Shown: positions 1-64,000 of the stretch, one piece after another
Numbering within the stretch: position 1 is the stretch's first letter
Layout: each line of letters begins with the position of its first letter
Virus record (IMG/VR): IMGVR_UViG_3300043568_002887
Span: 4,261-68,260 of that record
Reading direction: 5' to 3' (one strand)
DNA: 64,000 bases
Source: a virus
Translations under genes and position numbers: made by a program
Notes under the pieces: generated by a model
The model's input: the letters and a program-made list of their open reading frames with translations, nothing else
The model's database searches: none
What the model was told of the DNA's origin: nothing

Positions 1-726
1 CGTTCAGCAATACTCGGAGGTTCTGGAAATAATATGACATGTAATTATTCAGGAGCATTTGGTTGTAATATTACCTCAGTCGCAGCATGTACCTTCCACG
101 TAAATAATCTTTCAGTTTATAATACACCAGCAGCAGACGAAACAAATACTGCAGTACTAGTTAGAGAAGTATCAACTGGTCTTATTAAGACTAGAACACT
201 TCCAGCAGCTGCAACATACGGACTATATACTCAAACAAATACAAGTACACCAATCACAGCAACGGATTCTGAACTATCACTATTAGATGGTGGTTTAGGC
301 ACTCTTACAATTCCTGCAAATGGATTTAAAGTAGGAGATAGCTTTACTGGTGTATTGATAGGCCACTTATCTTGTGTAGGTACAGCTACTTTGCAAATTA
401 GAGTTAAAACTGCGTCAGGAATATTACTAGCAGATACAGGAGCAATGGCAATGAGTCTTACTGCAAATAAGCATTGGAAATTAAATGTTGATTTTACTGT
501 AAGACAATTAGGAGCAGCTACTGTAGCTTCTATAGCATCAGGAGGATTGTTTGCATATACTAAGAATTCAGGCCTTAACTTTGAAGGAGTAAATTTTAGT
601 TTAGTAGAAAACACAACTTTTGATACTACTATATTAAATACACTTGTTATCACTGCTCAGTGGAATACTAATAACGCAGGAAATTCAATTTATTCAGAAA
701 TATTCACATTAAGTAAGACTTATTAA
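1..726 (+). CDS. Gly-rich repeat fibre-like protein, C-terminal part (5' truncated by window)
   Basis: Frame is open from base 1 (RSAILGGSGNNMTCNYSGAFG). Shares the terminal repeat with 740..1969, then has a distinct beta-rich C-terminal domain. Confidence 0.6.
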   Translation, partial: RSAILGGSGNNMTCNYSGAFGCNITSVAACTFHVNNLSVYNTPAADETNTAVLVREVSTGLIKTRTLPAAATYGLYTQTNTSTPITATDSELSLLDGGLGTLTIPANGFKVGDSFTGVLIGHLSCVGTATLQIRVKTASGILLADTGAMAMSLTANKHWKLNVDFTVRQLGAATVASIASGGLFAYTKNSGLNFEGVNFSLVENTTFDTTILNTLVITAQWNTNNAGNSIYSEIFTLSKTY

Positions 727-739
727 AAAATAGATAATT

Positions 740-1969
740 ATGTATAAATCAGGTATAGAAATACCAAAAGTATCTTTCTCAACTATCACATATGCTAACA
801 TTCCATTAGGCAGTTACCTATTTGGATTTGACCTAGATAATGCAGGTGCTTTATCTAAAATAGATAGTACTGGAACTGTTACAGTAATTGAAGGCGGAGG
901 TGGCGGAGGTGGCATTATTGATGTTGGTGGCGCAAGCTGCTCTACTATAAGAATCGATAATGGCAATACTGCAAGTGCAAGTTGTTCTACTGTATTTGGA
1001 TATAATAATACTGCTTCTACGTATAGCCAATATGCAACTATTGGTGGAGGCTGTGGAAACACTGCAGGATATACAGCAACAGTCAGTGGAGGTAGAGGAA
1101 ATAGTGCAAGTGGAAGTGGAGGGACTATCGCAGGTGGATGTAATAATGCTGTGTGTACTTCGTATCCTACTATTGGTGGAGGATATGGAAATACTGTAAG
1201 TTGTATATATTCAACAATTGGTGGAGGCTGTAATAACATAGTAAGTGGATATGCTTCAACTATTAGTGGAGGTACCTGTAATTTCCTAAATTCTCAATAT
1301 TCTAGTATTGGCGGAGGTCTATGTAATCATAATGCACCAAATTCAAATTATTCAACTATTAGTGGTGGAAATGGTAATTGTGTAGCTGGAGGAAGCTCAA
1401 CAGTCGGTGGTGGATTTTGTAATACTGCAAATAACTCGTATTCAACAGTCGGTGGTGGATTTTGTAATACTGCAAATGGATATGGATCAATTATTGGCGG
1501 AGGAAATCGAAATAGTGCAAGTGGATACTGCTCAACCGTAGGCGGAGGATTCTGTAATTTAGCAAGTAGTCTTAATTCAACGATTAGCGGAGGATGTTGT
1601 AATAGTATTATAGCAACTGCCCAATATTCAACTATTAGTGGTGGATATTGTAATAGTTCAACTGATGGCGGAACAGCGTCAGCTGTTGGCGGAGGAATAT
1701 GTAATCGAGCTGGGCAATATGCAGTAGTTGGTGGAGGCTGTAATAACATAGCTAGTGGACCATACTCATCTATTCTTGGAGGTAGTGGAAATACCATGAC
1801 TGGTTCCTATTCAGGAGCATTTGGTTGTAATATTACCTCAGGTGCTGGATGTACATTTCATACAAATAAGTTATTTGCAGACAGCTTACCAGATACTTCT
1901 GCTGGACTATCTGCTGGAATGATTTATCGATGTTCAGCTGAAGGTAATAGATTGTACGTAGCTGTATAA
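740..1969 (+). CDS. Gly/Cys-rich ~15-aa repeat beta-solenoid (YadA-head-like) fibre protein
   Basis: About 20 repeats of the form N-x-A-S-G-x-x-S-T-[IV]-[GS]-G-G-x-C. N-terminal domain is shared with 1995..3194. Confidence 0.65.
   Translation: MYKSGIEIPKVSFSTITYANIPLGSYLFGFDLDNAGALSKIDSTGTVTVIEGGGGGGGIIDVGGASCSTIRIDNGNTASASCSTVFGYNNTASTYSQYATIGGGCGNTAGYTATVSGGRGNSASGSGGTIAGGCNNAVCTSYPTIGGGYGNTVSCIYSTIGGGCNNIVSGYASTISGGTCNFLNSQYSSIGGGLCNHNAPNSNYSTISGGNGNCVAGGSSTVGGGFCNTANNSYSTVGGGFCNTANGYGSIIGGGNRNSASGYCSTVGGGFCNLASSLNSTISGGCCNSIIATAQYSTISGGYCNSSTDGGTASAVGGGICNRAGQYAVVGGGCNNIASGPYSSILGGSGNTMTGSYSGAFGCNITSGAGCTFHTNKLFADSLPDTSAGLSAGMIYRCSAEGNRLYVAV
1397..1477 (+). repeat. Tandem 36-bp identical copies, 45-bp period
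   Basis: TCAACAGTCGGTGGTGGATTTTGTAATACTGCAAAT at 1397-1432 and 1442-1477. Confidence 0.85.
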
Positions 1970-1994
1970 TAAATAATAAAAAAATTAAACGTAA

Positions 1995-3194
1995 ATGTAC
2001 GGATCAGGAATGGAAATGCCTAAAGTTTCTTTTGCAGCAATTGACTGTAGTCAAATCGCTGCAGGTAGTTACTTTGTTGGATTTAACTTGGATACATCAG
2101 GAGCTCTTTCTAAAATGGACTCAAGTGGGACAGTTACTCTAATGGAAGGTTCTGGTGTAGTTAATACTGGTTCAGGAACATACTCAACATATAGAATAAG
2201 TACAAGTAACACTGCAAGTGGAGACTATTCAACAGTATTTGGTTACACAAACACAGCTAGCGGATATGGTTCAAATATCCCAGGAGGATATAATAATACT
2301 GTAAACTTTGACTTATCTACTGTTTCTGGAGGATATGGAAATACTTCAAGTGGATACTATTCAGTAGTTGGTGGAGGAGCATATAACACAGCCCTATCTG
2401 ACTATTCAACAGTTAGTGGAGGATACAATAACTCAGCTATAGATATCTCAACTACTGTTTCTGGAGGATATAGTAATAGTGCAGGCGGAATTGGTTCTAC
2501 CGTTTCTGGCGGAGTACTTAATACTGCATCTGGTTATCAGGCAACAATCGGTGGAGGATATAGTAACTCAGCAAGCGGATACTGCCGTGCCACTGTTAGT
2601 GGAGGATATAGTAATACTGCAAGTGGATACTATTATGCAACTGTTAGTGGAGGATATAATAATACTGCAAGTGGATATTATCCATCAACTGTTGGAGGAG
2701 GCCAGAGCAATGTTGCAAGTGGAAGTCACTCAACGATTAGCGGAGGATCTAGTAATACTGCAAGTGGAAGTCACTCAACGATTAGTGGAGGAGGTTGTAA
2801 TACTGCAAGTGGTGGACTTTCATTTATTGGAGGAGGATCATGCAGTGTAGCTTGTGATAATTATGCAATAGTAGTTGGAGGATATCAAAATACAGCAAGC
2901 GGTCAGTATTCAGCAATACTTGGAGGATACTGTAATATCTCTTTAGGAACAAGATCGATTATTGGAGGAGGATATTGCAATACTGCAAGTGGAAATTATT
3001 CTGGAATACTTGGAGGATTTGGAAATAATACAAATTGTTGTAATTGTGCCTTTATCATAGGCTCAGGAATTACAGCAGACTCTGTATGTACCACATTTGT
3101 TAACTGTTTATCAATTAAGAGTATTCCAACTACTTCAGCTGGACTCTGTGCTGGAATGATATGGAGTGATTCAGGAAAACTATGTATTGTATAA
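1995..3194 (+). CDS. Gly-rich ~15-aa repeat beta-solenoid fibre protein, paralog of 740..1969
   Basis: NTASGxYSTVSGGY repeats. N-terminus MYGSGMEMPKVSF matches MYKSGIEIPKVSF; C-terminus ends in a similar PTTSAGLxAGMI segment. Confidence 0.65.
   Translation: MYGSGMEMPKVSFAAIDCSQIAAGSYFVGFNLDTSGALSKMDSSGTVTLMEGSGVVNTGSGTYSTYRISTSNTASGDYSTVFGYTNTASGYGSNIPGGYNNTVNFDLSTVSGGYGNTSSGYYSVVGGGAYNTALSDYSTVSGGYNNSAIDISTTVSGGYSNSAGGIGSTVSGGVLNTASGYQATIGGGYSNSASGYCRATVSGGYSNTASGYYYATVSGGYNNTASGYYPSTVGGGQSNVASGSHSTISGGSSNTASGSHSTISGGGCNTASGGLSFIGGGSCSVACDNYAIVVGGYQNTASGQYSAILGGYCNISLGTRSIIGGGYCNTASGNYSGILGGFGNNTNCCNCAFIIGSGITADSVCTTFVNCLSIKSIPTTSAGLCAGMIWSDSGKLCIV
2714..2785 (+). repeat. Tandem 27-bp identical copies, 45-bp period
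   Basis: TGCAAGTGGAAGTCACTCAACGATTAG at 2714-2740 and 2759-2785. Confidence 0.85.
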
Positions 3195-3211
3195 AAAATA
3201 AGGATTAGGAA

Positions 3212-3688
3212 ATGACAGAAATTATAAATTTTGACAGTTTAAATATTATATCAGTTAGGGTGCCCGCTCGATTAGCCGAAAGAGGACCTGCACCTGGACC
3301 TCAAACACCCTATTTAGGTAGACTTAAGTATGTTATTGCAGGGGATGTAACATATACAACGTCAGTTGTGATATCTGAAAATGCAGTAGACGTACTTGGT
3401 TTCTCAGATGTTTATACAGCTCTTCAGCAATATGTAGCAACTATACTTGGACAAGAGAGAGCACCTACCCTTGGATCAATCTATTTTACTCAAACTACAG
3501 TAACTGTTAGATTAGGCAATCAAAGAAACGCACTGGCATCTCCACCAAGTCTTAGACAAACTAATTCTAACTTAGTAAAGGTTCCATTTTCAGAAATTAG
3601 TGCAGCTTTTAGTAACTTGATGATTACCTTTGTTAACAATATAGACACTCAAGCTAGAACAGAGGTAAGACCAGATCCTCGTCAATAA
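3212..3688 (+). CDS. Hypothetical protein
   Basis: 158-aa ORF directly after the fibre genes; no motif recognised. Confidence 0.6.
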   Translation: MTEIINFDSLNIISVRVPARLAERGPAPGPQTPYLGRLKYVIAGDVTYTTSVVISENAVDVLGFSDVYTALQQYVATILGQERAPTLGSIYFTQTTVTVRLGNQRNALASPPSLRQTNSNLVKVPFSEISAAFSNLMITFVNNIDTQARTEVRPDPRQ

Positions 3689-4497
3689 TACTTAAACTCG
3701 TCATAGAACCACTTGTAATTAGTCTTAATCCAGTTACATGCGCCTTGACCTAGTATCTCTTTGTAATCTACTTTTAGAGGTTCAAGCTTTTTACGAATTT
3801 GGTGATCTCCATACATTCCATACACTGCATCGTCTTCTTGTGTGATCTGTTCTATATTATCAAAATCATGATCAAAATAAGGTAGACTAAGATACTCGTA
3901 AATCTTCTTCATTTCTGGTATAGGATTCTTTGCCAAGTCTTCATATTTAATAAAGAGCATCTTTTTATCGACGCCTTCCTTAAATACTTGTTGTAGTCGC
4001 TCAATAGCTAATCCTACTGGTTGACCTGCAGCCCAAATATCTATTCTTTTTTCAGTACTAGTACCTGTCATGTTTGCATGATTTACAATTCCTGAATCCA
4101 AGTGTTGATTCTTACGAAAGTTTTTCTCCATTGATGCAAAGATTCCTCTAAGATCCCTAACCATACAGATAATCTTAGGCTCAGGATAGAACGAATTTAG
4201 GAAGCCATGGTGTACTCCCCAACCTCTGCTCTTATCTAGGACATATGGCTTATCAGTTACGCCATTAAAGAATCCTAATACTCCATCATGACAGAATTGA
4301 GTAAAACCAGATCGCATTAGGGATGAGTCCTGTGCTTTGAACTCAGGAGAATTAGTGTAATTGTTTCTGGCCGCATATACTAATTCTAGGACACCTGAAG
4401 TAGGAGTAACATAGAAGTCCGGATTTTGGCCGATAATATTTTGTAGGAGAGTCGAACCGGCTCTAGGCAGAGAGGATTGAAAGAATAACTGTTTCAT
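3682..4497 (-). CDS. PAPS-dependent sulfotransferase
   Basis: 5'-PSB loop SLPRAGSTLL, 3'-PB motif MVRDLRGIFAS, and KYEDL motif. Confidence 0.9.
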   Translation of the reverse strand: MKQLFFQSSLPRAGSTLLQNIIGQNPDFYVTPTSGVLELVYAARNNYTNSPEFKAQDSSLMRSGFTQFCHDGVLGFFNGVTDKPYVLDKSRGWGVHHGFLNSFYPEPKIICMVRDLRGIFASMEKNFRKNQHLDSGIVNHANMTGTSTEKRIDIWAAGQPVGLAIERLQQVFKEGVDKKMLFIKYEDLAKNPIPEMKKIYEYLSLPYFDHDFDNIEQITQEDDAVYGMYGDHQIRKKLEPLKVDYKEILGQGACNWIKTNYKWFYDEFKYY

Positions 4498-5129
4498 AAT
4501 ATGTTGGATTCGTAATTTTTATTTTGCACTATTTGATTAAATGGCTGAACTATTCGAATACGATACTTTCCTATTGAGGTATGGTTATAACTCATATGTT
4601 GAATTACTTTAGCATAGAAATTATCAATCTCCATACCAGAGTGTTCTCCCATTTCTAGAATATCATCGTATAGATTTGCAGAGACTCCATATGCATGAGC
4701 ACACACTATTTGGTTTCTAAAAAATGGTTCAACAAGTCCACCGAAATAGAGCATGTCCCAGTCATTAAGTATCTCTTGATTTATGGTAAGAAGTTCATTT
4801 GGATCTACTAAGAATTCGATATCATCCTCTAGGATCAAGACTCTACTGTATCCATGAGCCTTAGCATACTTGACTGCATTAAGGTGTGCTCTTCTACAAC
4901 CAAGCTGACCTTTAATGTACTTTTCATCGTTCTTTATAAAGTTACGATAGGTGATCGGCTCAGACAAATCTATTAAGTCGCTGCCTGCAATCCTTTGAAA
5001 ATTAGTAATTCCAAACTTTTCAAACTGCTGAATCATACCCAAATTACGGGAGACGTCCTTATCCATATTAATGTATAAGATCTTGTCAAAATACTCGTTG
5101 ATGTTTACTGGACGATACGTAAAATCCAT
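4494..5129 (-). CDS. Glycosyltransferase, GT25-like
   Basis: YINMDKDVSR, LGCRRAH, LILEDD and WDMLYFG motifs. Confidence 0.85.
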   Translation of the reverse strand: MDFTYRPVNINEYFDKILYINMDKDVSRNLGMIQQFEKFGITNFQRIAGSDLIDLSEPITYRNFIKNDEKYIKGQLGCRRAHLNAVKYAKAHGYSRVLILEDDIEFLVDPNELLTINQEILNDWDMLYFGGLVEPFFRNQIVCAHAYGVSANLYDDILEMGEHSGMEIDNFYAKVIQHMSYNHTSIGKYRIRIVQPFNQIVQNKNYESNIL

Positions 5130-6019
5130 TATATTGAATTTAAAATTTCAGCTGAGTCAAAAATATTTAGGTCAAGCAGAGGACACTCATGATTTGCACC
5201 ATGGAAGTTATAGTCAAATAGGTAACTATCTGGTAATTTAACTTCGCTTGGAAGCTGTGCTACAATATTATTGTGTAATTCATATCCAAATATCTTAGGT
5301 GATGTGCCTACCCATAATACGGTGGATTTTAGGTTTAGCGCAGCAGCAGCATGTTGGATACTTGAATCAATTAGGACCCTCTTTTCTGAGAAGAGAAGCA
5401 GTGATAATAACTCCATATTTGACATAGGTTCAAAAATAGCCTCTGCTCCAGGAATAGCCTGTTCTGGTGCTCTACATATTTGAATAACATGATAGTTTTG
5501 ATTAAGGTATGATACTACGTCATTTGAAATATGAGAAGGGATATCTCTAGTCCATGAATAAAGATATGGCTGTTCAGTTAAAGGCCCGCCGTTCGTTTGG
5601 ATTACAGCAATCGGTCGATCTCTCTTCCATTTCTTGAATCCATACTGTTGTTGACGGATATTAAATACTAATTCAGGCGATTCTCCTGAAAATTCTAAAT
5701 TATATAACTTACACCAGTTTTCAATTAGTGGTAACTCCTTATGGATATGTTCGCTTGTAAAATAAGGTTCATGCTTAAAGATTAAGCTATCCTTTCCATC
5801 AATAAAATCTTTATAGAAGTATGGGGTTCCACCAATTCTATAAACTCGATCCACAAATGGTAGATTTAGGAAGATTTCAGGATAGGCACAAACAATAATT
5901 AGTTCGCGATCAGGATGATTATTTTTGATACATTTAGCTACTGCCGTTGCCGCAATATGTTTTCCAAGACCACCTTCTAGGTGGAATACTGAAAATTTAC
6001 TTGTTTGTTTCTTTGCCAT
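5129..6019 (-). CDS. Glycosyltransferase, GT9 (heptosyltransferase)-like GT-B fold
   Basis: GGLGKHIAAT N-terminal motif and IDSSIQHAAAALNLKSTVLW C-terminal motif. Confidence 0.75.
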   Translation of the reverse strand: MAKKQTSKFSVFHLEGGLGKHIAATAVAKCIKNNHPDRELIIVCAYPEIFLNLPFVDRVYRIGGTPYFYKDFIDGKDSLIFKHEPYFTSEHIHKELPLIENWCKLYNLEFSGESPELVFNIRQQQYGFKKWKRDRPIAVIQTNGGPLTEQPYLYSWTRDIPSHISNDVVSYLNQNYHVIQICRAPEQAIPGAEAIFEPMSNMELLSLLLFSEKRVLIDSSIQHAAAALNLKSTVLWVGTSPKIFGYELHNNIVAQLPSEVKLPDSYLFDYNFHGANHECPLLDLNIFDSAEILNSI

Positions 6020-6425
6020 CGATTTGTTTATTTTTTAGTAATTTTTCAAGAAGATCATGTGCTTTTGGATCGACTAGCCATTTCCAATCTGTTTCACCAG
6101 AAACTATTTGTCGTCTAATTTCAGTAGCTGATACATTAGCTATTGCTGTGCTAACTTTTATCTCAGTTACCTCATATCCAACACCTCTTCCATAGTTTAC
6201 ACTAGCAATATCTGGTATGATAATGATTTTAACGAGAGGATTATTTGCATAGATTTGTGCCCATACTTGTAAAACTTCATTTGCAGTAAATGGATTGTTT
6301 TCGTCAGGTGCAACGTCTCTAATTGCAATTAACAGAGGTAAACCCTTTTCTAAGTATTCATTAAAGATGGTCATGTGACCTTTGTGTGGTGCTTGATAGC
6401 GACCGATAAACATATTATACGTCAT
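5997..6425 (-). CDS. HxGH nucleotidyltransferase (cytidylyltransferase-like); candidate minimal ATP sulfurylase
   Basis: FIGRYQAPHKGH, YGRGVGY and VSATEIR motifs. Family is supported by motifs; the specific activity is inferred from gene context. Confidence 0.7.
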   Translation of the reverse strand: MTYNMFIGRYQAPHKGHMTIFNEYLEKGLPLLIAIRDVAPDENNPFTANEVLQVWAQIYANNPLVKIIIIPDIASVNYGRGVGYEVTEIKVSTAIANVSATEIRRQIVSGETDWKWLVDPKAHDLLEKLLKNKQIDGKETNK

Positions 6426-6883
6426 AGTCTCTCTTTTTTTACTTTTTGAATTCCAAAAGGAATATGGTACCAGATTCTTTCGTGAATATAGTAGGTAAAT
6501 ATCTTAATTAAGAAATCAGCAACTCCAATTGAGAAGCCGATCCGAGTATCTCCTAAAATAAGGGATGCAATTAGTGCTGTGATACATGATGAGTAAATCC
6601 TATAAGTTAGTGACTTTAAAAGGTGTCGCTTATGACTTATCCACTTAGCACTATCACGTAGGATAACTTTATCCCCTTCCCAAACAATTAGGTCAGGCTC
6701 ACAACTAATGTGGAATTTTTTTCCAACACCTTCAATAAAATCATCAGTTGTAACACTAGGAACAAGAACATCAACATTTGATGCAAGGTGTTCGTACCCA
6801 TCAATTACGACTCTCCATTTTAGAGGGCTTTCACCAGCGACAGTATTATATCTAATCTTAACCTTTTTTCCCATGTGTCTCAA
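6422..6883 (-). CDS. DUF2061-like membrane domain fused to an unknown N-terminal domain
   Basis: KRHLLKSLTYR...KIFTYYIHERIW pattern with two hydrophobic helices. Confidence 0.7.
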   Translation of the reverse strand: MRHMGKKVKIRYNTVAGESPLKWRVVIDGYEHLASNVDVLVPSVTTDDFIEGVGKKFHISCEPDLIVWEGDKVILRDSAKWISHKRHLLKSLTYRIYSSCITALIASLILGDTRIGFSIGVADFLIKIFTYYIHERIWYHIPFGIQKVKKERL

Positions 6884-7301
6884 TTATGTATAATAGAATA
6901 GAATCAATACAAGTATCTAGCTCGTGATCAGTATTTACGGGTAGGAAATCTTCAAGTGGTACAACATAATTTAGTGCAAAGAAATTTTCACGACCTCTGA
7001 TTTGAGTAGTAGTTAAGTATATTTCTGCAACCTTTGCTTGTGCTTTAAGCTCTTCGCGTAAATCTAGGTATGGACTAATTAGGGCAATAATTGGAGTAAA
7101 TCCTTTCTTGTCGAGGAACCGAGCAATATTATATGCATTTGTAATATTTTTACGCCTGCCCTCTTCGCTATAATCTTTATTTACGAATATTTCTCTAAGT
7201 TCGTCTCCATCAATAAGGATGGGATTCTTTACGAGTTTAGCTATCTCATTAGAGAGAGTAGTCTTACCAGATCCTGCCTGGCCTGTGATATTAATGATCA
7301 A
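6858..7301 (-). CDS. cysC: Adenylylsulfate (APS) kinase, compact form
   Basis: P-loop GQAGSGKTT, IDGDELR, DYSEEGR and ISPYLDLRE motifs; TTG start. Confidence 0.85.
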   Translation of the reverse strand: MIINITGQAGSGKTTLSNEIAKLVKNPILIDGDELREIFVNKDYSEEGRRKNITNAYNIARFLDKKGFTPIIALISPYLDLREELKAQAKVAEIYLTTTQIRGRENFFALNYVVPLEDFLPVNTDHELDTCIDSILLYIIETHGKKG

Positions 7302-7323
7302 AATACTTGATTATTTTGATATA

Positions 7324-7351
7324 ATATACTCTAAAGTGGATTACTGGTTTT
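7324..7351 (-). promoter_or_regulatory. Putative promoter, AAC-N17-GTA class, upstream of the sulfation cassette
   Basis: Minus strand reads AAAAC-CAGTAATCCACTTTAGA-GTATAT; motif recurs in other intergenic gaps. Confidence 0.55.
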
Positions 7352-7899
7352 TAATTAAAATCTAATTCAATATCAAAATCAAAGTAGACGAATTTTGCAG
7401 TAAATGTTGCAAATTCAGGAGTTGCTGAACTATATGAAAGTTTGAATCCGTCTTGAGCCTTAAGAATAGGCCGTTTAAAGATAATCGAAGATACTAAATA
7501 TCCTTCATTATCTAATAGAGAGAGCCTCATTGGAGAGAAGGTCTGCTGTTTATTTGAAAAATCTAGGTATTTTAGAGAGTTCTCTAAAAAGATAAAGTAG
7601 TTTAGGTAAGCATCAGTCAATTTAAAAGTTATAGTAAACTCTCTAGTAAATAAGTCGACTACTTGAGTAGAGTTCTTATAATCTTGTTTCTTACCAAATA
7701 ATCTAGTTTGTGTAACTGGATCCATCGTCCATCCTGGAAAATCAATTGATTGCACGGTGGCTGACATGAACTCGTCAATAGTATCGTACGGAAGTATTAA
7801 ACTTTGATAATATTTCTTGTATTTTTCCTTGATTTCAGGTGCAAAGAAATCTGGTGGAAAATTAAATATGAATCCATTCTGTCTTACGTTAAGTAGCAT
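7351..7899 (-). CDS. Tail tube / baseplate-tube (gp19/gp54-like) protein
   Basis: Size, VQSIDFPG...REFTITF...FTAKFVY beta pattern and position near gp15/gp14-like genes. Confidence 0.45.
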   Translation of the reverse strand: MLLNVRQNGFIFNFPPDFFAPEIKEKYKKYYQSLILPYDTIDEFMSATVQSIDFPGWTMDPVTQTRLFGKKQDYKNSTQVVDLFTREFTITFKLTDAYLNYFIFLENSLKYLDFSNKQQTFSPMRLSLLDNEGYLVSSIIFKRPILKAQDGFKLSYSSATPEFATFTAKFVYFDFDIELDFN

Positions 7900-8161
7900 A
7901 TGTTATTTTACTTTTTACTATTTTTATTTTTAATGTGTCAGTTCCTTTTATCAACCTATGCCATTCACCCATTGAAATAAACACTGGTGAATTTAGGCTT
8001 TGTGGAAGTCTATTCTCTAGCTGAATTAGCCAATCAGTTTCTTCTACTGCAACCACTGTTCTGTATTCGTCATCGCGATGCCATTTTAATTCAATTGGAT
8101 CGATTGATTCATCAAATGTTCGAATCACATATTCTTCTAATTCAAGGTCACTATAAATCAT
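7889..8161 (-). CDS. Small cupin-like conserved phage protein
   Basis: WHRD...WHRLIKG pattern. Likely start is the ATG at 8161, in a TAATG overlap with the upstream stop. Confidence 0.6.
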   Translation of the reverse strand: MIYSDLELEEYVIRTFDESIDPIELKWHRDDEYRTVVAVEETDWLIQLENRLPQSLNSPVFISMGEWHRLIKGTDTLKIKIVKSKITYAT

Positions 8162-8733
8162 TACCAGAATCCAGGATAAGTTTTTCCGCCCCAAAGGTGA
8201 GCGTATCGATTGATTCTACAGGCCCAATATCCAGCCTTAGTTCGGTCCTTCTTCTCAGCACAATTGTGTCGAGCAGCAAATGACTTTCTAGCTTTAGGAT
8301 TTGATACCTTTGCGGTAAGTCCACCATGAACATCGCCAAACGCAATTTTCATGATTCTTCTAGTTTTAGGATTCCTTACGTATACATGATACTTCTTAGC
8401 TCCTCCACGTTTAGGATAATTTAATTTAGGAGTCTTTTCTTCATTAAGATCTAAAACTTCTAGTGGAAGATCTAGTGGAACTTCTACCCCATTAAATATT
8501 CCGGTCAGGCCTAAATCAGTATTCTCAAATAGGTGTTTATCTAGTTGACCAAGTTCAAGAAGACCATCGTAAAATCTTTCCCTTGCTTCACACAACATTA
8601 TAACATGCGCTTGTGAACCAGGTCTAAACACTGACTCTGCGATACTGTGCTCATGGTCAATGTGGTACTTAAGATTTTCTGAAATCTCACCTTTTCCAAT
8701 AAACTGACTAAAACTTTTTATTCTGGTTTCCAT
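8161..8733 (-). CDS. Phage protein with basic C-terminal domain; possible internal head protein
   Basis: N-terminal IKSFSQFI motif; C-terminal ARKSFAARHNC...AGYWAC. Confidence 0.55.
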   Translation of the reverse strand: METRIKSFSQFIGKGEISENLKYHIDHEHSIAESVFRPGSQAHVIMLCEARERFYDGLLELGQLDKHLFENTDLGLTGIFNGVEVPLDLPLEVLDLNEEKTPKLNYPKRGGAKKYHVYVRNPKTRRIMKIAFGDVHGGLTAKVSNPKARKSFAARHNCAEKKDRTKAGYWACRINRYAHLWGGKTYPGFW

Positions 8734-8742
8734 ATTTATTAT

Positions 8743-9528
8743 TTATTCAGCCGGTGGATAATCTTGATCGACCCAGCTATCATTAAGAGTTGTATTATCA
8801 TTACCCGTAACCTCTTTAATATTAAACTGCTTAATTGTATTTCCTTTGTACATTTTAGAGTGATCGTCAAAACTAGGGAAATATGTCTCCATATTTATGT
8901 CAAGTGAGATTGAAACTGTATTTGCATCACTATATACAAAGCTATAACTTTTAGTAAATTGAGCAGTATCTGGAAAAGTTATCTGTGCAGGTATTCTAAC
9001 TCCCCTAAATTGAAAATATCTAACCTGATTCTTATAGTAAAAATCAAAGATCTTTTCCATTATTTTAAATGTCTTATTGATATTATCACTTTCAATCTTT
9101 ATATTATATGACAAGACCATAGGTAGGGTAAATAGTCGAGCCGAAAAAGCTTTTATTGATTTTTGATCGTTTTCATCTCGGGTCTCCTCATTAAAACTAC
9201 CCCTAACAAATTTATTAGTATTATCGCTAGGTTTAATTGTAAATGATGAAAGTGTCAAGATTCCTCTAGGTAGCTGCTCATAATTACCTTCAGCATGGTT
9301 AGGATAGTGGCAATCTGTCGGTAATTCAAGAAAGAAGTCTTTCATAAATCCTTCGTCTCCACCAAAGTTATAGAAGAAGGGTATTTCATGATCCTCTATC
9401 TTGTCATTTCGTTTTAATTGAATAATTACTTGACGATTCAATAGGTCTAGCATAGAGAGTGTTGCATTCCTAAGAAATATATCTTGGACGTTTTCGTTTC
9501 TTATGTTTTCAGTATGTGTTACTTGCAT
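8743..9528 (-). CDS. Tail terminator / sheath stabiliser, T4 gp15-like
   Basis: IPFFY...LPRG...PMVLSYNI...MEKIFDF...ETYFP pattern; adjacent to gp14-like gene. Confidence 0.7.
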   Translation of the reverse strand: MQVTHTENIRNENVQDIFLRNATLSMLDLLNRQVIIQLKRNDKIEDHEIPFFYNFGGDEGFMKDFFLELPTDCHYPNHAEGNYEQLPRGILTLSSFTIKPSDNTNKFVRGSFNEETRDENDQKSIKAFSARLFTLPMVLSYNIKIESDNINKTFKIMEKIFDFYYKNQVRYFQFRGVRIPAQITFPDTAQFTKSYSFVYSDANTVSISLDINMETYFPSFDDHSKMYKGNTIKQFNIKEVTGNDNTTLNDSWVDQDYPPAE

Positions 9529-9532
9529 ATTA

Positions 9533-11674
9533 TTATCTGTTTTTAGCTATGTACGGAAGGTTGGTTTGAGGTCTACAATTATCAATTAGGACTAGCATAG
9601 ACTCATCTTTTAAGTACTGCTGACTTAGGATAAAATCATGTTCCTCCTCTCTCAACATAGTATTAAATAATCGAATATTTGTTATTAATAATTTAGAATT
9701 AGGCAGGGTATAATTTTGAGTAATATTAAATGACTGCTGAACAAAAGAAGAAGTATTTGATAGTATACGAATAAAATCGTTATGGTTAACGATATCACTA
9801 GGATCCTCCTTAATTTTATAAACGTATGCACCACATTGTAGGAACTCATTTGATAATGAGACCACCATTGCATGCCATGAGTCACTCACAAAATTATTTA
9901 TAGTATAGGTTTTAACTAGACTATTTACCCTAACTGTTAAGATAAGATCCCCTTCAGGTAGAGTAGCGGTGTATCTAGTAAATACTGCAGTTACTCGAAT
10001 TCCTCTTGAAGTCAAATTATCGTAGCCATCGATAAAATTTATAGTACCAGCTAGGCTTGGCACATTGAATAGACAGGTAAAAGATAGGTTTTTATCAGTA
10101 GTAGTATTAAACTTAGGCTGAGCATTATAAACGATTGCAGTATCCCGAACTTTAAATTGAGCAATAGTTGGTGCACCAACTGTATACAGTACATTTCGTT
10201 GATCAGTTAGACTAATATCTCGATACGCCTCAACTCTAATATATCGACCTTCATCACTAGTTCCAATATGGTTTTCAATAGAGTCAAATGGCCCTCTTAC
10301 TCTAACATATTGAGTATTAAGAGCTTTAATGTTTTTATCATTGGTAACAAGTCCTCCATTTTTCCAAGTAAGGTATAGCTCACTATCCTGATAAGCTAGG
10401 ATAACTTGATCTGATACTGCAGGCACTTTATCTAGACTTGGAAGAGTGAAAACTTGTTGAGTAGTTGAAACAACTGGTGAATCACTTGTTAAATTAATAG
10501 TTAAATCACTTGGTGGGATTGCACCAAGATCATAATAGTTTTCAATAAGTGGAGCAAAATTATAAGTATATTTTAGAGGACGGTGTATCAAGTCAGGATG
10601 CAAGGCTTTTCGTGAAGAGTCAAACGTTGTTGTAATCTTTTGATATTGAGCTGGCATAGTTGCATCCTTAATATCTTTTTTAACCTCTTCTCCAAATAAC
10701 TGTTCTGCATTTGTAATAACGTTATCTAAGAAAGTTCGGGTATCATCGGTAAGTAGCATATCAATATTTGGATTGTATTTCTTAAGTTGAATCTTCCAAA
10801 AGGTTGGTGACATCATAAATCCACGATGTAGATACGAGCCCTGAATCTCAAACATTCTATTCAGTAGAGGAAAGTATAAAAAGTCCCTTTTTCTAGGTTC
10901 AGAGTTAACTCCAAAAATAGATTGATAGTATTTGTGATCCACCTCTACTTCAAAAGGTAATTGAAAATCTATTCCAAAGTCAGTAAATTTTGGCATATTG
11001 TCTGGAAAGGCATTATCCTTTACCATTACCTTAATACACTTTCGATCAATATTTTTATAAAGAGTCCATTCTTTAAAAACATAGTCACCGCTGTTTGATT
11101 CCGGAAGAGTCCTAAAGTATACTACTTGGTGACCATATAATTGATTTGTAAAGAATGAGAGCTCTTGAAACATTCCAATTGCGCTATCCACATTATAGGG
11201 TCTAAAACTAGGATCCCTATTCTGTATAATGGAAGTACACATCTCATCGCCGCATATTGTTTGCGGAGTATATACATTTGCTACTTGATCAGCCTGTTTA
11301 AATCTTAATTTTATTTCATTGATTTCAATGGGAGTTGAGAGTTCATTTGAAGTACCGTCATCATATTCATACCGTACCTCAAAATAGAACTCATCATGCT
11401 CATCTAAAAATATTCCGGCAGCATCACCCAAAATTCCAGGTGCAACATCATACCATAAGGACCAGTCTAGTCGATTTCTAGAATATCTAAACTTTCGAGT
11501 AAGATTAGCTAGGTTTAGAGTATTAGGGACAGTGATTATTAGATCTTCAATAAAATCAGTAAACTCAATGATCCCAGAGACTGGCTCACTAGTTGAGAAT
11601 ATCCTAAAGTTCTTACTAAACGTTAAGGAATTATTCTGTGGATCAATTATTAATTTTACAGTTGTTTTAACCAT
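9533..11674 (-). CDS. Neck / head-closure protein, T4 gp14-like, with extra N- and C-terminal (LamG-like) domains
   Basis: YGHQVVYF, FTDFGIDF and EPRKRDFLYFPLLNRMFEI motifs; C-terminal WHAMVV...ITNIRLFN. Confidence 0.65.
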   Translation of the reverse strand: MVKTTVKLIIDPQNNSLTFSKNFRIFSTSEPVSGIIEFTDFIEDLIITVPNTLNLANLTRKFRYSRNRLDWSLWYDVAPGILGDAAGIFLDEHDEFYFEVRYEYDDGTSNELSTPIEINEIKLRFKQADQVANVYTPQTICGDEMCTSIIQNRDPSFRPYNVDSAIGMFQELSFFTNQLYGHQVVYFRTLPESNSGDYVFKEWTLYKNIDRKCIKVMVKDNAFPDNMPKFTDFGIDFQLPFEVEVDHKYYQSIFGVNSEPRKRDFLYFPLLNRMFEIQGSYLHRGFMMSPTFWKIQLKKYNPNIDMLLTDDTRTFLDNVITNAEQLFGEEVKKDIKDATMPAQYQKITTTFDSSRKALHPDLIHRPLKYTYNFAPLIENYYDLGAIPPSDLTINLTSDSPVVSTTQQVFTLPSLDKVPAVSDQVILAYQDSELYLTWKNGGLVTNDKNIKALNTQYVRVRGPFDSIENHIGTSDEGRYIRVEAYRDISLTDQRNVLYTVGAPTIAQFKVRDTAIVYNAQPKFNTTTDKNLSFTCLFNVPSLAGTINFIDGYDNLTSRGIRVTAVFTRYTATLPEGDLILTVRVNSLVKTYTINNFVSDSWHAMVVSLSNEFLQCGAYVYKIKEDPSDIVNHNDFIRILSNTSSFVQQSFNITQNYTLPNSKLLITNIRLFNTMLREEEHDFILSQQYLKDESMLVLIDNCRPQTNLPYIAKNR

Positions 11675-11696
11675 TGAAGCGAATGCTTTATTTAGT

Positions 11697-11752
11697 TTAT
11701 TTATTTTAATTTTTGAGCTAAACTAGTATCGGTCTTTGAGTAAAATAAATAA
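11697..11752. promoter_or_regulatory. Divergent promoter region
   Basis: ATAAATAA on - (11697-11704) and on + (11745-11752); AAAC-N16-GTAAAA on + (11720-11745). Confidence 0.55.
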
Positions 11753-11770
11753 TAAAAAAGAGTAGAACTC

Positions 11771-12571
11771 TTGAAAAAGAAACAAATACTTGATCCGTTA
11801 TGGATAACTAAAGGATCCTATATAGATCCTGAATACTTTGACTATATTCTCTTGGCAGCAAGTCAAAAGTATCGTCACGATCTAGAAGAAGGCACACTAG
11901 ACTATTTCTATGAGATATTTTTCCATAGCTTAAACCTAAATACACTTGCAGTAGAAGGAAATCTTCGTGATTTTAAAATGCACCAAGTTTGGAAAAGTGA
12001 TCGTATAAAACAGATCACTAATGAACTTAAACAGATTTATTCAAAAAAGGCAGAGGTGGTTGAAATATTTAGAAATGCAAACTATGTCTTTCTAAATTTA
12101 ATCCTAGATTATATGGATATTCAACTAGATGTTTTGGATAATGTTGATTTCTTCTATATGAATGATATGATTCATGAACAGTCTGAGATCTTTCTAGTAA
12201 TTAACTCAATTGGCAGTAAGAAATATTCTATTTGGAAAATTACTATTGATAAGAAGAAAGATTTTGGCCACTCCTTTAAAAAGGTTAAGTCTATAAATAT
12301 TCCAGAAGTAAAAGAGAATGCTCTTCGAGAAGAACTAGATAAGCTTCAGGATCCTGACTTAGTAAATATGAAGGAACATAAGAATGTTTGCTTCGCTGTC
12401 CTAGAGGGACCTCCTGAAAAAATGGTGGCTAATGTACTTAAAGATACTATTCTCCTAAATAAAGGAATTGCAAAAGGTATTAAATTTGAGCCCACTATTA
12501 TTAATGAGCTACACGGTCTCCTAATTATGGAGAGACTCATGCCTTTTACTCTTAATCAGTGGATCGATTAA
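11771..12571 (+). CDS. Hypothetical protein
   Basis: 266-aa ORF with TTG start, opposite in orientation to the structural block. Confidence 0.65.
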   Translation: MKKKQILDPLWITKGSYIDPEYFDYILLAASQKYRHDLEEGTLDYFYEIFFHSLNLNTLAVEGNLRDFKMHQVWKSDRIKQITNELKQIYSKKAEVVEIFRNANYVFLNLILDYMDIQLDVLDNVDFFYMNDMIHEQSEIFLVINSIGSKKYSIWKITIDKKKDFGHSFKKVKSINIPEVKENALREELDKLQDPDLVNMKEHKNVCFAVLEGPPEKMVANVLKDTILLNKGIAKGIKFEPTIINELHGLLIMERLMPFTLNQWID

Positions 12572-12867
12572 ATCTCATCGATTACAGTTAACCCAGAGTC
12601 TTCTAATTTAGTTTTTAATTTAGCATATAGACTAGCATAAATATTAGGTAAGTCTAAATCTTCAGAACTTACTCCAAATCTTCGAAGTATAATTTTACTT
12701 GAAACAGTATCTTGTGAGTTAGCATCTCTAGCTGCTTGATTAAGGTATAAATTTACAAATACTCGAGCACCGCTTTCTTTAGCTATATCAAATTTTAAAA
12801 TATTAATATATGCAGTAGAGGTTACTCCACCATCTGTATTAATTTCAGTTGTTAATGTTAGTCCCAT
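12568..12867 (-). CDS. Small fibre-associated protein (possible assembly chaperone)
   Basis: 99-aa ORF directly downstream of the fibre gene; function inferred from position only. Confidence 0.45.
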   Translation of the reverse strand: MGLTLTTEINTDGGVTSTAYINILKFDIAKESGARVFVNLYLNQAARDANSQDTVSSKIILRRFGVSSEDLDLPNIYASLYAKLKTKLEDSGLTVIDEI

Positions 12868-12882
12868 TTAATTTAATTTATT

Positions 12883-15800
12883 TTAGTTTAATGCTACCCA
12901 ACTACCACCAGCATATAGCATTAGTTGATCTGTTGTGCTGGTATAGCATATCATACCATTTGATGGAGAAGATGGAACACTCGCTCGTGGAGTCAATTGT
13001 AGTACATCATCAATTGTAGTAGTTCCTTCAAGTAAGTTTTCATCAGCTCCTTTGATATGGAGACCATATACTATATCACTCGGACTTGTACTTGTTCCCT
13101 GGAATTCAAATTTAAATCCATATACATTACCATTAGCTGTTACACCAGAACCAAGAGAGATATTATATCCTACTATCCATTGATCAAATTGAGAAGTATT
13201 TCCAAAAAATCCAAATGAAATATCGTGCCCAACAAAGTCTGTACTAAATAATATGTCATCCTCTCCAGATAGACTGGACCCAATAAATGTTCCATTAAAG
13301 GTAGATGTAGAATCACTACTAATGACTGTTCTATCAATGAAGGCAAATCCAGTAAGGTCGACATTGTGCAAAGAACGTTGATTGACTACTGTAAATTCTG
13401 GACCACCTGCTTTAGTTAAATCAGTTAATGTTATTTTAGATGCAGCAATTATATTATTTCCAGGAACTGGCTGATATAAATCAGGAATTTCGCCAGTCAT
13501 ATTTATCTCAAGTCCAGCAAATTCATATTCAGCAAGCGTATTAAGATTCTCAGTATTAAAATTAATTGAGACTTGCCCATCACTAGATAAACCTTGGCCG
13601 CGATCAATATAAATTCCACCCGGACCAACGTTTAACGCGTTTTTGACATGTAAATTATTTCGAACAATTGCACTACCTGATACATGTAAATCAGAAGATA
13701 ATAGTGAACCTATTTCTGCACTAGGCGACGAAATTCCATGTAAATCCAATGAGACTATTGAAGCGTTACTTCCAGTAGTAGAAGAAACAACATATATATG
13801 TTTACCATGTATTGCAAGCCTACTTGAATTTCGAAGAGAGGTCTCCTTAGTTTCACTACAAAATACTGGCAATGTGGTTGAGCGAATATCATATATTTGA
13901 ACTGCTCCCTTTAAATCAGATGGATAGTTTACTAGGACATATGCATAATTACCGGCAACTTTTACATCATTTGCATAAACTGTGCCGCTTGAAAGAGAGG
14001 TTGTGCTTGTTAAAGTAGATGATGTACCGAGTTTGACTATGTACAAGTTATCTTCCCAACATACATAAATATCATTTCCACTTACTTCAAGACCTCCATA
14101 TTCAGTTCGAGTAGTATTAACAGGTAGTGTCTCAAGATTTTGAATATCTGCTGGACAATAACTACCTCCGACTAAGAGTGGTCCAGGAGAGGTGTATGAG
14201 TCAATAGTTAATGTACTGAAATTAGTAGGATCAAGAATATCAAATGTTAATAGGTCTAGTGAATGTTTGCTATTTGCTGGGGTGACTGTATCTACATAAT
14301 TAGTATAGCTAAGAACGTATGCTTTATTATCAGCAATTTTAAAATCTAGATATTTTGTTCCAAGTTGAGGGTCTAGGTATGAATCAGAAACTACTGGTAA
14401 ATCAGTATTAGTTAAATCGATTGCTGTTAATCTAGCTTGTGTCGGAGAACCTGTGCTTAATTGAGGTCCAGTAACAGTCGTCTTATTTGTAATTACCCAT
14501 GCATATTTTCCATTGACTTGAACTCTGTATCCATTTAGAGTTTCAGCAAAAGTAGAAGCAGATGTGGTGAGCATATTATTTAATCTTGAATCAAATTCAC
14601 CGATCATAAAGTTTCCATTAGAGCCAGATGGACTATTCCCAAGTACTCCTACAAAATATTTTCCAAATTCACTAATGTCTTTAATTAAACCGATTTGTTG
14701 AGGCTCAGCAAAACGACTATCATATAGATATCTTTCTCCATGCTGATCATATCCATATGGAGGATTTATTGATGAATTCGATCTATTTCCAGCTATTTCA
14801 TCTATTCTAGATAAGTTTAGTGGATTAGTAATATCATATCTACTAATTAATCCAATCGATGTGTTAGATGTAGTATTTCCAGCTCCACTTGATATTAATA
14901 AACTATTTGAACCTACTATTATTCCTTGATTCATATAGTGTCCAGTAGTTATTGAAGTTATACTTAGATCAGTATCCAATACTGTAAGAGGAGTTGTAAT
15001 AAGTTGATCAATATTTCCACCAGTTTGAACCAGTTTTTTATTGAAGAAAAAACCATCTACATCATCTGAAACATCAAATAGAGCAAAATTAGTAGAAGAA
15101 TACGGCAAGTCTAATACTGCACCAAGGTCTTCTCGAAGTCCAACTACCATTGAACGACCTACTTGATCATTTGTGATAGAAATACCGTCAGCTAGAATGG
15201 TAGCTTTGTTTGTACGTTCAGCAAAAGACTCAGCTGAACCGATTCGAACATATACTTCTTCTCTTACTAGTGAACTTTCATTGTTATATTTAGGTACAAC
15301 AAATTCAAATTCACCATTTTGATCGACATCAACTAGTGTAAAAGGTTCAGGTGTAGAGAGAGAAAACTTTGCTGTATTGATCCATTCATTAGTTAAAGAA
15401 AGTTCTCTAGAACCTATAGGAATATATCTTTTATAGAATTTTCCTTTTAAGTTATGTTTAAGATCACTTAATAATACATTGGTTGAATCATTATATAAAG
15501 AGCCTAATTCAATATGATATCTTCCTAGATCTGCTTTAACTGATAATGGATTATCGTCGTGTGCAGCAACAACTTTAAATAGAGAAGTGTATAAGCTATT
15601 TTGATTAGCTGGCCAAAGTAAAGGAAGAGGCGGCGTTGTAATAGCAGTTTCATTAAAATTAGCTAGGAGTAGAGATTTATTATTTGAAGTATTAAAAGTT
15701 CCACGAGTAAAATCATTTATGTAATCAAGATTTGGATCTACTTGACTAGTAGTATCAAAGATCACAAATTTTGTACTTGTTGCAGGAATTCCAGTAGGTC

Positions 15801-16194
15801 CTGTACTAAAGGGTGAAGGCGACGCAGTTGAAAGATAGGCATTTACAATTGCTGCAATGCTTACGACTGAATTCCAAGTACTTGTAGCATCATCATATTG
15901 ATATACTTCAAAAGTAGTAGAAGTTTGATCAAGATATAGATCACCATCAATAAGACCAGTAAAAGTTAAAGTATTTGGATCACCTGAATCTACCCACCAT
16001 GTGGCTCCTCTATCTCCTTGGGGACCAACTAATCCAATTGGTCCAGCTGGTCCCTGAGGTCCAGTTAATCCGATTGGTCCAGGCGAACCTACTCCTAGTT
16101 CAAGAAGCTTATTAAAGTTGAAGTTTACTTTATCAACGTTGATCTCTTGTGGATCCGATGGAAATATTTCCTTTAGGTTTACTCTAATTGGCAT
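12883..16194 (-). CDS. Tail fibre / appendage protein with collagen-like and LVIVD-like propeller repeats
   Basis: GSPGPIGLTGPQGPAGPIG(GXY)n; DGDLYLD; repeats such as VQVNGKYAWV, VKVAGNYAYV and VQIYDI. Confidence 0.7.
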   Translation of the reverse strand: MPIRVNLKEIFPSDPQEINVDKVNFNFNKLLELGVGSPGPIGLTGPQGPAGPIGLVGPQGDRGATWWVDSGDPNTLTFTGLIDGDLYLDQTSTTFEVYQYDDATSTWNSVVSIAAIVNAYLSTASPSPFSTGPTGIPATSTKFVIFDTTSQVDPNLDYINDFTRGTFNTSNNKSLLLANFNETAITTPPLPLLWPANQNSLYTSLFKVVAAHDDNPLSVKADLGRYHIELGSLYNDSTNVLLSDLKHNLKGKFYKRYIPIGSRELSLTNEWINTAKFSLSTPEPFTLVDVDQNGEFEFVVPKYNNESSLVREEVYVRIGSAESFAERTNKATILADGISITNDQVGRSMVVGLREDLGAVLDLPYSSTNFALFDVSDDVDGFFFNKKLVQTGGNIDQLITTPLTVLDTDLSITSITTGHYMNQGIIVGSNSLLISSGAGNTTSNTSIGLISRYDITNPLNLSRIDEIAGNRSNSSINPPYGYDQHGERYLYDSRFAEPQQIGLIKDISEFGKYFVGVLGNSPSGSNGNFMIGEFDSRLNNMLTTSASTFAETLNGYRVQVNGKYAWVITNKTTVTGPQLSTGSPTQARLTAIDLTNTDLPVVSDSYLDPQLGTKYLDFKIADNKAYVLSYTNYVDTVTPANSKHSLDLLTFDILDPTNFSTLTIDSYTSPGPLLVGGSYCPADIQNLETLPVNTTRTEYGGLEVSGNDIYVCWEDNLYIVKLGTSSTLTSTTSLSSGTVYANDVKVAGNYAYVLVNYPSDLKGAVQIYDIRSTTLPVFCSETKETSLRNSSRLAIHGKHIYVVSSTTGSNASIVSLDLHGISSPSAEIGSLLSSDLHVSGSAIVRNNLHVKNALNVGPGGIYIDRGQGLSSDGQVSINFNTENLNTLAEYEFAGLEINMTGEIPDLYQPVPGNNIIAASKITLTDLTKAGGPEFTVVNQRSLHNVDLTGFAFIDRTVISSDSTSTFNGTFIGSSLSGEDDILFSTDFVGHDISFGFFGNTSQFDQWIVGYNISLGSGVTANGNVYGFKFEFQGTSTSPSDIVYGLHIKGADENLLEGTTTIDDVLQLTPRASVPSSPSNGMICYTSTTDQLMLYAGGSWVALN

Positions 16195-16195
16195 C

Positions 16196-19100
16196 TTAGA
16201 TGAATTTAATTTTTATCTTTGGACTTATCGATAATCCTGAACCCTGTTTCTTAGCAAAACTAAATTTAAGTATCAACTTATCTTTTTTATTTATTTGTAA
16301 TGACTTTAGTATATTGTAACCTTGTGTAAAGCGTTGCTGGTCGTTTAGGAAAACAAACTCAATCGAGTTTGGATTTGATCCAGCCTGCTGACTTGTTGAA
16401 ATAAGAGCAGTGTTTTGCTTTGAATAAAACTCATTAGTATCAATATCATACAACTTTAAAATATTAAGTTTTATGTATTCTCTAACATATGATGAAACAA
16501 GAATATCAGGATCAGAGATGCTGTTAAAGTTTCCAATAAATTGATTTGAATTTATTAAGTACTCATTAAACTTAGCGTCGATTCCATCTTCAATTAGGTG
16601 TCGAGTCAAGACATTATTTACATTAATTACTCCTTCAACGGTCAATGGAGTTTCCTTGGCAACAATCTCAATTTTTGATATATCTACTGTGTTAAACTCT
16701 TTGGTAGCATCAATATATTCAATGTTAAAATTCTCAAGCTCAATCGCTTCAGGCAGGGTAATTAACTTGGCTAAGAAAGAGTCATCCTCTTCTACTCGTA
16801 ATGCGCCAGACACAGGTACACTAGTCTCTTTATTTGTGTATCGATGATGGAATCCCCAATCCCAGTTTCCTCGAAGTAAGAAATAGTCTTTCTTACCAAT
16901 AGCTACCTCATTAATCTTAGGATATATTGGCAAGTATGACTCATCTGATTCAAGTACTAATATTTGACTGTCTGCTACTTTAATGTGATTAAAGTTTTGA
17001 ATAGTTAATAGACTAGTGACGTCTGAATTTAGTCGAGTATTACTTAGTGAAAGATCATTAATAAGATTATTCTTGAATTTGTAATTAGATTGGTATATTG
17101 AGTAATTTTGAGTCACAGGTTCATACTCTCCTTTATATCGATTAAGCTCATATTTTACAGAAAGATCTGCAACTTCATATGCAGTACCAATATCAATCTG
17201 TCCTGCAAATTGGATCGGAATACTTTCAGTATTTCTAGTTATTACTTGATTTGCTTTTTCAATTTGTGAAACATCAGGTATTTCAATATAGAAATTAGGG
17301 TCAGCTGCAAGAATACCAGTATCAGTATACGAATAATATTGAACAATTGGACTTAAATCATTTACATACTTTTTAAACTTTGCAAAAGATATTTTTTCAA
17401 GAAGTCTTTCATAGTAGTTTTCTCCGCCAGTTAAAACTTTAAATACATAATAATTATTGATAATTGATGTTAAACTTGCGGGTAGAATACTATATAGTGT
17501 TAACGTAGGAGTAGTTGGAATAACTAAACCTGTTTGATATGTTCCATCATAGTGAACAAATTGATCTAGTGAATAGTCTATTGTGTTAACTATCGGATCA
17601 CTAGGAACAAAACTGTTTACTTCAATTAAAAATAGGTCAAATCCAGTAGAAGTATCTTTAATAAAGATTGGTGTTTTTGCAGTAGGTTTAATAATATCCT
17701 CCGGTAATATTGCAGGATAATCTGGAATACTAATATTAGGTAGTCGTTTTATAGTATTATCAGCTGGATCAACTCCACTTGCTAAATCTAATTTAGACGC
17801 CATTTTAGTATTTGAATAGGCACCAGATAAGTTATTGTATTTTTTATTCTTAAGTGAATATAGTAACGTGTGAGTCACATTAGATACTGAATTTGCATCA
17901 AACGTAATTCGATAGTCTCCATTAATTGTAGCAAATGGTTGAGTTACGGCTGGATTGATTGGAGTAAATAATGCAATATCATTAAAATTAGTAGTATCAA
18001 GTATAGCAGTTGAACCGCTCTTCCAATAAGGGTCAATACTTAAATCATCAACATCACCTAGGACTACTTCGATCACAATAACAATAAATTTATTATCACG
18101 ATGCTCAATTACTTTATATGATACTGGCTGTTGAGTTTGGTCATTGATATCCTCCTTAATTGGTTTTAGGATACAGCTAAATTTATAACCTTCAAATCTC
18201 GTACTATTTTCATTGGCTACTGGTTTTCCATCTGCTCCAAAAACAGCAGGATCAGTCACATCTTTAAATGCTATTTTAAAACCTTTGAAAAATGCTTCAT
18301 ATTGGCCTGCACTATTTTTAATTAGTGAAGAATATCTAAATTGAGTATCTGCTATTTCTTTACCTGCAAGAGTACTTGGAGTATACGTAAAATAGTTAAT
18401 GAAATAATCTGGATCATTGACTAGCGCAGTATCATCTAGACTTATTTCAAAGTAATTTGTATTTTGAGCGATTGTAGATTCATCATTAATATATCCAAAT
18501 TTACTCTCTATATAAAACCATTCATGTGTAAAATTTACAGGATTTTGAGTTCTGTCTTCGTGGTCTGGTGAAAAGTTATTTCGACCAAATACAAGTTCAG
18601 TATTTAAACGATATGGATTATCACGAGTGTCTTTACCATTTTTGATTCCCCATTTATTAATATATGGAATGATTTTAGATCTTAGTGCAAAATCTAAACT
18701 TTCGTTCTCTTTGTAAAAATCATACTCAGTATCGGTAAAACCATTTAAGTATTTTGTTTTTAACTCGTACTCATTACTTGTATTTTGAGGAACTATTTTA
18801 CTTGGATCTTTTAGGATTGAAAATCCGCCAAATTCTTTAAGTTCTCGGTCAACATCATTAATTGGAATAATATTGCTTGTTGTACTAGGATTATATGTAA
18901 CTAGAGGTGTTCCGCTTATAATTGAATAAGAAGTTTGGAAAGGGACAGTGAATGGCGAACCTGCTGGATATATTGCTCCAAGAGCAGTTCCATCATCTAC
19001 ATTAATAGTTCCACTATATACAATATAGTCAACTAGTGGGGATAACAAGTTTACTCCTTCTGGAATAAAGTAGTATTCGTACAGGTCAATATTTGGAAAA

Positions 19101-21421
19101 TTTGTATATGTACTTGAATAAAAATCAAAATCAAGATCTTTAATTAAGTAGAATGAAAGAAGACCAAATGAAGGTCTAAATTTAGGCTTCATCACAAATT
19201 CCTTATTTGAAATAGTAGGAGTCTCATTCTCTTCAAGAACTACAACTATTTTATTCAGATATCTGTCGAGAGTCCTTGTTCGTAATGCTTGAGTTGTTGA
19301 GTTAGTCTCATTTATTTCATCAATATATTGAGATACCTTTCTGATTTTTGACCAGCTATCTGAAGATTTTATTAGGATTGAATCAAAATTTTGATTAATT
19401 TTCTTAAGATGGCCTGCATCAAGAATTAAACGATTACCTATCTCTTTAGATCCTCCATTAAATTGAATTTGAGATCCAATTAAATCAGTATTTGTATAAA
19501 TATCATTAACTGTAATTACTGAATAGTCTGAAGACGGTGAAGTAAATGATATTTTATGTATTGCATCAAAATCACCGATTGTATTTAGTTTTATAAATAC
19601 TTGATCGCCATATGCATAAGCAGTAAATGCAGCATTTCTAATTCCATTTATACAGCCAACTAGGGCACTAACGACTTGAGTAGGTGTACCGGTGCCATTC
19701 ATATAGAACTCGTCAAAACCTAGGATATTATCGTAATCGTTATACACATAATATTCTCCTGGATTAGGAATGAGTGGATATGTTTGAGTTGCTACAATTA
19801 AATCATATTTTCCAATAATATCTACCTGAGTACCATTTGGGTGGTATATTCTAATTTCATCATAGTTATTCAAATTTGAATTAATCTTAATTACTCCATA
19901 TGAGTGTCCACCAACTTTTGTTGATTCACCAAGATCTTGCAAAAATAGATTTCTGCTCTGTCCAAAGAAGAGACCTAGATCAATTTGAGTATTTGCGAAC
20001 CTAAATTCACCAGTACTTAATTCTTTTTTAGACGTTCCACTGGCAGATGGAGAAGCTGGGATAGTTGGCACTGTATAAGTATACGTATTATCATCGACTT
20101 TAGTTATTAGGAATTCACCTGAATATTCAGAATCACTAGATGAGATTACTATCAAGTTGTCAGTCTCATACCCGTGAGAGGTGAGAATAGCAGTAACTTG
20201 AGTACCTACTCGACTAAGAGTGACGGCTTGACTTAAATCATACTCAATCTCAAATGGCTGAGTAAGATTTGGCATATATAAATTATTGTCTTTATCGCTA
20301 ATGTAGTTAATAAAGAGATTGTCGGAATCAGTAAAAGTAGGGGCAAATTCTGAAAAATTTACTATTGAGTTTTTAAATGGCACAATAACTCCATTGGGAT
20401 TACTTTGAGTGAGAACAACGTCGTCCGTCTCTAAGAAATTTTTTCTAAATCGTGGAGTATTTTCCCAAGTTCCACGAGTTAAGTATGCTCGGTTTAAATC
20501 AATATCAAGTTTACTTAATTCGATTGCATTTACATATACTCCTAAATATCGATTAAAATCATATTTTGCAGAAGAATCGTCATTGAATACGAATTCAAGA
20601 TTTAGGATATTTGGAAAAATAATCCCATTTCTTGAAAATCCATTTGTAATATTTTCTTCAAAGAACTTCAAAGGATTTGAACTTGAATAGAGATCGTATG
20701 TTAACTCTCCTCTACTTCCAAAAGTTCCTTCATTAATTATGATACCGTTCCACGTAGTAAAATCATCTTCTCCATAAGATACAGAAAGAGGACTTATTGG
20801 AAAATTAGAACTATTTAGATAGTCTCTTAAATACTTTCCTGGAACCGTTTCTGCTCTAAGATCAAATGTTTTTATAATTGACGCTTTATTAAATAGGTCA
20901 ATTAGATAATCTGTTTTAGATTCACCAGCTTCGTACTTTTGTTTGACTTCGTCTAATGGAAAATTTGCTGGATCTTCAATCTTAAAGATTATAAAATAAT
21001 CTGGTACGTCCTTCTTAAGATATATTGGAGCAAAGTATGACATTCTCTCAACATACTTATTGGAAGCTAAGTATTTTACTCCACTAAAATAATGAGAAAA
21101 ATCATATTGATCCTTAAAATTCTTAGAGGTTTTTGTTGAATCAACCTGCTCAGTTAGGTCAAACGTAATCTCATTTGGAGTAGAGCCACTATTTAAAAAT
21201 CTAAATATGTTTGCTGGATGAGACTGTTTAATATCAATTGGAACCTTTGAATAGAGATCTTTCGATAATTCAGGGTTAGCTTTAATTGATTCTAGCCACA
21301 TCCCACCTTCCTCACTTATTGCAATTTTAATATTCCCAGTTAGCTTAGGATTTGTTCTAACTAATTGAAAACTATTATCTTCTGTTAATAATGGAACATA
21401 TGCTATGTCGCGATTACTCAT
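16196..21421 (-). CDS. Very large virion structural protein (baseplate/tail associated)
   Basis: 1741 aa within the structural block; internal HGYETDNLIVI...YSGEFLITKVDDNTYTY beta module. Confidence 0.6.
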   Translation of the reverse strand: MSNRDIAYVPLLTEDNSFQLVRTNPKLTGNIKIAISEEGGMWLESIKANPELSKDLYSKVPIDIKQSHPANIFRFLNSGSTPNEITFDLTEQVDSTKTSKNFKDQYDFSHYFSGVKYLASNKYVERMSYFAPIYLKKDVPDYFIIFKIEDPANFPLDEVKQKYEAGESKTDYLIDLFNKASIIKTFDLRAETVPGKYLRDYLNSSNFPISPLSVSYGEDDFTTWNGIIINEGTFGSRGELTYDLYSSSNPLKFFEENITNGFSRNGIIFPNILNLEFVFNDDSSAKYDFNRYLGVYVNAIELSKLDIDLNRAYLTRGTWENTPRFRKNFLETDDVVLTQSNPNGVIVPFKNSIVNFSEFAPTFTDSDNLFINYISDKDNNLYMPNLTQPFEIEYDLSQAVTLSRVGTQVTAILTSHGYETDNLIVISSSDSEYSGEFLITKVDDNTYTYTVPTIPASPSASGTSKKELSTGEFRFANTQIDLGLFFGQSRNLFLQDLGESTKVGGHSYGVIKINSNLNNYDEIRIYHPNGTQVDIIGKYDLIVATQTYPLIPNPGEYYVYNDYDNILGFDEFYMNGTGTPTQVVSALVGCINGIRNAAFTAYAYGDQVFIKLNTIGDFDAIHKISFTSPSSDYSVITVNDIYTNTDLIGSQIQFNGGSKEIGNRLILDAGHLKKINQNFDSILIKSSDSWSKIRKVSQYIDEINETNSTTQALRTRTLDRYLNKIVVVLEENETPTISNKEFVMKPKFRPSFGLLSFYLIKDLDFDFYSSTYTNFPNIDLYEYYFIPEGVNLLSPLVDYIVYSGTINVDDGTALGAIYPAGSPFTVPFQTSYSIISGTPLVTYNPSTTSNIIPINDVDRELKEFGGFSILKDPSKIVPQNTSNEYELKTKYLNGFTDTEYDFYKENESLDFALRSKIIPYINKWGIKNGKDTRDNPYRLNTELVFGRNNFSPDHEDRTQNPVNFTHEWFYIESKFGYINDESTIAQNTNYFEISLDDTALVNDPDYFINYFTYTPSTLAGKEIADTQFRYSSLIKNSAGQYEAFFKGFKIAFKDVTDPAVFGADGKPVANENSTRFEGYKFSCILKPIKEDINDQTQQPVSYKVIEHRDNKFIVIVIEVVLGDVDDLSIDPYWKSGSTAILDTTNFNDIALFTPINPAVTQPFATINGDYRITFDANSVSNVTHTLLYSLKNKKYNNLSGAYSNTKMASKLDLASGVDPADNTIKRLPNISIPDYPAILPEDIIKPTAKTPIFIKDTSTGFDLFLIEVNSFVPSDPIVNTIDYSLDQFVHYDGTYQTGLVIPTTPTLTLYSILPASLTSIINNYYVFKVLTGGENYYERLLEKISFAKFKKYVNDLSPIVQYYSYTDTGILAADPNFYIEIPDVSQIEKANQVITRNTESIPIQFAGQIDIGTAYEVADLSVKYELNRYKGEYEPVTQNYSIYQSNYKFKNNLINDLSLSNTRLNSDVTSLLTIQNFNHIKVADSQILVLESDESYLPIYPKINEVAIGKKDYFLLRGNWDWGFHHRYTNKETSVPVSGALRVEEDDSFLAKLITLPEAIELENFNIEYIDATKEFNTVDISKIEIVAKETPLTVEGVINVNNVLTRHLIEDGIDAKFNEYLINSNQFIGNFNSISDPDILVSSYVREYIKLNILKLYDIDTNEFYSKQNTALISTSQQAGSNPNSIEFVFLNDQQRFTQGYNILKSLQINKKDKLILKFSFAKKQGSGLSISPKIKIKFI

Positions 21422-21445
21422 ATTAGCGGGTTGCTCATTTTTTTA

Positions 21446-24400
21446 TTAGAAACTTGAGATATTTCCTCTACTTTGAACTAGCGGAGCATCAAGAGTAGTC
21501 TCTTTAATATATTGTGCACTTACGTTTAGATCAAATGAGAATGGGGCATCGTCTTTTAAGATAATGTCTATTCCTAGTTTCTTTGAATATTTTATATTAG
21601 TTAATGTACCGGTGGTTCTATATCCACCAATAAATCCTAATTTATCTGATGCTCTAAATTGAAATAGGACAGGAATGTTTAATGCGTTTTCTGAACCAAA
21701 TTTAACGGCCTTTGTTGATCTTGCAGGAAAGTTTCCTTCAACTGATGCTGATTCGTAGGTAGTCGGGTACATGTATAAGTATACACCACATGTATATTTT
21801 CCAATTAAGTATTCGTCATTTTTAGTGAATCCTAATTTGATCGGATAGTGAGTATCATTCTTACCGATTGCTGTGTTATTTGCAGTAGGTGTAGATGGTG
21901 TAATTCTACTTGCTTGCTTATAATAGGAAACTCCATATGCATTCGCTCCCTCTGAAACAGAAGTCTCAAAGTGCAGTGCGTGTGCAAATGGTAAATATTT
22001 TTGAGAATCCGCTGAAGTAATAGGGGTGCCTGAATTAAAATCAGGTCTAAAGGCTTCAGCGATATTTGCAACTAGGAAAGACGGGCCACATAGTGTTGGT
22101 AATTCAGGATGGTCTTTACTTATACAAAATTCGCTAAGTCTACCTCCACCATTTGCAGTCACAGTAGGCGCAGCGGCAGTAGTTGTACCGTTCCATACTC
22201 GAAGATCAGTAGCTGTTCCAGGAATAGCAGTATCTGGTTTAAACGGCAAATAGTGTCCCCAGTTTGCAGGAACATTTGAGGTAGTACCAACAGTTCTACC
22301 TCCATATACATATGCTTGAGTATAATACGTAGCACCAGAATATGTTGTAACTGGCAAGCTAGGCGAATATATTTCTTCAGAAAGTCCATATTCTCTTACT
22401 CTTGAGTGAATAAATTGACTTTTTACTTGGCCAGATTGAGCGCTTGCTTTTTGTTTAAAGTTACTAATTAGTGGCGTAGGATTTGAATTTACTCCAATTG
22501 GAACAATATCATATCTTCTATTTACATGATAGTCTTCATCAGGATATGCAATAGGGTCAGACACTGTAGCAATTTGACTAATTCCTCCAAATAGTAGAGA
22601 AACTAATTCAAGATTAGTGGCAGAAGTATTTTGAATTGAAATAGCATATTGCTTAGTTATAACTGCTCCTTCATTATAGATTACAGTTCCACCAGTAGTA
22701 TCCTTAATTAGATCCTTATAATATCCTGCAAATAGGTCAATTGTATCTCCATTAGCAACATCTAGTGAATTACCAGCAGAGTCAATAACACTGACTTTAA
22801 TTACACCACGATCAAGATTAATAGATTGCTGAATTGCATCTAGTGTTGTTTGCAAGCCTTTTAATTTTTGATACAGGTCAATTACATTACCTTCAGTTGT
22901 AAAAAATCCACTTGATATATCTTCAGCAATATGTCCATAGAACTTATCTCCAGAAGTAAATTGATTTGCTAGGTGATTGTCTAATCCTTTTGCATTTAAA
23001 CTATTTTCAAAATCTAGTCGGGCCTTTTCAGCAAAGGTTTTTTGTGAAGTAATTACGCCCTCTTCTTGAGATTGAATCTCTTCTGGAAATTTAACTTGAA
23101 CTACATTTGACCATGCCGATTCAGCTGCGTTACTTGGCCAGCCTGCTTCAGAAAGAGATTTAACTTGAATTTCAACAATCTCTCCTTTTCTAATTGCAAT
23201 ATTTAACTGGTTTGTGTTAACTACCTCCGAGTCAGTAAGAGTCTCTTCAGCCCATTCATAAAGTCCAGTAGCCTCATTTAAAACTTTTATTCTAGGTTTA
23301 GTCAATACTTCAGTAAATGGAGAAAAGGTAGCTGATTTAGTTGTTCCATCTACATCAACATACGACTGTTGTTGAGCATTAGGCTGAGTTCCAGTTGAAC
23401 TTAGGTATCGGTATCGATACTTAAACTGTACTACATTTTGCGTTCCATACTTATCAAGTTTAGGATTAGGTATTTGCCAAAATCCTCGAACCTCATATTT
23501 TCTATTGGTTACAAATTGAGGAGTTGTAGAAAGTTGAGTTGTAATATTTGTTACGATTGAGGATAGCGCAGTGGTCTTTTCATTTCTTGCAGTTAGGGAT
23601 TCAGTTAACTGTTTCTGTAATCGTTTTGCCTCCTTTGGAGTTTTAGAAACAGTTGTGATATTTGCTTTAATTGAATCAATTTTCTTATTAAGTTCTTCCA
23701 CTTCCTGTTGAAGAGCGGCTTTTTCTTTAACACTATTGTTTAAGTCAGTTAAACTTTTATCATTTTGTATATGTTGATCAATTTGATATACTTTAAAGCT
23801 TGCATCAGCGAGTACTGGTGCATCTGGCGTGATTGCTAAGATTGACGGCAGAGTCTTTTCTTTTGCAAGGTTTAGTAAGATTAGTCCAAAATCAGACACG
23901 AAATTATTATAGTAATCAGCAAGAGTAGAGGTAGACTCATCCTGTAAAGGAATAGTCAACTCATTTGTATATAAGGCTAGACCTTTTGAAAAATCGCTAA
24001 TTGTTAAATTCTTAGATTTACTTACAGGTTTAATAAAGATTATCTCTCTTTCGTTAAATCCAACATTTACTTGTAATTCAGGACGACGATATGGTACTGG
24101 CTTTAATTTAAGGATAATTGAACCAATTGTAATAGGGTCATTTCCAAATATTCTTTCAAGAACAACTTCAGTATCAGTAGAGTTTATTGAAACTACTCGA
24201 TATTCACTATCATTTGCAGTGATTAGAACATCGCCTTCAGCTAATGATTTACTGTTCTGTATTCCAGATAGAACATCTGTATACACAAGAGTGCTTAATT
24301 TATATCTACGACGTAACGTTGAAACAATTGCACCGCTAGTAAGAGTCTGATTTCCAGTTTCTTCTAATATCTTGACTACATCAAATGATCCATTGTATCG

Positions 24401-25039
24401 ATTAACAGATATTTCCATATCTACTGTGTTGTCATCTTCAAAAAAGTCGATACTATTATCGTTAAGTTCTTGAACAATATCTGCATATACTAGATCGTTT
24501 TGTCCTTTGTAGTTTTCATCAAAAAATGTAGCTACATCATCATTATTTACTGAGTTAACAATAATTCTCTTAACTACAAATTGATCAATATCATCAGTTA
24601 GGACAGTTGATATATCTAAGCTTACATAAAGTAATGGATTTAGGAATGATTCAAAAAACCAGTTATTTTTTACTTTAAATGAACTAGGAACAGTAAATGT
24701 AGAATTTTGAACTGTTTCAAGATCTTTAATTAATTGAGAAGTCTTTTTTAACTCAAATTTTCTAATATCTCCATTTGAAGATTTAATACCAATCACGTCA
24801 CCGTTTGCTGAAATTAGGGTATCAAACTTAGTGTTAATGTCTTCAATTTTACCTTTTAAATATCCAAATGAAGGAACTGTAATATTAGTTGATGTTCCAT
24901 CGACTTTAGTTTGAGACACAGTAACATTTTCAGAACTTGATTCTAGGATATTCTGTAAACTGAATAGAAATTTATTCATGTTATCTATATCAACAACAAG
25001 CCTCTTTAAAACGTCAGATAGTGTATGTTTTGTTTCCAT
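21446..25039 (-). CDS. Large virion structural protein with central coiled coil
   Basis: 1197 aa; heptad-rich segment LQQEVEELNKKIDSIK; structural context. Confidence 0.55.
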   Translation of the reverse strand: METKHTLSDVLKRLVVDIDNMNKFLFSLQNILESSSENVTVSQTKVDGTSTNITVPSFGYLKGKIEDINTKFDTLISANGDVIGIKSSNGDIRKFELKKTSQLIKDLETVQNSTFTVPSSFKVKNNWFFESFLNPLLYVSLDISTVLTDDIDQFVVKRIIVNSVNNDDVATFFDENYKGQNDLVYADIVQELNDNSIDFFEDDNTVDMEISVNRYNGSFDVVKILEETGNQTLTSGAIVSTLRRRYKLSTLVYTDVLSGIQNSKSLAEGDVLITANDSEYRVVSINSTDTEVVLERIFGNDPITIGSIILKLKPVPYRRPELQVNVGFNEREIIFIKPVSKSKNLTISDFSKGLALYTNELTIPLQDESTSTLADYYNNFVSDFGLILLNLAKEKTLPSILAITPDAPVLADASFKVYQIDQHIQNDKSLTDLNNSVKEKAALQQEVEELNKKIDSIKANITTVSKTPKEAKRLQKQLTESLTARNEKTTALSSIVTNITTQLSTTPQFVTNRKYEVRGFWQIPNPKLDKYGTQNVVQFKYRYRYLSSTGTQPNAQQQSYVDVDGTTKSATFSPFTEVLTKPRIKVLNEATGLYEWAEETLTDSEVVNTNQLNIAIRKGEIVEIQVKSLSEAGWPSNAAESAWSNVVQVKFPEEIQSQEEGVITSQKTFAEKARLDFENSLNAKGLDNHLANQFTSGDKFYGHIAEDISSGFFTTEGNVIDLYQKLKGLQTTLDAIQQSINLDRGVIKVSVIDSAGNSLDVANGDTIDLFAGYYKDLIKDTTGGTVIYNEGAVITKQYAISIQNTSATNLELVSLLFGGISQIATVSDPIAYPDEDYHVNRRYDIVPIGVNSNPTPLISNFKQKASAQSGQVKSQFIHSRVREYGLSEEIYSPSLPVTTYSGATYYTQAYVYGGRTVGTTSNVPANWGHYLPFKPDTAIPGTATDLRVWNGTTTAAAPTVTANGGGRLSEFCISKDHPELPTLCGPSFLVANIAEAFRPDFNSGTPITSADSQKYLPFAHALHFETSVSEGANAYGVSYYKQASRITPSTPTANNTAIGKNDTHYPIKLGFTKNDEYLIGKYTCGVYLYMYPTTYESASVEGNFPARSTKAVKFGSENALNIPVLFQFRASDKLGFIGGYRTTGTLTNIKYSKKLGIDIILKDDAPFSFDLNVSAQYIKETTLDAPLVQSRGNISSF

Positions 25040-25049
25040 GTATTTTGGT

Positions 25050-27146
25050 TTATCTTATTTTGTCTACTCTAAATGTAAAATTGGTATCGTCTAAACAAAT
25101 AATATCAAATATTGGTTTATTTAGTGATGGTGTAAAATCTAAATCATTAAAGACTCCTATCGCGACACCATATGTTCCAGTGTTATTTCTATTGAGAGCA
25201 TCAGTGTATATTTTAAAATCGTAAATTCCTGGGATAAGTTCATCCTCTATCACTAATCGAAGAACTTGTCCTTTTTTCCAAGTGATTGTAGTATCATCTA
25301 TATAAAGAGATAAATCAGAAGTTAAAAGGATCGGTGTGGTTGAATTCTGGTGGACAAAATAGTTTGTAAATGTTCCAAGAGTAAGGGTATTTCCAGTAAA
25401 AATATTTGTTACTGAACCATTTGCAATATTATATTGCTGATTAGTATTAACTACACGTACTCTATTTGGAGTCGTACGATCAATAACGATACCCTCGCCT
25501 GGTCGAATTCCATTAAGGTCATATGAAACAACTATGTTTGAGTCACCTGAAATTATAGAATTAATTTTAGTATTGGTATTATCAATCATTGCTACAAGTT
25601 CTCCAGTATTACTAAAGATTGCTTGATTTGCAATTAATGATGTTTCTAAGTTAGATACTCTAGTTAATATTTCGCTAGAATCAACTGAGTTTATAAGTAG
25701 ATCCTTTAGAGAATTTACCTGTTGTTGTAAAGCTTCAAGTTCAATTAATTTATTTGAAAAAGTAGTTTGAAGCTGTGTAAACTTAGTTAAGACATCGGTA
25801 AATAATTCTAGAGAAAATGTAGAGTAATCATTAATTGATTTTTCTACTTTAGCATCCTCAATTGAAGTATCCAATTTAAGATTTAACTTAAATGAAAAAG
25901 CATTACCATTAGTCTTATTTAATGGATCTGGCTTGTATTTAGTAATTGGAGGAATTGAAAATTCTAATCCACTCTGTTGGATCTTGTCTAAGAATAGAAC
26001 TCCATATAAGTTTGTCTTAAAGTCAATTGGGTTTCCAGTAGCATCCAAGTTATTTGGATCGTATGTATCATAATAAACTAGGACAGCATTAAATTCAAAG
26101 TCACGATTAGCAACATAATCATTAAATTGAGAAAATACTTTAATTTCTGGATTCTCACTAGCTAATTTATAGTTAGCTAAGTCAAAATCAAGTGATATAC
26201 CATCAAGTGTAGATCGTTGGTACTCAATAACAGTGGAACCTTGAGTTTTTCTAATAAATTGGTCTTGTGCGACACTAAAATTAGCGATAGAATCAAAATA
26301 ATATGCATTATTAATAGTGCCTGAAAACCAGTTACCTGGAGAATATGTTCCAGCTAAAGTATTTTTAATTTCAGCAGTTACACTAGCATCATCTAAATCA
26401 TAAAAAGCTTTTAATGATAATCCAAATGGATGTGAGTCATTATAATGTCTACCTGAAAGATATTCAATATCTAATGGTGCAGCTAAAGTATTAGCAATAG
26501 GCGGTAGAGATGGTTTATAATTATCGTCCGGCACTGACTTAAATAGAACGTGTGGAGTAGTACCTACATTGGTAGGTACATGAATATAAACTTCAGTATA
26601 TGAGTTTTCACTAGATGACAGAGTATTTACTACATCAATATCACCAATATATTTTACTACTCGGTTATATGTGGAATTTGTTTCAGGTTTTTCAACAAAT
26701 CTAGGGTCGCTTAGTAGAACGGCTGTGTTTTTCTCAAGAGCATTGGCATCCTGAAATCTAATTGCTCCTAATTCCTTTAACCATTTCCAAAATACTCTTT
26801 CAGAAACTGTAAGTCTCTCATTCTTCTTATATGATGGTCGACTTAATAATAGTGATTCAAAGTTAAGAGCATAATTTTGAAAGCTTTCCGCCAAGTTTAC
26901 GTTATTATCTGGATTAAGTCCTTCAATTATTGGAGACTCACCAGCTGCGCCGAACTGTATTTTATTATCAGTTGCTAGGGTATTAGGCGTCCCGATTTCA
27001 GGTATTCTAAGCAACACAAACTTTGAAAAACGAACAGAGTTTTCACTATTCGCTAACGTGATATTTATGTCTTCAAGAGCACTTTGAAAGTTATAAAATA
27101 TCCCCTTCTTGTCCTGAACTGGCTTAATTAAAGGAGTTACTGCCAT
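25050..27146 (-). CDS. Virion structural protein with coiled coil
   Basis: 698 aa; LEALQQQVNSLKD segment; structural context. Confidence 0.55.
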   Translation of the reverse strand: MAVTPLIKPVQDKKGIFYNFQSALEDINITLANSENSVRFSKFVLLRIPEIGTPNTLATDNKIQFGAAGESPIIEGLNPDNNVNLAESFQNYALNFESLLLSRPSYKKNERLTVSERVFWKWLKELGAIRFQDANALEKNTAVLLSDPRFVEKPETNSTYNRVVKYIGDIDVVNTLSSSENSYTEVYIHVPTNVGTTPHVLFKSVPDDNYKPSLPPIANTLAAPLDIEYLSGRHYNDSHPFGLSLKAFYDLDDASVTAEIKNTLAGTYSPGNWFSGTINNAYYFDSIANFSVAQDQFIRKTQGSTVIEYQRSTLDGISLDFDLANYKLASENPEIKVFSQFNDYVANRDFEFNAVLVYYDTYDPNNLDATGNPIDFKTNLYGVLFLDKIQQSGLEFSIPPITKYKPDPLNKTNGNAFSFKLNLKLDTSIEDAKVEKSINDYSTFSLELFTDVLTKFTQLQTTFSNKLIELEALQQQVNSLKDLLINSVDSSEILTRVSNLETSLIANQAIFSNTGELVAMIDNTNTKINSIISGDSNIVVSYDLNGIRPGEGIVIDRTTPNRVRVVNTNQQYNIANGSVTNIFTGNTLTLGTFTNYFVHQNSTTPILLTSDLSLYIDDTTITWKKGQVLRLVIEDELIPGIYDFKIYTDALNRNNTGTYGVAIGVFNDLDFTPSLNKPIFDIICLDDTNFTFRVDKIR

Positions 27147-27167
27147 TTAATTTTTTCTTTTTTTTTA

Positions 27168-28130
27168 TTAGAATACAGATGTTCCAACTAGACTAGTTGC
27201 TAATAGTCGGTCATCACTACTTGAATCAATAATATAGTTAAACGTAACACTTGCTCCATATGGAAGATAAGTAGTGGCTGCCGCTACACCAACTGAGCTA
27301 GAGTCATCATGTAATAAGATAGTATTAGTAGTATTTAAGTTAGTACCAGCAATGAATTTTATCGGAGATCCCCATGTTTGAACGTATGGAGCGGATGGAA
27401 CTGTTGCAATTGAAGTTGATGAAACTGAATTAATTACATCAACAATATAGATTGTAAATTTAGTGTTTTGTGCAGGCGGATTAGTTAAATCAAAATCAAT
27501 AATAATATTAAATTCACTGATATTTGGATCAACTGTAGTTGATCCATCATATACTGGAGTAGTCGCTGGTGCGGTTTCAGCGTTTAAAGTAAGGAATATA
27601 TTTTGTCTAGACGTATTACTTAGTGTGATAGTAGCCTCAGCTGGGGTACCAATTACACCAGCCCATGTTAAGTTAGCTAATACGTTTTCCTTTGATTCAA
27701 TTACACTTGAGTTAATAGTAACTGGTGCATTAAAAACGGTCGTGCCAGTAAGAGTTGCTGAATTAACAATAGTTATATTATTTGTTGTAATTGCAGCAAA
27801 ACTTGAAGATATATTTGATATGATACGATCGACTGTTAAGATTGATTCATTACTAATATTTTTAGCTAAGGTTGCAATAACTGTTGGAGTAGGTAAACCT
27901 GCTTGATAAATTAAACCGCCATCTTGTAGGATAACGTTTTGCGCCTTTAACGAAGTTATAGCATTAGTTGTCCCAATTGAAGTATTTGCAACGTCAATCT
28001 CTAAGTCATTGATTAGGTCTTCAAGCGCAGCCTGAATAAGCAAAGTATTTGCATTTGTTATAGTCGCAATATCTGTAACAAAGTTAGTCATTAGTATTTG
28101 CTGAATTGGTAATGCAATCGGTAATGGCAT
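27168..28130 (-). CDS. Thr/Ile-rich structural protein
   Basis: 320 aa, beta-rich composition, preceded by ATAAATAA. Confidence 0.5.
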   Translation of the reverse strand: MPLPIALPIQQILMTNFVTDIATITNANTLLIQAALEDLINDLEIDVANTSIGTTNAITSLKAQNVILQDGGLIYQAGLPTPTVIATLAKNISNESILTVDRIISNISSSFAAITTNNITIVNSATLTGTTVFNAPVTINSSVIESKENVLANLTWAGVIGTPAEATITLSNTSRQNIFLTLNAETAPATTPVYDGSTTVDPNISEFNIIIDFDLTNPPAQNTKFTIYIVDVINSVSSTSIATVPSAPYVQTWGSPIKFIAGTNLNTTNTILLHDDSSSVGVAAATTYLPYGASVTFNYIIDSSSDDRLLATSLVGTSVF

Positions 28131-28149
28131 AATTAATTAATTATTTTAG

Positions 28150-28157
28150 TTATTTAT
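28150..28157 (-). promoter_or_regulatory. Late-promoter-like box ATAAATAA
   Basis: About 20 nt upstream of the start at 28130. Confidence 0.5.
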
Positions 28158-28159
28158 TA

Positions 28160-31100
28160 TTAAGTGTTATAGTTCTTTATTAAGTAATTTTTCCTAGTAT
28201 TGAGGCGATCCTCTGTCTCAAGGGAATATTTACTTTTATTTAGAACTCTAATAAAGTTTTGTACTGAGTTTTCGTAATTTGTTTCACGATTATCGATCAC
28301 TGTTACTTTAAGTGAAAAATTTCCAATATCTTTAAATTTCCACACAAAAAACGGAACAGATTTTACTCGAATTATCTCTTCTCCAGTAATAGTATTAGTT
28401 AGGGACCAAATAAAATCGTTTTTACCATCTAAGTTGTTGATAACAAAAAACACTATTCCATTTTCTGGAACAGCAAAGGTCCCATTAAATAGCTTAATAT
28501 CGTTTATATTGAATACGTTTTGATCAATGGTGGTTGGAATAAATCCATATTGCTGATTATTATCAAAATACCAATAGTCATTTACCCAAAAGCTAGGATT
28601 TTGCATTGTTCCAGCAAGCAGGTCACTTGTTTTAGCAAAAACAAATAGATTTTCTTCCTCAAATGCTGGATAATTTGCAACTAAGTGGTCTACCAAGGCT
28701 TGTGAAAATACTCGTTTTGGGGTAAAGTAAGTATACTTGTCTCCAGTAATAGTTGCTCCAAAATATTGAATAGTGTGATATAATTCTTTACTTAAGAATC
28801 TAGCTTGCGCATGGATATCGGTTCCATTTAATACATCGTATGTAAATAGGCTTATTCCTGGATGAGTACTTGCATTTAATTGTGTACACAGATCATCTAA
28901 GTTAATAAATGAAGGAATTATATATGTTGTAAAGAGTGATAGTTTGATACCATCACCAGCAGTAGGTGTATAAAAATAGAAACCTGCTTCAAAATCATCA
29001 ACATGGACAAGACTATTAATTCTCATCCAATATAGTGAGCCTAATTCAATATCACTAAAATCTTTTAGTATGATTGGTGTATCATTTTCACCAAGACCCC
29101 AATACTTCTTTTTAGGGTGATTTTGTAAAGGGTTAGTGTATGCAACATATGCTGCTGTATCAACATCGTATATGTCAACATCATATATGTTTTGACCCAT
29201 TCCATATCGATTCATAAAGAATGATCCCCATTCAGTTAAGTTTTTATAGAGATCAATCTTAACCGCTGCATCTTCATTATCTAGAACATTTACCTTTGGA
29301 TAGTATATTGGTGATGCACCAAAATCACGTAATTGAGTGTTACTTAAATTCCCAATTGAATATTCAAATTTGTCCTCTAGTCTTGAAAAAGCGATTATTT
29401 CTGGTTTAAGTTGATCTGATACCTCTATAAATCTTGAAAAGACACTTATATTTCCATAGAAATCATATAGTTCAATGGTTACTCTATATTTTCCAGCAGA
29501 TGGAAGAAAATGAGGTAATATATTGAGGTCTACTACCTTTCCTCGATATTCAAAATTATAAGGATTTGGTCCAGGCTTAGTGATTTTCCAATTGATCTCA
29601 TAGTAATTTTTAAAATCAATATTTTCAAGGGTCCAATATGGACTAAGACCTACGGCAATTGCATCTAGGTCGTCTAGTCTGACTCCTCTAACGTCATTTA
29701 GTGTTAATTTAGCAATATCTGCAGTCAAGGTTACTGGAGCACCAATTACTTGTTGCGGATCATCGCCGTATTCCCAACTAAGTCTCTTATTTAGGTTAGG
29801 TAGTCGTTGATCTCTAATATTTTCATAGAACTCAGTGATATACTCAGTTATTCCTGGAATTTCAACTTTTGCGTAATATTGCGAGTTTTCAAAAGGGTTT
29901 CGATACACGTCATTAAATCTGACTACTCCTAAATCTATTCCATTAGGGTAAGCTTGACGATACAGTGGATCAAGTGCTCTAAGTACAAGATTTGTGTTTT
30001 CTCCAGGATAGACTAGGATATTAACATTTTCATTAATTTGATAATCCCTAATCTCAGTTGAATCTGGCCAATAGTTAATTGTTAATTTTTGAAAATAGAT
30101 GAATTCTCCAATTACGTCCTTTATCTTGACATTAATTGGTAAGATTTCATTTTTTAATTTCTTACTAAGTAGATCTAGTTTGTAAAAGATCTCATTAACA
30201 GTAAAGTCAGTAGTCTCAGCAACAATTGGAACCCCGTCGTCATCAAAGACTCCAGTAACTGCAGTAAATTCATAAACTAAGGCTAGAAATTCAGTTTTTC
30301 TAAATTGCTTACCTGATTTTAGATTACTATTTCGATCAACTAGGTCCAACGACTGTATTTTTCCATCATCTAGATAGTCAGTAATATCAACCATTGCTAG
30401 TTTATTGAAATAGCTAGAGCTAGAATTAATGTTTTGCCAGTATTCTTTTACTTTTAGTAGGTCACGATAACCTAGCATGTTAACAAAATTGATTAGTCCT
30501 CGATAGGTACCGATATATGGGTAAATCTCCTCTTTATTTACAAGTAATTGTTTCCGAGCCTTGTTTAGAGCATCGACGTCTGGATAGGCCTCCTTTATAT
30601 CATAGTCTTTAAGGATATTTGCGTCCTCTCGTAAGAATCTAATTCCAAAGTTTTGTGCCCATACTTTAAATCTCTCCTCCTCTTCAATTCCTTCTCCGTA
30701 TAGATCAAATTCACCAATAATAGTTTCAGTAGCCCCATCAATTAATTTAAGTAAGAGTTTTCTCTCGTATGCAACTTCAGTTAATGGGCTAAACGCAATA
30801 TTTACCTGTAAAGGCATTTTTAAGTCTAGCGGAGCTGGGCTACTTGAAAAATCTGAGTGTGCAAAATTAGAGGACTCTACTTTATTGATAAAATTTTCAA
30901 GTAGAGTTGTGTCTCTAACTACATCATATAGAAAAATAGTATCACTATTTTCAGAATCTTTCCAACTAAATTCTAGAGACTGGGTTGATAAAAGTGTTGG
31001 AAACCTGTATGTATCTGTAGCTATCTCCTCTAATATGAAAAGGTTTTCATTATCGAAAAGATATACTGAAATGTTTTTAAAGAATATTTTACCCTTCCAT

Positions 31101-31177
31101 ATTGAATCAATTGGGTCGTATAGGAAGTTTAAGTTCTTTCCAAACTTATCAAAAAAGTTTAAGTTTTGAACATTCAT
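28160..31177 (-). CDS. Baseplate wedge-like protein with PKD-like domains
   Basis: YPYIGTYRGLINFVNMLGY segment; AGKYRVTIELYDFYGN and GNFSLKVTVID PKD-like strands. Confidence 0.5.
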   Translation of the reverse strand: MNVQNLNFFDKFGKNLNFLYDPIDSIWKGKIFFKNISVYLFDNENLFILEEIATDTYRFPTLLSTQSLEFSWKDSENSDTIFLYDVVRDTTLLENFINKVESSNFAHSDFSSSPAPLDLKMPLQVNIAFSPLTEVAYERKLLLKLIDGATETIIGEFDLYGEGIEEEERFKVWAQNFGIRFLREDANILKDYDIKEAYPDVDALNKARKQLLVNKEEIYPYIGTYRGLINFVNMLGYRDLLKVKEYWQNINSSSSYFNKLAMVDITDYLDDGKIQSLDLVDRNSNLKSGKQFRKTEFLALVYEFTAVTGVFDDDGVPIVAETTDFTVNEIFYKLDLLSKKLKNEILPINVKIKDVIGEFIYFQKLTINYWPDSTEIRDYQINENVNILVYPGENTNLVLRALDPLYRQAYPNGIDLGVVRFNDVYRNPFENSQYYAKVEIPGITEYITEFYENIRDQRLPNLNKRLSWEYGDDPQQVIGAPVTLTADIAKLTLNDVRGVRLDDLDAIAVGLSPYWTLENIDFKNYYEINWKITKPGPNPYNFEYRGKVVDLNILPHFLPSAGKYRVTIELYDFYGNISVFSRFIEVSDQLKPEIIAFSRLEDKFEYSIGNLSNTQLRDFGASPIYYPKVNVLDNEDAAVKIDLYKNLTEWGSFFMNRYGMGQNIYDVDIYDVDTAAYVAYTNPLQNHPKKKYWGLGENDTPIILKDFSDIELGSLYWMRINSLVHVDDFEAGFYFYTPTAGDGIKLSLFTTYIIPSFINLDDLCTQLNASTHPGISLFTYDVLNGTDIHAQARFLSKELYHTIQYFGATITGDKYTYFTPKRVFSQALVDHLVANYPAFEEENLFVFAKTSDLLAGTMQNPSFWVNDYWYFDNNQQYGFIPTTIDQNVFNINDIKLFNGTFAVPENGIVFFVINNLDGKNDFIWSLTNTITGEEIIRVKSVPFFVWKFKDIGNFSLKVTVIDNRETNYENSVQNFIRVLNKSKYSLETEDRLNTRKNYLIKNYNT

Positions 31178-31197
31178 TAGAGTTTACTAGATTTATG

Positions 31198-31205
31198 TTA
31201 TTTAT
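31198..31205 (-). promoter_or_regulatory. Late-promoter-like box ATAAATAA
   Basis: About 20 nt upstream of the start at 31177. Confidence 0.5.
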
Positions 31206-31219
31206 TAAATTGAATAACT

Positions 31220-31618
31220 TTATATGCTGTACACTGAATTTTCTCCGCTTGTACTAATTGAGATAAATTCTAGTGTGTCATCAGGATCTAGTCCAGTCTT
31301 TTTATGGATCTTTTTCCACTCTTTTGCGTATCCATTTTTACAGATTTGTGTAAAGTATGCAAATGCGTTTGGAATAGCCATTTTAGTCTCATCAAAGCTT
31401 TTCCAATATTTTAAGCAGTCTAGAATCGCTGACTGAATACAGTCTTCTCGGTCACGATAGTCTTTAAAATAGAGACGGTCTACTGCTCTGTTGGCTAATG
31501 AGATAAAACAGTTTATTGTATATTCGGAGAGCTCTCCATTCTGTTTACAAAGAATAATATCTGCAGTAAATTCTTTATTGTTAATGTAGTGGGTGTCCCC
31601 TTTCTTTTTTCTGGCCAT
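31220..31618 (-). CDS. Late-transcription sigma factor, T4 gp55-like
   Basis: HYINNKEF, REDCIQSAILDCLKY..SFD and NAFAYFTQI motifs. Confidence 0.85.
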   Translation of the reverse strand: MARKKKGDTHYINNKEFTADIILCKQNGELSEYTINCFISLANRAVDRLYFKDYRDREDCIQSAILDCLKYWKSFDETKMAIPNAFAYFTQICKNGYAKEWKKIHKKTGLDPDDTLEFISISTSGENSVYSI

Positions 31619-31628
31619 TCATAGTTAA

Positions 31629-32288
31629 TTATTTTAAAAGTTGGTAAATCTTAACGACTCCTAAAAAAGAGTCTACCATATCAATTATTGGAGAGACTAT
31701 CTTGTCTCCTTGAACTATCCATTTTTCTTGAGAAATTGCCTTATGTAAATCCGAGTCTTTTACTGATTCAATAAGAGGATCCTCCATAAATTTATTAAAA
31801 ATATCCATTTTATTTGCATTACCTTTACAGCCAATTGCGTTTTTAAGTTCACTTGGGCTAAAAACAAATAGTCGATCAGCGTCTCCCTTTAAGACTCTTG
31901 TAAGTAACTCATGCTTAAGTATTCCAGTAGATTGTGAAATATCAACTAGTGAATTCCCTTTTGAGCCAAATGAGATTCCCTCAATGGCTACGATTACTTG
32001 ATCGTCTCCTACTTCCCTTAAAATATTGGTGATTATCTTCTCAATTAGATCTTGATAGTTGACTAATTTAGTTCTCTCAGTAATATGATACTCAGGATGA
32101 GTTTTTCTTACTGTACTAGTTTGATCTAATAGAAGATTTGGATATTTAATAACAAGGTGCTCTAGATTTTCTTTGTCGACTTTCCGTAGCTTAGTGTTTA
32201 CTACTGAAAACCATTTAAACTCTTTAAAGTCTTTACAAATACATATACCTGGATAAAGTATAGAAAAATCTATGCTTACAATTGTCAT
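31629..32288 (-). CDS. RuvC-like (RNase H fold) Holliday junction resolvase
   Basis: SIDFS, VAIEGISFGS, SPSELK, KGNANK and DMVDS acidic motifs. Confidence 0.7.
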   Translation of the reverse strand: MTIVSIDFSILYPGICICKDFKEFKWFSVVNTKLRKVDKENLEHLVIKYPNLLLDQTSTVRKTHPEYHITERTKLVNYQDLIEKIITNILREVGDDQVIVAIEGISFGSKGNSLVDISQSTGILKHELLTRVLKGDADRLFVFSPSELKNAIGCKGNANKMDIFNKFMEDPLIESVKDSDLHKAISQEKWIVQGDKIVSPIIDMVDSFLGVVKIYQLLK

Positions 32289-32320
32289 TCATGTTGGTAA
32301 TTTTTAAAATCCTGATACTG

Positions 32321-32402
32321 TTATACACTAGTTGGACAAAAAAGTTCTTTTCAGAAGATATTATTTATTTTTGTAAAACCTTTAAAATTCCCAGTAGTAG
32401 AA
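32321..32402. promoter_or_regulatory. Back-to-back promoters at the main strand switch
   Basis: - strand GAAC-N17-GTATAA (32321-32347); - strand ATAAATAA (32361-32368); + strand AAAC-N17-GTAGAA (32376-32402). Confidence 0.6.
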
Positions 32403-32410
32403 GAGGGTTA

Positions 32411-32507
32411 GTGGGCGGGAGTACTTGATAGTACTACTATAGTAAATAATACTTCTATCCTACTTTTATAATTACTACTTAGATACTTTAGTAGTACTCG
32501 CGCGCAC
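32411..32507. repeat. Imperfect inverted repeat enclosing a TACT-rich spacer
   Basis: GTGGGCGGGAGTACT (32411-32425) versus AGTACTCGCGCGCAC (32493-32507), 13 of 15 positions complementary. Confidence 0.7.
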
Positions 32508-32553
32508 GACAAGCGGATTTTTAAAGTTAAGAAAAAAAGAGTATCATAACCCT

Positions 32554-33492
32554 ATGAGACTAGGATATTGTTGCATAAATTTAAGCCTGAAAGATCAGGG
32601 AGTTACCACTAATCGTGGCATGATCAAAAAAACCTTTGATGAAAAAGGTCTAACCTACGTAAGTGAACTAATTCAAAAGAATCTAGATGATCTCTTTATT
32701 ATTCTTACCTGGAATAATCTAAATGGTATACAGGTCTATCGAATGTCAAGCGACCTATTTCCATGGATGAGTGAATACAGGCTTGAGGATCTTCCAGAGT
32801 TTGACAAAATTCAGGTCTTTGCCCAAAGAATAGGCAGTGTTGCTAAAACATTCGGTGCTCGGTTATCATTTCATCCCGGCCAATTTGACGTGCTTGCCTC
32901 CCCTAATCCAGAAGTAGTTCGTAAAAGTATTTATGACCTAGATCAGCATGCTCGTATCATGGATTTAATGGGACTTCCACAGGATCACAGGTCAGCAATT
33001 AATATTCATATCGGCGGCTCATATGGAGACAAGCCAAACGCTCTTAGTAGATTTTGTGAAAACTTCAAAAAACTCGCCCCCTCGACTAGAGCTCGTCTTG
33101 TAGTCGAAAATGATGATAAAGCAAGTCAGTTTGGCGTAATCGATCTTTTTGATGGAGTTTACAAAGTAGTTGGCTGTCCAATCACCTTTGATCACTTTCA
33201 CCACAGGTTCTGTACTAATGATATTTCAGCAGAGCAGGCGGCTAAACTTGCAGCCTCTACTTGGGGAGATACTATACCACTACAGCACTTCTCTAGCTCA
33301 AAGGCTCTATATGAAGATGCATCAGTAATTAATCGTTCGCATGCAGATTACGTGTATGATAATATACCAGATTATGGATTTGAAGCAGATGTTGAAATCG
33401 AAGCTAAAGCCAAAGACCTAGCCCTACTTCGATATTTCGCTAATGAAGGAGTAGTTACAGAAGAGTTAAAATTTGAATTTGAAATACAATGA
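32554..33492 (+). CDS. uvsE: UV damage endonuclease
   Basis: RLGYCCIN, YRMSSDLFP, LSFHPGQF, ENDD, FDHFHH, HADY and EAKAKD motifs. Confidence 0.95.
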   Translation: MRLGYCCINLSLKDQGVTTNRGMIKKTFDEKGLTYVSELIQKNLDDLFIILTWNNLNGIQVYRMSSDLFPWMSEYRLEDLPEFDKIQVFAQRIGSVAKTFGARLSFHPGQFDVLASPNPEVVRKSIYDLDQHARIMDLMGLPQDHRSAINIHIGGSYGDKPNALSRFCENFKKLAPSTRARLVVENDDKASQFGVIDLFDGVYKVVGCPITFDHFHHRFCTNDISAEQAAKLAASTWGDTIPLQHFSSSKALYEDASVINRSHADYVYDNIPDYGFEADVEIEAKAKDLALLRYFANEGVVTEELKFEFEIQ

Positions 33493-34028
33493 CAGCAAAA
33501 TTAATTAAAGATCATGATGAGTATATGCTTATTAATGATGAAAGATTTGTTATTGCAACAACAGATATAAATATGCTTAACACAACAGATAAAATGAAGT
33601 TATCTAAACAAAACTGTGATGAGATATTTGGAGTAGTTGATGTTAATATGATTACTTCTCTTTTAAGAAAAGAATTTGAAGTTCGTTTTAATATAGAAGC
33701 ACCTGAACCAAAAATACAAGGTGGGTATTGGGATAGAGGTTTAGATTATCAATGTGGTGTTATTAGCGGATTTAATAAAGCAATAGAGTTGAATAAAGAC
33801 AAGGTGTTTACTTTGGAAGATATGAGGAAAGCATATTATGTAGGTTATGAAGATGGTAAGAGTGGTGCAACATTTTTTCAACAACTTATCCAATCCCTTC
33901 AACAACCAACAGAAATTGAAGTGATTATTGAGATGGAACTAAACATGAACGGTAAAAATGCAATTGACAGGTCAATGTATATTCCAAAACTTGACTCAGA
34001 AGGATGTTTAATACTTAAAAGAATTTAA
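33489..34028 (+). CDS. Hypothetical phage protein
   Basis: 179-aa ORF with ATGA overlap to uvsE. Confidence 0.6.
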   Translation: MTAKLIKDHDEYMLINDERFVIATTDINMLNTTDKMKLSKQNCDEIFGVVDVNMITSLLRKEFEVRFNIEAPEPKIQGGYWDRGLDYQCGVISGFNKAIELNKDKVFTLEDMRKAYYVGYEDGKSGATFFQQLIQSLQQPTEIEVIIEMELNMNGKNAIDRSMYIPKLDSEGCLILKRI

Positions 34029-34029
34029 A

Positions 34030-34278
34030 ATGAAAAGAGTCACCTGTATAAACGATAAAAACTTACCTGAAGGTGCTCACGTAGTTGCCGGAGAAGAATA
34101 CGAAGTAGAAAATGAGTATCATAATGCACTAGACCAAAGGGTATACATTATCAAAGGACTTATCAATGAGGGTATGACTAAGCTGGGTATGCGATGGATT
34201 GGTTACGATGCTACTCGATTTAGAGTTACTGAAGACTCTAAAGCAACTAAAAAAGAATATGAATTTGCACTAAACTAA
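34030..34278 (+). CDS. Hypothetical protein, possible small beta-barrel
   Basis: 82 aa; VTCIND...GEEYEV pattern. Confidence 0.6.
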   Translation: MKRVTCINDKNLPEGAHVVAGEEYEVENEYHNALDQRVYIIKGLINEGMTKLGMRWIGYDATRFRVTEDSKATKKEYEFALN

Positions 34279-34279
34279 T

Positions 34280-34789
34280 ATGGGAACTAATTTTTATAGA
34301 ATACCTACTCATGCTGAAATGCTTGAGAAAAAAAGGAAACTTCAGGAGAGGATAGAAGCATTAGATATTTCGCCAGGAACAATTGAGAGAGGCTTTTGCA
34401 CGCTAGAAAATAGTGAATCTGAATGGGAGTACCATTCCCCTTGGAGTGAGTTTATTGAGGAAACTTCAATTCACCTAGGTAAACGCAGCATGGGCTGGCG
34501 ATTCTGTTGGAATTTCAATAAAGAAAAATATTACCGAAACAAGGAGGAGCTCTTAGCATTTATCCGAAGCGGTCGAGTGGTTGATGAGTATGGAGCAGAG
34601 GAAGATATCGAAGAGTTTATCGAGATGGCTTTTAGTTGGGGCGAACCTGATGGACACATCTATAATCAAGCATATCTTGACCATATGAAAAACGAGGGCT
34701 ATCATCGAGATCCTGGATATGATCAATCCAAATACTTTGATCATATCATAGATGGACTTAGGGTGTCTACTTCAACTGAATTTAGTTAA
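34280..34789 (+). CDS. Hypothetical phage protein
   Basis: MGTNFY...IHLGKRSMGWRF...VDEYG pattern; tightly packed gene. Confidence 0.65.
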   Translation: MGTNFYRIPTHAEMLEKKRKLQERIEALDISPGTIERGFCTLENSESEWEYHSPWSEFIEETSIHLGKRSMGWRFCWNFNKEKYYRNKEELLAFIRSGRVVDEYGAEEDIEEFIEMAFSWGEPDGHIYNQAYLDHMKNEGYHRDPGYDQSKYFDHIIDGLRVSTSTEFS

Positions 34790-34803
34790 AAAAAATAAGT
34801 AAT

Positions 34804-35424
34804 ATGGAAATTAAATTTGCAGACACATTCTTTAAATCATTAGAGAGAATGGTAAATCGTCAAAAATGGTATTGGAAGACTTGGGATTTCCTTCGTTACG
34901 ACCTACATAATGGAGTCAAAAATATCTTCTTTTTCTGGAAGGTAATTTGGAACTACCGCTCATGGGACTCAAGCTTTCAAATGAGAATCCTAGCTCGTTC
35001 TCTTGAACCACTTGCTCATACATTGGAGCACCATGGAAACGAAGTAGATGGACCTAGATTAAAAAAAGTAGCCAAAATCAAGAGAGCTATCGAGATCCTA
35101 AGCAGACAATCAACTGATGACTATATTGATTTAGCTGAAGAGACTTTAGGATATAAGGTAGATCTTTCATATGGAATCTTTGGAGATAATGATGAAGAGG
35201 ATCAACCTGCTAGCATTAAGGAGATGAATAGTAAAATCTACGCTTTGTCTCGTGAACTTGAAGAAAAGGAATGGAAAGAACTTTGGACAATCTTTAATGG
35301 TCAAGAACACTCTCATTATATAATGCTCTTAGATAAAGCTAAGTCTCAAAATGTTGATCTAGAATCAGAAGACCTTTGGGATAAATGGTTTGATGGATCA
35401 GGCATGAAAGGCTGGTGGGATTAA
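34804..35424 (+). CDS. Hypothetical Trp-rich phage protein
   Basis: 206 aa ending in GWWD. Confidence 0.65.
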   Translation: MEIKFADTFFKSLERMVNRQKWYWKTWDFLRYDLHNGVKNIFFFWKVIWNYRSWDSSFQMRILARSLEPLAHTLEHHGNEVDGPRLKKVAKIKRAIEILSRQSTDDYIDLAEETLGYKVDLSYGIFGDNDEEDQPASIKEMNSKIYALSRELEEKEWKELWTIFNGQEHSHYIMLLDKAKSQNVDLESEDLWDKWFDGSGMKGWWD

Positions 35425-35442
35425 TAAACTAAAACTAAAAAT

Positions 35443-35694
35443 ATGAAACTTTTAAAATTAAATTGGCAACTCATTGGATTATTACTAATTGTATTTTCTT
35501 TATTTGGAGGACTGTTATATGGTTACAATAAGAAATCAAAAGAGTGCGACTTAGTCGTTTTTGTCAAAGACCAACTCTCAATTGATGCAAGAAACGTAAA
35601 TCACTATAGTAATGGATTTACTTCAATTGAGCTATGTAATGGTAAGACTGACATATATCCTAGCAGTATGATAATTAAAGTAGTAGAAAAATGA
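35443..35694 (+). CDS. Small membrane-anchored protein
   Basis: N-terminal hydrophobic helix LIGLLLIVFSLFGGLLY. Confidence 0.6.
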   Translation: MKLLKLNWQLIGLLLIVFSLFGGLLYGYNKKSKECDLVVFVKDQLSIDARNVNHYSNGFTSIELCNGKTDIYPSSMIIKVVEK

Positions 35695-35813
35695 AACTTT
35701 TAGTAGTGGCCTCAGTTCTAATAATAGTAGCAGTCAAACTTACCGCTTTACTTATAATGAAATTTTCAAATAGAGTAATGGATGAGGCTGACGAATTAGA
35801 TAATCAAGAATAA
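35691..35813 (+). CDS. 40-aa membrane peptide (absent from the ORF track)
   Basis: MKLLVVASVLIIVAVKLTALLIMKFSNRVMDEADELDNQE; ATGA overlap with the upstream gene and fills the gap. Confidence 0.55.
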   Translation: MKLLVVASVLIIVAVKLTALLIMKFSNRVMDEADELDNQE

Positions 35814-35822
35814 ATTTAAACT

Positions 35823-36540
35823 ATGTATACACCCGCCGAATTAGCAAAAGTCGTATTTTTTGATCTAGAAACAGCATCAGAATACGCAACACTAGACGAT
35901 CTTGCCCTAAACAAACCAAAAATGGCTGAGCTCTGGTCAAAACGTTGTGAATATCTTCGTTCCAGATTTGAAGAGAACCGAGACATGACTGACGAAGAGT
36001 TATATCAAGCAAAAGCAGCCCTGACTCCAGAGTTTGCTAGGATAGTCTGTGCAACATTCGGTCGATTGACTTTTGTTGGAGAGGATCCTAATGTGATCTT
36101 AAAGAGTTATTGTTCAGAGCATGAAGATGAAGTACTTAATGGAATTCAAAAAGTATTTGATAAGTTTGCTGCTCTTAAATTTTCAGGCCATAATATTAAA
36201 AGATTCGATGTACCGATGATGTGTAAACGTCTCTTAATTCACGGAAGATCCCTACCTAAAGGACTTCAGGTGACCAATTTAAAACCTTGGGAAATGCCAT
36301 TTATCGATACTTCTGAAGTATGGAGTTTTGGTGCATGGCAAGAGGGATTTGTTTCTCTTGAATTATTAGTTACGTCAATTGGTCTTGAGACTCCAAAAGG
36401 AGATATCAAAGGCGAAGAGGTAAGCCGAGTATTTTGGCAAGATGGGGATACTCAAAGAATTGCTGAATATTGCCAACGCGATGTTTTTGCTGGAATTCAA
36501 ACTCTTTTAAAACTTTCAGGACTTCCTGTAGTAGAAGAGT

Positions 36541-36557
<17 letters not shown>
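35823..36557 (+). CDS. Stand-alone PolB-like 3'-5' exonuclease (DnaQ-like)
   Basis: FFDLET, GHNIKRFDVP, KPWE and YCQRDV motifs. Confidence 0.85.
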
Positions 36558-38951
<2,394 letters not shown>

Positions 38952-38972
38952 GGCCAACCGATATTAAAAAGT

Positions 38973-39001
38973 AAAAGAGATAGGAAACTATCTCTTTTTT
39001 T
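38973..39001 (+). terminator. Rho-independent terminator
   Basis: AAAAGAGATAG-GAAA-CTATCTCTTTT followed by a T run. Confidence 0.85.
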
Positions 39002-39012
39002 GTTTTTTGTAA

Positions 39013-39039
39013 AAACTTTATCCACAAACAGGTGTATAA
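39013..39039 (+). promoter_or_regulatory. AAC-N17-GTA promoter-like motif
   Basis: AAAC-N17-GTATAA, right after a terminator and 18 nt before an ATG. Confidence 0.65.
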
Positions 39040-39057
39040 ATTATAAATTAATTCGCA

Positions 39058-40215
39058 ATGACAACTATTGATCAATTCACAACATTAGGTAAATACAATA
39101 CACGTGTTAACCTTACCGCAGAAGATAAAAAAGCCGGCGTTAAAATCTATTGCCATGAGCCATATGCACAAGAGCTATATGATCTAATGAATAGATATGA
39201 AAAAACTGGTGAAATCTCAGCAAAAGACCTACAGGAAAGCGGTGTATATCGTGTACAAGCAAATATTATCTCTTTCCAAGATAAACTCATTCACGCAGAA
39301 GAGATAACTTCTAAAACACCAATTATTATTCCTTTTAGAGAATACTCAAAAGATATTGAGACGCTTTCTAAAGGAGAAGATCGAGAGTTTTTAATCATGG
39401 TTTACAAATCAACTAAATTTGGTGAAAACTATGGATCTGAAAGAAAAGCACTATCCATCTCATACAAACAGGATCTATTTACTAATCTTGCTGAGAACAA
39501 ATGGTTTGATGTAACGATTACTAAACTAATTAAAGGAGGTTACCTTGCTCTTTATAACAAAGAGATTGAGTGTTTTATTCCAGGTTCACATGCAGCAGCA
39601 AACGTAGTTCATAACTTTAATGATATGTTAAACAAGACATTGACTGTAATGGTTGACAACTATGATCAAGCAAATGACCTATTCATTCTTTCGTATAAGA
39701 AATATGTCACTCATTCAATGCCTACAATGATTGAGAATCTTGAATTCAATCGAGAATACGCCGGTACTCTTACTAATAAACCATATGACTTTGGTGTATT
39801 TGTTGAGATAGATGGATATTTTACTGGTCTTGTACATCAAACTGAATTTGATGATTATGAGACAATCAAACGAACTTTACGAACTGGCGATTCACTTAAT
39901 GTATATGTAAAAGATATTACATCAAAAGGCGGACAATTTAGAATAGTCCTTACTCTAAATCCAGAAAGTGTCAATACTGAAAAATTAGCATGGCAACAAC
40001 TTAGAGAAAAAACTGAGTCTCGACGCTTTGCATACGAAGTTAACACTAAGAAAAATTCTATTTCAATCGATATTGATGGTGAAAACTATGAAGTATCTCT
40101 AAAAAGAAAAGATCTTGAAAATAACATAAATCGTTTTCCGTATGTTAAGGTTTCTAAAGTAGATATCCTAAATAAGAGCTTAAAATTTGAATTTGTTGAA
40201 GACTCTGAAAATTAA
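39058..40215 (+). CDS. S1-domain RNA-binding protein (ribosomal protein S1-like)
   Basis: KGGY...ECFIPGS and DFGVFVEIDGYFTGLVHQTE...GDSLNVYV S1 repeats. Confidence 0.8.
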   Translation: MTTIDQFTTLGKYNTRVNLTAEDKKAGVKIYCHEPYAQELYDLMNRYEKTGEISAKDLQESGVYRVQANIISFQDKLIHAEEITSKTPIIIPFREYSKDIETLSKGEDREFLIMVYKSTKFGENYGSERKALSISYKQDLFTNLAENKWFDVTITKLIKGGYLALYNKEIECFIPGSHAAANVVHNFNDMLNKTLTVMVDNYDQANDLFILSYKKYVTHSMPTMIENLEFNREYAGTLTNKPYDFGVFVEIDGYFTGLVHQTEFDDYETIKRTLRTGDSLNVYVKDITSKGGQFRIVLTLNPESVNTEKLAWQQLREKTESRRFAYEVNTKKNSISIDIDGENYEVSLKRKDLENNINRFPYVKVSKVDILNKSLKFEFVEDSEN

Positions 40216-40248
40216 TTTTCAAAAGAGCTCAGCCCAAATGCAGGACAA

Positions 40249-40257
40249 GATAAATAA
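40249..40257 (+). promoter_or_regulatory. Late-promoter-like box GATAAATAA
   Basis: In the intergenic gap upstream of nrdB. Confidence 0.4.
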
Positions 40258-40365
40258 CCAAGAACTAAACCAGTTCAATCTAGATTAAGACGGTAATTTA
40301 AAAAATTAACAATCGGCAACCCTGATAGTATTAGCAGCGTTGTCTAAAAAAACAAGTAAAAAAAT

Positions 40366-41370
40366 ATGGCAAGTTCCCTTTTTAAAGAACGAATCGAATA
40401 TAAACCCTTTGAATATCCAATATATTACACTGAAGGTTGGCTACTACAAGCACAAGCATTTTGGCTACATACTGAGATCTCAATGCAAGGTGATATTAAA
40501 GATTGGAATGAAAATTTAACCCCTGCTGAAAAAAACCTAGTTGGTAATATTCTTTTAGGTTTTGCTCAAACTGAATGTGCAGTAAGTGATTATTGGACAG
40601 GTATGGTTACTAAGTGGTTTCCTAAATATGAAATCAAGCAAATGGCAATGATATTTGGTTCGCAAGAGACAATACATGCAGTTGCCTATTCTTACCTAAA
40701 CGAAACCCTAGGATTAGATGATTTTAAAGCATTTATGCATGAACCTACAATTGCTGCTAAATTTGAATTTTTATTATCTACAGCTAGCGATTATACTCAT
40801 ATTGATCTAGCTGATTCATCAGATGCCCGTAGAGATGTGGCAAAGTCACTTGCTATATTTTCCGCATTTGCTGAAGGAGTATCCCTCTACTCGTCCTTTG
40901 CTGTCCTATATTCTTTTCAAATGAGAAATTTCTTAAAAGGAATAGGTCAGCAAATGAAATGGTCAGTTAGAGATGAATCGCTTCACTCTAAAATGGGTTG
41001 CCAGTTATTTAGACATATGTGCGATGAATATCCTGAACTTCGAGAATCTGTTCAAGCACAAGTAGAAGAAGCAGCAACATTAATGGTAGATATGGAGCTT
41101 AATTTTATTGATAAGATGTTTGAAATGGGAGATCTTGAGAATCTTAAAGCTGAAAATCTAAAAGATTTTATCAAGAAGAGAGCAAATGAAAAACTAAATG
41201 AATTAGGATACGAGTCTATTTTTCAATATAGCGAAGATTCAGCGTCAGAACTTGATTGGTTTTATCACCTTACTGGCGGACATACTCATACTGACTTCTT
41301 TGCAATTCGCCCTACAGATTACGCTAAAGCTGGAGAAAATGAAAACTGGTCAGAAGAAGAACTCTGGTAA
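40366..41370 (+). CDS. nrdB: Ribonucleotide reductase class I beta subunit
   Basis: QTECAV, QETIHAVAY, AEGVSLYSSF and RDESLH motifs. Confidence 0.95.
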   Translation: MASSLFKERIEYKPFEYPIYYTEGWLLQAQAFWLHTEISMQGDIKDWNENLTPAEKNLVGNILLGFAQTECAVSDYWTGMVTKWFPKYEIKQMAMIFGSQETIHAVAYSYLNETLGLDDFKAFMHEPTIAAKFEFLLSTASDYTHIDLADSSDARRDVAKSLAIFSAFAEGVSLYSSFAVLYSFQMRNFLKGIGQQMKWSVRDESLHSKMGCQLFRHMCDEYPELRESVQAQVEEAATLMVDMELNFIDKMFEMGDLENLKAENLKDFIKKRANEKLNELGYESIFQYSEDSASELDWFYHLTGGHTHTDFFAIRPTDYAKAGENENWSEEELW

Positions 41371-41509
41371 ATTAACACCACTTGGTGAATATTGTCGCAT
41401 GTTAGACGAGGCTGGGAAACGTAGTCCAGCTTCATGGATTATTGTCTCTCCTAGAATAGCAGAAGAATTAAACAAATTAACGAATAATAAAGAAGATGGA
41501 AGAAAATAA
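41339..41509 (+). CDS. Small hypothetical protein between nrdB and nrdA
   Basis: ATG at 41339 (or 41399); overlaps both neighbours. Confidence 0.35.
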   Translation: MKTGQKKNSGKLTPLGEYCRMLDEAGKRSPASWIIVSPRIAEELNKLTNNKEDGRK

Positions 41510-43301
41510 AATAAACCAAGGAGAATCACTAGGTTGGGAAATAGGCGTTCACTTTCCAGTATGGGCAAATACTGAAGTATACGTTAAAACAGTATCTAGG
41601 GGATACTTACTTGAGGGTGAAACACCTAAAGACGCTTATTGGAGAGTATCAACATCTATTGCAAAGAGACTTCGTAAGCCAGAAATGGCATCTAAGTTTT
41701 TTGACTATATGTGGAAAGGATGGTTAAATTTAGCCACCCCAGTATTTTCAAACACTGGAACAGAGCGCGGTCTTCCTATTTCATGTTTTGGTATTGATGT
41801 TGCAGATTCTATTGCAGACATCGGCGGTAAAAACTTAGAGCTTATGCTCTTAGCTAAACATGGCGGAGGAGTTGGAGTTGGTGTAAATCAAATAAGACCA
41901 GCCGGATCCACTATTTCTCAAAATGGTACATCTGACGGGCTTGTTCCTTTCTGTAAAATATACGATTCCTCTGTTCTTGCAACTAATCAAGGAAACGTTC
42001 GTAGAGGCGCTGCTTCTGTAAATATGGATATTGAACATGGAGACTTTTGGGATTGGCTAGAAATTAGAGAACCTAAAGGAGATATTAATCGACAGTGTTT
42101 AAATCTTCATCAATGTGTTGTTGTATCTGATGACTTTATGCAAAAACTAGAGCATGGTGATAAAGAATCGCGTCGCAGATGGACAGCAGTTTTAAGAAAA
42201 CGTAAATCTAGTGGTGAACCATATATTATGTATAAAGGAAACGTTAATCGTCAAAATCCTGAAGCATATAAAAAGAACGGCCTTAAAGTCTATATGACTA
42301 ATATCTGTAGTGAAATCACTCTACATACTGATGAAAATCACTCATTTGTATGTTGCCTATCCTCCTTAAATCTTGCAAAATATGAAGAGTGGAAAGATAC
42401 TGACCTAATCTACACTGCAACATGGTTCTTAGATGGAGTTCTTGAAGAGTTTATTCAGAGAGCAAAATACATGAGAGGCTTTGAAAATTCTGTTCGATCT
42501 GCCGAAAAAGGTAGAGCTCTGGGTTTAGGTGTATTAGGCTGGCATACTTATTTACAAAATAAAAATATCCCATTTGATTCCTTACCTGCTCAATTTGAGA
42601 CTCGTAAAATATTCTCGCAGCTTAAAATTGAAAGCGAACGTGCAAGTAGAGATATGGCACGGGAATATGGAGAACCCCTATGGTGTGTTGGCACTGGCAT
42701 GAGAAACTCTCATCAACGAGCAGTAGCTCCAACCGTTTCAAATTCTAAGCTTTCTGGTAATGTATCAGCCGGTATTGAACCATGGGCGGCAAATGTTTTT
42801 ACCGAGCAAACAGCTAAAGGAACATTTATTCGTAAGAATCCATCACTGGAAAAAGTCCTTGAGAAGTTAGGATACGATACTAAAGAAACATGGGATCAAA
42901 TATTATCAGATGGGGGATCTGTACAGGATCTAGAATTTATGGATAACTATAGAGTAAAATTAGGAGAGACTGGAAATCCTATTACTCTAAGTAAATTCAA
43001 CAAACTCCCAGAAATAGACCAGTCTACCTATATTCCACTAAAGGATGTATACCTTACCTTTAAAGAATTAAATCAATTAGAATTAGTTCGTCAAGCTGGA
43101 ATACGTCAACAATACATTGACCAGTCAGTTTCTTTAAATCTTGCTTTCCCTACTGAAGCTGAACCTAAATTTATTAATCAAGTTCACCTAGAAGCATATC
43201 AGTCTGGAATTAAGACACTTTATTACATGCGAACTGAATCAGTATTACGTGGAGATATCTCAGCTAGAGCAATGGTTGACTGCTTAAGCTGTGACGGGTA
43301 A
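41496..43301 (+). CDS. nrdA: Ribonucleotide reductase class I alpha subunit, no ATP cone
   Basis: PISCF, TNICSEI, VAPTVS, TLYY and C-terminal CLSC motifs. Confidence 0.95.
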   Translation: MEENKINQGESLGWEIGVHFPVWANTEVYVKTVSRGYLLEGETPKDAYWRVSTSIAKRLRKPEMASKFFDYMWKGWLNLATPVFSNTGTERGLPISCFGIDVADSIADIGGKNLELMLLAKHGGGVGVGVNQIRPAGSTISQNGTSDGLVPFCKIYDSSVLATNQGNVRRGAASVNMDIEHGDFWDWLEIREPKGDINRQCLNLHQCVVVSDDFMQKLEHGDKESRRRWTAVLRKRKSSGEPYIMYKGNVNRQNPEAYKKNGLKVYMTNICSEITLHTDENHSFVCCLSSLNLAKYEEWKDTDLIYTATWFLDGVLEEFIQRAKYMRGFENSVRSAEKGRALGLGVLGWHTYLQNKNIPFDSLPAQFETRKIFSQLKIESERASRDMAREYGEPLWCVGTGMRNSHQRAVAPTVSNSKLSGNVSAGIEPWAANVFTEQTAKGTFIRKNPSLEKVLEKLGYDTKETWDQILSDGGSVQDLEFMDNYRVKLGETGNPITLSKFNKLPEIDQSTYIPLKDVYLTFKELNQLELVRQAGIRQQYIDQSVSLNLAFPTEAEPKFINQVHLEAYQSGIKTLYYMRTESVLRGDISARAMVDCLSCDG

Positions 43302-43324
43302 AATCAAATTAAAATAAATACCAC

Positions 43325-43352
43325 AGCAGCAAATTACTTTTGCTGCTTTTTT
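43325..43352 (+). terminator. Rho-independent terminator
   Basis: AGCAGCAAA-TTACT-TTTGCTGCT followed by a T run. Confidence 0.85.
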
Positions 43353-43357
43353 GTTTA

Positions 43358-43366
43358 GATAAATAA
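43358..43366 (+). promoter_or_regulatory. Late-promoter-like box GATAAATAA
   Basis: Immediately after a terminator and before three genes with capsid-targeting-like N-termini. Confidence 0.6.
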
Positions 43367-43382
43367 TAAAAAATCTATTTTC

Positions 43383-43616
43383 ATGTTTAGTTTCAACCAA
43401 TTTGTAAATGAAAGTAAAGATCATGAATTTGAATCTATTGAAAAGGGCGATCTTGTTAGATATGCAGCTACTCGATTTGAGGTAAAGAAAGTTAACGATG
43501 GTTCAATTGTTCTTGCTGGTAAAAATAGTGATGTTAAAGTTAATAAGAATATGTGGAAACAACGAAATGGAATCATTATAGAAAAAAAGAAAGACTCTAA
43601 TAAAGATGAAAAATAA
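43383..43616 (+). CDS. Small protein with capsid-targeting-like N-terminus
   Basis: MFSFNQFVNE followed by a KGDLVRY beta-barrel-like segment. Confidence 0.6.
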   Translation: MFSFNQFVNESKDHEFESIEKGDLVRYAATRFEVKKVNDGSIVLAGKNSDVKVNKNMWKQRNGIIIEKKKDSNKDEK

Positions 43617-44097
43617 ACATATTCGTAAGTATTCAGAATTTATTATTGAACAGGACCTAGGAATGCCTACTATGCCAGGAGCTCCAGCGGCACCAGTAAA
43701 GAAGGCAATCGAATATAAATTTCTATTTATGACTGGCCAAGATGATGTTGGAAATGGTCGTCGTAAATACCCAGATGGTAGTGTTGTAATAGAATACCCT
43801 TGTTATTCTATTGATGCAGAAAAACTAACGGCTTGGGCTCAAGAAAACATAATAGATTCCGATAAGAAAAAGTTAACTGGACCTGAAATAGAAGTTCGAC
43901 AAAAAAGTCTAATTGATATTGTTAAGGGTGATCGTGTAAATATTTCAAGTGAAGACTTACCATTTATTGAAAAACTAAAAAATGCATCTGCTTCAAATAT
44001 TATAGCTAAGCAACTGCCTGATGTCACAGTAGTTTTTTCAAGTGATATGCCTACGACTGAAGACATTGATGTAACCTTCATAAAACATAAAAAGTAA
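43606..44097 (+). CDS. Hypothetical protein with capsid-targeting-like N-terminus
   Basis: IRKYSEFIIE near the N-terminus. Confidence 0.6.
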   Translation: MKNKHIRKYSEFIIEQDLGMPTMPGAPAAPVKKAIEYKFLFMTGQDDVGNGRRKYPDGSVVIEYPCYSIDAEKLTAWAQENIIDSDKKKLTGPEIEVRQKSLIDIVKGDRVNISSEDLPFIEKLKNASASNIIAKQLPDVTVVFSSDMPTTEDIDVTFIKHKK

Positions 44098-44846
44098 TGA
44101 TTAAGTCATTTATCGAATTTATAAACGAAAGCATGGATCAAAAATCCCAATTTATTAAGGATCTTTCTCAAACATTGATTGAGAAATTACGTACCTCTTC
44201 TCTAGAAGAGAGTACACAATATACTATTTTTTCTGGGATGGAATTTGTAGAACCATTTACGTTTGACCTAATTTTAAACGTTCGTCGCGATAATTCACCT
44301 ATTCTAGAAGAAGATAATCATTTTAACGGGTTACCTTGGGAAAAAATAAATTTTGATCACTTAGGATATTGTATTGATGCTAATACCAAAATGAGTAAAT
44401 CAAAATCAAAGATACCCAAAATAGTATTACATATTATTTTAAACCCAAAAGCAGAACCTATCCTATATAGCAAAATGTATTATCGATTAATCGATATTCT
44501 TACTCATGAAACAAATCATCTAGATCAACTTGGTATAAACAGAACTCCTTTTAATTCTCATGTAAGTGATAAAATGGAGAGAAATAACGCTAAGAAGAGC
44601 TACAAATATTTCCTATTAGGCGATGAAATAGAATCAATGGTTGAAGGAATGTATGCAAGATCACAAGCCCAAAATATTCCATTAGATCAAGTATTTGATA
44701 GCTACCTAATTCCATTTATTCAATCTGGTTATATAAATATCGCTGAATACCTTCACGTAATGGAAGCATGGGTTACTCAAGCATTAGAACAATATCCAGA
44801 TGCTACTTTTTCAACTAAAGTAGACCATATAGTTACCTCAATTTAA
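44097..44846 (+). CDS. HExxH (zincin-like) protein with capsid-targeting-like N-terminus
   Basis: MIKSFIEFINE; LTHETNHLDQ; downstream DEIES. Confidence 0.6.
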   Translation: MIKSFIEFINESMDQKSQFIKDLSQTLIEKLRTSSLEESTQYTIFSGMEFVEPFTFDLILNVRRDNSPILEEDNHFNGLPWEKINFDHLGYCIDANTKMSKSKSKIPKIVLHIILNPKAEPILYSKMYYRLIDILTHETNHLDQLGINRTPFNSHVSDKMERNNAKKSYKYFLLGDEIESMVEGMYARSQAQNIPLDQVFDSYLIPFIQSGYINIAEYLHVMEAWVTQALEQYPDATFSTKVDHIVTSI

Positions 44847-44872
44847 AAACCAATTCATATTTTATAGTAAAA
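44847..44872 (+). promoter_or_regulatory. AAC-N16-GTA promoter-like motif
   Basis: AAAC-N16-GTAAAA. Confidence 0.55.
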
Positions 44873-44891
44873 AAGTATAAAATTATTAAAT

Positions 44892-45161
44892 ATGAACGAT
44901 TTTGAAAAACTAAAGGCTGAAATTGCATCTGTTCAAGCTGCAATATTTGACCCAATTATTTCCCTTGTATCAGCAGCAGAAGAAGACGCTGATAAATATT
45001 ATGGAAAAGGTGTAAAAAGCGCTGGAAACAGACTTAAAAAGAAAATGCAAGAAATTCGTAAAGAAATTAAGCATCCAGCAATTAAAGCTGAAATGACTAA
45101 ACTTCAAGAAGGTGCAAAGAATCTTCGCCAAACTTTGACTGACGAGATCGCAGCAAAATAA
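44892..45161 (+). CDS. Histone H1-like (Hc1-type) basic helical protein
   Basis: DADKYYGKGVKSAGNRLKKKMQEIRK resembles the K-F-x-x-K-G-N-K-A-A-G-x-R motif of Hc1-type proteins. Confidence 0.65.
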   Translation: MNDFEKLKAEIASVQAAIFDPIISLVSAAEEDADKYYGKGVKSAGNRLKKKMQEIRKEIKHPAIKAEMTKLQEGAKNLRQTLTDEIAAK

Positions 45162-45187
45162 GAATTACCATATACTTTTAAATTATG

Positions 45188-45216
45188 AAAATGCCTCTGT
45201 ATGAGGCATTTTTTTT
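45188..45216 (+). terminator. Rho-independent terminator
   Basis: AAAATGCCTC-TGTAT-GAGGCATTTT followed by a T run. Confidence 0.85.
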
Positions 45217-45225
45217 GTTTTATTA

Positions 45226-45252
45226 AAACTTTTAGTAATATATCAAGTACAA
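45226..45252 (+). promoter_or_regulatory. AAC-N17-GTA promoter-like motif
   Basis: AAAC-N17-GTACAA after the terminator and before the gp32-like gene. Confidence 0.65.
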
Positions 45253-45277
45253 GATTATAAAAATAACAACAAAAATT

Positions 45278-46294
45278 ATGACAGATTTTTTTGATTTACC
45301 AGAAGAGAACTTTTCAAGAAAGCCTCAAGCTGGTGGCGGTAAAAAAGTAGATCCAAACGTTTATGACCCGGATCCAAATGCGCACAATGGTTCGTATAAA
45401 TCAGTATTTAGATTTATCCCTTATGTGTTTGACAAATCTAAAAGCAAGTACACTAAGTACACTGCTAAATTTTGGAATCCTTTAACTAAGGAATCCCTAA
45501 TTATTGACTGTCCATCGAATGTTGAAAAACCTTCAATCCTATGGACAATGGAATCAGTTCTTCGTTCTTTGAAAAAAGAGGAACCTGAAATTGCTGAAGA
45601 AATCGGTAAAAACTTCTCTCGATGGAGTACTAACCATTCAGCCGTTTATATCAAGAAAGATCCACAGAGACCTGATCTTGAAGGAACTATTAAAATCTTT
45701 AAATTCAGAAATCAAATTGGTATGTTAATCGACCAATTAGTAAATCCTGAAGAATTAGATGGATTCTCAACAAGTAAAAAAGTAAATCCTTATCACCTAC
45801 TTGAAGGAAAGGATCTTCTTTGTGTAGTTGGTAAGAAAACCAAAGAATTTAGAGACTGGGCTAAATGTAAATTCATGGATGAAGTTACTCCATTAGTATT
45901 TAAAATCGGTGATACTCAAGTACAGGTTAAAAATGATGAAAAATCAATCAAGCTTGTAACCGAGTTCATGACAAAGAATACTCCAAAAATGGATGAATAT
46001 TTCCACCAAGATTGGACAGAAGAGACTTTCACTAAAGTAGCTGAGGCAATCGTTGCAGCAGTTCCTCAAAGAGAAGTTCTTGAGATGATTCTTGAAAGAA
46101 GTAAGGATACTAAAATGAATGAATTAATTCGTTCTAAAATGAAACCTGGAAAATCAAATGCACCAAAAGCTAGTGTAAATGATGACCTAGAGTTTGCAAG
46201 TACTCCAACTCAATCAATGCCAGAAAAAGAAGCAGAAGCAGTTTCTTCAACTGACCCAGATGATGAATACGATTCACTATTCTCAAATCTTTAA
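45278..46294 (+). CDS. Single-stranded DNA-binding protein, T4 gp32-like
   Basis: VFRFIP, VYIKKDPQRPDLEGTIKIFKF, NPYHLLEG and an acidic tail DDEYDSLFSNL. Confidence 0.85.
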   Translation: MTDFFDLPEENFSRKPQAGGGKKVDPNVYDPDPNAHNGSYKSVFRFIPYVFDKSKSKYTKYTAKFWNPLTKESLIIDCPSNVEKPSILWTMESVLRSLKKEEPEIAEEIGKNFSRWSTNHSAVYIKKDPQRPDLEGTIKIFKFRNQIGMLIDQLVNPEELDGFSTSKKVNPYHLLEGKDLLCVVGKKTKEFRDWAKCKFMDEVTPLVFKIGDTQVQVKNDEKSIKLVTEFMTKNTPKMDEYFHQDWTEETFTKVAEAIVAAVPQREVLEMILERSKDTKMNELIRSKMKPGKSNAPKASVNDDLEFASTPTQSMPEKEAEAVSSTDPDDEYDSLFSNL

Positions 46295-46311
46295 AATAAT
46301 TTAGAGTAATC

Positions 46312-46602
46312 ATGGAAGAAAATAAAGAAGCACAAGTTTCTCTAGAAAAGGAGCCTATCCAATCTGGAGAACAGTCCCCACAAAATATCTTGTTTGGGAC
46401 AATCACATACGCTGACGATAACGCATATGAAGAGTTTATAACTAAGATGAATATTAGTCAAGCTCTATTTGTCCTAATTGCATCAGCTAATTATTCTCAA
46501 TCAAAAGGAGCTTTTAATCTACTAGAGTCTGAAACTCTTTCTGCCGCGATTCGATCTATTCGTAAGACTGGCGAAAAGAATGATACCGAAGATAAAAACT
46601 AA
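46312..46602 (+). CDS. Hypothetical protein
   Basis: 96-aa ORF within the operon. Confidence 0.6.
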   Translation: MEENKEAQVSLEKEPIQSGEQSPQNILFGTITYADDNAYEEFITKMNISQALFVLIASANYSQSKGAFNLLESETLSAAIRSIRKTGEKNDTEDKN

Positions 46603-46611
46603 AAAGTTAAC

Positions 46612-47751
46612 ATGGACTTAATCATAGACGGTAACGCTTTTATTAATGTCGCAATAAGCGTCACTAAGTCTTTGTCCTTTAAGGATAAAAGAACTGGTGA
46701 CGCTTACTATGTTAGTGATCTATTCAATGATGGTGGATTCATATTAAAGGAACACGTAAGAATAACATTTAGAAATTTCTGTTTCACTTACCTAAATTCC
46801 TTGATTGCACCTATTTCGTCTAATCCAGAAAAGGTCCATATTGTTTTTGATTCAGCTAGTTGGAGAAAAGAGTATACTAATGAGTTCTTTAAGAATTCAG
46901 ATTTTAAGACTACTTCTGCTCCTACTGAGTTTAAATATAAAGGAACTCGTAAATACGACGATCATCAATATCTTTTCTTTGATTATTTTCAGAATGTTAT
47001 TATGGCACCACTAGTTGCCAAGTCTGGAATTAATCAGTATAAGTTTAAAGGTACTGAAGGTGATGACATCATTGCATATTTATGCGATGTTTTAAAATGT
47101 GACATCTTGATCTACACAGTAGACCAAGACATTAAACAGACTACTGGAGTTACTGATAAAAACGTGCTTGTGATTACGCCTAAGCAAATGGCTAAAACCA
47201 AGAGACTTTTTGTCCCATCCCAGTTAATTCCTACCGCTGCTAATGAAGAGATAGATAACTTCTTTTCACTAAGCGACGATCATATCACTGGAGCAACTCT
47301 TGAAAAGACCATCTCTAACTTACTTAATAAAGATTATGTTGAGTATAAAGTAGATTTTGTTGATGAAGTATTGAGTAAAATATTACTAGGCGATAAGTCA
47401 GATAATATTCCAAAGATCACCAGTGTTTCTCCAGCAAAAGCTAAAAAGGTAATCTCAGCAGTTCATGAAAAGTTCGGAGATCAAATTATTTCTCAACTCG
47501 ATGACCTGGACGAAGCCGTAATATCTAGTATTGTATCAGAAATTCAAATAGTCAATAAGATTAAGGATCAAGATAAAATAGATGAGATTAGAGAACACTT
47601 ACTTTTTAATATTAAGTTAACTCGTCTGTCTATTAAAGTATTTCCAGATGAAATCAGAGAGGCTCTAGTTGAATTCTTTGAGTCATATCGAATGACCAAC
47701 TACAATTCTAGAGAATTTACAAATTTAAAAAATAATTTATCATCAATATGA
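46612..47751 (+). CDS. 5'-3' exonuclease / flap endonuclease, T4 RNase H-like
   Basis: IIDGN, VFD..SWRK, YKGTR, EGDDII, DQD and GDKSDNIP motifs. Confidence 0.9.
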   Translation: MDLIIDGNAFINVAISVTKSLSFKDKRTGDAYYVSDLFNDGGFILKEHVRITFRNFCFTYLNSLIAPISSNPEKVHIVFDSASWRKEYTNEFFKNSDFKTTSAPTEFKYKGTRKYDDHQYLFFDYFQNVIMAPLVAKSGINQYKFKGTEGDDIIAYLCDVLKCDILIYTVDQDIKQTTGVTDKNVLVITPKQMAKTKRLFVPSQLIPTAANEEIDNFFSLSDDHITGATLEKTISNLLNKDYVEYKVDFVDEVLSKILLGDKSDNIPKITSVSPAKAKKVISAVHEKFGDQIISQLDDLDEAVISSIVSEIQIVNKIKDQDKIDEIREHLLFNIKLTRLSIKVFPDEIREALVEFFESYRMTNYNSREFTNLKNNLSSI

Positions 47752-48047
47752 AGCCTTTATACGAAAGAGTGCTAGTTAAACCAAACAGTAAGGAGACTAG
47801 AACAAAACAAGGAATTATGCTTCCTGAAAAAGCCGTAAAAAAACCAAACATTGGAGTTGTTGTTAGTACTGGTGACGGGACCAAACACAATGAAATGATA
47901 GTTAAGCCCGGTGATACTATCCTATTTAATCGTTATTCTGGATTAGAGCTAATGTACAAAGGAGAAAAACACTATGTTATCATGGCAAATGAAATTATCG
48001 GAATACTCGATGATATTGACGATATTTCCCTAGAGGAATTTGAATAA
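47748..48047 (+). CDS. groES: Co-chaperonin GroES
   Basis: KPLYERVLV, TKQGIMLP and VKPGDTILF motifs. Confidence 0.92.
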   Translation: MKPLYERVLVKPNSKETRTKQGIMLPEKAVKKPNIGVVVSTGDGTKHNEMIVKPGDTILFNRYSGLELMYKGEKHYVIMANEIIGILDDIDDISLEEFE

Positions 48048-48050
48048 AAC

Positions 48051-48078
48051 AAAAGAGGAGCATTTAGCTCCTCTTTTT
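48051..48078. terminator. Bidirectional terminator between convergent genes
   Basis: AAAAGAGGAGC-ATTTA-GCTCCTCTTTT. Confidence 0.85.
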
Positions 48079-48686
48079 TATTTTATATCAGTTGACTCCA
48101 ATAGCGTATAACTAAATTTATTTCCATGGATCTTAGCTGCCTTTTTACAGATAACTACGAAAGCATCAAAATCTTTTACTCTTTTAAATACTTGACATCC
48201 TTCTGACCAGTTTTCTACCCAAGTAGAATCTTGCCCAGCTTTGTGGATATTGATACCAAACATTCCAGTATCAGTTTTATTCTCTTCAAAAATAAGATCT
48301 TTATTTGCATCTCTCCAAACAGTAACATTACCATTTCTTTGGCATAGGGCTTCGTACTTTCCTTGATGTAAATCAATTTTCCATACTCCTCTGTACTGAC
48401 CTGGTACTAATCTTGCAACACCATTCTTATTATGGAATTGTTGAACTCCTTTTTTACCAGGATCACAGGTAGCCATCCAACAATAATATTGCTGAACTCC
48501 CTTTTCATCTTTAAATGATATAGTAAGGTGATCATCAAAAACATTAGTCACTTTTTTATAAACGGACGGTGCTGTGTTTCTCACACCTACGATATTTACA
48601 TCATACGATTTATTAGATGCATCCTCAAACCATACGTATCCTTTTGCTTTTACGGCAGCTTCAACCTGTTCTCTAGTATAACTCAT
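48078..48686 (-). CDS. YkuD / L,D-transpeptidase-fold protein; candidate peptidoglycan hydrolase
   Basis: GINIHKAG...WSEGCQV resembles the H-x(n)-S-x-G-C catalytic motif. Confidence 0.55.
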   Translation of the reverse strand: MSYTREQVEAAVKAKGYVWFEDASNKSYDVNIVGVRNTAPSVYKKVTNVFDDHLTISFKDEKGVQQYYCWMATCDPGKKGVQQFHNKNGVARLVPGQYRGVWKIDLHQGKYEALCQRNGNVTVWRDANKDLIFEENKTDTGMFGINIHKAGQDSTWVENWSEGCQVFKRVKDFDAFVVICKKAAKIHGNKFSYTLLESTDIK

Positions 48687-48701
48687 ACTCTTTATTTTTT
48701 A

Positions 48702-48710
48702 TTATTTATC
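48702..48710 (-). promoter_or_regulatory. Late-promoter-like box GATAAATAA
   Basis: Between the sheath terminator and the start at 48686. Confidence 0.6.
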
Positions 48711-48715
48711 AAACC

Positions 48716-48742
48716 AAAAAAAGAGATCCGAAGATCTCTTTT
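48716..48742 (-). terminator. Terminator with cUUCGg tetraloop after the sheath gene
   Basis: Minus strand AAAGAGATC-TTCG-GATCTCTTTTTTT. Confidence 0.88.
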
Positions 48743-48762
48743 TCTATAATTGTTCTTTATTC

Positions 48763-51700
48763 TTAGAAGCTTGGAATAAATCCAGTAGCATCTGAACTCA
48801 ACGATCCTCCTACTCTTGTAATAGTAATTCGGTTGATGAATTTTTGAATTCCTCTTGGGAAATCTACTCGAATATCGATAATTGCTGCATTTGCAGAAAT
48901 TACTTCATTTGTATTATTTGAACTATCAAATATTACTTCATATGTAGAAACTCCTTTTGCATTAACTACTGCGTTTAAGTAGTTTTCAACAATTGTTCTT
49001 ACTCTTAATCTTGTAATCTCATCATTGAAATCAAACAAGAAGTTAAATAAGATTTTCTCAAGGTCTCTCTCAATAGTAGATAAGTTATCTCTAACATGAG
49101 CATTATTAAGAGCTGAATTAATTCTTTGGTATGCAGTGTTATTAGAGAATAAGATAATTCCAAATCCTCTACGTTTAACTGTTAAGTTAAATCCAGCTGG
49201 CTCTAAGTAATCTCTATCATCATCAGTAAGATCATATTCTAATCCGACTATTTCTGGATCATTAAGAGCTCCACGTTTTCCACCAGCTACAATCAAGAAT
49301 GGAGTACCATTTTTGAATTTTCTAACATATAGGTTAGAAATATATGCTGCTTGTGGAACTGAGATATTCTTGCTTCCGCTTCTTACGATTAGGTTAGGGA
49401 AGTGATAAGATGCATAAGAAGATAATGGAACTCCTTTAACATCCTCTTCAGCAAACTTATAAAGGAAGCTAGGATTCAATGTAGTGTTTCCACCTTGTGC
49501 AATTAATTCAGTTGAAACCAATTTATTTGTAGTATCAATAAAGCTTGGATCAACTGATTTCTCAAATTGCTGCATTGATGGAGCATTTAAAAGCGCCATT
49601 GCTTGGCCGTTTACTGCAGCTAATTTAGCTAATTGATATTTAGAAGAAGCAGATATTGTACCAGAATAAGAATCGACGATATATCTAAAGTCAATTAATT
49701 CTCCATTTGAAAGTGCTTGTGGGATTAGAGTATCTGTGAAAAGATAATCTAAGATTCCGCCAGTTCCTTCTAATCGATCCGCTGTACCATCAGGTAAAAC
49801 ATCATTTCTTAATTTGAATGCTGCTAATTTTTGACCTTTTAAGTTAGTCACGAAATTAGGAATTCCAATATACACTTGAATCTCTAATCCAGTAGTATCT
49901 AATCCAGTTACTTCGTCTACTGAAGGCGCCATTGTGGTAACCTTAATAGTATCCGGAGCAAGTAAAGGATCTGGTGTAAATACTGATACTATTTTTAATA
50001 ATCTTGATCTACCGTCAGTTGTCGCAGCTTTGATATAACTATTTGGCTTAATATATTTGTTAACTAGTGCTTTATTTGGTACACTGATTGCTCCATCTAA
50101 TTCAAGAGTCAACACATTAGGCTGAGCAATTGAATAACTTGCAAATATTGCAGTATCTGTCAAGTCAAATGTGTGACTAAAATCGTCACCGTCAGCTAGG
50201 GCAACTTTAAAGTAATCTGAACCAGATACAGTATAAGTATTAGCATTAACTTGGGAAGTCAGTGTTATTCCTGTATATACTTCAATCTTAATATATTTAA
50301 AGGTAAGAACCGTTAAATTATCGACTACTTTTAAGTAATAAGTTGGGTTAATTCCATCTGAACTAGTATCTCCAGTTTTTAAGAAACCTTTTGTATACGC
50401 TTCGTATAACTTACTTCCTTCCATTGCAACAATATAGTCTGTTGCTGCATTAATAAGGTATTGATCAGCAACCGCTACACCAGTACCTAATAAAAAGGCA
50501 GCTTCTAATTTAGTGCTATCCATTTCGAATACTAATTCAGCATCTACTGGTCTAGAATAACTTAGAGTATCAATTAATGGAGTTGGTAATACTATTGGAT
50601 TAGCGTATGTAACTGCAGTAACTGTTAAACCCTCAGGACTTGTACCACCAACGATAGTAATAGTATCGCCAACTGCATATCCAGTTCCAGGATTATTTAC
50701 AACAATAGTATTAATTACACCAAGTGTTTGAGTAATATCTACAGTTAAACCAATACCTCCACCAGCACTTGTTGTCAAAGCACCAGTTGTAGTAGCATAT
50801 CCTGTACCTGAACCGTCTGCAATAAAGCCGGTCGGTGTTACTCCTCCAATATAGACATTATCAAATCCTCCATTATCAGCAGGGTATAATAGGTCATCAA
50901 TACCTTGACCAATTATATCAACTCTATGAGTGTATACATCAGTATCAAGAAAAGCATTATTTGTAAGATCAATTAAGTCTAATTTCTCAGTATCTAGTGC
51001 ACAAATTAATCCAGTTGTTGGGAATGCTCTGTTTACTAATCTATCAATTGAAACAGTTACTCCACTCTGATCTCTAAAATCAGGAATTAAACATCCGATT
51101 GTTCTATTAATTACTCTAATTTCTCTTAATGCGAAAAAGTTTGCTGAATTAGCACTCTTTAAACCAGAGGCATCAAAGTAAGATTTATAGATTGGGTCGT
51201 TTGAAAGTTTTAAGTAATTTGTCCAATCTCCATTAACTACGATTACCTCAACAAAATAGTCAGAGATAAAATCATCTGGGTGAAGAAATGATGGAAATTC
51301 AACTGATCCTCCACCGACACTTGCATACCATTCGGTAGCAGTAACATCAAAGCCAGAAACATTTGCTTTTCTTACCCATACAGTCATATTAGACTGTCCT
51401 AAGTTTGCAAATGATAGAACCTTGTTTGATGCAGAAGTGGTTATACCAAATCCTCCAGGTGTAGTGATATAATCATCACCTAGTGCTAAGTTTTTAGATT
51501 TATTTACTTTATCTGCGTCTGCAAACCATAATCTCTGACGATTAAAGAATTCAACGATTGGATACTGGTTAGCACCATCATTATTTGCAGCAGACTCAGT
51601 ATTAAATGTAGTGAATGCAGCCTGGTCCAAATTTGAGGCAGGAATAGCAATATAAGTATCTAAAGGCAATACGTTCATTGCAAATACTGGTCCTTCTCTT

Positions 51701-51951
51701 AGAGCAACCTCAATTGTTCTATGGAAGTAACTTCCCGCTTTTTCTAATTTTGGATCGATTTCTCCAAATACTGCTCGTAAAGTTCTAATGTCATTGATTA
51801 ATACAACAGTATTAAAGGGTCCGACTCTACTTGATCCTACGATCAAACGACCAGTGGTAAGAGGTAAAACTACGTTCTCACTTGCATCGATTTCAACTGT
51901 GTAAACACCACTAGACTTGTAATTATTTAAGTTTATCCTTGGTTCAGCCAT
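48763..51951 (-). CDS. Contractile tail sheath protein, gp18-like
   Basis: SSGVYTVEIDAS, GPFN...FG, FLFDFNDEITR and NTNEVISAN motifs. Confidence 0.92.
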   Translation of the reverse strand: MAEPRINLNNYKSSGVYTVEIDASENVVLPLTTGRLIVGSSRVGPFNTVVLINDIRTLRAVFGEIDPKLEKAGSYFHRTIEVALREGPVFAMNVLPLDTYIAIPASNLDQAAFTTFNTESAANNDGANQYPIVEFFNRQRLWFADADKVNKSKNLALGDDYITTPGGFGITTSASNKVLSFANLGQSNMTVWVRKANVSGFDVTATEWYASVGGGSVEFPSFLHPDDFISDYFVEVIVVNGDWTNYLKLSNDPIYKSYFDASGLKSANSANFFALREIRVINRTIGCLIPDFRDQSGVTVSIDRLVNRAFPTTGLICALDTEKLDLIDLTNNAFLDTDVYTHRVDIIGQGIDDLLYPADNGGFDNVYIGGVTPTGFIADGSGTGYATTTGALTTSAGGGIGLTVDITQTLGVINTIVVNNPGTGYAVGDTITIVGGTSPEGLTVTAVTYANPIVLPTPLIDTLSYSRPVDAELVFEMDSTKLEAAFLLGTGVAVADQYLINAATDYIVAMEGSKLYEAYTKGFLKTGDTSSDGINPTYYLKVVDNLTVLTFKYIKIEVYTGITLTSQVNANTYTVSGSDYFKVALADGDDFSHTFDLTDTAIFASYSIAQPNVLTLELDGAISVPNKALVNKYIKPNSYIKAATTDGRSRLLKIVSVFTPDPLLAPDTIKVTTMAPSVDEVTGLDTTGLEIQVYIGIPNFVTNLKGQKLAAFKLRNDVLPDGTADRLEGTGGILDYLFTDTLIPQALSNGELIDFRYIVDSYSGTISASSKYQLAKLAAVNGQAMALLNAPSMQQFEKSVDPSFIDTTNKLVSTELIAQGGNTTLNPSFLYKFAEEDVKGVPLSSYASYHFPNLIVRSGSKNISVPQAAYISNLYVRKFKNGTPFLIVAGGKRGALNDPEIVGLEYDLTDDDRDYLEPAGFNLTVKRRGFGIILFSNNTAYQRINSALNNAHVRDNLSTIERDLEKILFNFLFDFNDEITRLRVRTIVENYLNAVVNAKGVSTYEVIFDSSNNTNEVISANAAIIDIRVDFPRGIQKFINRITITRVGGSLSSDATGFIPSF

Positions 51952-51971
51952 CTCGGTATAGATATTTTTAA

Positions 51972-51980
51972 TTATTTATC
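51972..51980 (-). promoter_or_regulatory. Late-promoter-like box GATAAATAA
   Basis: About 20 nt upstream of the sheath start. Confidence 0.6.
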
Positions 51981-52066
51981 TTAAATAGCATCAATAAATC
52001 TAAAAAAATTGAAAAATTAAGATCCTCGACTCGTTTTACAGTATAAGATAACAAAATACAATAAGA

Positions 52067-52534
52067 ATGGCAAATATCGATAATACTTGTGCCGATCTTA
52101 AGATCGAAGATCTATATTCACAAAGCACTGATACTCTAGGAGACATTATGGCTCTCCAAAAGGATACTCAAAGCACTGTATATGGATGGAATTTTGACAA
52201 TATGACTCTTCGCGAGATCATGTCATTTTGGCATGCCAATACCCATGCAATGGTTGATGAAATTCATGAGGCAACTGATGCTCTTGGAGGAATCAAAGAT
52301 GGTAGCGGAAATGCTATTTGGAAGTATTGGAAGAGCGACTTTAGTAAATATAGTTTCATGAAGTTTTCCGATCTTTCTGAGGGTGATCAACTTGAATGTA
52401 AATTTGAAATAGTTGACATGCTACACTTCTTTATGAATTATGCTATCTCAATTGGCATGACTCCACAAGAGATGTACAACATGTATATGTCAAAAAACGC
52501 AGAAAATCGCGAAAGACAGAAAAGAGGGTATTAA
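52067..52534 (+). CDS. dCTP/dUTP pyrophosphatase, T4 gp56-like (all-alpha NTP-PPase)
   Basis: DEIHE, WKYWK, DQLECKFEIVDMLHF and KNAENRERQKRGY motifs. Confidence 0.85.
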   Translation: MANIDNTCADLKIEDLYSQSTDTLGDIMALQKDTQSTVYGWNFDNMTLREIMSFWHANTHAMVDEIHEATDALGGIKDGSGNAIWKYWKSDFSKYSFMKFSDLSEGDQLECKFEIVDMLHFFMNYAISIGMTPQEMYNMYMSKNAENRERQKRGY

Positions 52535-52550
52535 AAAAAGTATAATAACT

Positions 52551-52784
52551 ATGGATCCATTACAAAGTGGCGGTCAAGCTCAACCTCAATTAAATGTTAA
52601 CTTAGCAGACGCTCCGTATATTGAATGCGAAGAGTGCAAAGGACGAGTATTTGAAGAAAAAATGATGATTAAAAAAGTATCTAAGTTTATGTCAGGTGCG
52701 GAACATGACTCTATTGCTCCAATTCCAGTAATTGCCTGTTCAAACTGTGGACACATTAACGAACTATTTAAACCTAGAGTATGA
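52551..52784 (+). CDS. Zinc-ribbon protein
   Basis: CEEC...CSNCGH. Confidence 0.7.
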   Translation: MDPLQSGGQAQPQLNVNLADAPYIECEECKGRVFEEKMMIKKVSKFMSGAEHDSIAPIPVIACSNCGHINELFKPRV

Positions 52785-54202
52785 TAATTGGTGCAGAAGT
52801 ACTTAATGACAATGTATTAACAATCTCATATTACAATGAGAGTGGAAAGATTGAGTTTATTCGTAAAAGATTAATGGATCATGAAATGTACAATTGGGTA
52901 GAATCTCAAACACCAACTGCCACCAAAAACTGGAACGGTAAGTTTGTAAAGAAGGGTAACTCCCAAGGCCAATACATGAACCAGTTTAGAATTCAAGAGT
53001 TGATTCAAGAGAAATTAACTGCTGAGGAACTTGAAATGGTCTACAACTTTGATAATTTTCCTAAGAAAACATATCTCGATATTGAGATTAAACTAATCGA
53101 TGACTCTTTTCCAGAGCCAGATAAAGCTCGAATGCCAGTTGGACTTATCTCATTTTGTAATGAAGATAATGTTACCTACATTCTCTCTATCTTAAATACC
53201 GAAGATCAGCCTGATGGACTTACTCCAGAACAAATAGTTCAAATGGAAAAAGGAGTTAATGACTACTTCCGAAAAACTGTTCCTAAAAAACCAGAAGATG
53301 CTCGTCTCTTTAATCAAGATTTTAAGATCAAATATAAATTCTTTAAGAGTGAAGACGAATTAATGGCGTTCTACTTTCATAAGATTATGCCTCACTTTAA
53401 TTTTGTTACTGGTTGGAATGTTACTGAATTTGACTGGAAGTACTTGATGAATCGAGGTAAGAATCTTAAGATCGATATGATGGAGAACATGCCAACTCGA
53501 TCAACTGTTTCAAAAGTTAAGATTCCTACCCATTTAGGTGTTCTCGATTATATGCAAGTCTTTGAAAAAATGAAGCCATATAAAGTAGTAGAAAACTATA
53601 AACTAGACTATATTGCAGATTTAGTATTAGGTACTGCAAAACTACATCATGATTATTCTTCATTTATGGAATTCCAAAAGGATACTTATCTCTTTACTAT
53701 GTATAACGTGATTGACGTTATCCTAGTTAAATTAATAGAGGATAAGCTTGCCCTAATGGATGTTGCCTTTGCAATGGCAAATGTCGCTCAAGTAGAAGTA
53801 AACAAAGTATTTAGTCCAGTATATATTGCTGAGATCTTAATGTGTCGTGAATTCCTGAATAAGAACATGAAGATGATGAAACTTCCTTGGGGAGAAGAGG
53901 TAATCGATGGTACCTATGCTGGAGCCTATGTAAAAGATCCAATTCCTGGATATTATGGCGCAGTTGCATGCTATGATTTCTCTTCAATGTATCCAAATAT
54001 TCAAATCCAATTTAATATTTCTCCTGATACATATCTTGGAAAAACTGACAAGGTCAAAAAAGATGGCACTGAAATCCATACTAAAAACGATACTATGTTT
54101 TCAAGTAAAACCGATTCAGTTGCTAGAAAAATTCTTACTCGATTATACGATGAACGTATTAAAACTCAAGGTGAGATTAAACAATTAAAAAACTCAAAAT
54201 AA
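52781..54202 (+). CDS. Family B DNA polymerase, N-terminal subunit (exonuclease plus motif A); split gene
   Basis: LDIE, GWNVTEFD, YNVID, GAYVKDP and YDFSSMYP motifs; ends before motifs B and C. Confidence 0.88.
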   Translation: MIIGAEVLNDNVLTISYYNESGKIEFIRKRLMDHEMYNWVESQTPTATKNWNGKFVKKGNSQGQYMNQFRIQELIQEKLTAEELEMVYNFDNFPKKTYLDIEIKLIDDSFPEPDKARMPVGLISFCNEDNVTYILSILNTEDQPDGLTPEQIVQMEKGVNDYFRKTVPKKPEDARLFNQDFKIKYKFFKSEDELMAFYFHKIMPHFNFVTGWNVTEFDWKYLMNRGKNLKIDMMENMPTRSTVSKVKIPTHLGVLDYMQVFEKMKPYKVVENYKLDYIADLVLGTAKLHHDYSSFMEFQKDTYLFTMYNVIDVILVKLIEDKLALMDVAFAMANVAQVEVNKVFSPVYIAEILMCREFLNKNMKMMKLPWGEEVIDGTYAGAYVKDPIPGYYGAVACYDFSSMYPNIQIQFNISPDTYLGKTDKVKKDGTEIHTKNDTMFSSKTDSVARKILTRLYDERIKTQGEIKQLKNSK

Positions 54203-54211
54203 CCAAATAAT

Positions 54212-54544
54212 ATGAACACAGCACAAGATTTTGTAAACTGGCTTGAAGGTTTCTTAGACGCATGTAAGAACTCGCCATCTCCTCAACAAATTAAGGAGGT
54301 TAGAAAAAAGATTTCAGCATTACCCTCAATTAAAGATAGAGTAATGGCTAGTCGGGTTACTGGTGAAATGTATAATCCATTATGGAATACCTCAACTGGA
54401 GCAGTACCAGTAGATCATTTTCCAACTATTTCAATTGTCCCACCAGGATCAAACATTCCAAATAATGGACCATTAGATGATGAATTTCTTAAAGCGATTG
54501 AGGACAATAAAACTGCCTCAACTATGGAAGAACTTAATTCCTAA
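54212..54544 (+). CDS. Hypothetical protein
   Basis: 110 aa; FVNWLEGFLD N-terminal helix. Confidence 0.6.
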   Translation: MNTAQDFVNWLEGFLDACKNSPSPQQIKEVRKKISALPSIKDRVMASRVTGEMYNPLWNTSTGAVPVDHFPTISIVPPGSNIPNNGPLDDEFLKAIEDNKTASTMEELNS

Positions 54545-54560
54545 AAAAAACCAAGATCAA

Positions 54561-55205
54561 ATGCAATTTGACGAAAACAAATTAATCTCCTTAATGGAGA
54601 ATTTCTCTGGAGCAAAATTCCAGTGGATCAAAACAAATAGACCTGAGTTATTAGGTAAACTTGTTACTTGCAGAAATATCGAACCTAGGGGAAATGGATT
54701 TTATGCAATATTTGATGATGGATCAAGTGTAGAGACGTCTCAATTAAATACTAGCTTATTGATGATACATGGAGACATGCAACCTTTAACTAGAGCCGAG
54801 GTTGAATCGATAGCTGGTCCAAAAAGACCACTTACTCCTCCTACTAATACTGCATCTGGACCAATTGGTGCTCCTAGTACAGGACCGATACCTCAACCCT
54901 TTCAACCTGATCCCGTAAATCAGCCTCAACCGGTAGCATCAAATATGTTTGAGATGTTTAATTCTGAAGAGAGAATTATTGACTTGCAAATCTCAATTAA
55001 CTTGCCAGAGCAGGACTTTTTGCGAATGATGTATTCTAATGCAAAGGATAAAAACAAGTTTCTTGATGAGTTATCTGATTATGTATTTAGAGCGATAAAT
55101 AAAACAGTAGTACAATCTTCTATTTCGACAATGGTAGTTCCACCACAACCAAAGACAAGAAAGACTGGACCTACTGTAAATATTACCGAAATACATGAAG
55201 AATGA
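54561..55205 (+). CDS. Hypothetical protein with Pro-rich linker
   Basis: Likely start is the ATG at 54561 rather than 54477, which avoids a long overlap. Confidence 0.6.
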   Translation: MQFDENKLISLMENFSGAKFQWIKTNRPELLGKLVTCRNIEPRGNGFYAIFDDGSSVETSQLNTSLLMIHGDMQPLTRAEVESIAGPKRPLTPPTNTASGPIGAPSTGPIPQPFQPDPVNQPQPVASNMFEMFNSEERIIDLQISINLPEQDFLRMMYSNAKDKNKFLDELSDYVFRAINKTVVQSSISTMVVPPQPKTRKTGPTVNITEIHEE

Positions 55206-55752
55206 TCAATTTAATTCAACCGAAGAGTATTCAGACGATAAATTTAAAGTCTTAAATTTTACTGGAGATAAAGGAAGTTTCAAGAGAATTTCGTCGACAA
55301 AGGAAGCAATATGTTTGCTTCCTTTTGACGTCAATGAAAATAATCAGATAAAAAATGTATATCTCGCTAAGTATCATGATTACGTATTGGATGGAGAAAA
55401 TAAAAGGTGCATCACTGCTTCTCTTGAACCTGATGAATTTAATACATATCATGAATCCCTTTCTGATTGTATTGATTCTGAATTAGGTCTATCTGATATT
55501 GAAGTAAATGATATTTTTTATCTAGGCCAAATACAGCACACAGTCCCTTTTACTAAGACATATAAGTGTTATGCTCTTGACTTAACTAACTATAGTGAAG
55601 ACCCAACTGGGTTTATGCCAAAAATACTTGACCCTGAATCCAAAATGCATTCAATTGACAAAGTAAGATTTAGTAGAGTTATGCGAGGAGAAATTTGCGA
55701 TACCTTAACTCTATCCTGTTCTATTTTATTACTTTCTTACCTTTCAGAATAG
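55195..55752 (+). CDS. Nudix-fold protein with degenerate Nudix box
   Basis: AICLLPF...ITASLEPDE...DCIDSELGL...YLGQI...CYALDLT. Confidence 0.6.
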   Translation: MKNDQFNSTEEYSDDKFKVLNFTGDKGSFKRISSTKEAICLLPFDVNENNQIKNVYLAKYHDYVLDGENKRCITASLEPDEFNTYHESLSDCIDSELGLSDIEVNDIFYLGQIQHTVPFTKTYKCYALDLTNYSEDPTGFMPKILDPESKMHSIDKVRFSRVMRGEICDTLTLSCSILLLSYLSE

Positions 55753-55777
55753 AACTTTTACCCTTTCTCTAGTAGAA
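55752..55777 (+). promoter_or_regulatory. AAC-N16-GTA promoter-like motif
   Basis: GAAC-N16-GTAGAA before uvsX. Confidence 0.6.
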
Positions 55778-55796
55778 TATATTAAAATACATAATT

Positions 55797-57002
55797 ATGG
55801 CAAAGTCAACAAACGACGCAATTAATGCTTTTAATAAATTCAATGATCTCTTAGAAAAGAAGGTAAAAACCAAGATCACCTTAATGGGATTCTCTGATAT
55901 TGATGATTATATTCCAACTGGAAATTATCTCTTAAATGCTCAAATCTCAGGATCAGTATTCGGTGGCTATCCAAATACTCGAAGTATTGGAATTGCTGGA
56001 GATTCTGGAGCAGGTAAAACATTCCTTTGCTTAAATGCAGTTAGGGAGCTTCAAAAGAAAGATTATTTTGTCTTCTATATTGATACTGAAGGTGCAATTG
56101 ATAGATCAGATTATATCAAATTTGGAGTAGACCTAGAAAAATTAAAATACCTTCGTATGGGTTTAATCAGTGATGTTAAATTCTTCATCAATGATTTTAT
56201 TGAAACTATGCGAGATAATCCAGGATTAAAGGCTGCAATCTTTGTTGATTCAGTAGGAATGCTCGATACTGATAAGAGTAAGAGAGATATGGATGCTGGT
56301 AAAAACGCATCTGATATGGGACTTCGTTCTAAAGAGATGAGATCACTATTTAAGTCGTTTACTCTTGAACTATCTAACCTAAAGGTTCCATTTATTTTTA
56401 CTAATCATACCTATGCTTCAATGGATCAGTACACTCCTAAAGGAATGTCTGGCGGTGGCGGTCCTGAATTCTCAGCTTCAATCATCTTAATGTTGAGTAA
56501 AGGAACCCTAAGAGATGAGGCTAAAACAACTACTGGAATTATCGTTAGATCTAAGACCAGAAAAAATCGTCTTGCTAAACCAATTGATATTGAATTCCAT
56601 ATCTCGTTTCATAAAGGAATGAATCAGTATGTAGGACTTGAACAATTTGTTAATTGGGAAAATTGTGGAGTTGGTCGAGGAAATAAGTTAACTGAAAAAG
56701 AATTTTCTAAATTAAAGAGTGACGAACAATCTATTTGTTCTGAATTTAAAGTGGATGGAGAAACTTTCTATTACTTACCTAAGAAACTTGGAAAGAGCTA
56801 TGTTATTCGACACAATGGAGATCTTGTACCAGTCAAAGAATTTTTTACTGGTAGATTATTTACCCATGATGTATTAATGGAACTTGATGAAAAAGTAATC
56901 AAACCTACCTTTAAGTTCCCAGAAACACAAGACGAAATTGATCTATTAGAGACTAGCGAACTTAACGACTTAACTGACGACGAAGATGACTCTGCGCTCT
57001 GA
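55797..57002 (+). CDS. uvsX: RecA-family recombinase, UvsX-like
   Basis: GDSGAGKT, YIDTEGA, FVDSVG, FTNHTY and MSGGGG motifs. Confidence 0.92.
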   Translation: MAKSTNDAINAFNKFNDLLEKKVKTKITLMGFSDIDDYIPTGNYLLNAQISGSVFGGYPNTRSIGIAGDSGAGKTFLCLNAVRELQKKDYFVFYIDTEGAIDRSDYIKFGVDLEKLKYLRMGLISDVKFFINDFIETMRDNPGLKAAIFVDSVGMLDTDKSKRDMDAGKNASDMGLRSKEMRSLFKSFTLELSNLKVPFIFTNHTYASMDQYTPKGMSGGGGPEFSASIILMLSKGTLRDEAKTTTGIIVRSKTRKNRLAKPIDIEFHISFHKGMNQYVGLEQFVNWENCGVGRGNKLTEKEFSKLKSDEQSICSEFKVDGETFYYLPKKLGKSYVIRHNGDLVPVKEFFTGRLFTHDVLMELDEKVIKPTFKFPETQDEIDLLETSELNDLTDDEDDSAL

Positions 57003-58749
57003 TCTACCAATAAAGTACTATTTGAATCTATATAATGAGGAGGGACTAAGCGATGAGTTTACCCTCCTTTTTGAGATATTACAGTACATAATACGAGTTG
57101 CTAACTCAAAAGACAAGAGTCTAGAGCTTAATAATATAAAATTTTCATCGAAATCTCTAAAGTATGTATTTGGAGATAAGATCAAAGATGAAACTTTTAA
57201 AACAAACTTAGTTAAATCATTAAAGGCTATGATTAACGAAGAATATCTTGTTACTGAAGGCGACTTCATATATTTTACAAAAAATATTGACTCTCTTGAA
57301 AAGATGGTTTGGAATTTTATCCTAAATTCTGATAATGACCTTAATGATCTGAAACCATCTAATCATGACTCTTTAAGACGTGAAGAATTAATCACAATGA
57401 TGAAACCTAGTTATTTTAATGATGATGACCGACAAGAATCATTTAAAGTAGCAGTAAAGTTTTTTAAAGAATATGAGAAGATTCCAAATAAGAAAGAACT
57501 TCGAAGTTATCTTGACCTAGGCAATATCAATTTAGATGAAGATGAATTTAGTGAATTGTATGCATTTAATCTAAATGAATATAATTATGATTATCTTTAC
57601 AAATATGTTAGATCATTTATTCTCTTAAGAAATTTAAACTTAACTGTATTTGATCTACTTACCTATCTAAAAACCACACCAATTGATCCAGGAAATATTG
57701 ATAAAATTTCTGAAAAGATTAGAAACGATATTAGTACTAAGCTTGCCCTAAATTTCTCAAGTGCAGATACTGGCCTAAATTTCTTTAATCCAGAATCTCA
57801 TATCCAAATTTCAAAATCAGGAAGTCCAACTGGCTTTACCTTCCTAGATAAAGTTCAAGGCGGCGGCTGGAATGCAAAAACACTAGTTGTTTTTCAAGGC
57901 CGACCTAAAGTCGGTAAATCAATGGTTCTTGGAAATATTGCCGCTCGATCATTCCTTACTGGAAACGTTACTGGTCTAGTTACAGTTGAATTAGCTGATC
58001 GTTCATATATGAAGAGAATCGGATCAAATATTTTAAATATAAAATCCGAAGACTATTCACTAATAACTGATGAAGCTGCTTCTAAACTAGTTCAAAATAA
58101 GATCCAGGAACTTAAGGATTCTGGTAAAAACATTGGCGAATTAATAGTTAAGGAGTTTCCTACTGGTGGAGCTACTGCAATTGATATTGAAAATTACTTT
58201 GTTCGGCTTGAGCAAAAGATGAATAAGAAGTTTAAAGTAGTAGTTGTTGATTATCTAAACCTATTACGACCAATCAATACTCAAAATGGTCTTTATGAAA
58301 AGATCAAAGCAATCTCGGAAGAACTTAGAGGTGTTGCTATGCGGAATGAATGGTGTATAATAAGTGCTACTCAAATTCGTCGAGAAGATATTGATAATTT
58401 TGATTTAGGTATGGATTCAGTAGCTGAGTCATTTGGTCTAATCCATACAGTTGATGCTCTATTTGGCCTAATGAGAAGTCCATTGGAGAGTAGAATGAAA
58501 ATCAAAGTAATTGCCAATCGTGACAATGGTTACGAAGAAAGTTATAAATTTTACACAATGCATAAAGACTATTTTAGACTTTCTGAGGAGAGTGGACAAA
58601 ATAGTGAATTTTATAGTGACGATGAAGAAGTAAGTAGAATGGCAGACGAATTAAGGTCTGAATATTCTGAAATAACAAATTCTCCAGAACCCGCTATAGT
58701 TGATAATATAATTGAAGATGACTATGATGCTCTCTTTAATTCCATATAA
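56986..58749 (+). CDS. DnaB-family replicative helicase (gp41-like) with extra N-terminal domain
   Basis: GRPKVGKS, VKEFPTG, VVDYLNL, SATQ and AESFG motifs. Confidence 0.9.
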   Translation: MTLRSDLPIKYYLNLYNEEGLSDEFTLLFEILQYIIRVANSKDKSLELNNIKFSSKSLKYVFGDKIKDETFKTNLVKSLKAMINEEYLVTEGDFIYFTKNIDSLEKMVWNFILNSDNDLNDLKPSNHDSLRREELITMMKPSYFNDDDRQESFKVAVKFFKEYEKIPNKKELRSYLDLGNINLDEDEFSELYAFNLNEYNYDYLYKYVRSFILLRNLNLTVFDLLTYLKTTPIDPGNIDKISEKIRNDISTKLALNFSSADTGLNFFNPESHIQISKSGSPTGFTFLDKVQGGGWNAKTLVVFQGRPKVGKSMVLGNIAARSFLTGNVTGLVTVELADRSYMKRIGSNILNIKSEDYSLITDEAASKLVQNKIQELKDSGKNIGELIVKEFPTGGATAIDIENYFVRLEQKMNKKFKVVVVDYLNLLRPINTQNGLYEKIKAISEELRGVAMRNEWCIISATQIRREDIDNFDLGMDSVAESFGLIHTVDALFGLMRSPLESRMKIKVIANRDNGYEESYKFYTMHKDYFRLSEESGQNSEFYSDDEEVSRMADELRSEYSEITNSPEPAIVDNIIEDDYDALFNSI

Positions 58750-58763
58750 AATAATTAGTATGA

Positions 58764-59309
58764 ATGAGCGAAGACGAAGAATTTACAAAGGATCTGCCTA
58801 ACGATCCAATAAGAGAGGACAAAATATTTAATAATAGCTATTACAATGGTGATAAGCTAAAAGATTCGGAAGAATACGAATTCTCAAAAAAGATATCAGT
58901 ATCATCTGATTATTCAGATAATTATTTGAAGGATCTATATGATTACGAAGAGCAATTAGAATCAAAATTTATCCTAGACATAATCTTTGAGTTCTTACAA
59001 AAAGATGAGGTCCTTAGTCGATATACAATTGAGTTGACTCAAGATCCAGCAATATCAAAAATAAAATTCTCAAAGGAAGACCTTAACCTAATCTTTAATA
59101 GAGTACATGAGAATCTAGATATTGCTAATCGCGGTATAAATTTCTACAGTCCAATCTATATCCTTGAAGCAATCTCATCGATTTCATCAATGGAATACAA
59201 AAAGATCTTTGATTCACTAGATACTGAGATTCAAGAGATCTTAGTCCTTGAGCTAAATAAGAAGTATAAATTTCTAGAAGGAAAAATGCATAAAAAAAGA
59301 ATACACTAA
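58764..59309 (+). CDS. Hypothetical protein; C-terminus weakly resembles T4 gp33 late co-activator
   Basis: YILEAISSISSMEYKKIFDSLDTEIQEILVLEL..KFL helical pattern; resemblance judged by eye. Confidence 0.35.
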   Translation: MSEDEEFTKDLPNDPIREDKIFNNSYYNGDKLKDSEEYEFSKKISVSSDYSDNYLKDLYDYEEQLESKFILDIIFEFLQKDEVLSRYTIELTQDPAISKIKFSKEDLNLIFNRVHENLDIANRGINFYSPIYILEAISSISSMEYKKIFDSLDTEIQEILVLELNKKYKFLEGKMHKKRIH

Positions 59310-59527
59310 TGACTTACATTAAATTTGAACACGTTTCAGGCACAGCCATTATTAATCTTGATCAAATATCTAAGATTACAATATCAGCCGCAGTTATTAC
59401 TTTCGTTTATCTTACTGCATCATCTGCATTTACATTTTCTTCTGCTGCTGATGCACTTGAAGTTCTTGTAAAAATTGAAAAGATTACAAATACAATTAAT
59501 ATTGACCAGTTAGCTATACAAGGATGA
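59309..59527 (+). CDS. Small hypothetical protein
   Basis: 72 aa, coupled to both neighbours; INLDQISKI. Confidence 0.55.
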   Translation: MTYIKFEHVSGTAIINLDQISKITISAAVITFVYLTASSAFTFSSAADALEVLVKIEKITNTINIDQLAIQG

Positions 59528-60633
59528 AATTAGAGAATATTAGAAAAATATTTGTACTTGGTGATCTTCACCTAGGAATAAGAAATAACTCAATAGAGTG
59601 GTCAGAAATTCAAAGTCAATATCTAATTGATTACTTCATTAAAAGAATTGATGATGAGGGGTTTGATCCAGCAACAGATATCCTAGTCCAAGTTGGTGAT
59701 TGGAACCATGTTAGGGAATCGACTAATGTACGTATCTATAAGCTGTCGCTAAAGATTGCTGAAGTGCTTACTAAAAAATTTAAAAAGGGTGTCTTTGTAA
59801 TTCTTGGTAACCATGATGTATATTATAAAGATAGAACAGATACTCATTCATTAGAAGGATTTGATAAAATATATCCTAACTTTCATGTATATTCAACACC
59901 AGAAATACTATCAATAAATTCTCATAAATTTCTAATGTTACCGTGGATTGAGAATCTTCCTGAACTTAAATCTCAAATTCAAAGGAATACTTCAGCTAAA
60001 TACGTATTTTGTCATACTGATTTCAAAGGATTTAATTTTAATAAAGTTCAAAAACTTGAACATGGTCTAGAACAGGAAGATATTCAGTCATTCACTAGGA
60101 TTTATTCTGGCCATATTCATATTCGCCAAGAAAAAGGAAATGTTCTCTATGTTGGAACTCCATATGAAATGGATAGAGGAGATCGTGGAAATACTAAAGG
60201 CTTCTACGTATTAGATGTTAGTGGAAAGGATGTGAAAGAAAAATTTGTTCAAAACCATTTTTCTCCAAAGCATCTAAAATTTGATATATTAGAACTATTA
60301 AATGAAACTCCCAATGATCTTCGCGACTTATTCAATAATAATTTTATAGATGTCTTAATAGAATCTGAATTTTCAAAAAAGTTTCCAATCTCTCAATTTA
60401 CTGAACTAGTAAAAGATTACGGACATCGTCGTCTTGAACTAGGATCATATTCAAAAGATCAATTAAGAGAAAAGAGCGATATTGAAATAGATTCAAATTA
60501 TGAATACAATATCTTTACTCTACTTGATGAGAGAATAAAGATAATGAACTTACCATCACACCAGTCCCAAAAAATAGTAGACCGATTTAAGGAAATCTAC
60601 GATTCTTTGAGAAACACCAAACAATACGATTAA
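59524..60633 (+). CDS. Mre11/SbcD-like nuclease, gp47-like
   Basis: GDLHLG, VGD, GNHD and SGHIH motifs. Confidence 0.92.
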   Translation: MKLENIRKIFVLGDLHLGIRNNSIEWSEIQSQYLIDYFIKRIDDEGFDPATDILVQVGDWNHVRESTNVRIYKLSLKIAEVLTKKFKKGVFVILGNHDVYYKDRTDTHSLEGFDKIYPNFHVYSTPEILSINSHKFLMLPWIENLPELKSQIQRNTSAKYVFCHTDFKGFNFNKVQKLEHGLEQEDIQSFTRIYSGHIHIRQEKGNVLYVGTPYEMDRGDRGNTKGFYVLDVSGKDVKEKFVQNHFSPKHLKFDILELLNETPNDLRDLFNNNFIDVLIESEFSKKFPISQFTELVKDYGHRRLELGSYSKDQLREKSDIEIDSNYEYNIFTLLDERIKIMNLPSHQSQKIVDRFKEIYDSLRNTKQYD

Positions 60634-62300
60634 TGAGACTAATAGAATTTTCATATAGAAACATATTATCATATGGTAATATGTTACAGACATTTAAGTT
60701 TGACGATAAACCAGGACTAATCCTAGTTGAAGGTGAAAATGGTGCCGGTAAATCTTCAATTAAAGAAGCGTTGACTGTCTCAATATATGGACGCTCAGCT
60801 ATTCGTAAAATGAAAGATATCCCAAATTGGATAAATCGAAATGCTTACACCAATGTAAAATTTGTTACTAATTCTGGTGAAATTGTTGAGCTTGATCGAG
60901 GTATAGATCCTAACTTTAGCGATATTAAAATAAATGGCTCTCAATTTAATCTACCAGATAAGAGAAAAGTTGATGAGTTTATCGAAGAGGAACTTTCACG
61001 TATTCCATTCTCAGTTTTTTGTAATACTATCAGTCTTTCGTTTGATGATTTTAAATCATTTGTAAACCTAAGTAAAGACGATAAGCGCAAGATAGTAGAT
61101 CGAATATTTGGAATTGATATTCTTTCAGACATGCGAGCTAAAGTCAAAGAGCAGCTTAGAGATAATAAATCAGAGATTGATATTATCACAGCAACATTAA
61201 AATCAAGTCAAACTAATTTAGATTCGTATGAGTCTCAGCTTGATAAATTAAAGGAGAAAATTGCTAAGAAAAAAGAAGAGCTTACTGATAAGCTTGTCCT
61301 AAATATTTCAAATAAGAAAAAAGAAGTAGACTCTGCTCTTACTGCCAAAACCGATTTAAAGACTAGGATCTTAGAACATTCTAAATTGACCTCTGCTGCT
61401 CAAGCCGACCTAACTAAAATCAAATCAGATATTCGTGATCTAAATACTAAGCTTCTAATCTATGCTAAAAACCGTTGCCCTCACTGTTTAAATGATCTTC
61501 AGTCAGACTCATCAATTGAAATAAAAGAAAAGATTGAAGCTCGAATCACGACATTTGAAGATTCAATTGAGGCAAAGAAAACTATTGCTGATTCTCTAAA
61601 TGAAGAGTCAACTTCACTATTATTAGGACAAGGTGATATTGATTCAGATTATTTTAATAAAAAGGCAGAATTACAAGCATTAGAGTCCTCATTAGAGGCT
61701 GCTCAAGAAAACGATGGTTCTGAAGAAATATCATCTATCTCTGGGATAATTAATAGTCTAGAAGATCAAATAAAGGAAGAAAGTTCTAATCTAGCTGTAT
61801 TAAATGAAGCTCGATTAACTCATCTTAGCTTAGATGATCTTCTTTCTGATAATGGAATAAAGAAGGACATGATTGATAAAATTATCCCTACTCTAAATGC
61901 TAGAATACTTGAGATTTCTGAGAGACTTGAATTTAAGTTCTCATTTGAATTCGATAATGAATTCGATCCCCATATAACATATTTAGGAATGCAGATCTCT
62001 CCGGAAAGTCTATCCAGCGGCCAGAGAAAAAAAATGAATTTAATTGTTTTATTAGCATTTGTTGAGATAATTAAAATGAAGCATACTACAATGAACGTCA
62101 TGTTTCTAGATGAAATCTTTAGTTCACTAGATAAATCAAACGTATACCGTGCTATCTCAATCCTTAAAGAATATTCTACTAAATATAACATGACTATCTT
62201 TGTAGTTTCTCACGAGTCACTACCGGAAGAGCTATTTGATTATCGAATACTTGTGAATCAAAAAGATCATTTTTCAGAAATGGAAATAATTAAGATCTAG
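60633..62300 (+). CDS. Rad50/SbcC-like ATPase, gp46-like
   Basis: GENGAGKS, coiled coil with CPHC hook, LSSGQ, FLDE and VSH motifs. Confidence 0.93.
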   Translation: MRLIEFSYRNILSYGNMLQTFKFDDKPGLILVEGENGAGKSSIKEALTVSIYGRSAIRKMKDIPNWINRNAYTNVKFVTNSGEIVELDRGIDPNFSDIKINGSQFNLPDKRKVDEFIEEELSRIPFSVFCNTISLSFDDFKSFVNLSKDDKRKIVDRIFGIDILSDMRAKVKEQLRDNKSEIDIITATLKSSQTNLDSYESQLDKLKEKIAKKKEELTDKLVLNISNKKKEVDSALTAKTDLKTRILEHSKLTSAAQADLTKIKSDIRDLNTKLLIYAKNRCPHCLNDLQSDSSIEIKEKIEARITTFEDSIEAKKTIADSLNEESTSLLLGQGDIDSDYFNKKAELQALESSLEAAQENDGSEEISSISGIINSLEDQIKEESSNLAVLNEARLTHLSLDDLLSDNGIKKDMIDKIIPTLNARILEISERLEFKFSFEFDNEFDPHITYLGMQISPESLSSGQRKKMNLIVLLAFVEIIKMKHTTMNVMFLDEIFSSLDKSNVYRAISILKEYSTKYNMTIFVVSHESLPEELFDYRILVNQKDHFSEMEIIKI

Positions 62301-62307
62301 AATATTG

Positions 62308-62333
62308 AAACTTTTTAAAAGTAACATGTATAA
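62308..62333 (+). promoter_or_regulatory. AAC-N16-GTA promoter-like motif
   Basis: AAAC-N16-GTATAA. Confidence 0.65.
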
Positions 62334-62349
62334 AATTAGAAACTAAGTT

Positions 62350-63219
62350 ATGGTAATATATCAAGCAAATACATTCGCTGGAGTCTATGAAGAGCTCTTA
62401 CATGACCTAATGACCGAACCGGAATATGTGACTCAGCCTAGAGATATGAAGATCAATGAAATATGTGATGTTGCTCTAGTTATTGAAAATCCACTATCCT
62501 GTCTCTACACTAATCCATTTAGATCTTCTCAATTCAAGTATATTGCTGCGGAGTTTCTATGGTATTTTATGGGTCGAAATGATGTTGAGTATATCGCAAA
62601 ATTTGCAAAGTTTTGGGAATCTATTCAAAATAGTGATGCTACTGTAAACTCATCATATGGATACCTTCTCTTTAATAATCCTAATGAGCATGGTGTTAAT
62701 CAATATCGATGGGCATTAGAATCATTAGCTCAAGATAAAGATTCACGACAGGCTGTCCTGCACTTTAACTTGCCTATCCACCAAAGATCAGGAAATAAGG
62801 ATTTTGTTTGCACAATGTATGGAATCTTTCAGATCAGAAATAATAAGCTTAATTTTACCGTAAGCATGCGAAGTAATGACGTTATTCTAGGTTTACCGAC
62901 GGATATTGCATTTTTTGCTATTCTACAATCTCAAATGCTATCTCATCTTAAGTCCTATGCAGGATATCCTGAATTAGAGTTAGGAACATATACTCATATA
63001 GCTAATTCATCTCACATTTACGAAAGACATTTTGAAATTGCAAATAAGATGATTACTAAAAAGTTTGAACCAATAAGCATTCCGGAGGTCCATCTAAACT
63101 TAATTAAAATCGATGGCTCCCCAACTGGTCATTTTTCATCACTATTTGATGGACAATCTGAATATTCTCAACTATCTGATCCTCTATATGACTGGATCCT
63201 AAAAAATATAAACTTATGA
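62350..63219 (+). CDS. Thymidylate-synthase-fold enzyme; candidate dCMP hydroxymethylase (gp42-like)
   Basis: DSRQA, DFVCT, MRSNDVILGLPTD and HIYERH motifs. Confidence 0.8.
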   Translation: MVIYQANTFAGVYEELLHDLMTEPEYVTQPRDMKINEICDVALVIENPLSCLYTNPFRSSQFKYIAAEFLWYFMGRNDVEYIAKFAKFWESIQNSDATVNSSYGYLLFNNPNEHGVNQYRWALESLAQDKDSRQAVLHFNLPIHQRSGNKDFVCTMYGIFQIRNNKLNFTVSMRSNDVILGLPTDIAFFAILQSQMLSHLKSYAGYPELELGTYTHIANSSHIYERHFEIANKMITKKFEPISIPEVHLNLIKIDGSPTGHFSSLFDGQSEYSQLSDPLYDWILKNINL

Positions 63220-63428
63220 AAAAAGCAATTATCTCAATCATCACCACCGTCGCTAAGCTCTTAATACTTGCTCTGCTCTCTAATCTAGTATACGATTGGA
63301 ATGACCTCGCTAAAGTATTTGGTCCAGCTATATCCTATTCACAATGGGTAGGAATTATCGTAATTATCAATGGTATTGTGCCAAATGGCATAACTAATAG
63401 TATAAAAGATGACAAACAAGGATCTTAA
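63216..63428 (+). CDS. Small membrane protein
   Basis: Two hydrophobic segments in 70 aa. Confidence 0.55.
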   Translation: MKKAIISIITTVAKLLILALLSNLVYDWNDLAKVFGPAISYSQWVGIIVIINGIVPNGITNSIKDDKQGS

Positions 63429-63828
63429 ATATCACCTTACTTACCTAAAGATGGCTACTGAGTGGTCTAATCTTTCATGTTGTAAACGTAAGAAAGTTGG
63501 TGCACTAATTGTTAAGGACGGAACAATTATTTCAGATGGATTTAATGGTACCCCTAAAGGTTTTCCTAATGACTGCGAAGACGCTAATGATAATACTCAC
63601 TGGTATGTTCTACATGCTGAGGCCAACGCGATGATGAAAGTTGCTAGATCTACACAAAGCACCGATGGAGCAACCCTATATGTGACCTATTCACCATGTA
63701 AAGAGTGTTCAAAATTGATTATTCAGGCAGGAATCAAGTTTGTTATCTATCGGGAAGAGTATCGAGATACTTCTGGAATTAAGATCTTAAAAGCCGCTGG
63801 TGTAGATATTGTAAAATTAGAAGTATAA
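63409..63828 (+). CDS. dCMP deaminase
   Basis: HAEAN, SPCKEC and GFNGTP motifs. Confidence 0.93.
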   Translation: MTNKDLKYHLTYLKMATEWSNLSCCKRKKVGALIVKDGTIISDGFNGTPKGFPNDCEDANDNTHWYVLHAEANAMMKVARSTQSTDGATLYVTYSPCKECSKLIIQAGIKFVIYREEYRDTSGIKILKAAGVDIVKLEV

Positions 63829-63829
63829 A

Positions 63830-64000
63830 ATGGACAAAAGAAAAATATCACTAGTCTTTGTTAAAGATTATAAAAGCTTCATCTTAACTTTTAATAAAAA
63901 AGATAAAAGTGATTATATCCTAAATGTAAGTAAATTAATAAAAGACAAGTTTAGTACAAAATTTATTATTCCAAATAAAGTACAGTCCTTCTTATTAAAC
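63830..64000 (+). CDS. Hypothetical protein, 3' truncated by window
   Basis: ATG at 63830; frame open to the end of the window (MDKRKISLVFVKDYK...). Confidence 0.55.
   Translation, partial: MDKRKISLVFVKDYKSFILTFNKKDKSDYILNVSKLIKDKFSTKFIIPNKVQSFLLN

Follow-up and report, generated by a model that had tools for sequence, protein, structure and literature searches.

A very small nucleotidyltransferase encoded near an APS-kinase-like gene in a lake-water phage, a candidate non-canonical ATP sulfurylase

A phage sequence recovered from lake water carries an APS-kinase-like gene and a gene for a PAPS-type sulfotransferase, which raises the question of where its APS would come from. To our knowledge, only two types of ATP sulfurylase are recognised, Sat and CysDN, and genome-based metabolic reconstructions judge sulfate activation by these two. 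The window, that is the whole stretch of 64,000 nucleotides analysed here (positions 4,261 to 68,260 of the IMG/VR record IMGVR_UViG_3300043568_002887), has neither in the cassette around these genes, as an earlier note on this DNA had remarked; a search of all 68,260 bases of the record, whose CheckV completeness is 27%, gave neither Sat (PF01747) nor CysD (TIGR02039). The same note proposed that a protein of 142 residues, here called N, fills the gap. Judged by its sequence and genomic context, N is probably a non-canonical ATP sulfurylase, the sulfate-activating enzyme of a compact PAPS-making module. A literature search covering titles and abstract openings found no publication that describes the family.

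Table 1. Genes of the cassette around N, in window coordinates.
Feature	Positions	Strand	Basis
N, 142-aa HIGH-motif nucleotidyltransferase, putative sulfate adenylyltransferase	5997..6425	minus	translation, PF01467, AF2 fold, homologues
K, 147-aa shortened APS-kinase-like P-loop kinase	6858..7301	minus	PF01583 E 5.3e-13
D, 153 aa: N-terminal ~87 residues unassigned, DUF2061 two-helix membrane domain 88-138	6422..6883	minus	PF09834 E 2.6e-14
296-aa protein, GT-B fold like GT9 heptosyltransferases	5129..6019	minus	predicted structure, Foldseek
211-aa family 25 glycosyltransferase (GT25)	4494..5129	minus	PF01755 E 1.6e-6; phrog_2835 glucosyltransferase E 3.2e-15
271-aa PAPS-type sulfotransferase	3682..4497	minus	PF13469 E 6.8e-19; PF00685 E 7e-14; weak NoeE-like NCBIfam match

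The genes form a co-directional run in the order K, D, N, GT9-like, GT25 and sulfotransferase (Table 1). K lies two genes upstream of N, at the distance that the earlier note had given for an APS kinase, and the sulfotransferase three genes downstream. We define a K-D-N module as N fused to, or at most two genes from, an APS-kinase-family gene, often with a DUF2061 gene; the window contains one. Its kinase retains the P-loop, IDGDELR and ISP motifs, with a lid 14 residues shorter in the alignment than that of canonical APS kinases. Because it is shortened and falls far below the cut-off for apsK (50.6 bits with TIGR00455, against 138.7), the substrate of the window's K is itself something we infer. 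A related 464-kb phage contig has the same cassette with a full-length kinase (K195). The predicted complex of the window's K and N scored 0.00, which is evidence neither way. The GT9-like protein has no sequence match in Pfam, NCBIfam or PDB; its AF2 model (pLDDT 68.9) is closest in Foldseek to WaaF (1psw), TibC (4rb4) and WaaC, with TM 0.5-0.56 and E of about 1e-7, and one Atlas cluster that matches it carries GT9 on 15% of its members. The cassette of the window occurs in 24 DNA sequencing runs, 23 of which are labelled lake water metagenome; no RNA run is among those listed, which has no bearing on expression.

The open reading frame of N starts with ATG; the earlier note had not stated its strand. 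Its start codon and the stop codon of the DUF2061 gene upstream share an ATGA, and its final 23 bases overlap the start of the GT9-like gene. The motifs that had first drawn attention to so small a protein are present: HKGH at residues 14-17, within GRYQAPHKGH (8-17), YGRGVGY at 78-84, within NYGRGVGY (77-84), and VSATEIR at 98-104; IRD occupies residues 35-37. N belongs to the HIGH nucleotidyltransferases, with 23.2 bits to PF01467 (CTP_transf_like) against a cut-off of 21, the HKGH motif, and an AF2 model (pLDDT 91.6) whose Rossmann-like fold matches NMNAT and PPAT. Since 1527 database proteins are homologous to it at E <= 0.001 and 53 columns, including HKGH, YGRGVGY and VSATEIR, are invariant in an alignment of 19 homologues, N is a real gene and not a chance reading frame. 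The best 120 of the 1527 homologues are 65-96% identical to it.

Fusions and gene neighbourhoods tie the family to APS kinase. We took the best 150 representatives at 50% identity, of which 66 are at least 185 residues long. The search for fusions that the earlier note had suggested was rewarded: PF01583 is present (E <= 1e-7) in 50 of the 66, with the order kinase-N in 37 and N-kinase in 13, and the fusion must therefore have arisen at least twice. All four kinase domains tested exceed the NCBI apsK equivalog cut-off (202-257 bits against 138.7). The architecture resembles bifunctional PAPS synthases (Aquifex 2gks, human PAPSS), in which a nucleotidyltransferase and an APS kinase also share one chain, in either order, and thus implies two consecutive steps. 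It differs in that the transferase half is of another family, the whole fusion measures only ~250-320 residues, and a small membrane protein with DUF2061 is often found with it.

In a first set of 105 loci with an N reading frame (79 viral, 25 cellular and the window), K is fused to N in 31, adjacent in 49 and at most two genes away in 14, or 94 in all; among the 11 loci without K, six are cut by a contig end and three hold DUF2061-N fusions. A second, wider set of 61 cellular loci gives 11 fused, 18 adjacent and three within two genes (32 of 61), leaving 29 without a kinase at most two genes from N. In 65 of the 105 loci a DUF2061 gene lies no more than two genes from N; the domain is also found fused, to APS kinase in Chitinophagaceae and to N itself in P0124, P0262 and L106. 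A sulfotransferase was found at most four genes from N in 33 of the 105 loci by a seeded search, and in many marine T4-like phage loci no sulfotransferase is recognisable near K-(D)-N. The further neighbours in cellular genomes are genes of sulfate metabolism. A Chitinophagaceae operon runs from a DUF2061-APS kinase (171 bits) through N, with a 4-base overlap, to a sulfotransferase, and these bacterial operons contain no glycosyltransferase; a Marinimicrobia genome has Sulfotransfer_5, K and N in this order, and a Nitrospiraceae MAG sulfite reductase, PAPS_reduct (CysH) and N. A CysQ-like Inositol_P phosphatase stands beside N and K in a Methanosarcinales MAG and in a Moraniibacteria MAG.

The genomes that carry N mostly lack a known sulfurylase. 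Searches of four related viral records, including one of 464,605 bases and 98% completeness, gave no Sat and no CysD, so that with the window's record both are missing in five of five. Among 55 N-carrier genomes, Sat occurs in two and CysD in three (once below the cut-off); most of these genomes are MAGs, so absences may reflect incompleteness, and the relatedness of the carriers means that they do not count as independent cases. APS kinase is present in all 30 carriers tested, above the cut-off in 5/5 and 24/25. The five large Chitinophagaceae genomes have no APS kinase other than the one next to N. A single apsK and a single PAPS_reduct, but neither Sat nor CysD, were found in each of thirteen small genomes that bear the label Thermodesulfobacteriota or Dadabacteria, the majority of which are deposited as whole chromosomes. 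As another source of APS, aprA was sought in five genomes and exceeded its cut-off in none.

For comparison we used a sample of 151 genomes from the same bacterial family (Chitinophagaceae-type). As N occurs in its centre genome only, the random sample is unusable for co-occurrence and was kept as a control. Of its 54 genomes with apsK, 41 have CysD, 11 Sat and one N (G002); the one with none of the three has its apsK at a contig end. Two of 30 carriers possess CysD, compared with 94 of 150 genomes in the sample (Fisher p = 6e-9, relatedness ignored). N and CysDN, the heterodimeric, GTP-coupled sulfurylase, are thus largely mutually exclusive in genomes and would share one position in the pathway; their folds are unrelated, CysD being a PAPS-reductase-like ATP pyrophosphatase, and no GTPase partner is seen beside N. 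N is not always the only candidate sulfurylase, because two Nitrospiraceae genomes with N beside CysH also encode a canonical Sat-APS kinase fusion at another site, and CysD occurs in two carriers from the Bacteroidota. The placing of N at the missing sulfate-to-APS step, as the earlier note had it, is supported by the fusions, the operons and the pathway holes.

These data link N to APS kinase and leave its reaction unspecified. N might then act in PAPS metabolism other than as a sulfurylase: as a partner that regulates APS kinase or has no catalytic role, as an adenylyltransferase for another anion or acceptor (the product being a 3'-phosphorylated adenylate but not PAPS, comparable to the pairing of PPAT with dephospho-CoA kinase), or as an adenylyl transferase that consumes APS. 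PPAT is the second-best fold class for N, and the two genomes that hold both Sat and N would fit such a role. We consider it unlikely: HxGH and ISxTxxR are invariant or nearly so throughout the family, which argues for an active enzyme, and genomes that have apsK, and often CysH, must still obtain APS somehow when Sat and CysD are absent.

A sulfurylase is not what the closest relatives of N would suggest. Its best NCBIfam, PDB and fold matches are archaeal NMNATs (MJ0541, 1f9a; M. thermoautotrophicum, 1ej2/4yp7; TIGR01527) and NadM: the fold comparison proposed earlier places the predicted structure nearest archaeal NMNAT (TM 0.69), not Sat, and the family profile matches archaeal NMNAT with E 2.5e-15. 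N and these enzymes have in common GRxQPxHxGH, NPFT and SxTEIR as well as a Trp that follows the last helix. As the earlier note had expected, the source databases name many relatives 'nicotinamide mononucleotide adenylyltransferase' (JGI names). On this evidence N could be an NMN or NaMN adenylyltransferase that salvages or replenishes NAD for the phage, next to a P-loop nucleoside kinase; the kinases of the phage branch are indeed short, with weak PF01583 matches (33-50 bits) that leave their APS specificity unestablished, and many T4-like phage loci lack the sulfotransferase. Several observations make this improbable, however. N stays far under the curated NMNAT cut-offs, at 38.1 bits against 181.2 and 42.9 against 127 (TIGR01527 / NF002243). 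The NMNAT fold is not kept at full length: the segment after strand 3, residues 77-108 of MJ0541, which presumably binds NMN, is replaced, so that seven positions of the family profile (77-83, SVNYGRG) stand in place of 32. An Arg-Asp pair after strand 2 and the NYGRGVGY loop after strand 3 are invariants specific to the family of N. By the NCBI cut-off the fused kinases tested are genuine apsK, N is flanked by sulfotransferase, CysH, sulfite reductase and CysQ-like genes and not by NAD genes, and all five carriers tested have NadD (TIGR00482) above its cut-off, so that N is not needed there as the cell's NMN/NaMN adenylyltransferase. The earlier note's own alternative, an HldC/HldE-type sugar-1-phosphate adenylyltransferase supplying ADP-heptose or a similar donor to the overlapping GT9-like enzyme, has some local appeal through that overlap, the heptosyltransferase-like fold of the neighbour and the small cytidylyltransferase-like transferase domain of HldE, but it is the remotest of the readings, as the GT9-like gene lies beside N in only 7 of 105 loci against 94 for the kinase, the bacterial operons do without a glycosyltransferase, no HldE-type family is among the 14 NCBIfam matches of N at E <= 1, and the cassette of the window shows no other heptose-pathway gene.

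The earlier note had tied the putative sulfurylase to Sat (PF01747; sat/MET3; the sulfurylase domain of PAPS synthase) as a stripped-down form. The kinship stands as far as the shared HIGH superfamily, the HxxH after strand 1 and (I/L/V)S(G/A)TxxR are concerned; Sat is also often fused or adjacent to APS kinase, and the same reaction is proposed for N. The stripping-down does not stand. The window protein has no PF01747 match at E <= 1, and its relatives reach at most 23.8 bits (P0223), short of the 24.3-bit cut-off. Profile-profile alignment with hhalign joins N and Sat over 36 C-terminal columns only, around ISxTxxR, with 55% probability and E 0.074; there VSATEIR aligns with the LSGTxLR of Sat, a motif general to the superfamily. 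QTRNP-x-HRxH and GRDHAG are invariant in 14 real Sat domains; N has instead GRYQAPHKGH and NYGRGVGY, and hhalign leaves these regions unaligned. For want of such an alignment we rejected a homology between YGRGVGY and GRDHAG; the two may have a convergent role. N, with ~130-140 residues in its family against ~390 in Sat, also lacks the PUA-like N-domain. By its sequence and modelled fold, N is not a trimmed Sat.

Our preferred reading of N as a sulfate-activating enzyme suggests the following scheme. N would have descended from the archaeal NMNAT branch of the HIGH superfamily and not from Sat, keeping the ATP-binding GRxQxxHxGH and ISxTxxR motifs while the NMNAT segment after strand 3 gave way to the invariant NYGRGVGY loop. 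The basic residues of this loop, together with the invariant Arg-Asp, may bind the small sulfate anion. Its reaction, as we infer it, would be ATP + sulfate -> APS + PPi. K would then phosphorylate APS to PAPS, and D probably tethers N and K to the membrane. The sulfotransferase would draw on this PAPS, probably to sulfate a glycan made by the two intervening glycosyltransferases. The phage host could make APS of its own.

Large-genome freshwater phages carry APS kinase (cysC) genes, interpreted in the main text of one study as assimilatory sulfate reduction (Nat Microbiol 2024, PMC10914622); the cassette of the window likewise comes from lake-water metagenomes. The words 'sulfurylase' and 'sulfotransferase' are absent from that main text, and the origin of APS is therefore not discussed in it.

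For the family as a whole, we lean towards a third, minimal class of ATP sulfurylase (~115-180 residues), derived from an NMNAT-like ancestor whose acceptor site was trimmed to an anion pocket. With APS kinase and the DUF2061 peptide it would make up a portable PAPS synthase, common in freshwater and marine phages, and would be the sole means of activating sulfate in several little-studied lineages, namely Dadabacteria-type Thermodesulfobacteriota, Marinimicrobia, marine Flavobacteriales, DPANN archaea and CPR bacteria. If this is true, a third sulfurylase family has been hidden under 'NMNAT' or 'hypothetical' labels, and pathway calls would change for lineages with apsK and PAPS reductase and no known sulfurylase, where sulfate use would have been under-called. 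It would also offer a very small enzyme for PAPS synthesis in vitro. For phages that carry only 'cysC', it would explain the supply of APS; their 'cysC' would belong to complete sulfation kits and not be an isolated piece of assimilatory reduction, which would point to sulfation of glycans or virion proteins under the direction of the phage.

The open reading frame noted for N, the proposed minimal ATP sulfurylase, is borne out as a genuine gene: it carries the motifs GRYQAPHKGH (residues 8-17), NYGRGVGY (77-84) and VSATEIR (98-104) and has 1527 homologues at E <= 0.001, the best 120 of them 65-96% identical. An alignment of 19 homologues contains 53 invariant columns. The start codon of N shares the bases ATGA with the stop of the upstream gene D, and its 3' end overlaps the start of the next gene by 23 bases. 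The six cassette genes, from the APS-kinase-like gene K to the sulfotransferase, follow one another on one strand in the order of the table. The cassette was found again in lake-water metagenomes; the window itself covers 64 kb of an IMG/VR viral record of 68,260 bases, whose CheckV completeness is 27%. D measures only 70-80 aa in most other loci; its N-terminal extension characterises the window phage group.

Features of the window cassette and of related loci
Locus	Feature	Coordinates	Strand	Remarks
Window	K	6858-7301	-	APS-kinase-like, 147 aa; PF01583 E 5.3e-13
Window	D	6422-6883	-	N-terminal extension (residues 1-87, about 87 extra residues, no family match), then DUF2061
Window	N	5997-6425	-	142-aa ORF
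Window	GT9-like protein	5129-6019	-	296 aa; model similar to GT9 heptosyltransferases
Window	GT25 glycosyltransferase	4494-5129	-	
Window	Sulfotransferase	3682-4497	-	
Window	Gly/Ser-rich repeat proteins	1-726; 740-1969; 1995-3194	+	Tail-fibre-like; UspA1_rep and beta-roll matches
L001	K-N fusion	5578-6324		Xylella phage Salvo gp32
L002	K-N fusion	4593-5324		Stenotrophomonas phage DLP_6
L005	Genes flanking K-D/N/sulfotransferase operon	1221-3586; 3826-5244; 7395-8072	-; +; -	Layout in about 22 Chitinophagaceae loci
L036	IS605 OrfB/TnpB-like gene	2556-3731		Upstream of kinase-less N
L053	TctA-family transporter genes	2067-3497		Marine viral contig; adjoin K-N module
L072	TctA-family transporter genes	6296-7840		Marine viral contig; adjoin K-N module
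L137	Sulfite reductase-TusA fusion, CysH, N in one run	664-4411		Nitrospiraceae MAG; same run in L138

The earlier note had taken N for a stripped-down Sat, and this is not upheld. The family profile reaches the archaeal NMNAT MJ0541 at E 2.5e-15 and a Sat-APS kinase at just E 0.074, in the ISxTxxR region only. In an hhalign comparison with 14 bona fide Sat catalytic domains, all carrying QTRNP-HRxH, GRDHAG and LSGTxLR, only 36 C-terminal columns align, at 55% probability. The structure comparison proposed in that note agrees: the confident AF2 model of N (pLDDT 91.6) is nearest to archaeal NMNATs (TM 0.69), then NadM and PPAT, and Sat is missing from the top PDB matches listed. N is thus not a trimmed Sat; it forms a distinct branch closest to archaeal NMNAT. 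Its sole Pfam match, CTP_transf_like, is barely above the cut-off (23.2 vs 21 bits), and its best NCBIfam matches, archaeal NMNAT models, fall well below theirs (42.9 vs 127; 38.1 vs 181.2). Positions 8-76 and 84-132 of the family correspond to residues 5-76 and 109-155 of MJ0541; between these blocks, 7 residues (SVNYGRG) stand in place of 32 of NMNAT, a stretch that contributes the nicotinamide-nucleotide pocket there. N is dispensable for NAD synthesis, since NadD was found in all five carriers tested.

A search for fusions with APS kinase had also been suggested earlier. Scoring N against 1.84 billion cluster representatives yielded 823 matches; among the best 150, 66 are at least 185 aa long, and 50 of these 66 contain an APS kinase domain (Pfam E <= 1e-7), in the order kinase-N (37) or N-kinase (13). 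At the same threshold, the other domains are DUF2061 (2) and DUF6717 (1), and 13 proteins have no further Pfam domain. The four fused kinases tested all exceed the NCBI apsK equivalog cut-off (202-257 vs 138.7 bits). PHROG 10255 ('kinase', 230 positions) is itself such a fusion, its first part being K and its last part N, and occurs in cultured Xylella, Xanthomonas and Stenotrophomonas phages, which would be convenient experimental material. There the fusion is labelled merely 'kinase' or 'hypothetical', and 'Adenylylsulfate kinase' in the GenBank entry of Xylella phage Bacata; in Salvo it sits amid early/DNA-metabolism genes, with no annotated sulfotransferase close by.

Open reading frames were called and local profiles scored in 105 loci with N (79 viral, 25 cellular and the window): K is fused to N in 31, adjacent in 49 and at most two genes away in 14. 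Among the remaining 11, six are cut by the contig end and three are DUF2061-N fusions; L036, with its transposon-like gene, may be a rearranged locus. In 65 of the 105 loci, N has DUF2061 no more than two genes away. Broadening the pattern in a second scan gave 61 loci from many more lineages, by MAG label Thermodesulfobacteriota/Dadabacteria, Nitrospiraceae, Flavobacteriales, Marinimicrobia, Moraniibacteria and Chlamydiae, and among archaea marine group III and DPANN. In 11 of these loci N and K are fused, in 18 they are direct neighbours and in 3 K lies at most two genes off; the other 29 have no K close to N.

The neighbours of N, namely sulfite reductase, CysH, CysQ-like phosphatase, sulfotransferase and K, are those of the steps flanking PAPS in known pathways. 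In 24 Chitinophagaceae-type loci a DUF2061-APS kinase (171 bits) is followed by N, with a 4-base overlap, and a sulfotransferase. In a Nitrospiraceae MAG the order is sulfite reductase, PAPS_reduct (CysH), N, the last being the usual position of a sulfurylase gene. In a Methanosarcinales MAG, an N-K fusion and then a second K follow the gene for a CysQ-like phosphatase; a CysQ-like phosphatase, K and N lie together in a Moraniibacteria MAG, as do Sulfotransfer_5, K and N in a Marinimicrobia genome. Five loci (L184, L187, L192, L194, L197) from Methanosarcinales, Woesearchaeota and Nanoarchaeia MAGs, one labelled merely 'archaeon', place an N-kinase fusion (303-305 aa) beside a second, stand-alone APS kinase gene, on either side. 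On its flanks the Chitinophagaceae operon has 'phage tail collar' domain proteins, three or four in tandem, together with a 2OG-Fe(II) oxygenase and an Asp/Asn beta-hydroxylase-like protein; these may be modified substrates and further modifying enzymes.

The lack of Sat and CysD, noted earlier for the cassette, recurs in nearly all carrier genomes searched, which are mostly MAGs: Sat was found in none and CysD in two of the first 30, and Sat in two and CysD in one (below cut-off) of 25 further, more diverse ones. Both Sat-positive carriers are Nitrospiraceae MAGs; the genomes of L137 and L138 encode, away from this run, a Sat-APS kinase fusion with a frame of 587-588 aa, and could possess two separate sulfate-activating systems. 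The apsK model scores above cut-off in 5/5 and 24/25 carriers tested. Five large Chitinophagaceae genomes have one apsK each, adjoining N, and no aprA; 13 small Dadabacteria-type genomes, mostly filed as whole chromosomes, have one apsK and one PAPS_reduct apiece, and neither Sat nor CysD was found in them. Nor did either Sat or CysD turn up in five related viral records, including one of 464,605 bases that is 98% complete. In a control sample of 151 genomes of the same bacterial family, 54 have apsK, accompanied by CysD in 41, Sat in 11 (adjoining apsK where positions were compared) and N in one (G002); the single genome with none has its apsK at a contig end. APS kinase without a sulfurylase is thus almost never seen, and N is present where the known types are missing. 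CysD is found in 2/30 carriers, a set that contains a few genomes from other phyla, against 94/150 sampled genomes (p = 6e-9, kinship not accounted for).

The window K keeps the P-loop, DGD motif and ISP; its lid is 14 residues shorter and it scores under the apsK cut-off. A full-length APS kinase in the equivalent cassette of a related 464-kb phage contig suggests that it shares the same role. In many contigs of marine T4-like phages, K-(D)-N adjoins gp23, UvsX or DsbA, and no sulfotransferase is recognisable. The TctA-family transporters beside K-N modules might, at a guess, take up anions.

A published study reports cysC genes in large-genome freshwater phages and interprets them as serving assimilatory sulfate reduction (PMC10914622); its main text contains neither 'sulfurylase' nor 'sulfotransferase'. 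A literature search at the level of titles and abstract openings found no description of the N family or of a small non-Sat, non-CysDN sulfurylase. The stand-alone N proteins tested (P0001 of the window, relatives P0114 and P0122) match no NCBIfam model above cut-off, and source annotations name relatives NMNAT, as anticipated, or hypothetical. We rate N as an unrecognised family within a known superfamily, and the reaction proposed for it as a known one.

N is probably a sulfate-activating enzyme, and we infer its substrate and chemistry as those of an ATP sulfurylase. ATP would be bound through GRxQxxHxGH and SxTxxR, as in its relatives; sulfate would sit in a reduced acceptor site formed by Arg36-Asp37, invariant in and specific to the family, and by the NYGRGVGY loop, which includes Arg80, and would attack the ATP alpha-phosphate to give APS and pyrophosphate. 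This reaction alone is strongly unfavourable, and tight coupling to the kinase would account for genes that are fused or overlap. D is a membrane peptide of two helices, joined in some cases to K and in others to N, and would hold both at the membrane.

The window cassette lies between the tail-fibre-like repeat genes, which directly adjoin its glycosyltransferase/sulfotransferase side, and baseplate-like genes on the opposite side. The moderate-confidence model of the 296-aa protein (pLDDT 68.9) resembles WaaF, TibC and WaaC (TM 0.5-0.56), TibC being a protein heptosyltransferase. In this phage the product of N and K would supply the sulfotransferase, whose likely target would be a glycan made by the GT9-like and GT25 enzymes; given the TibC match and the position of the cassette, glycosylation and sulfation of virion proteins are conceivable.
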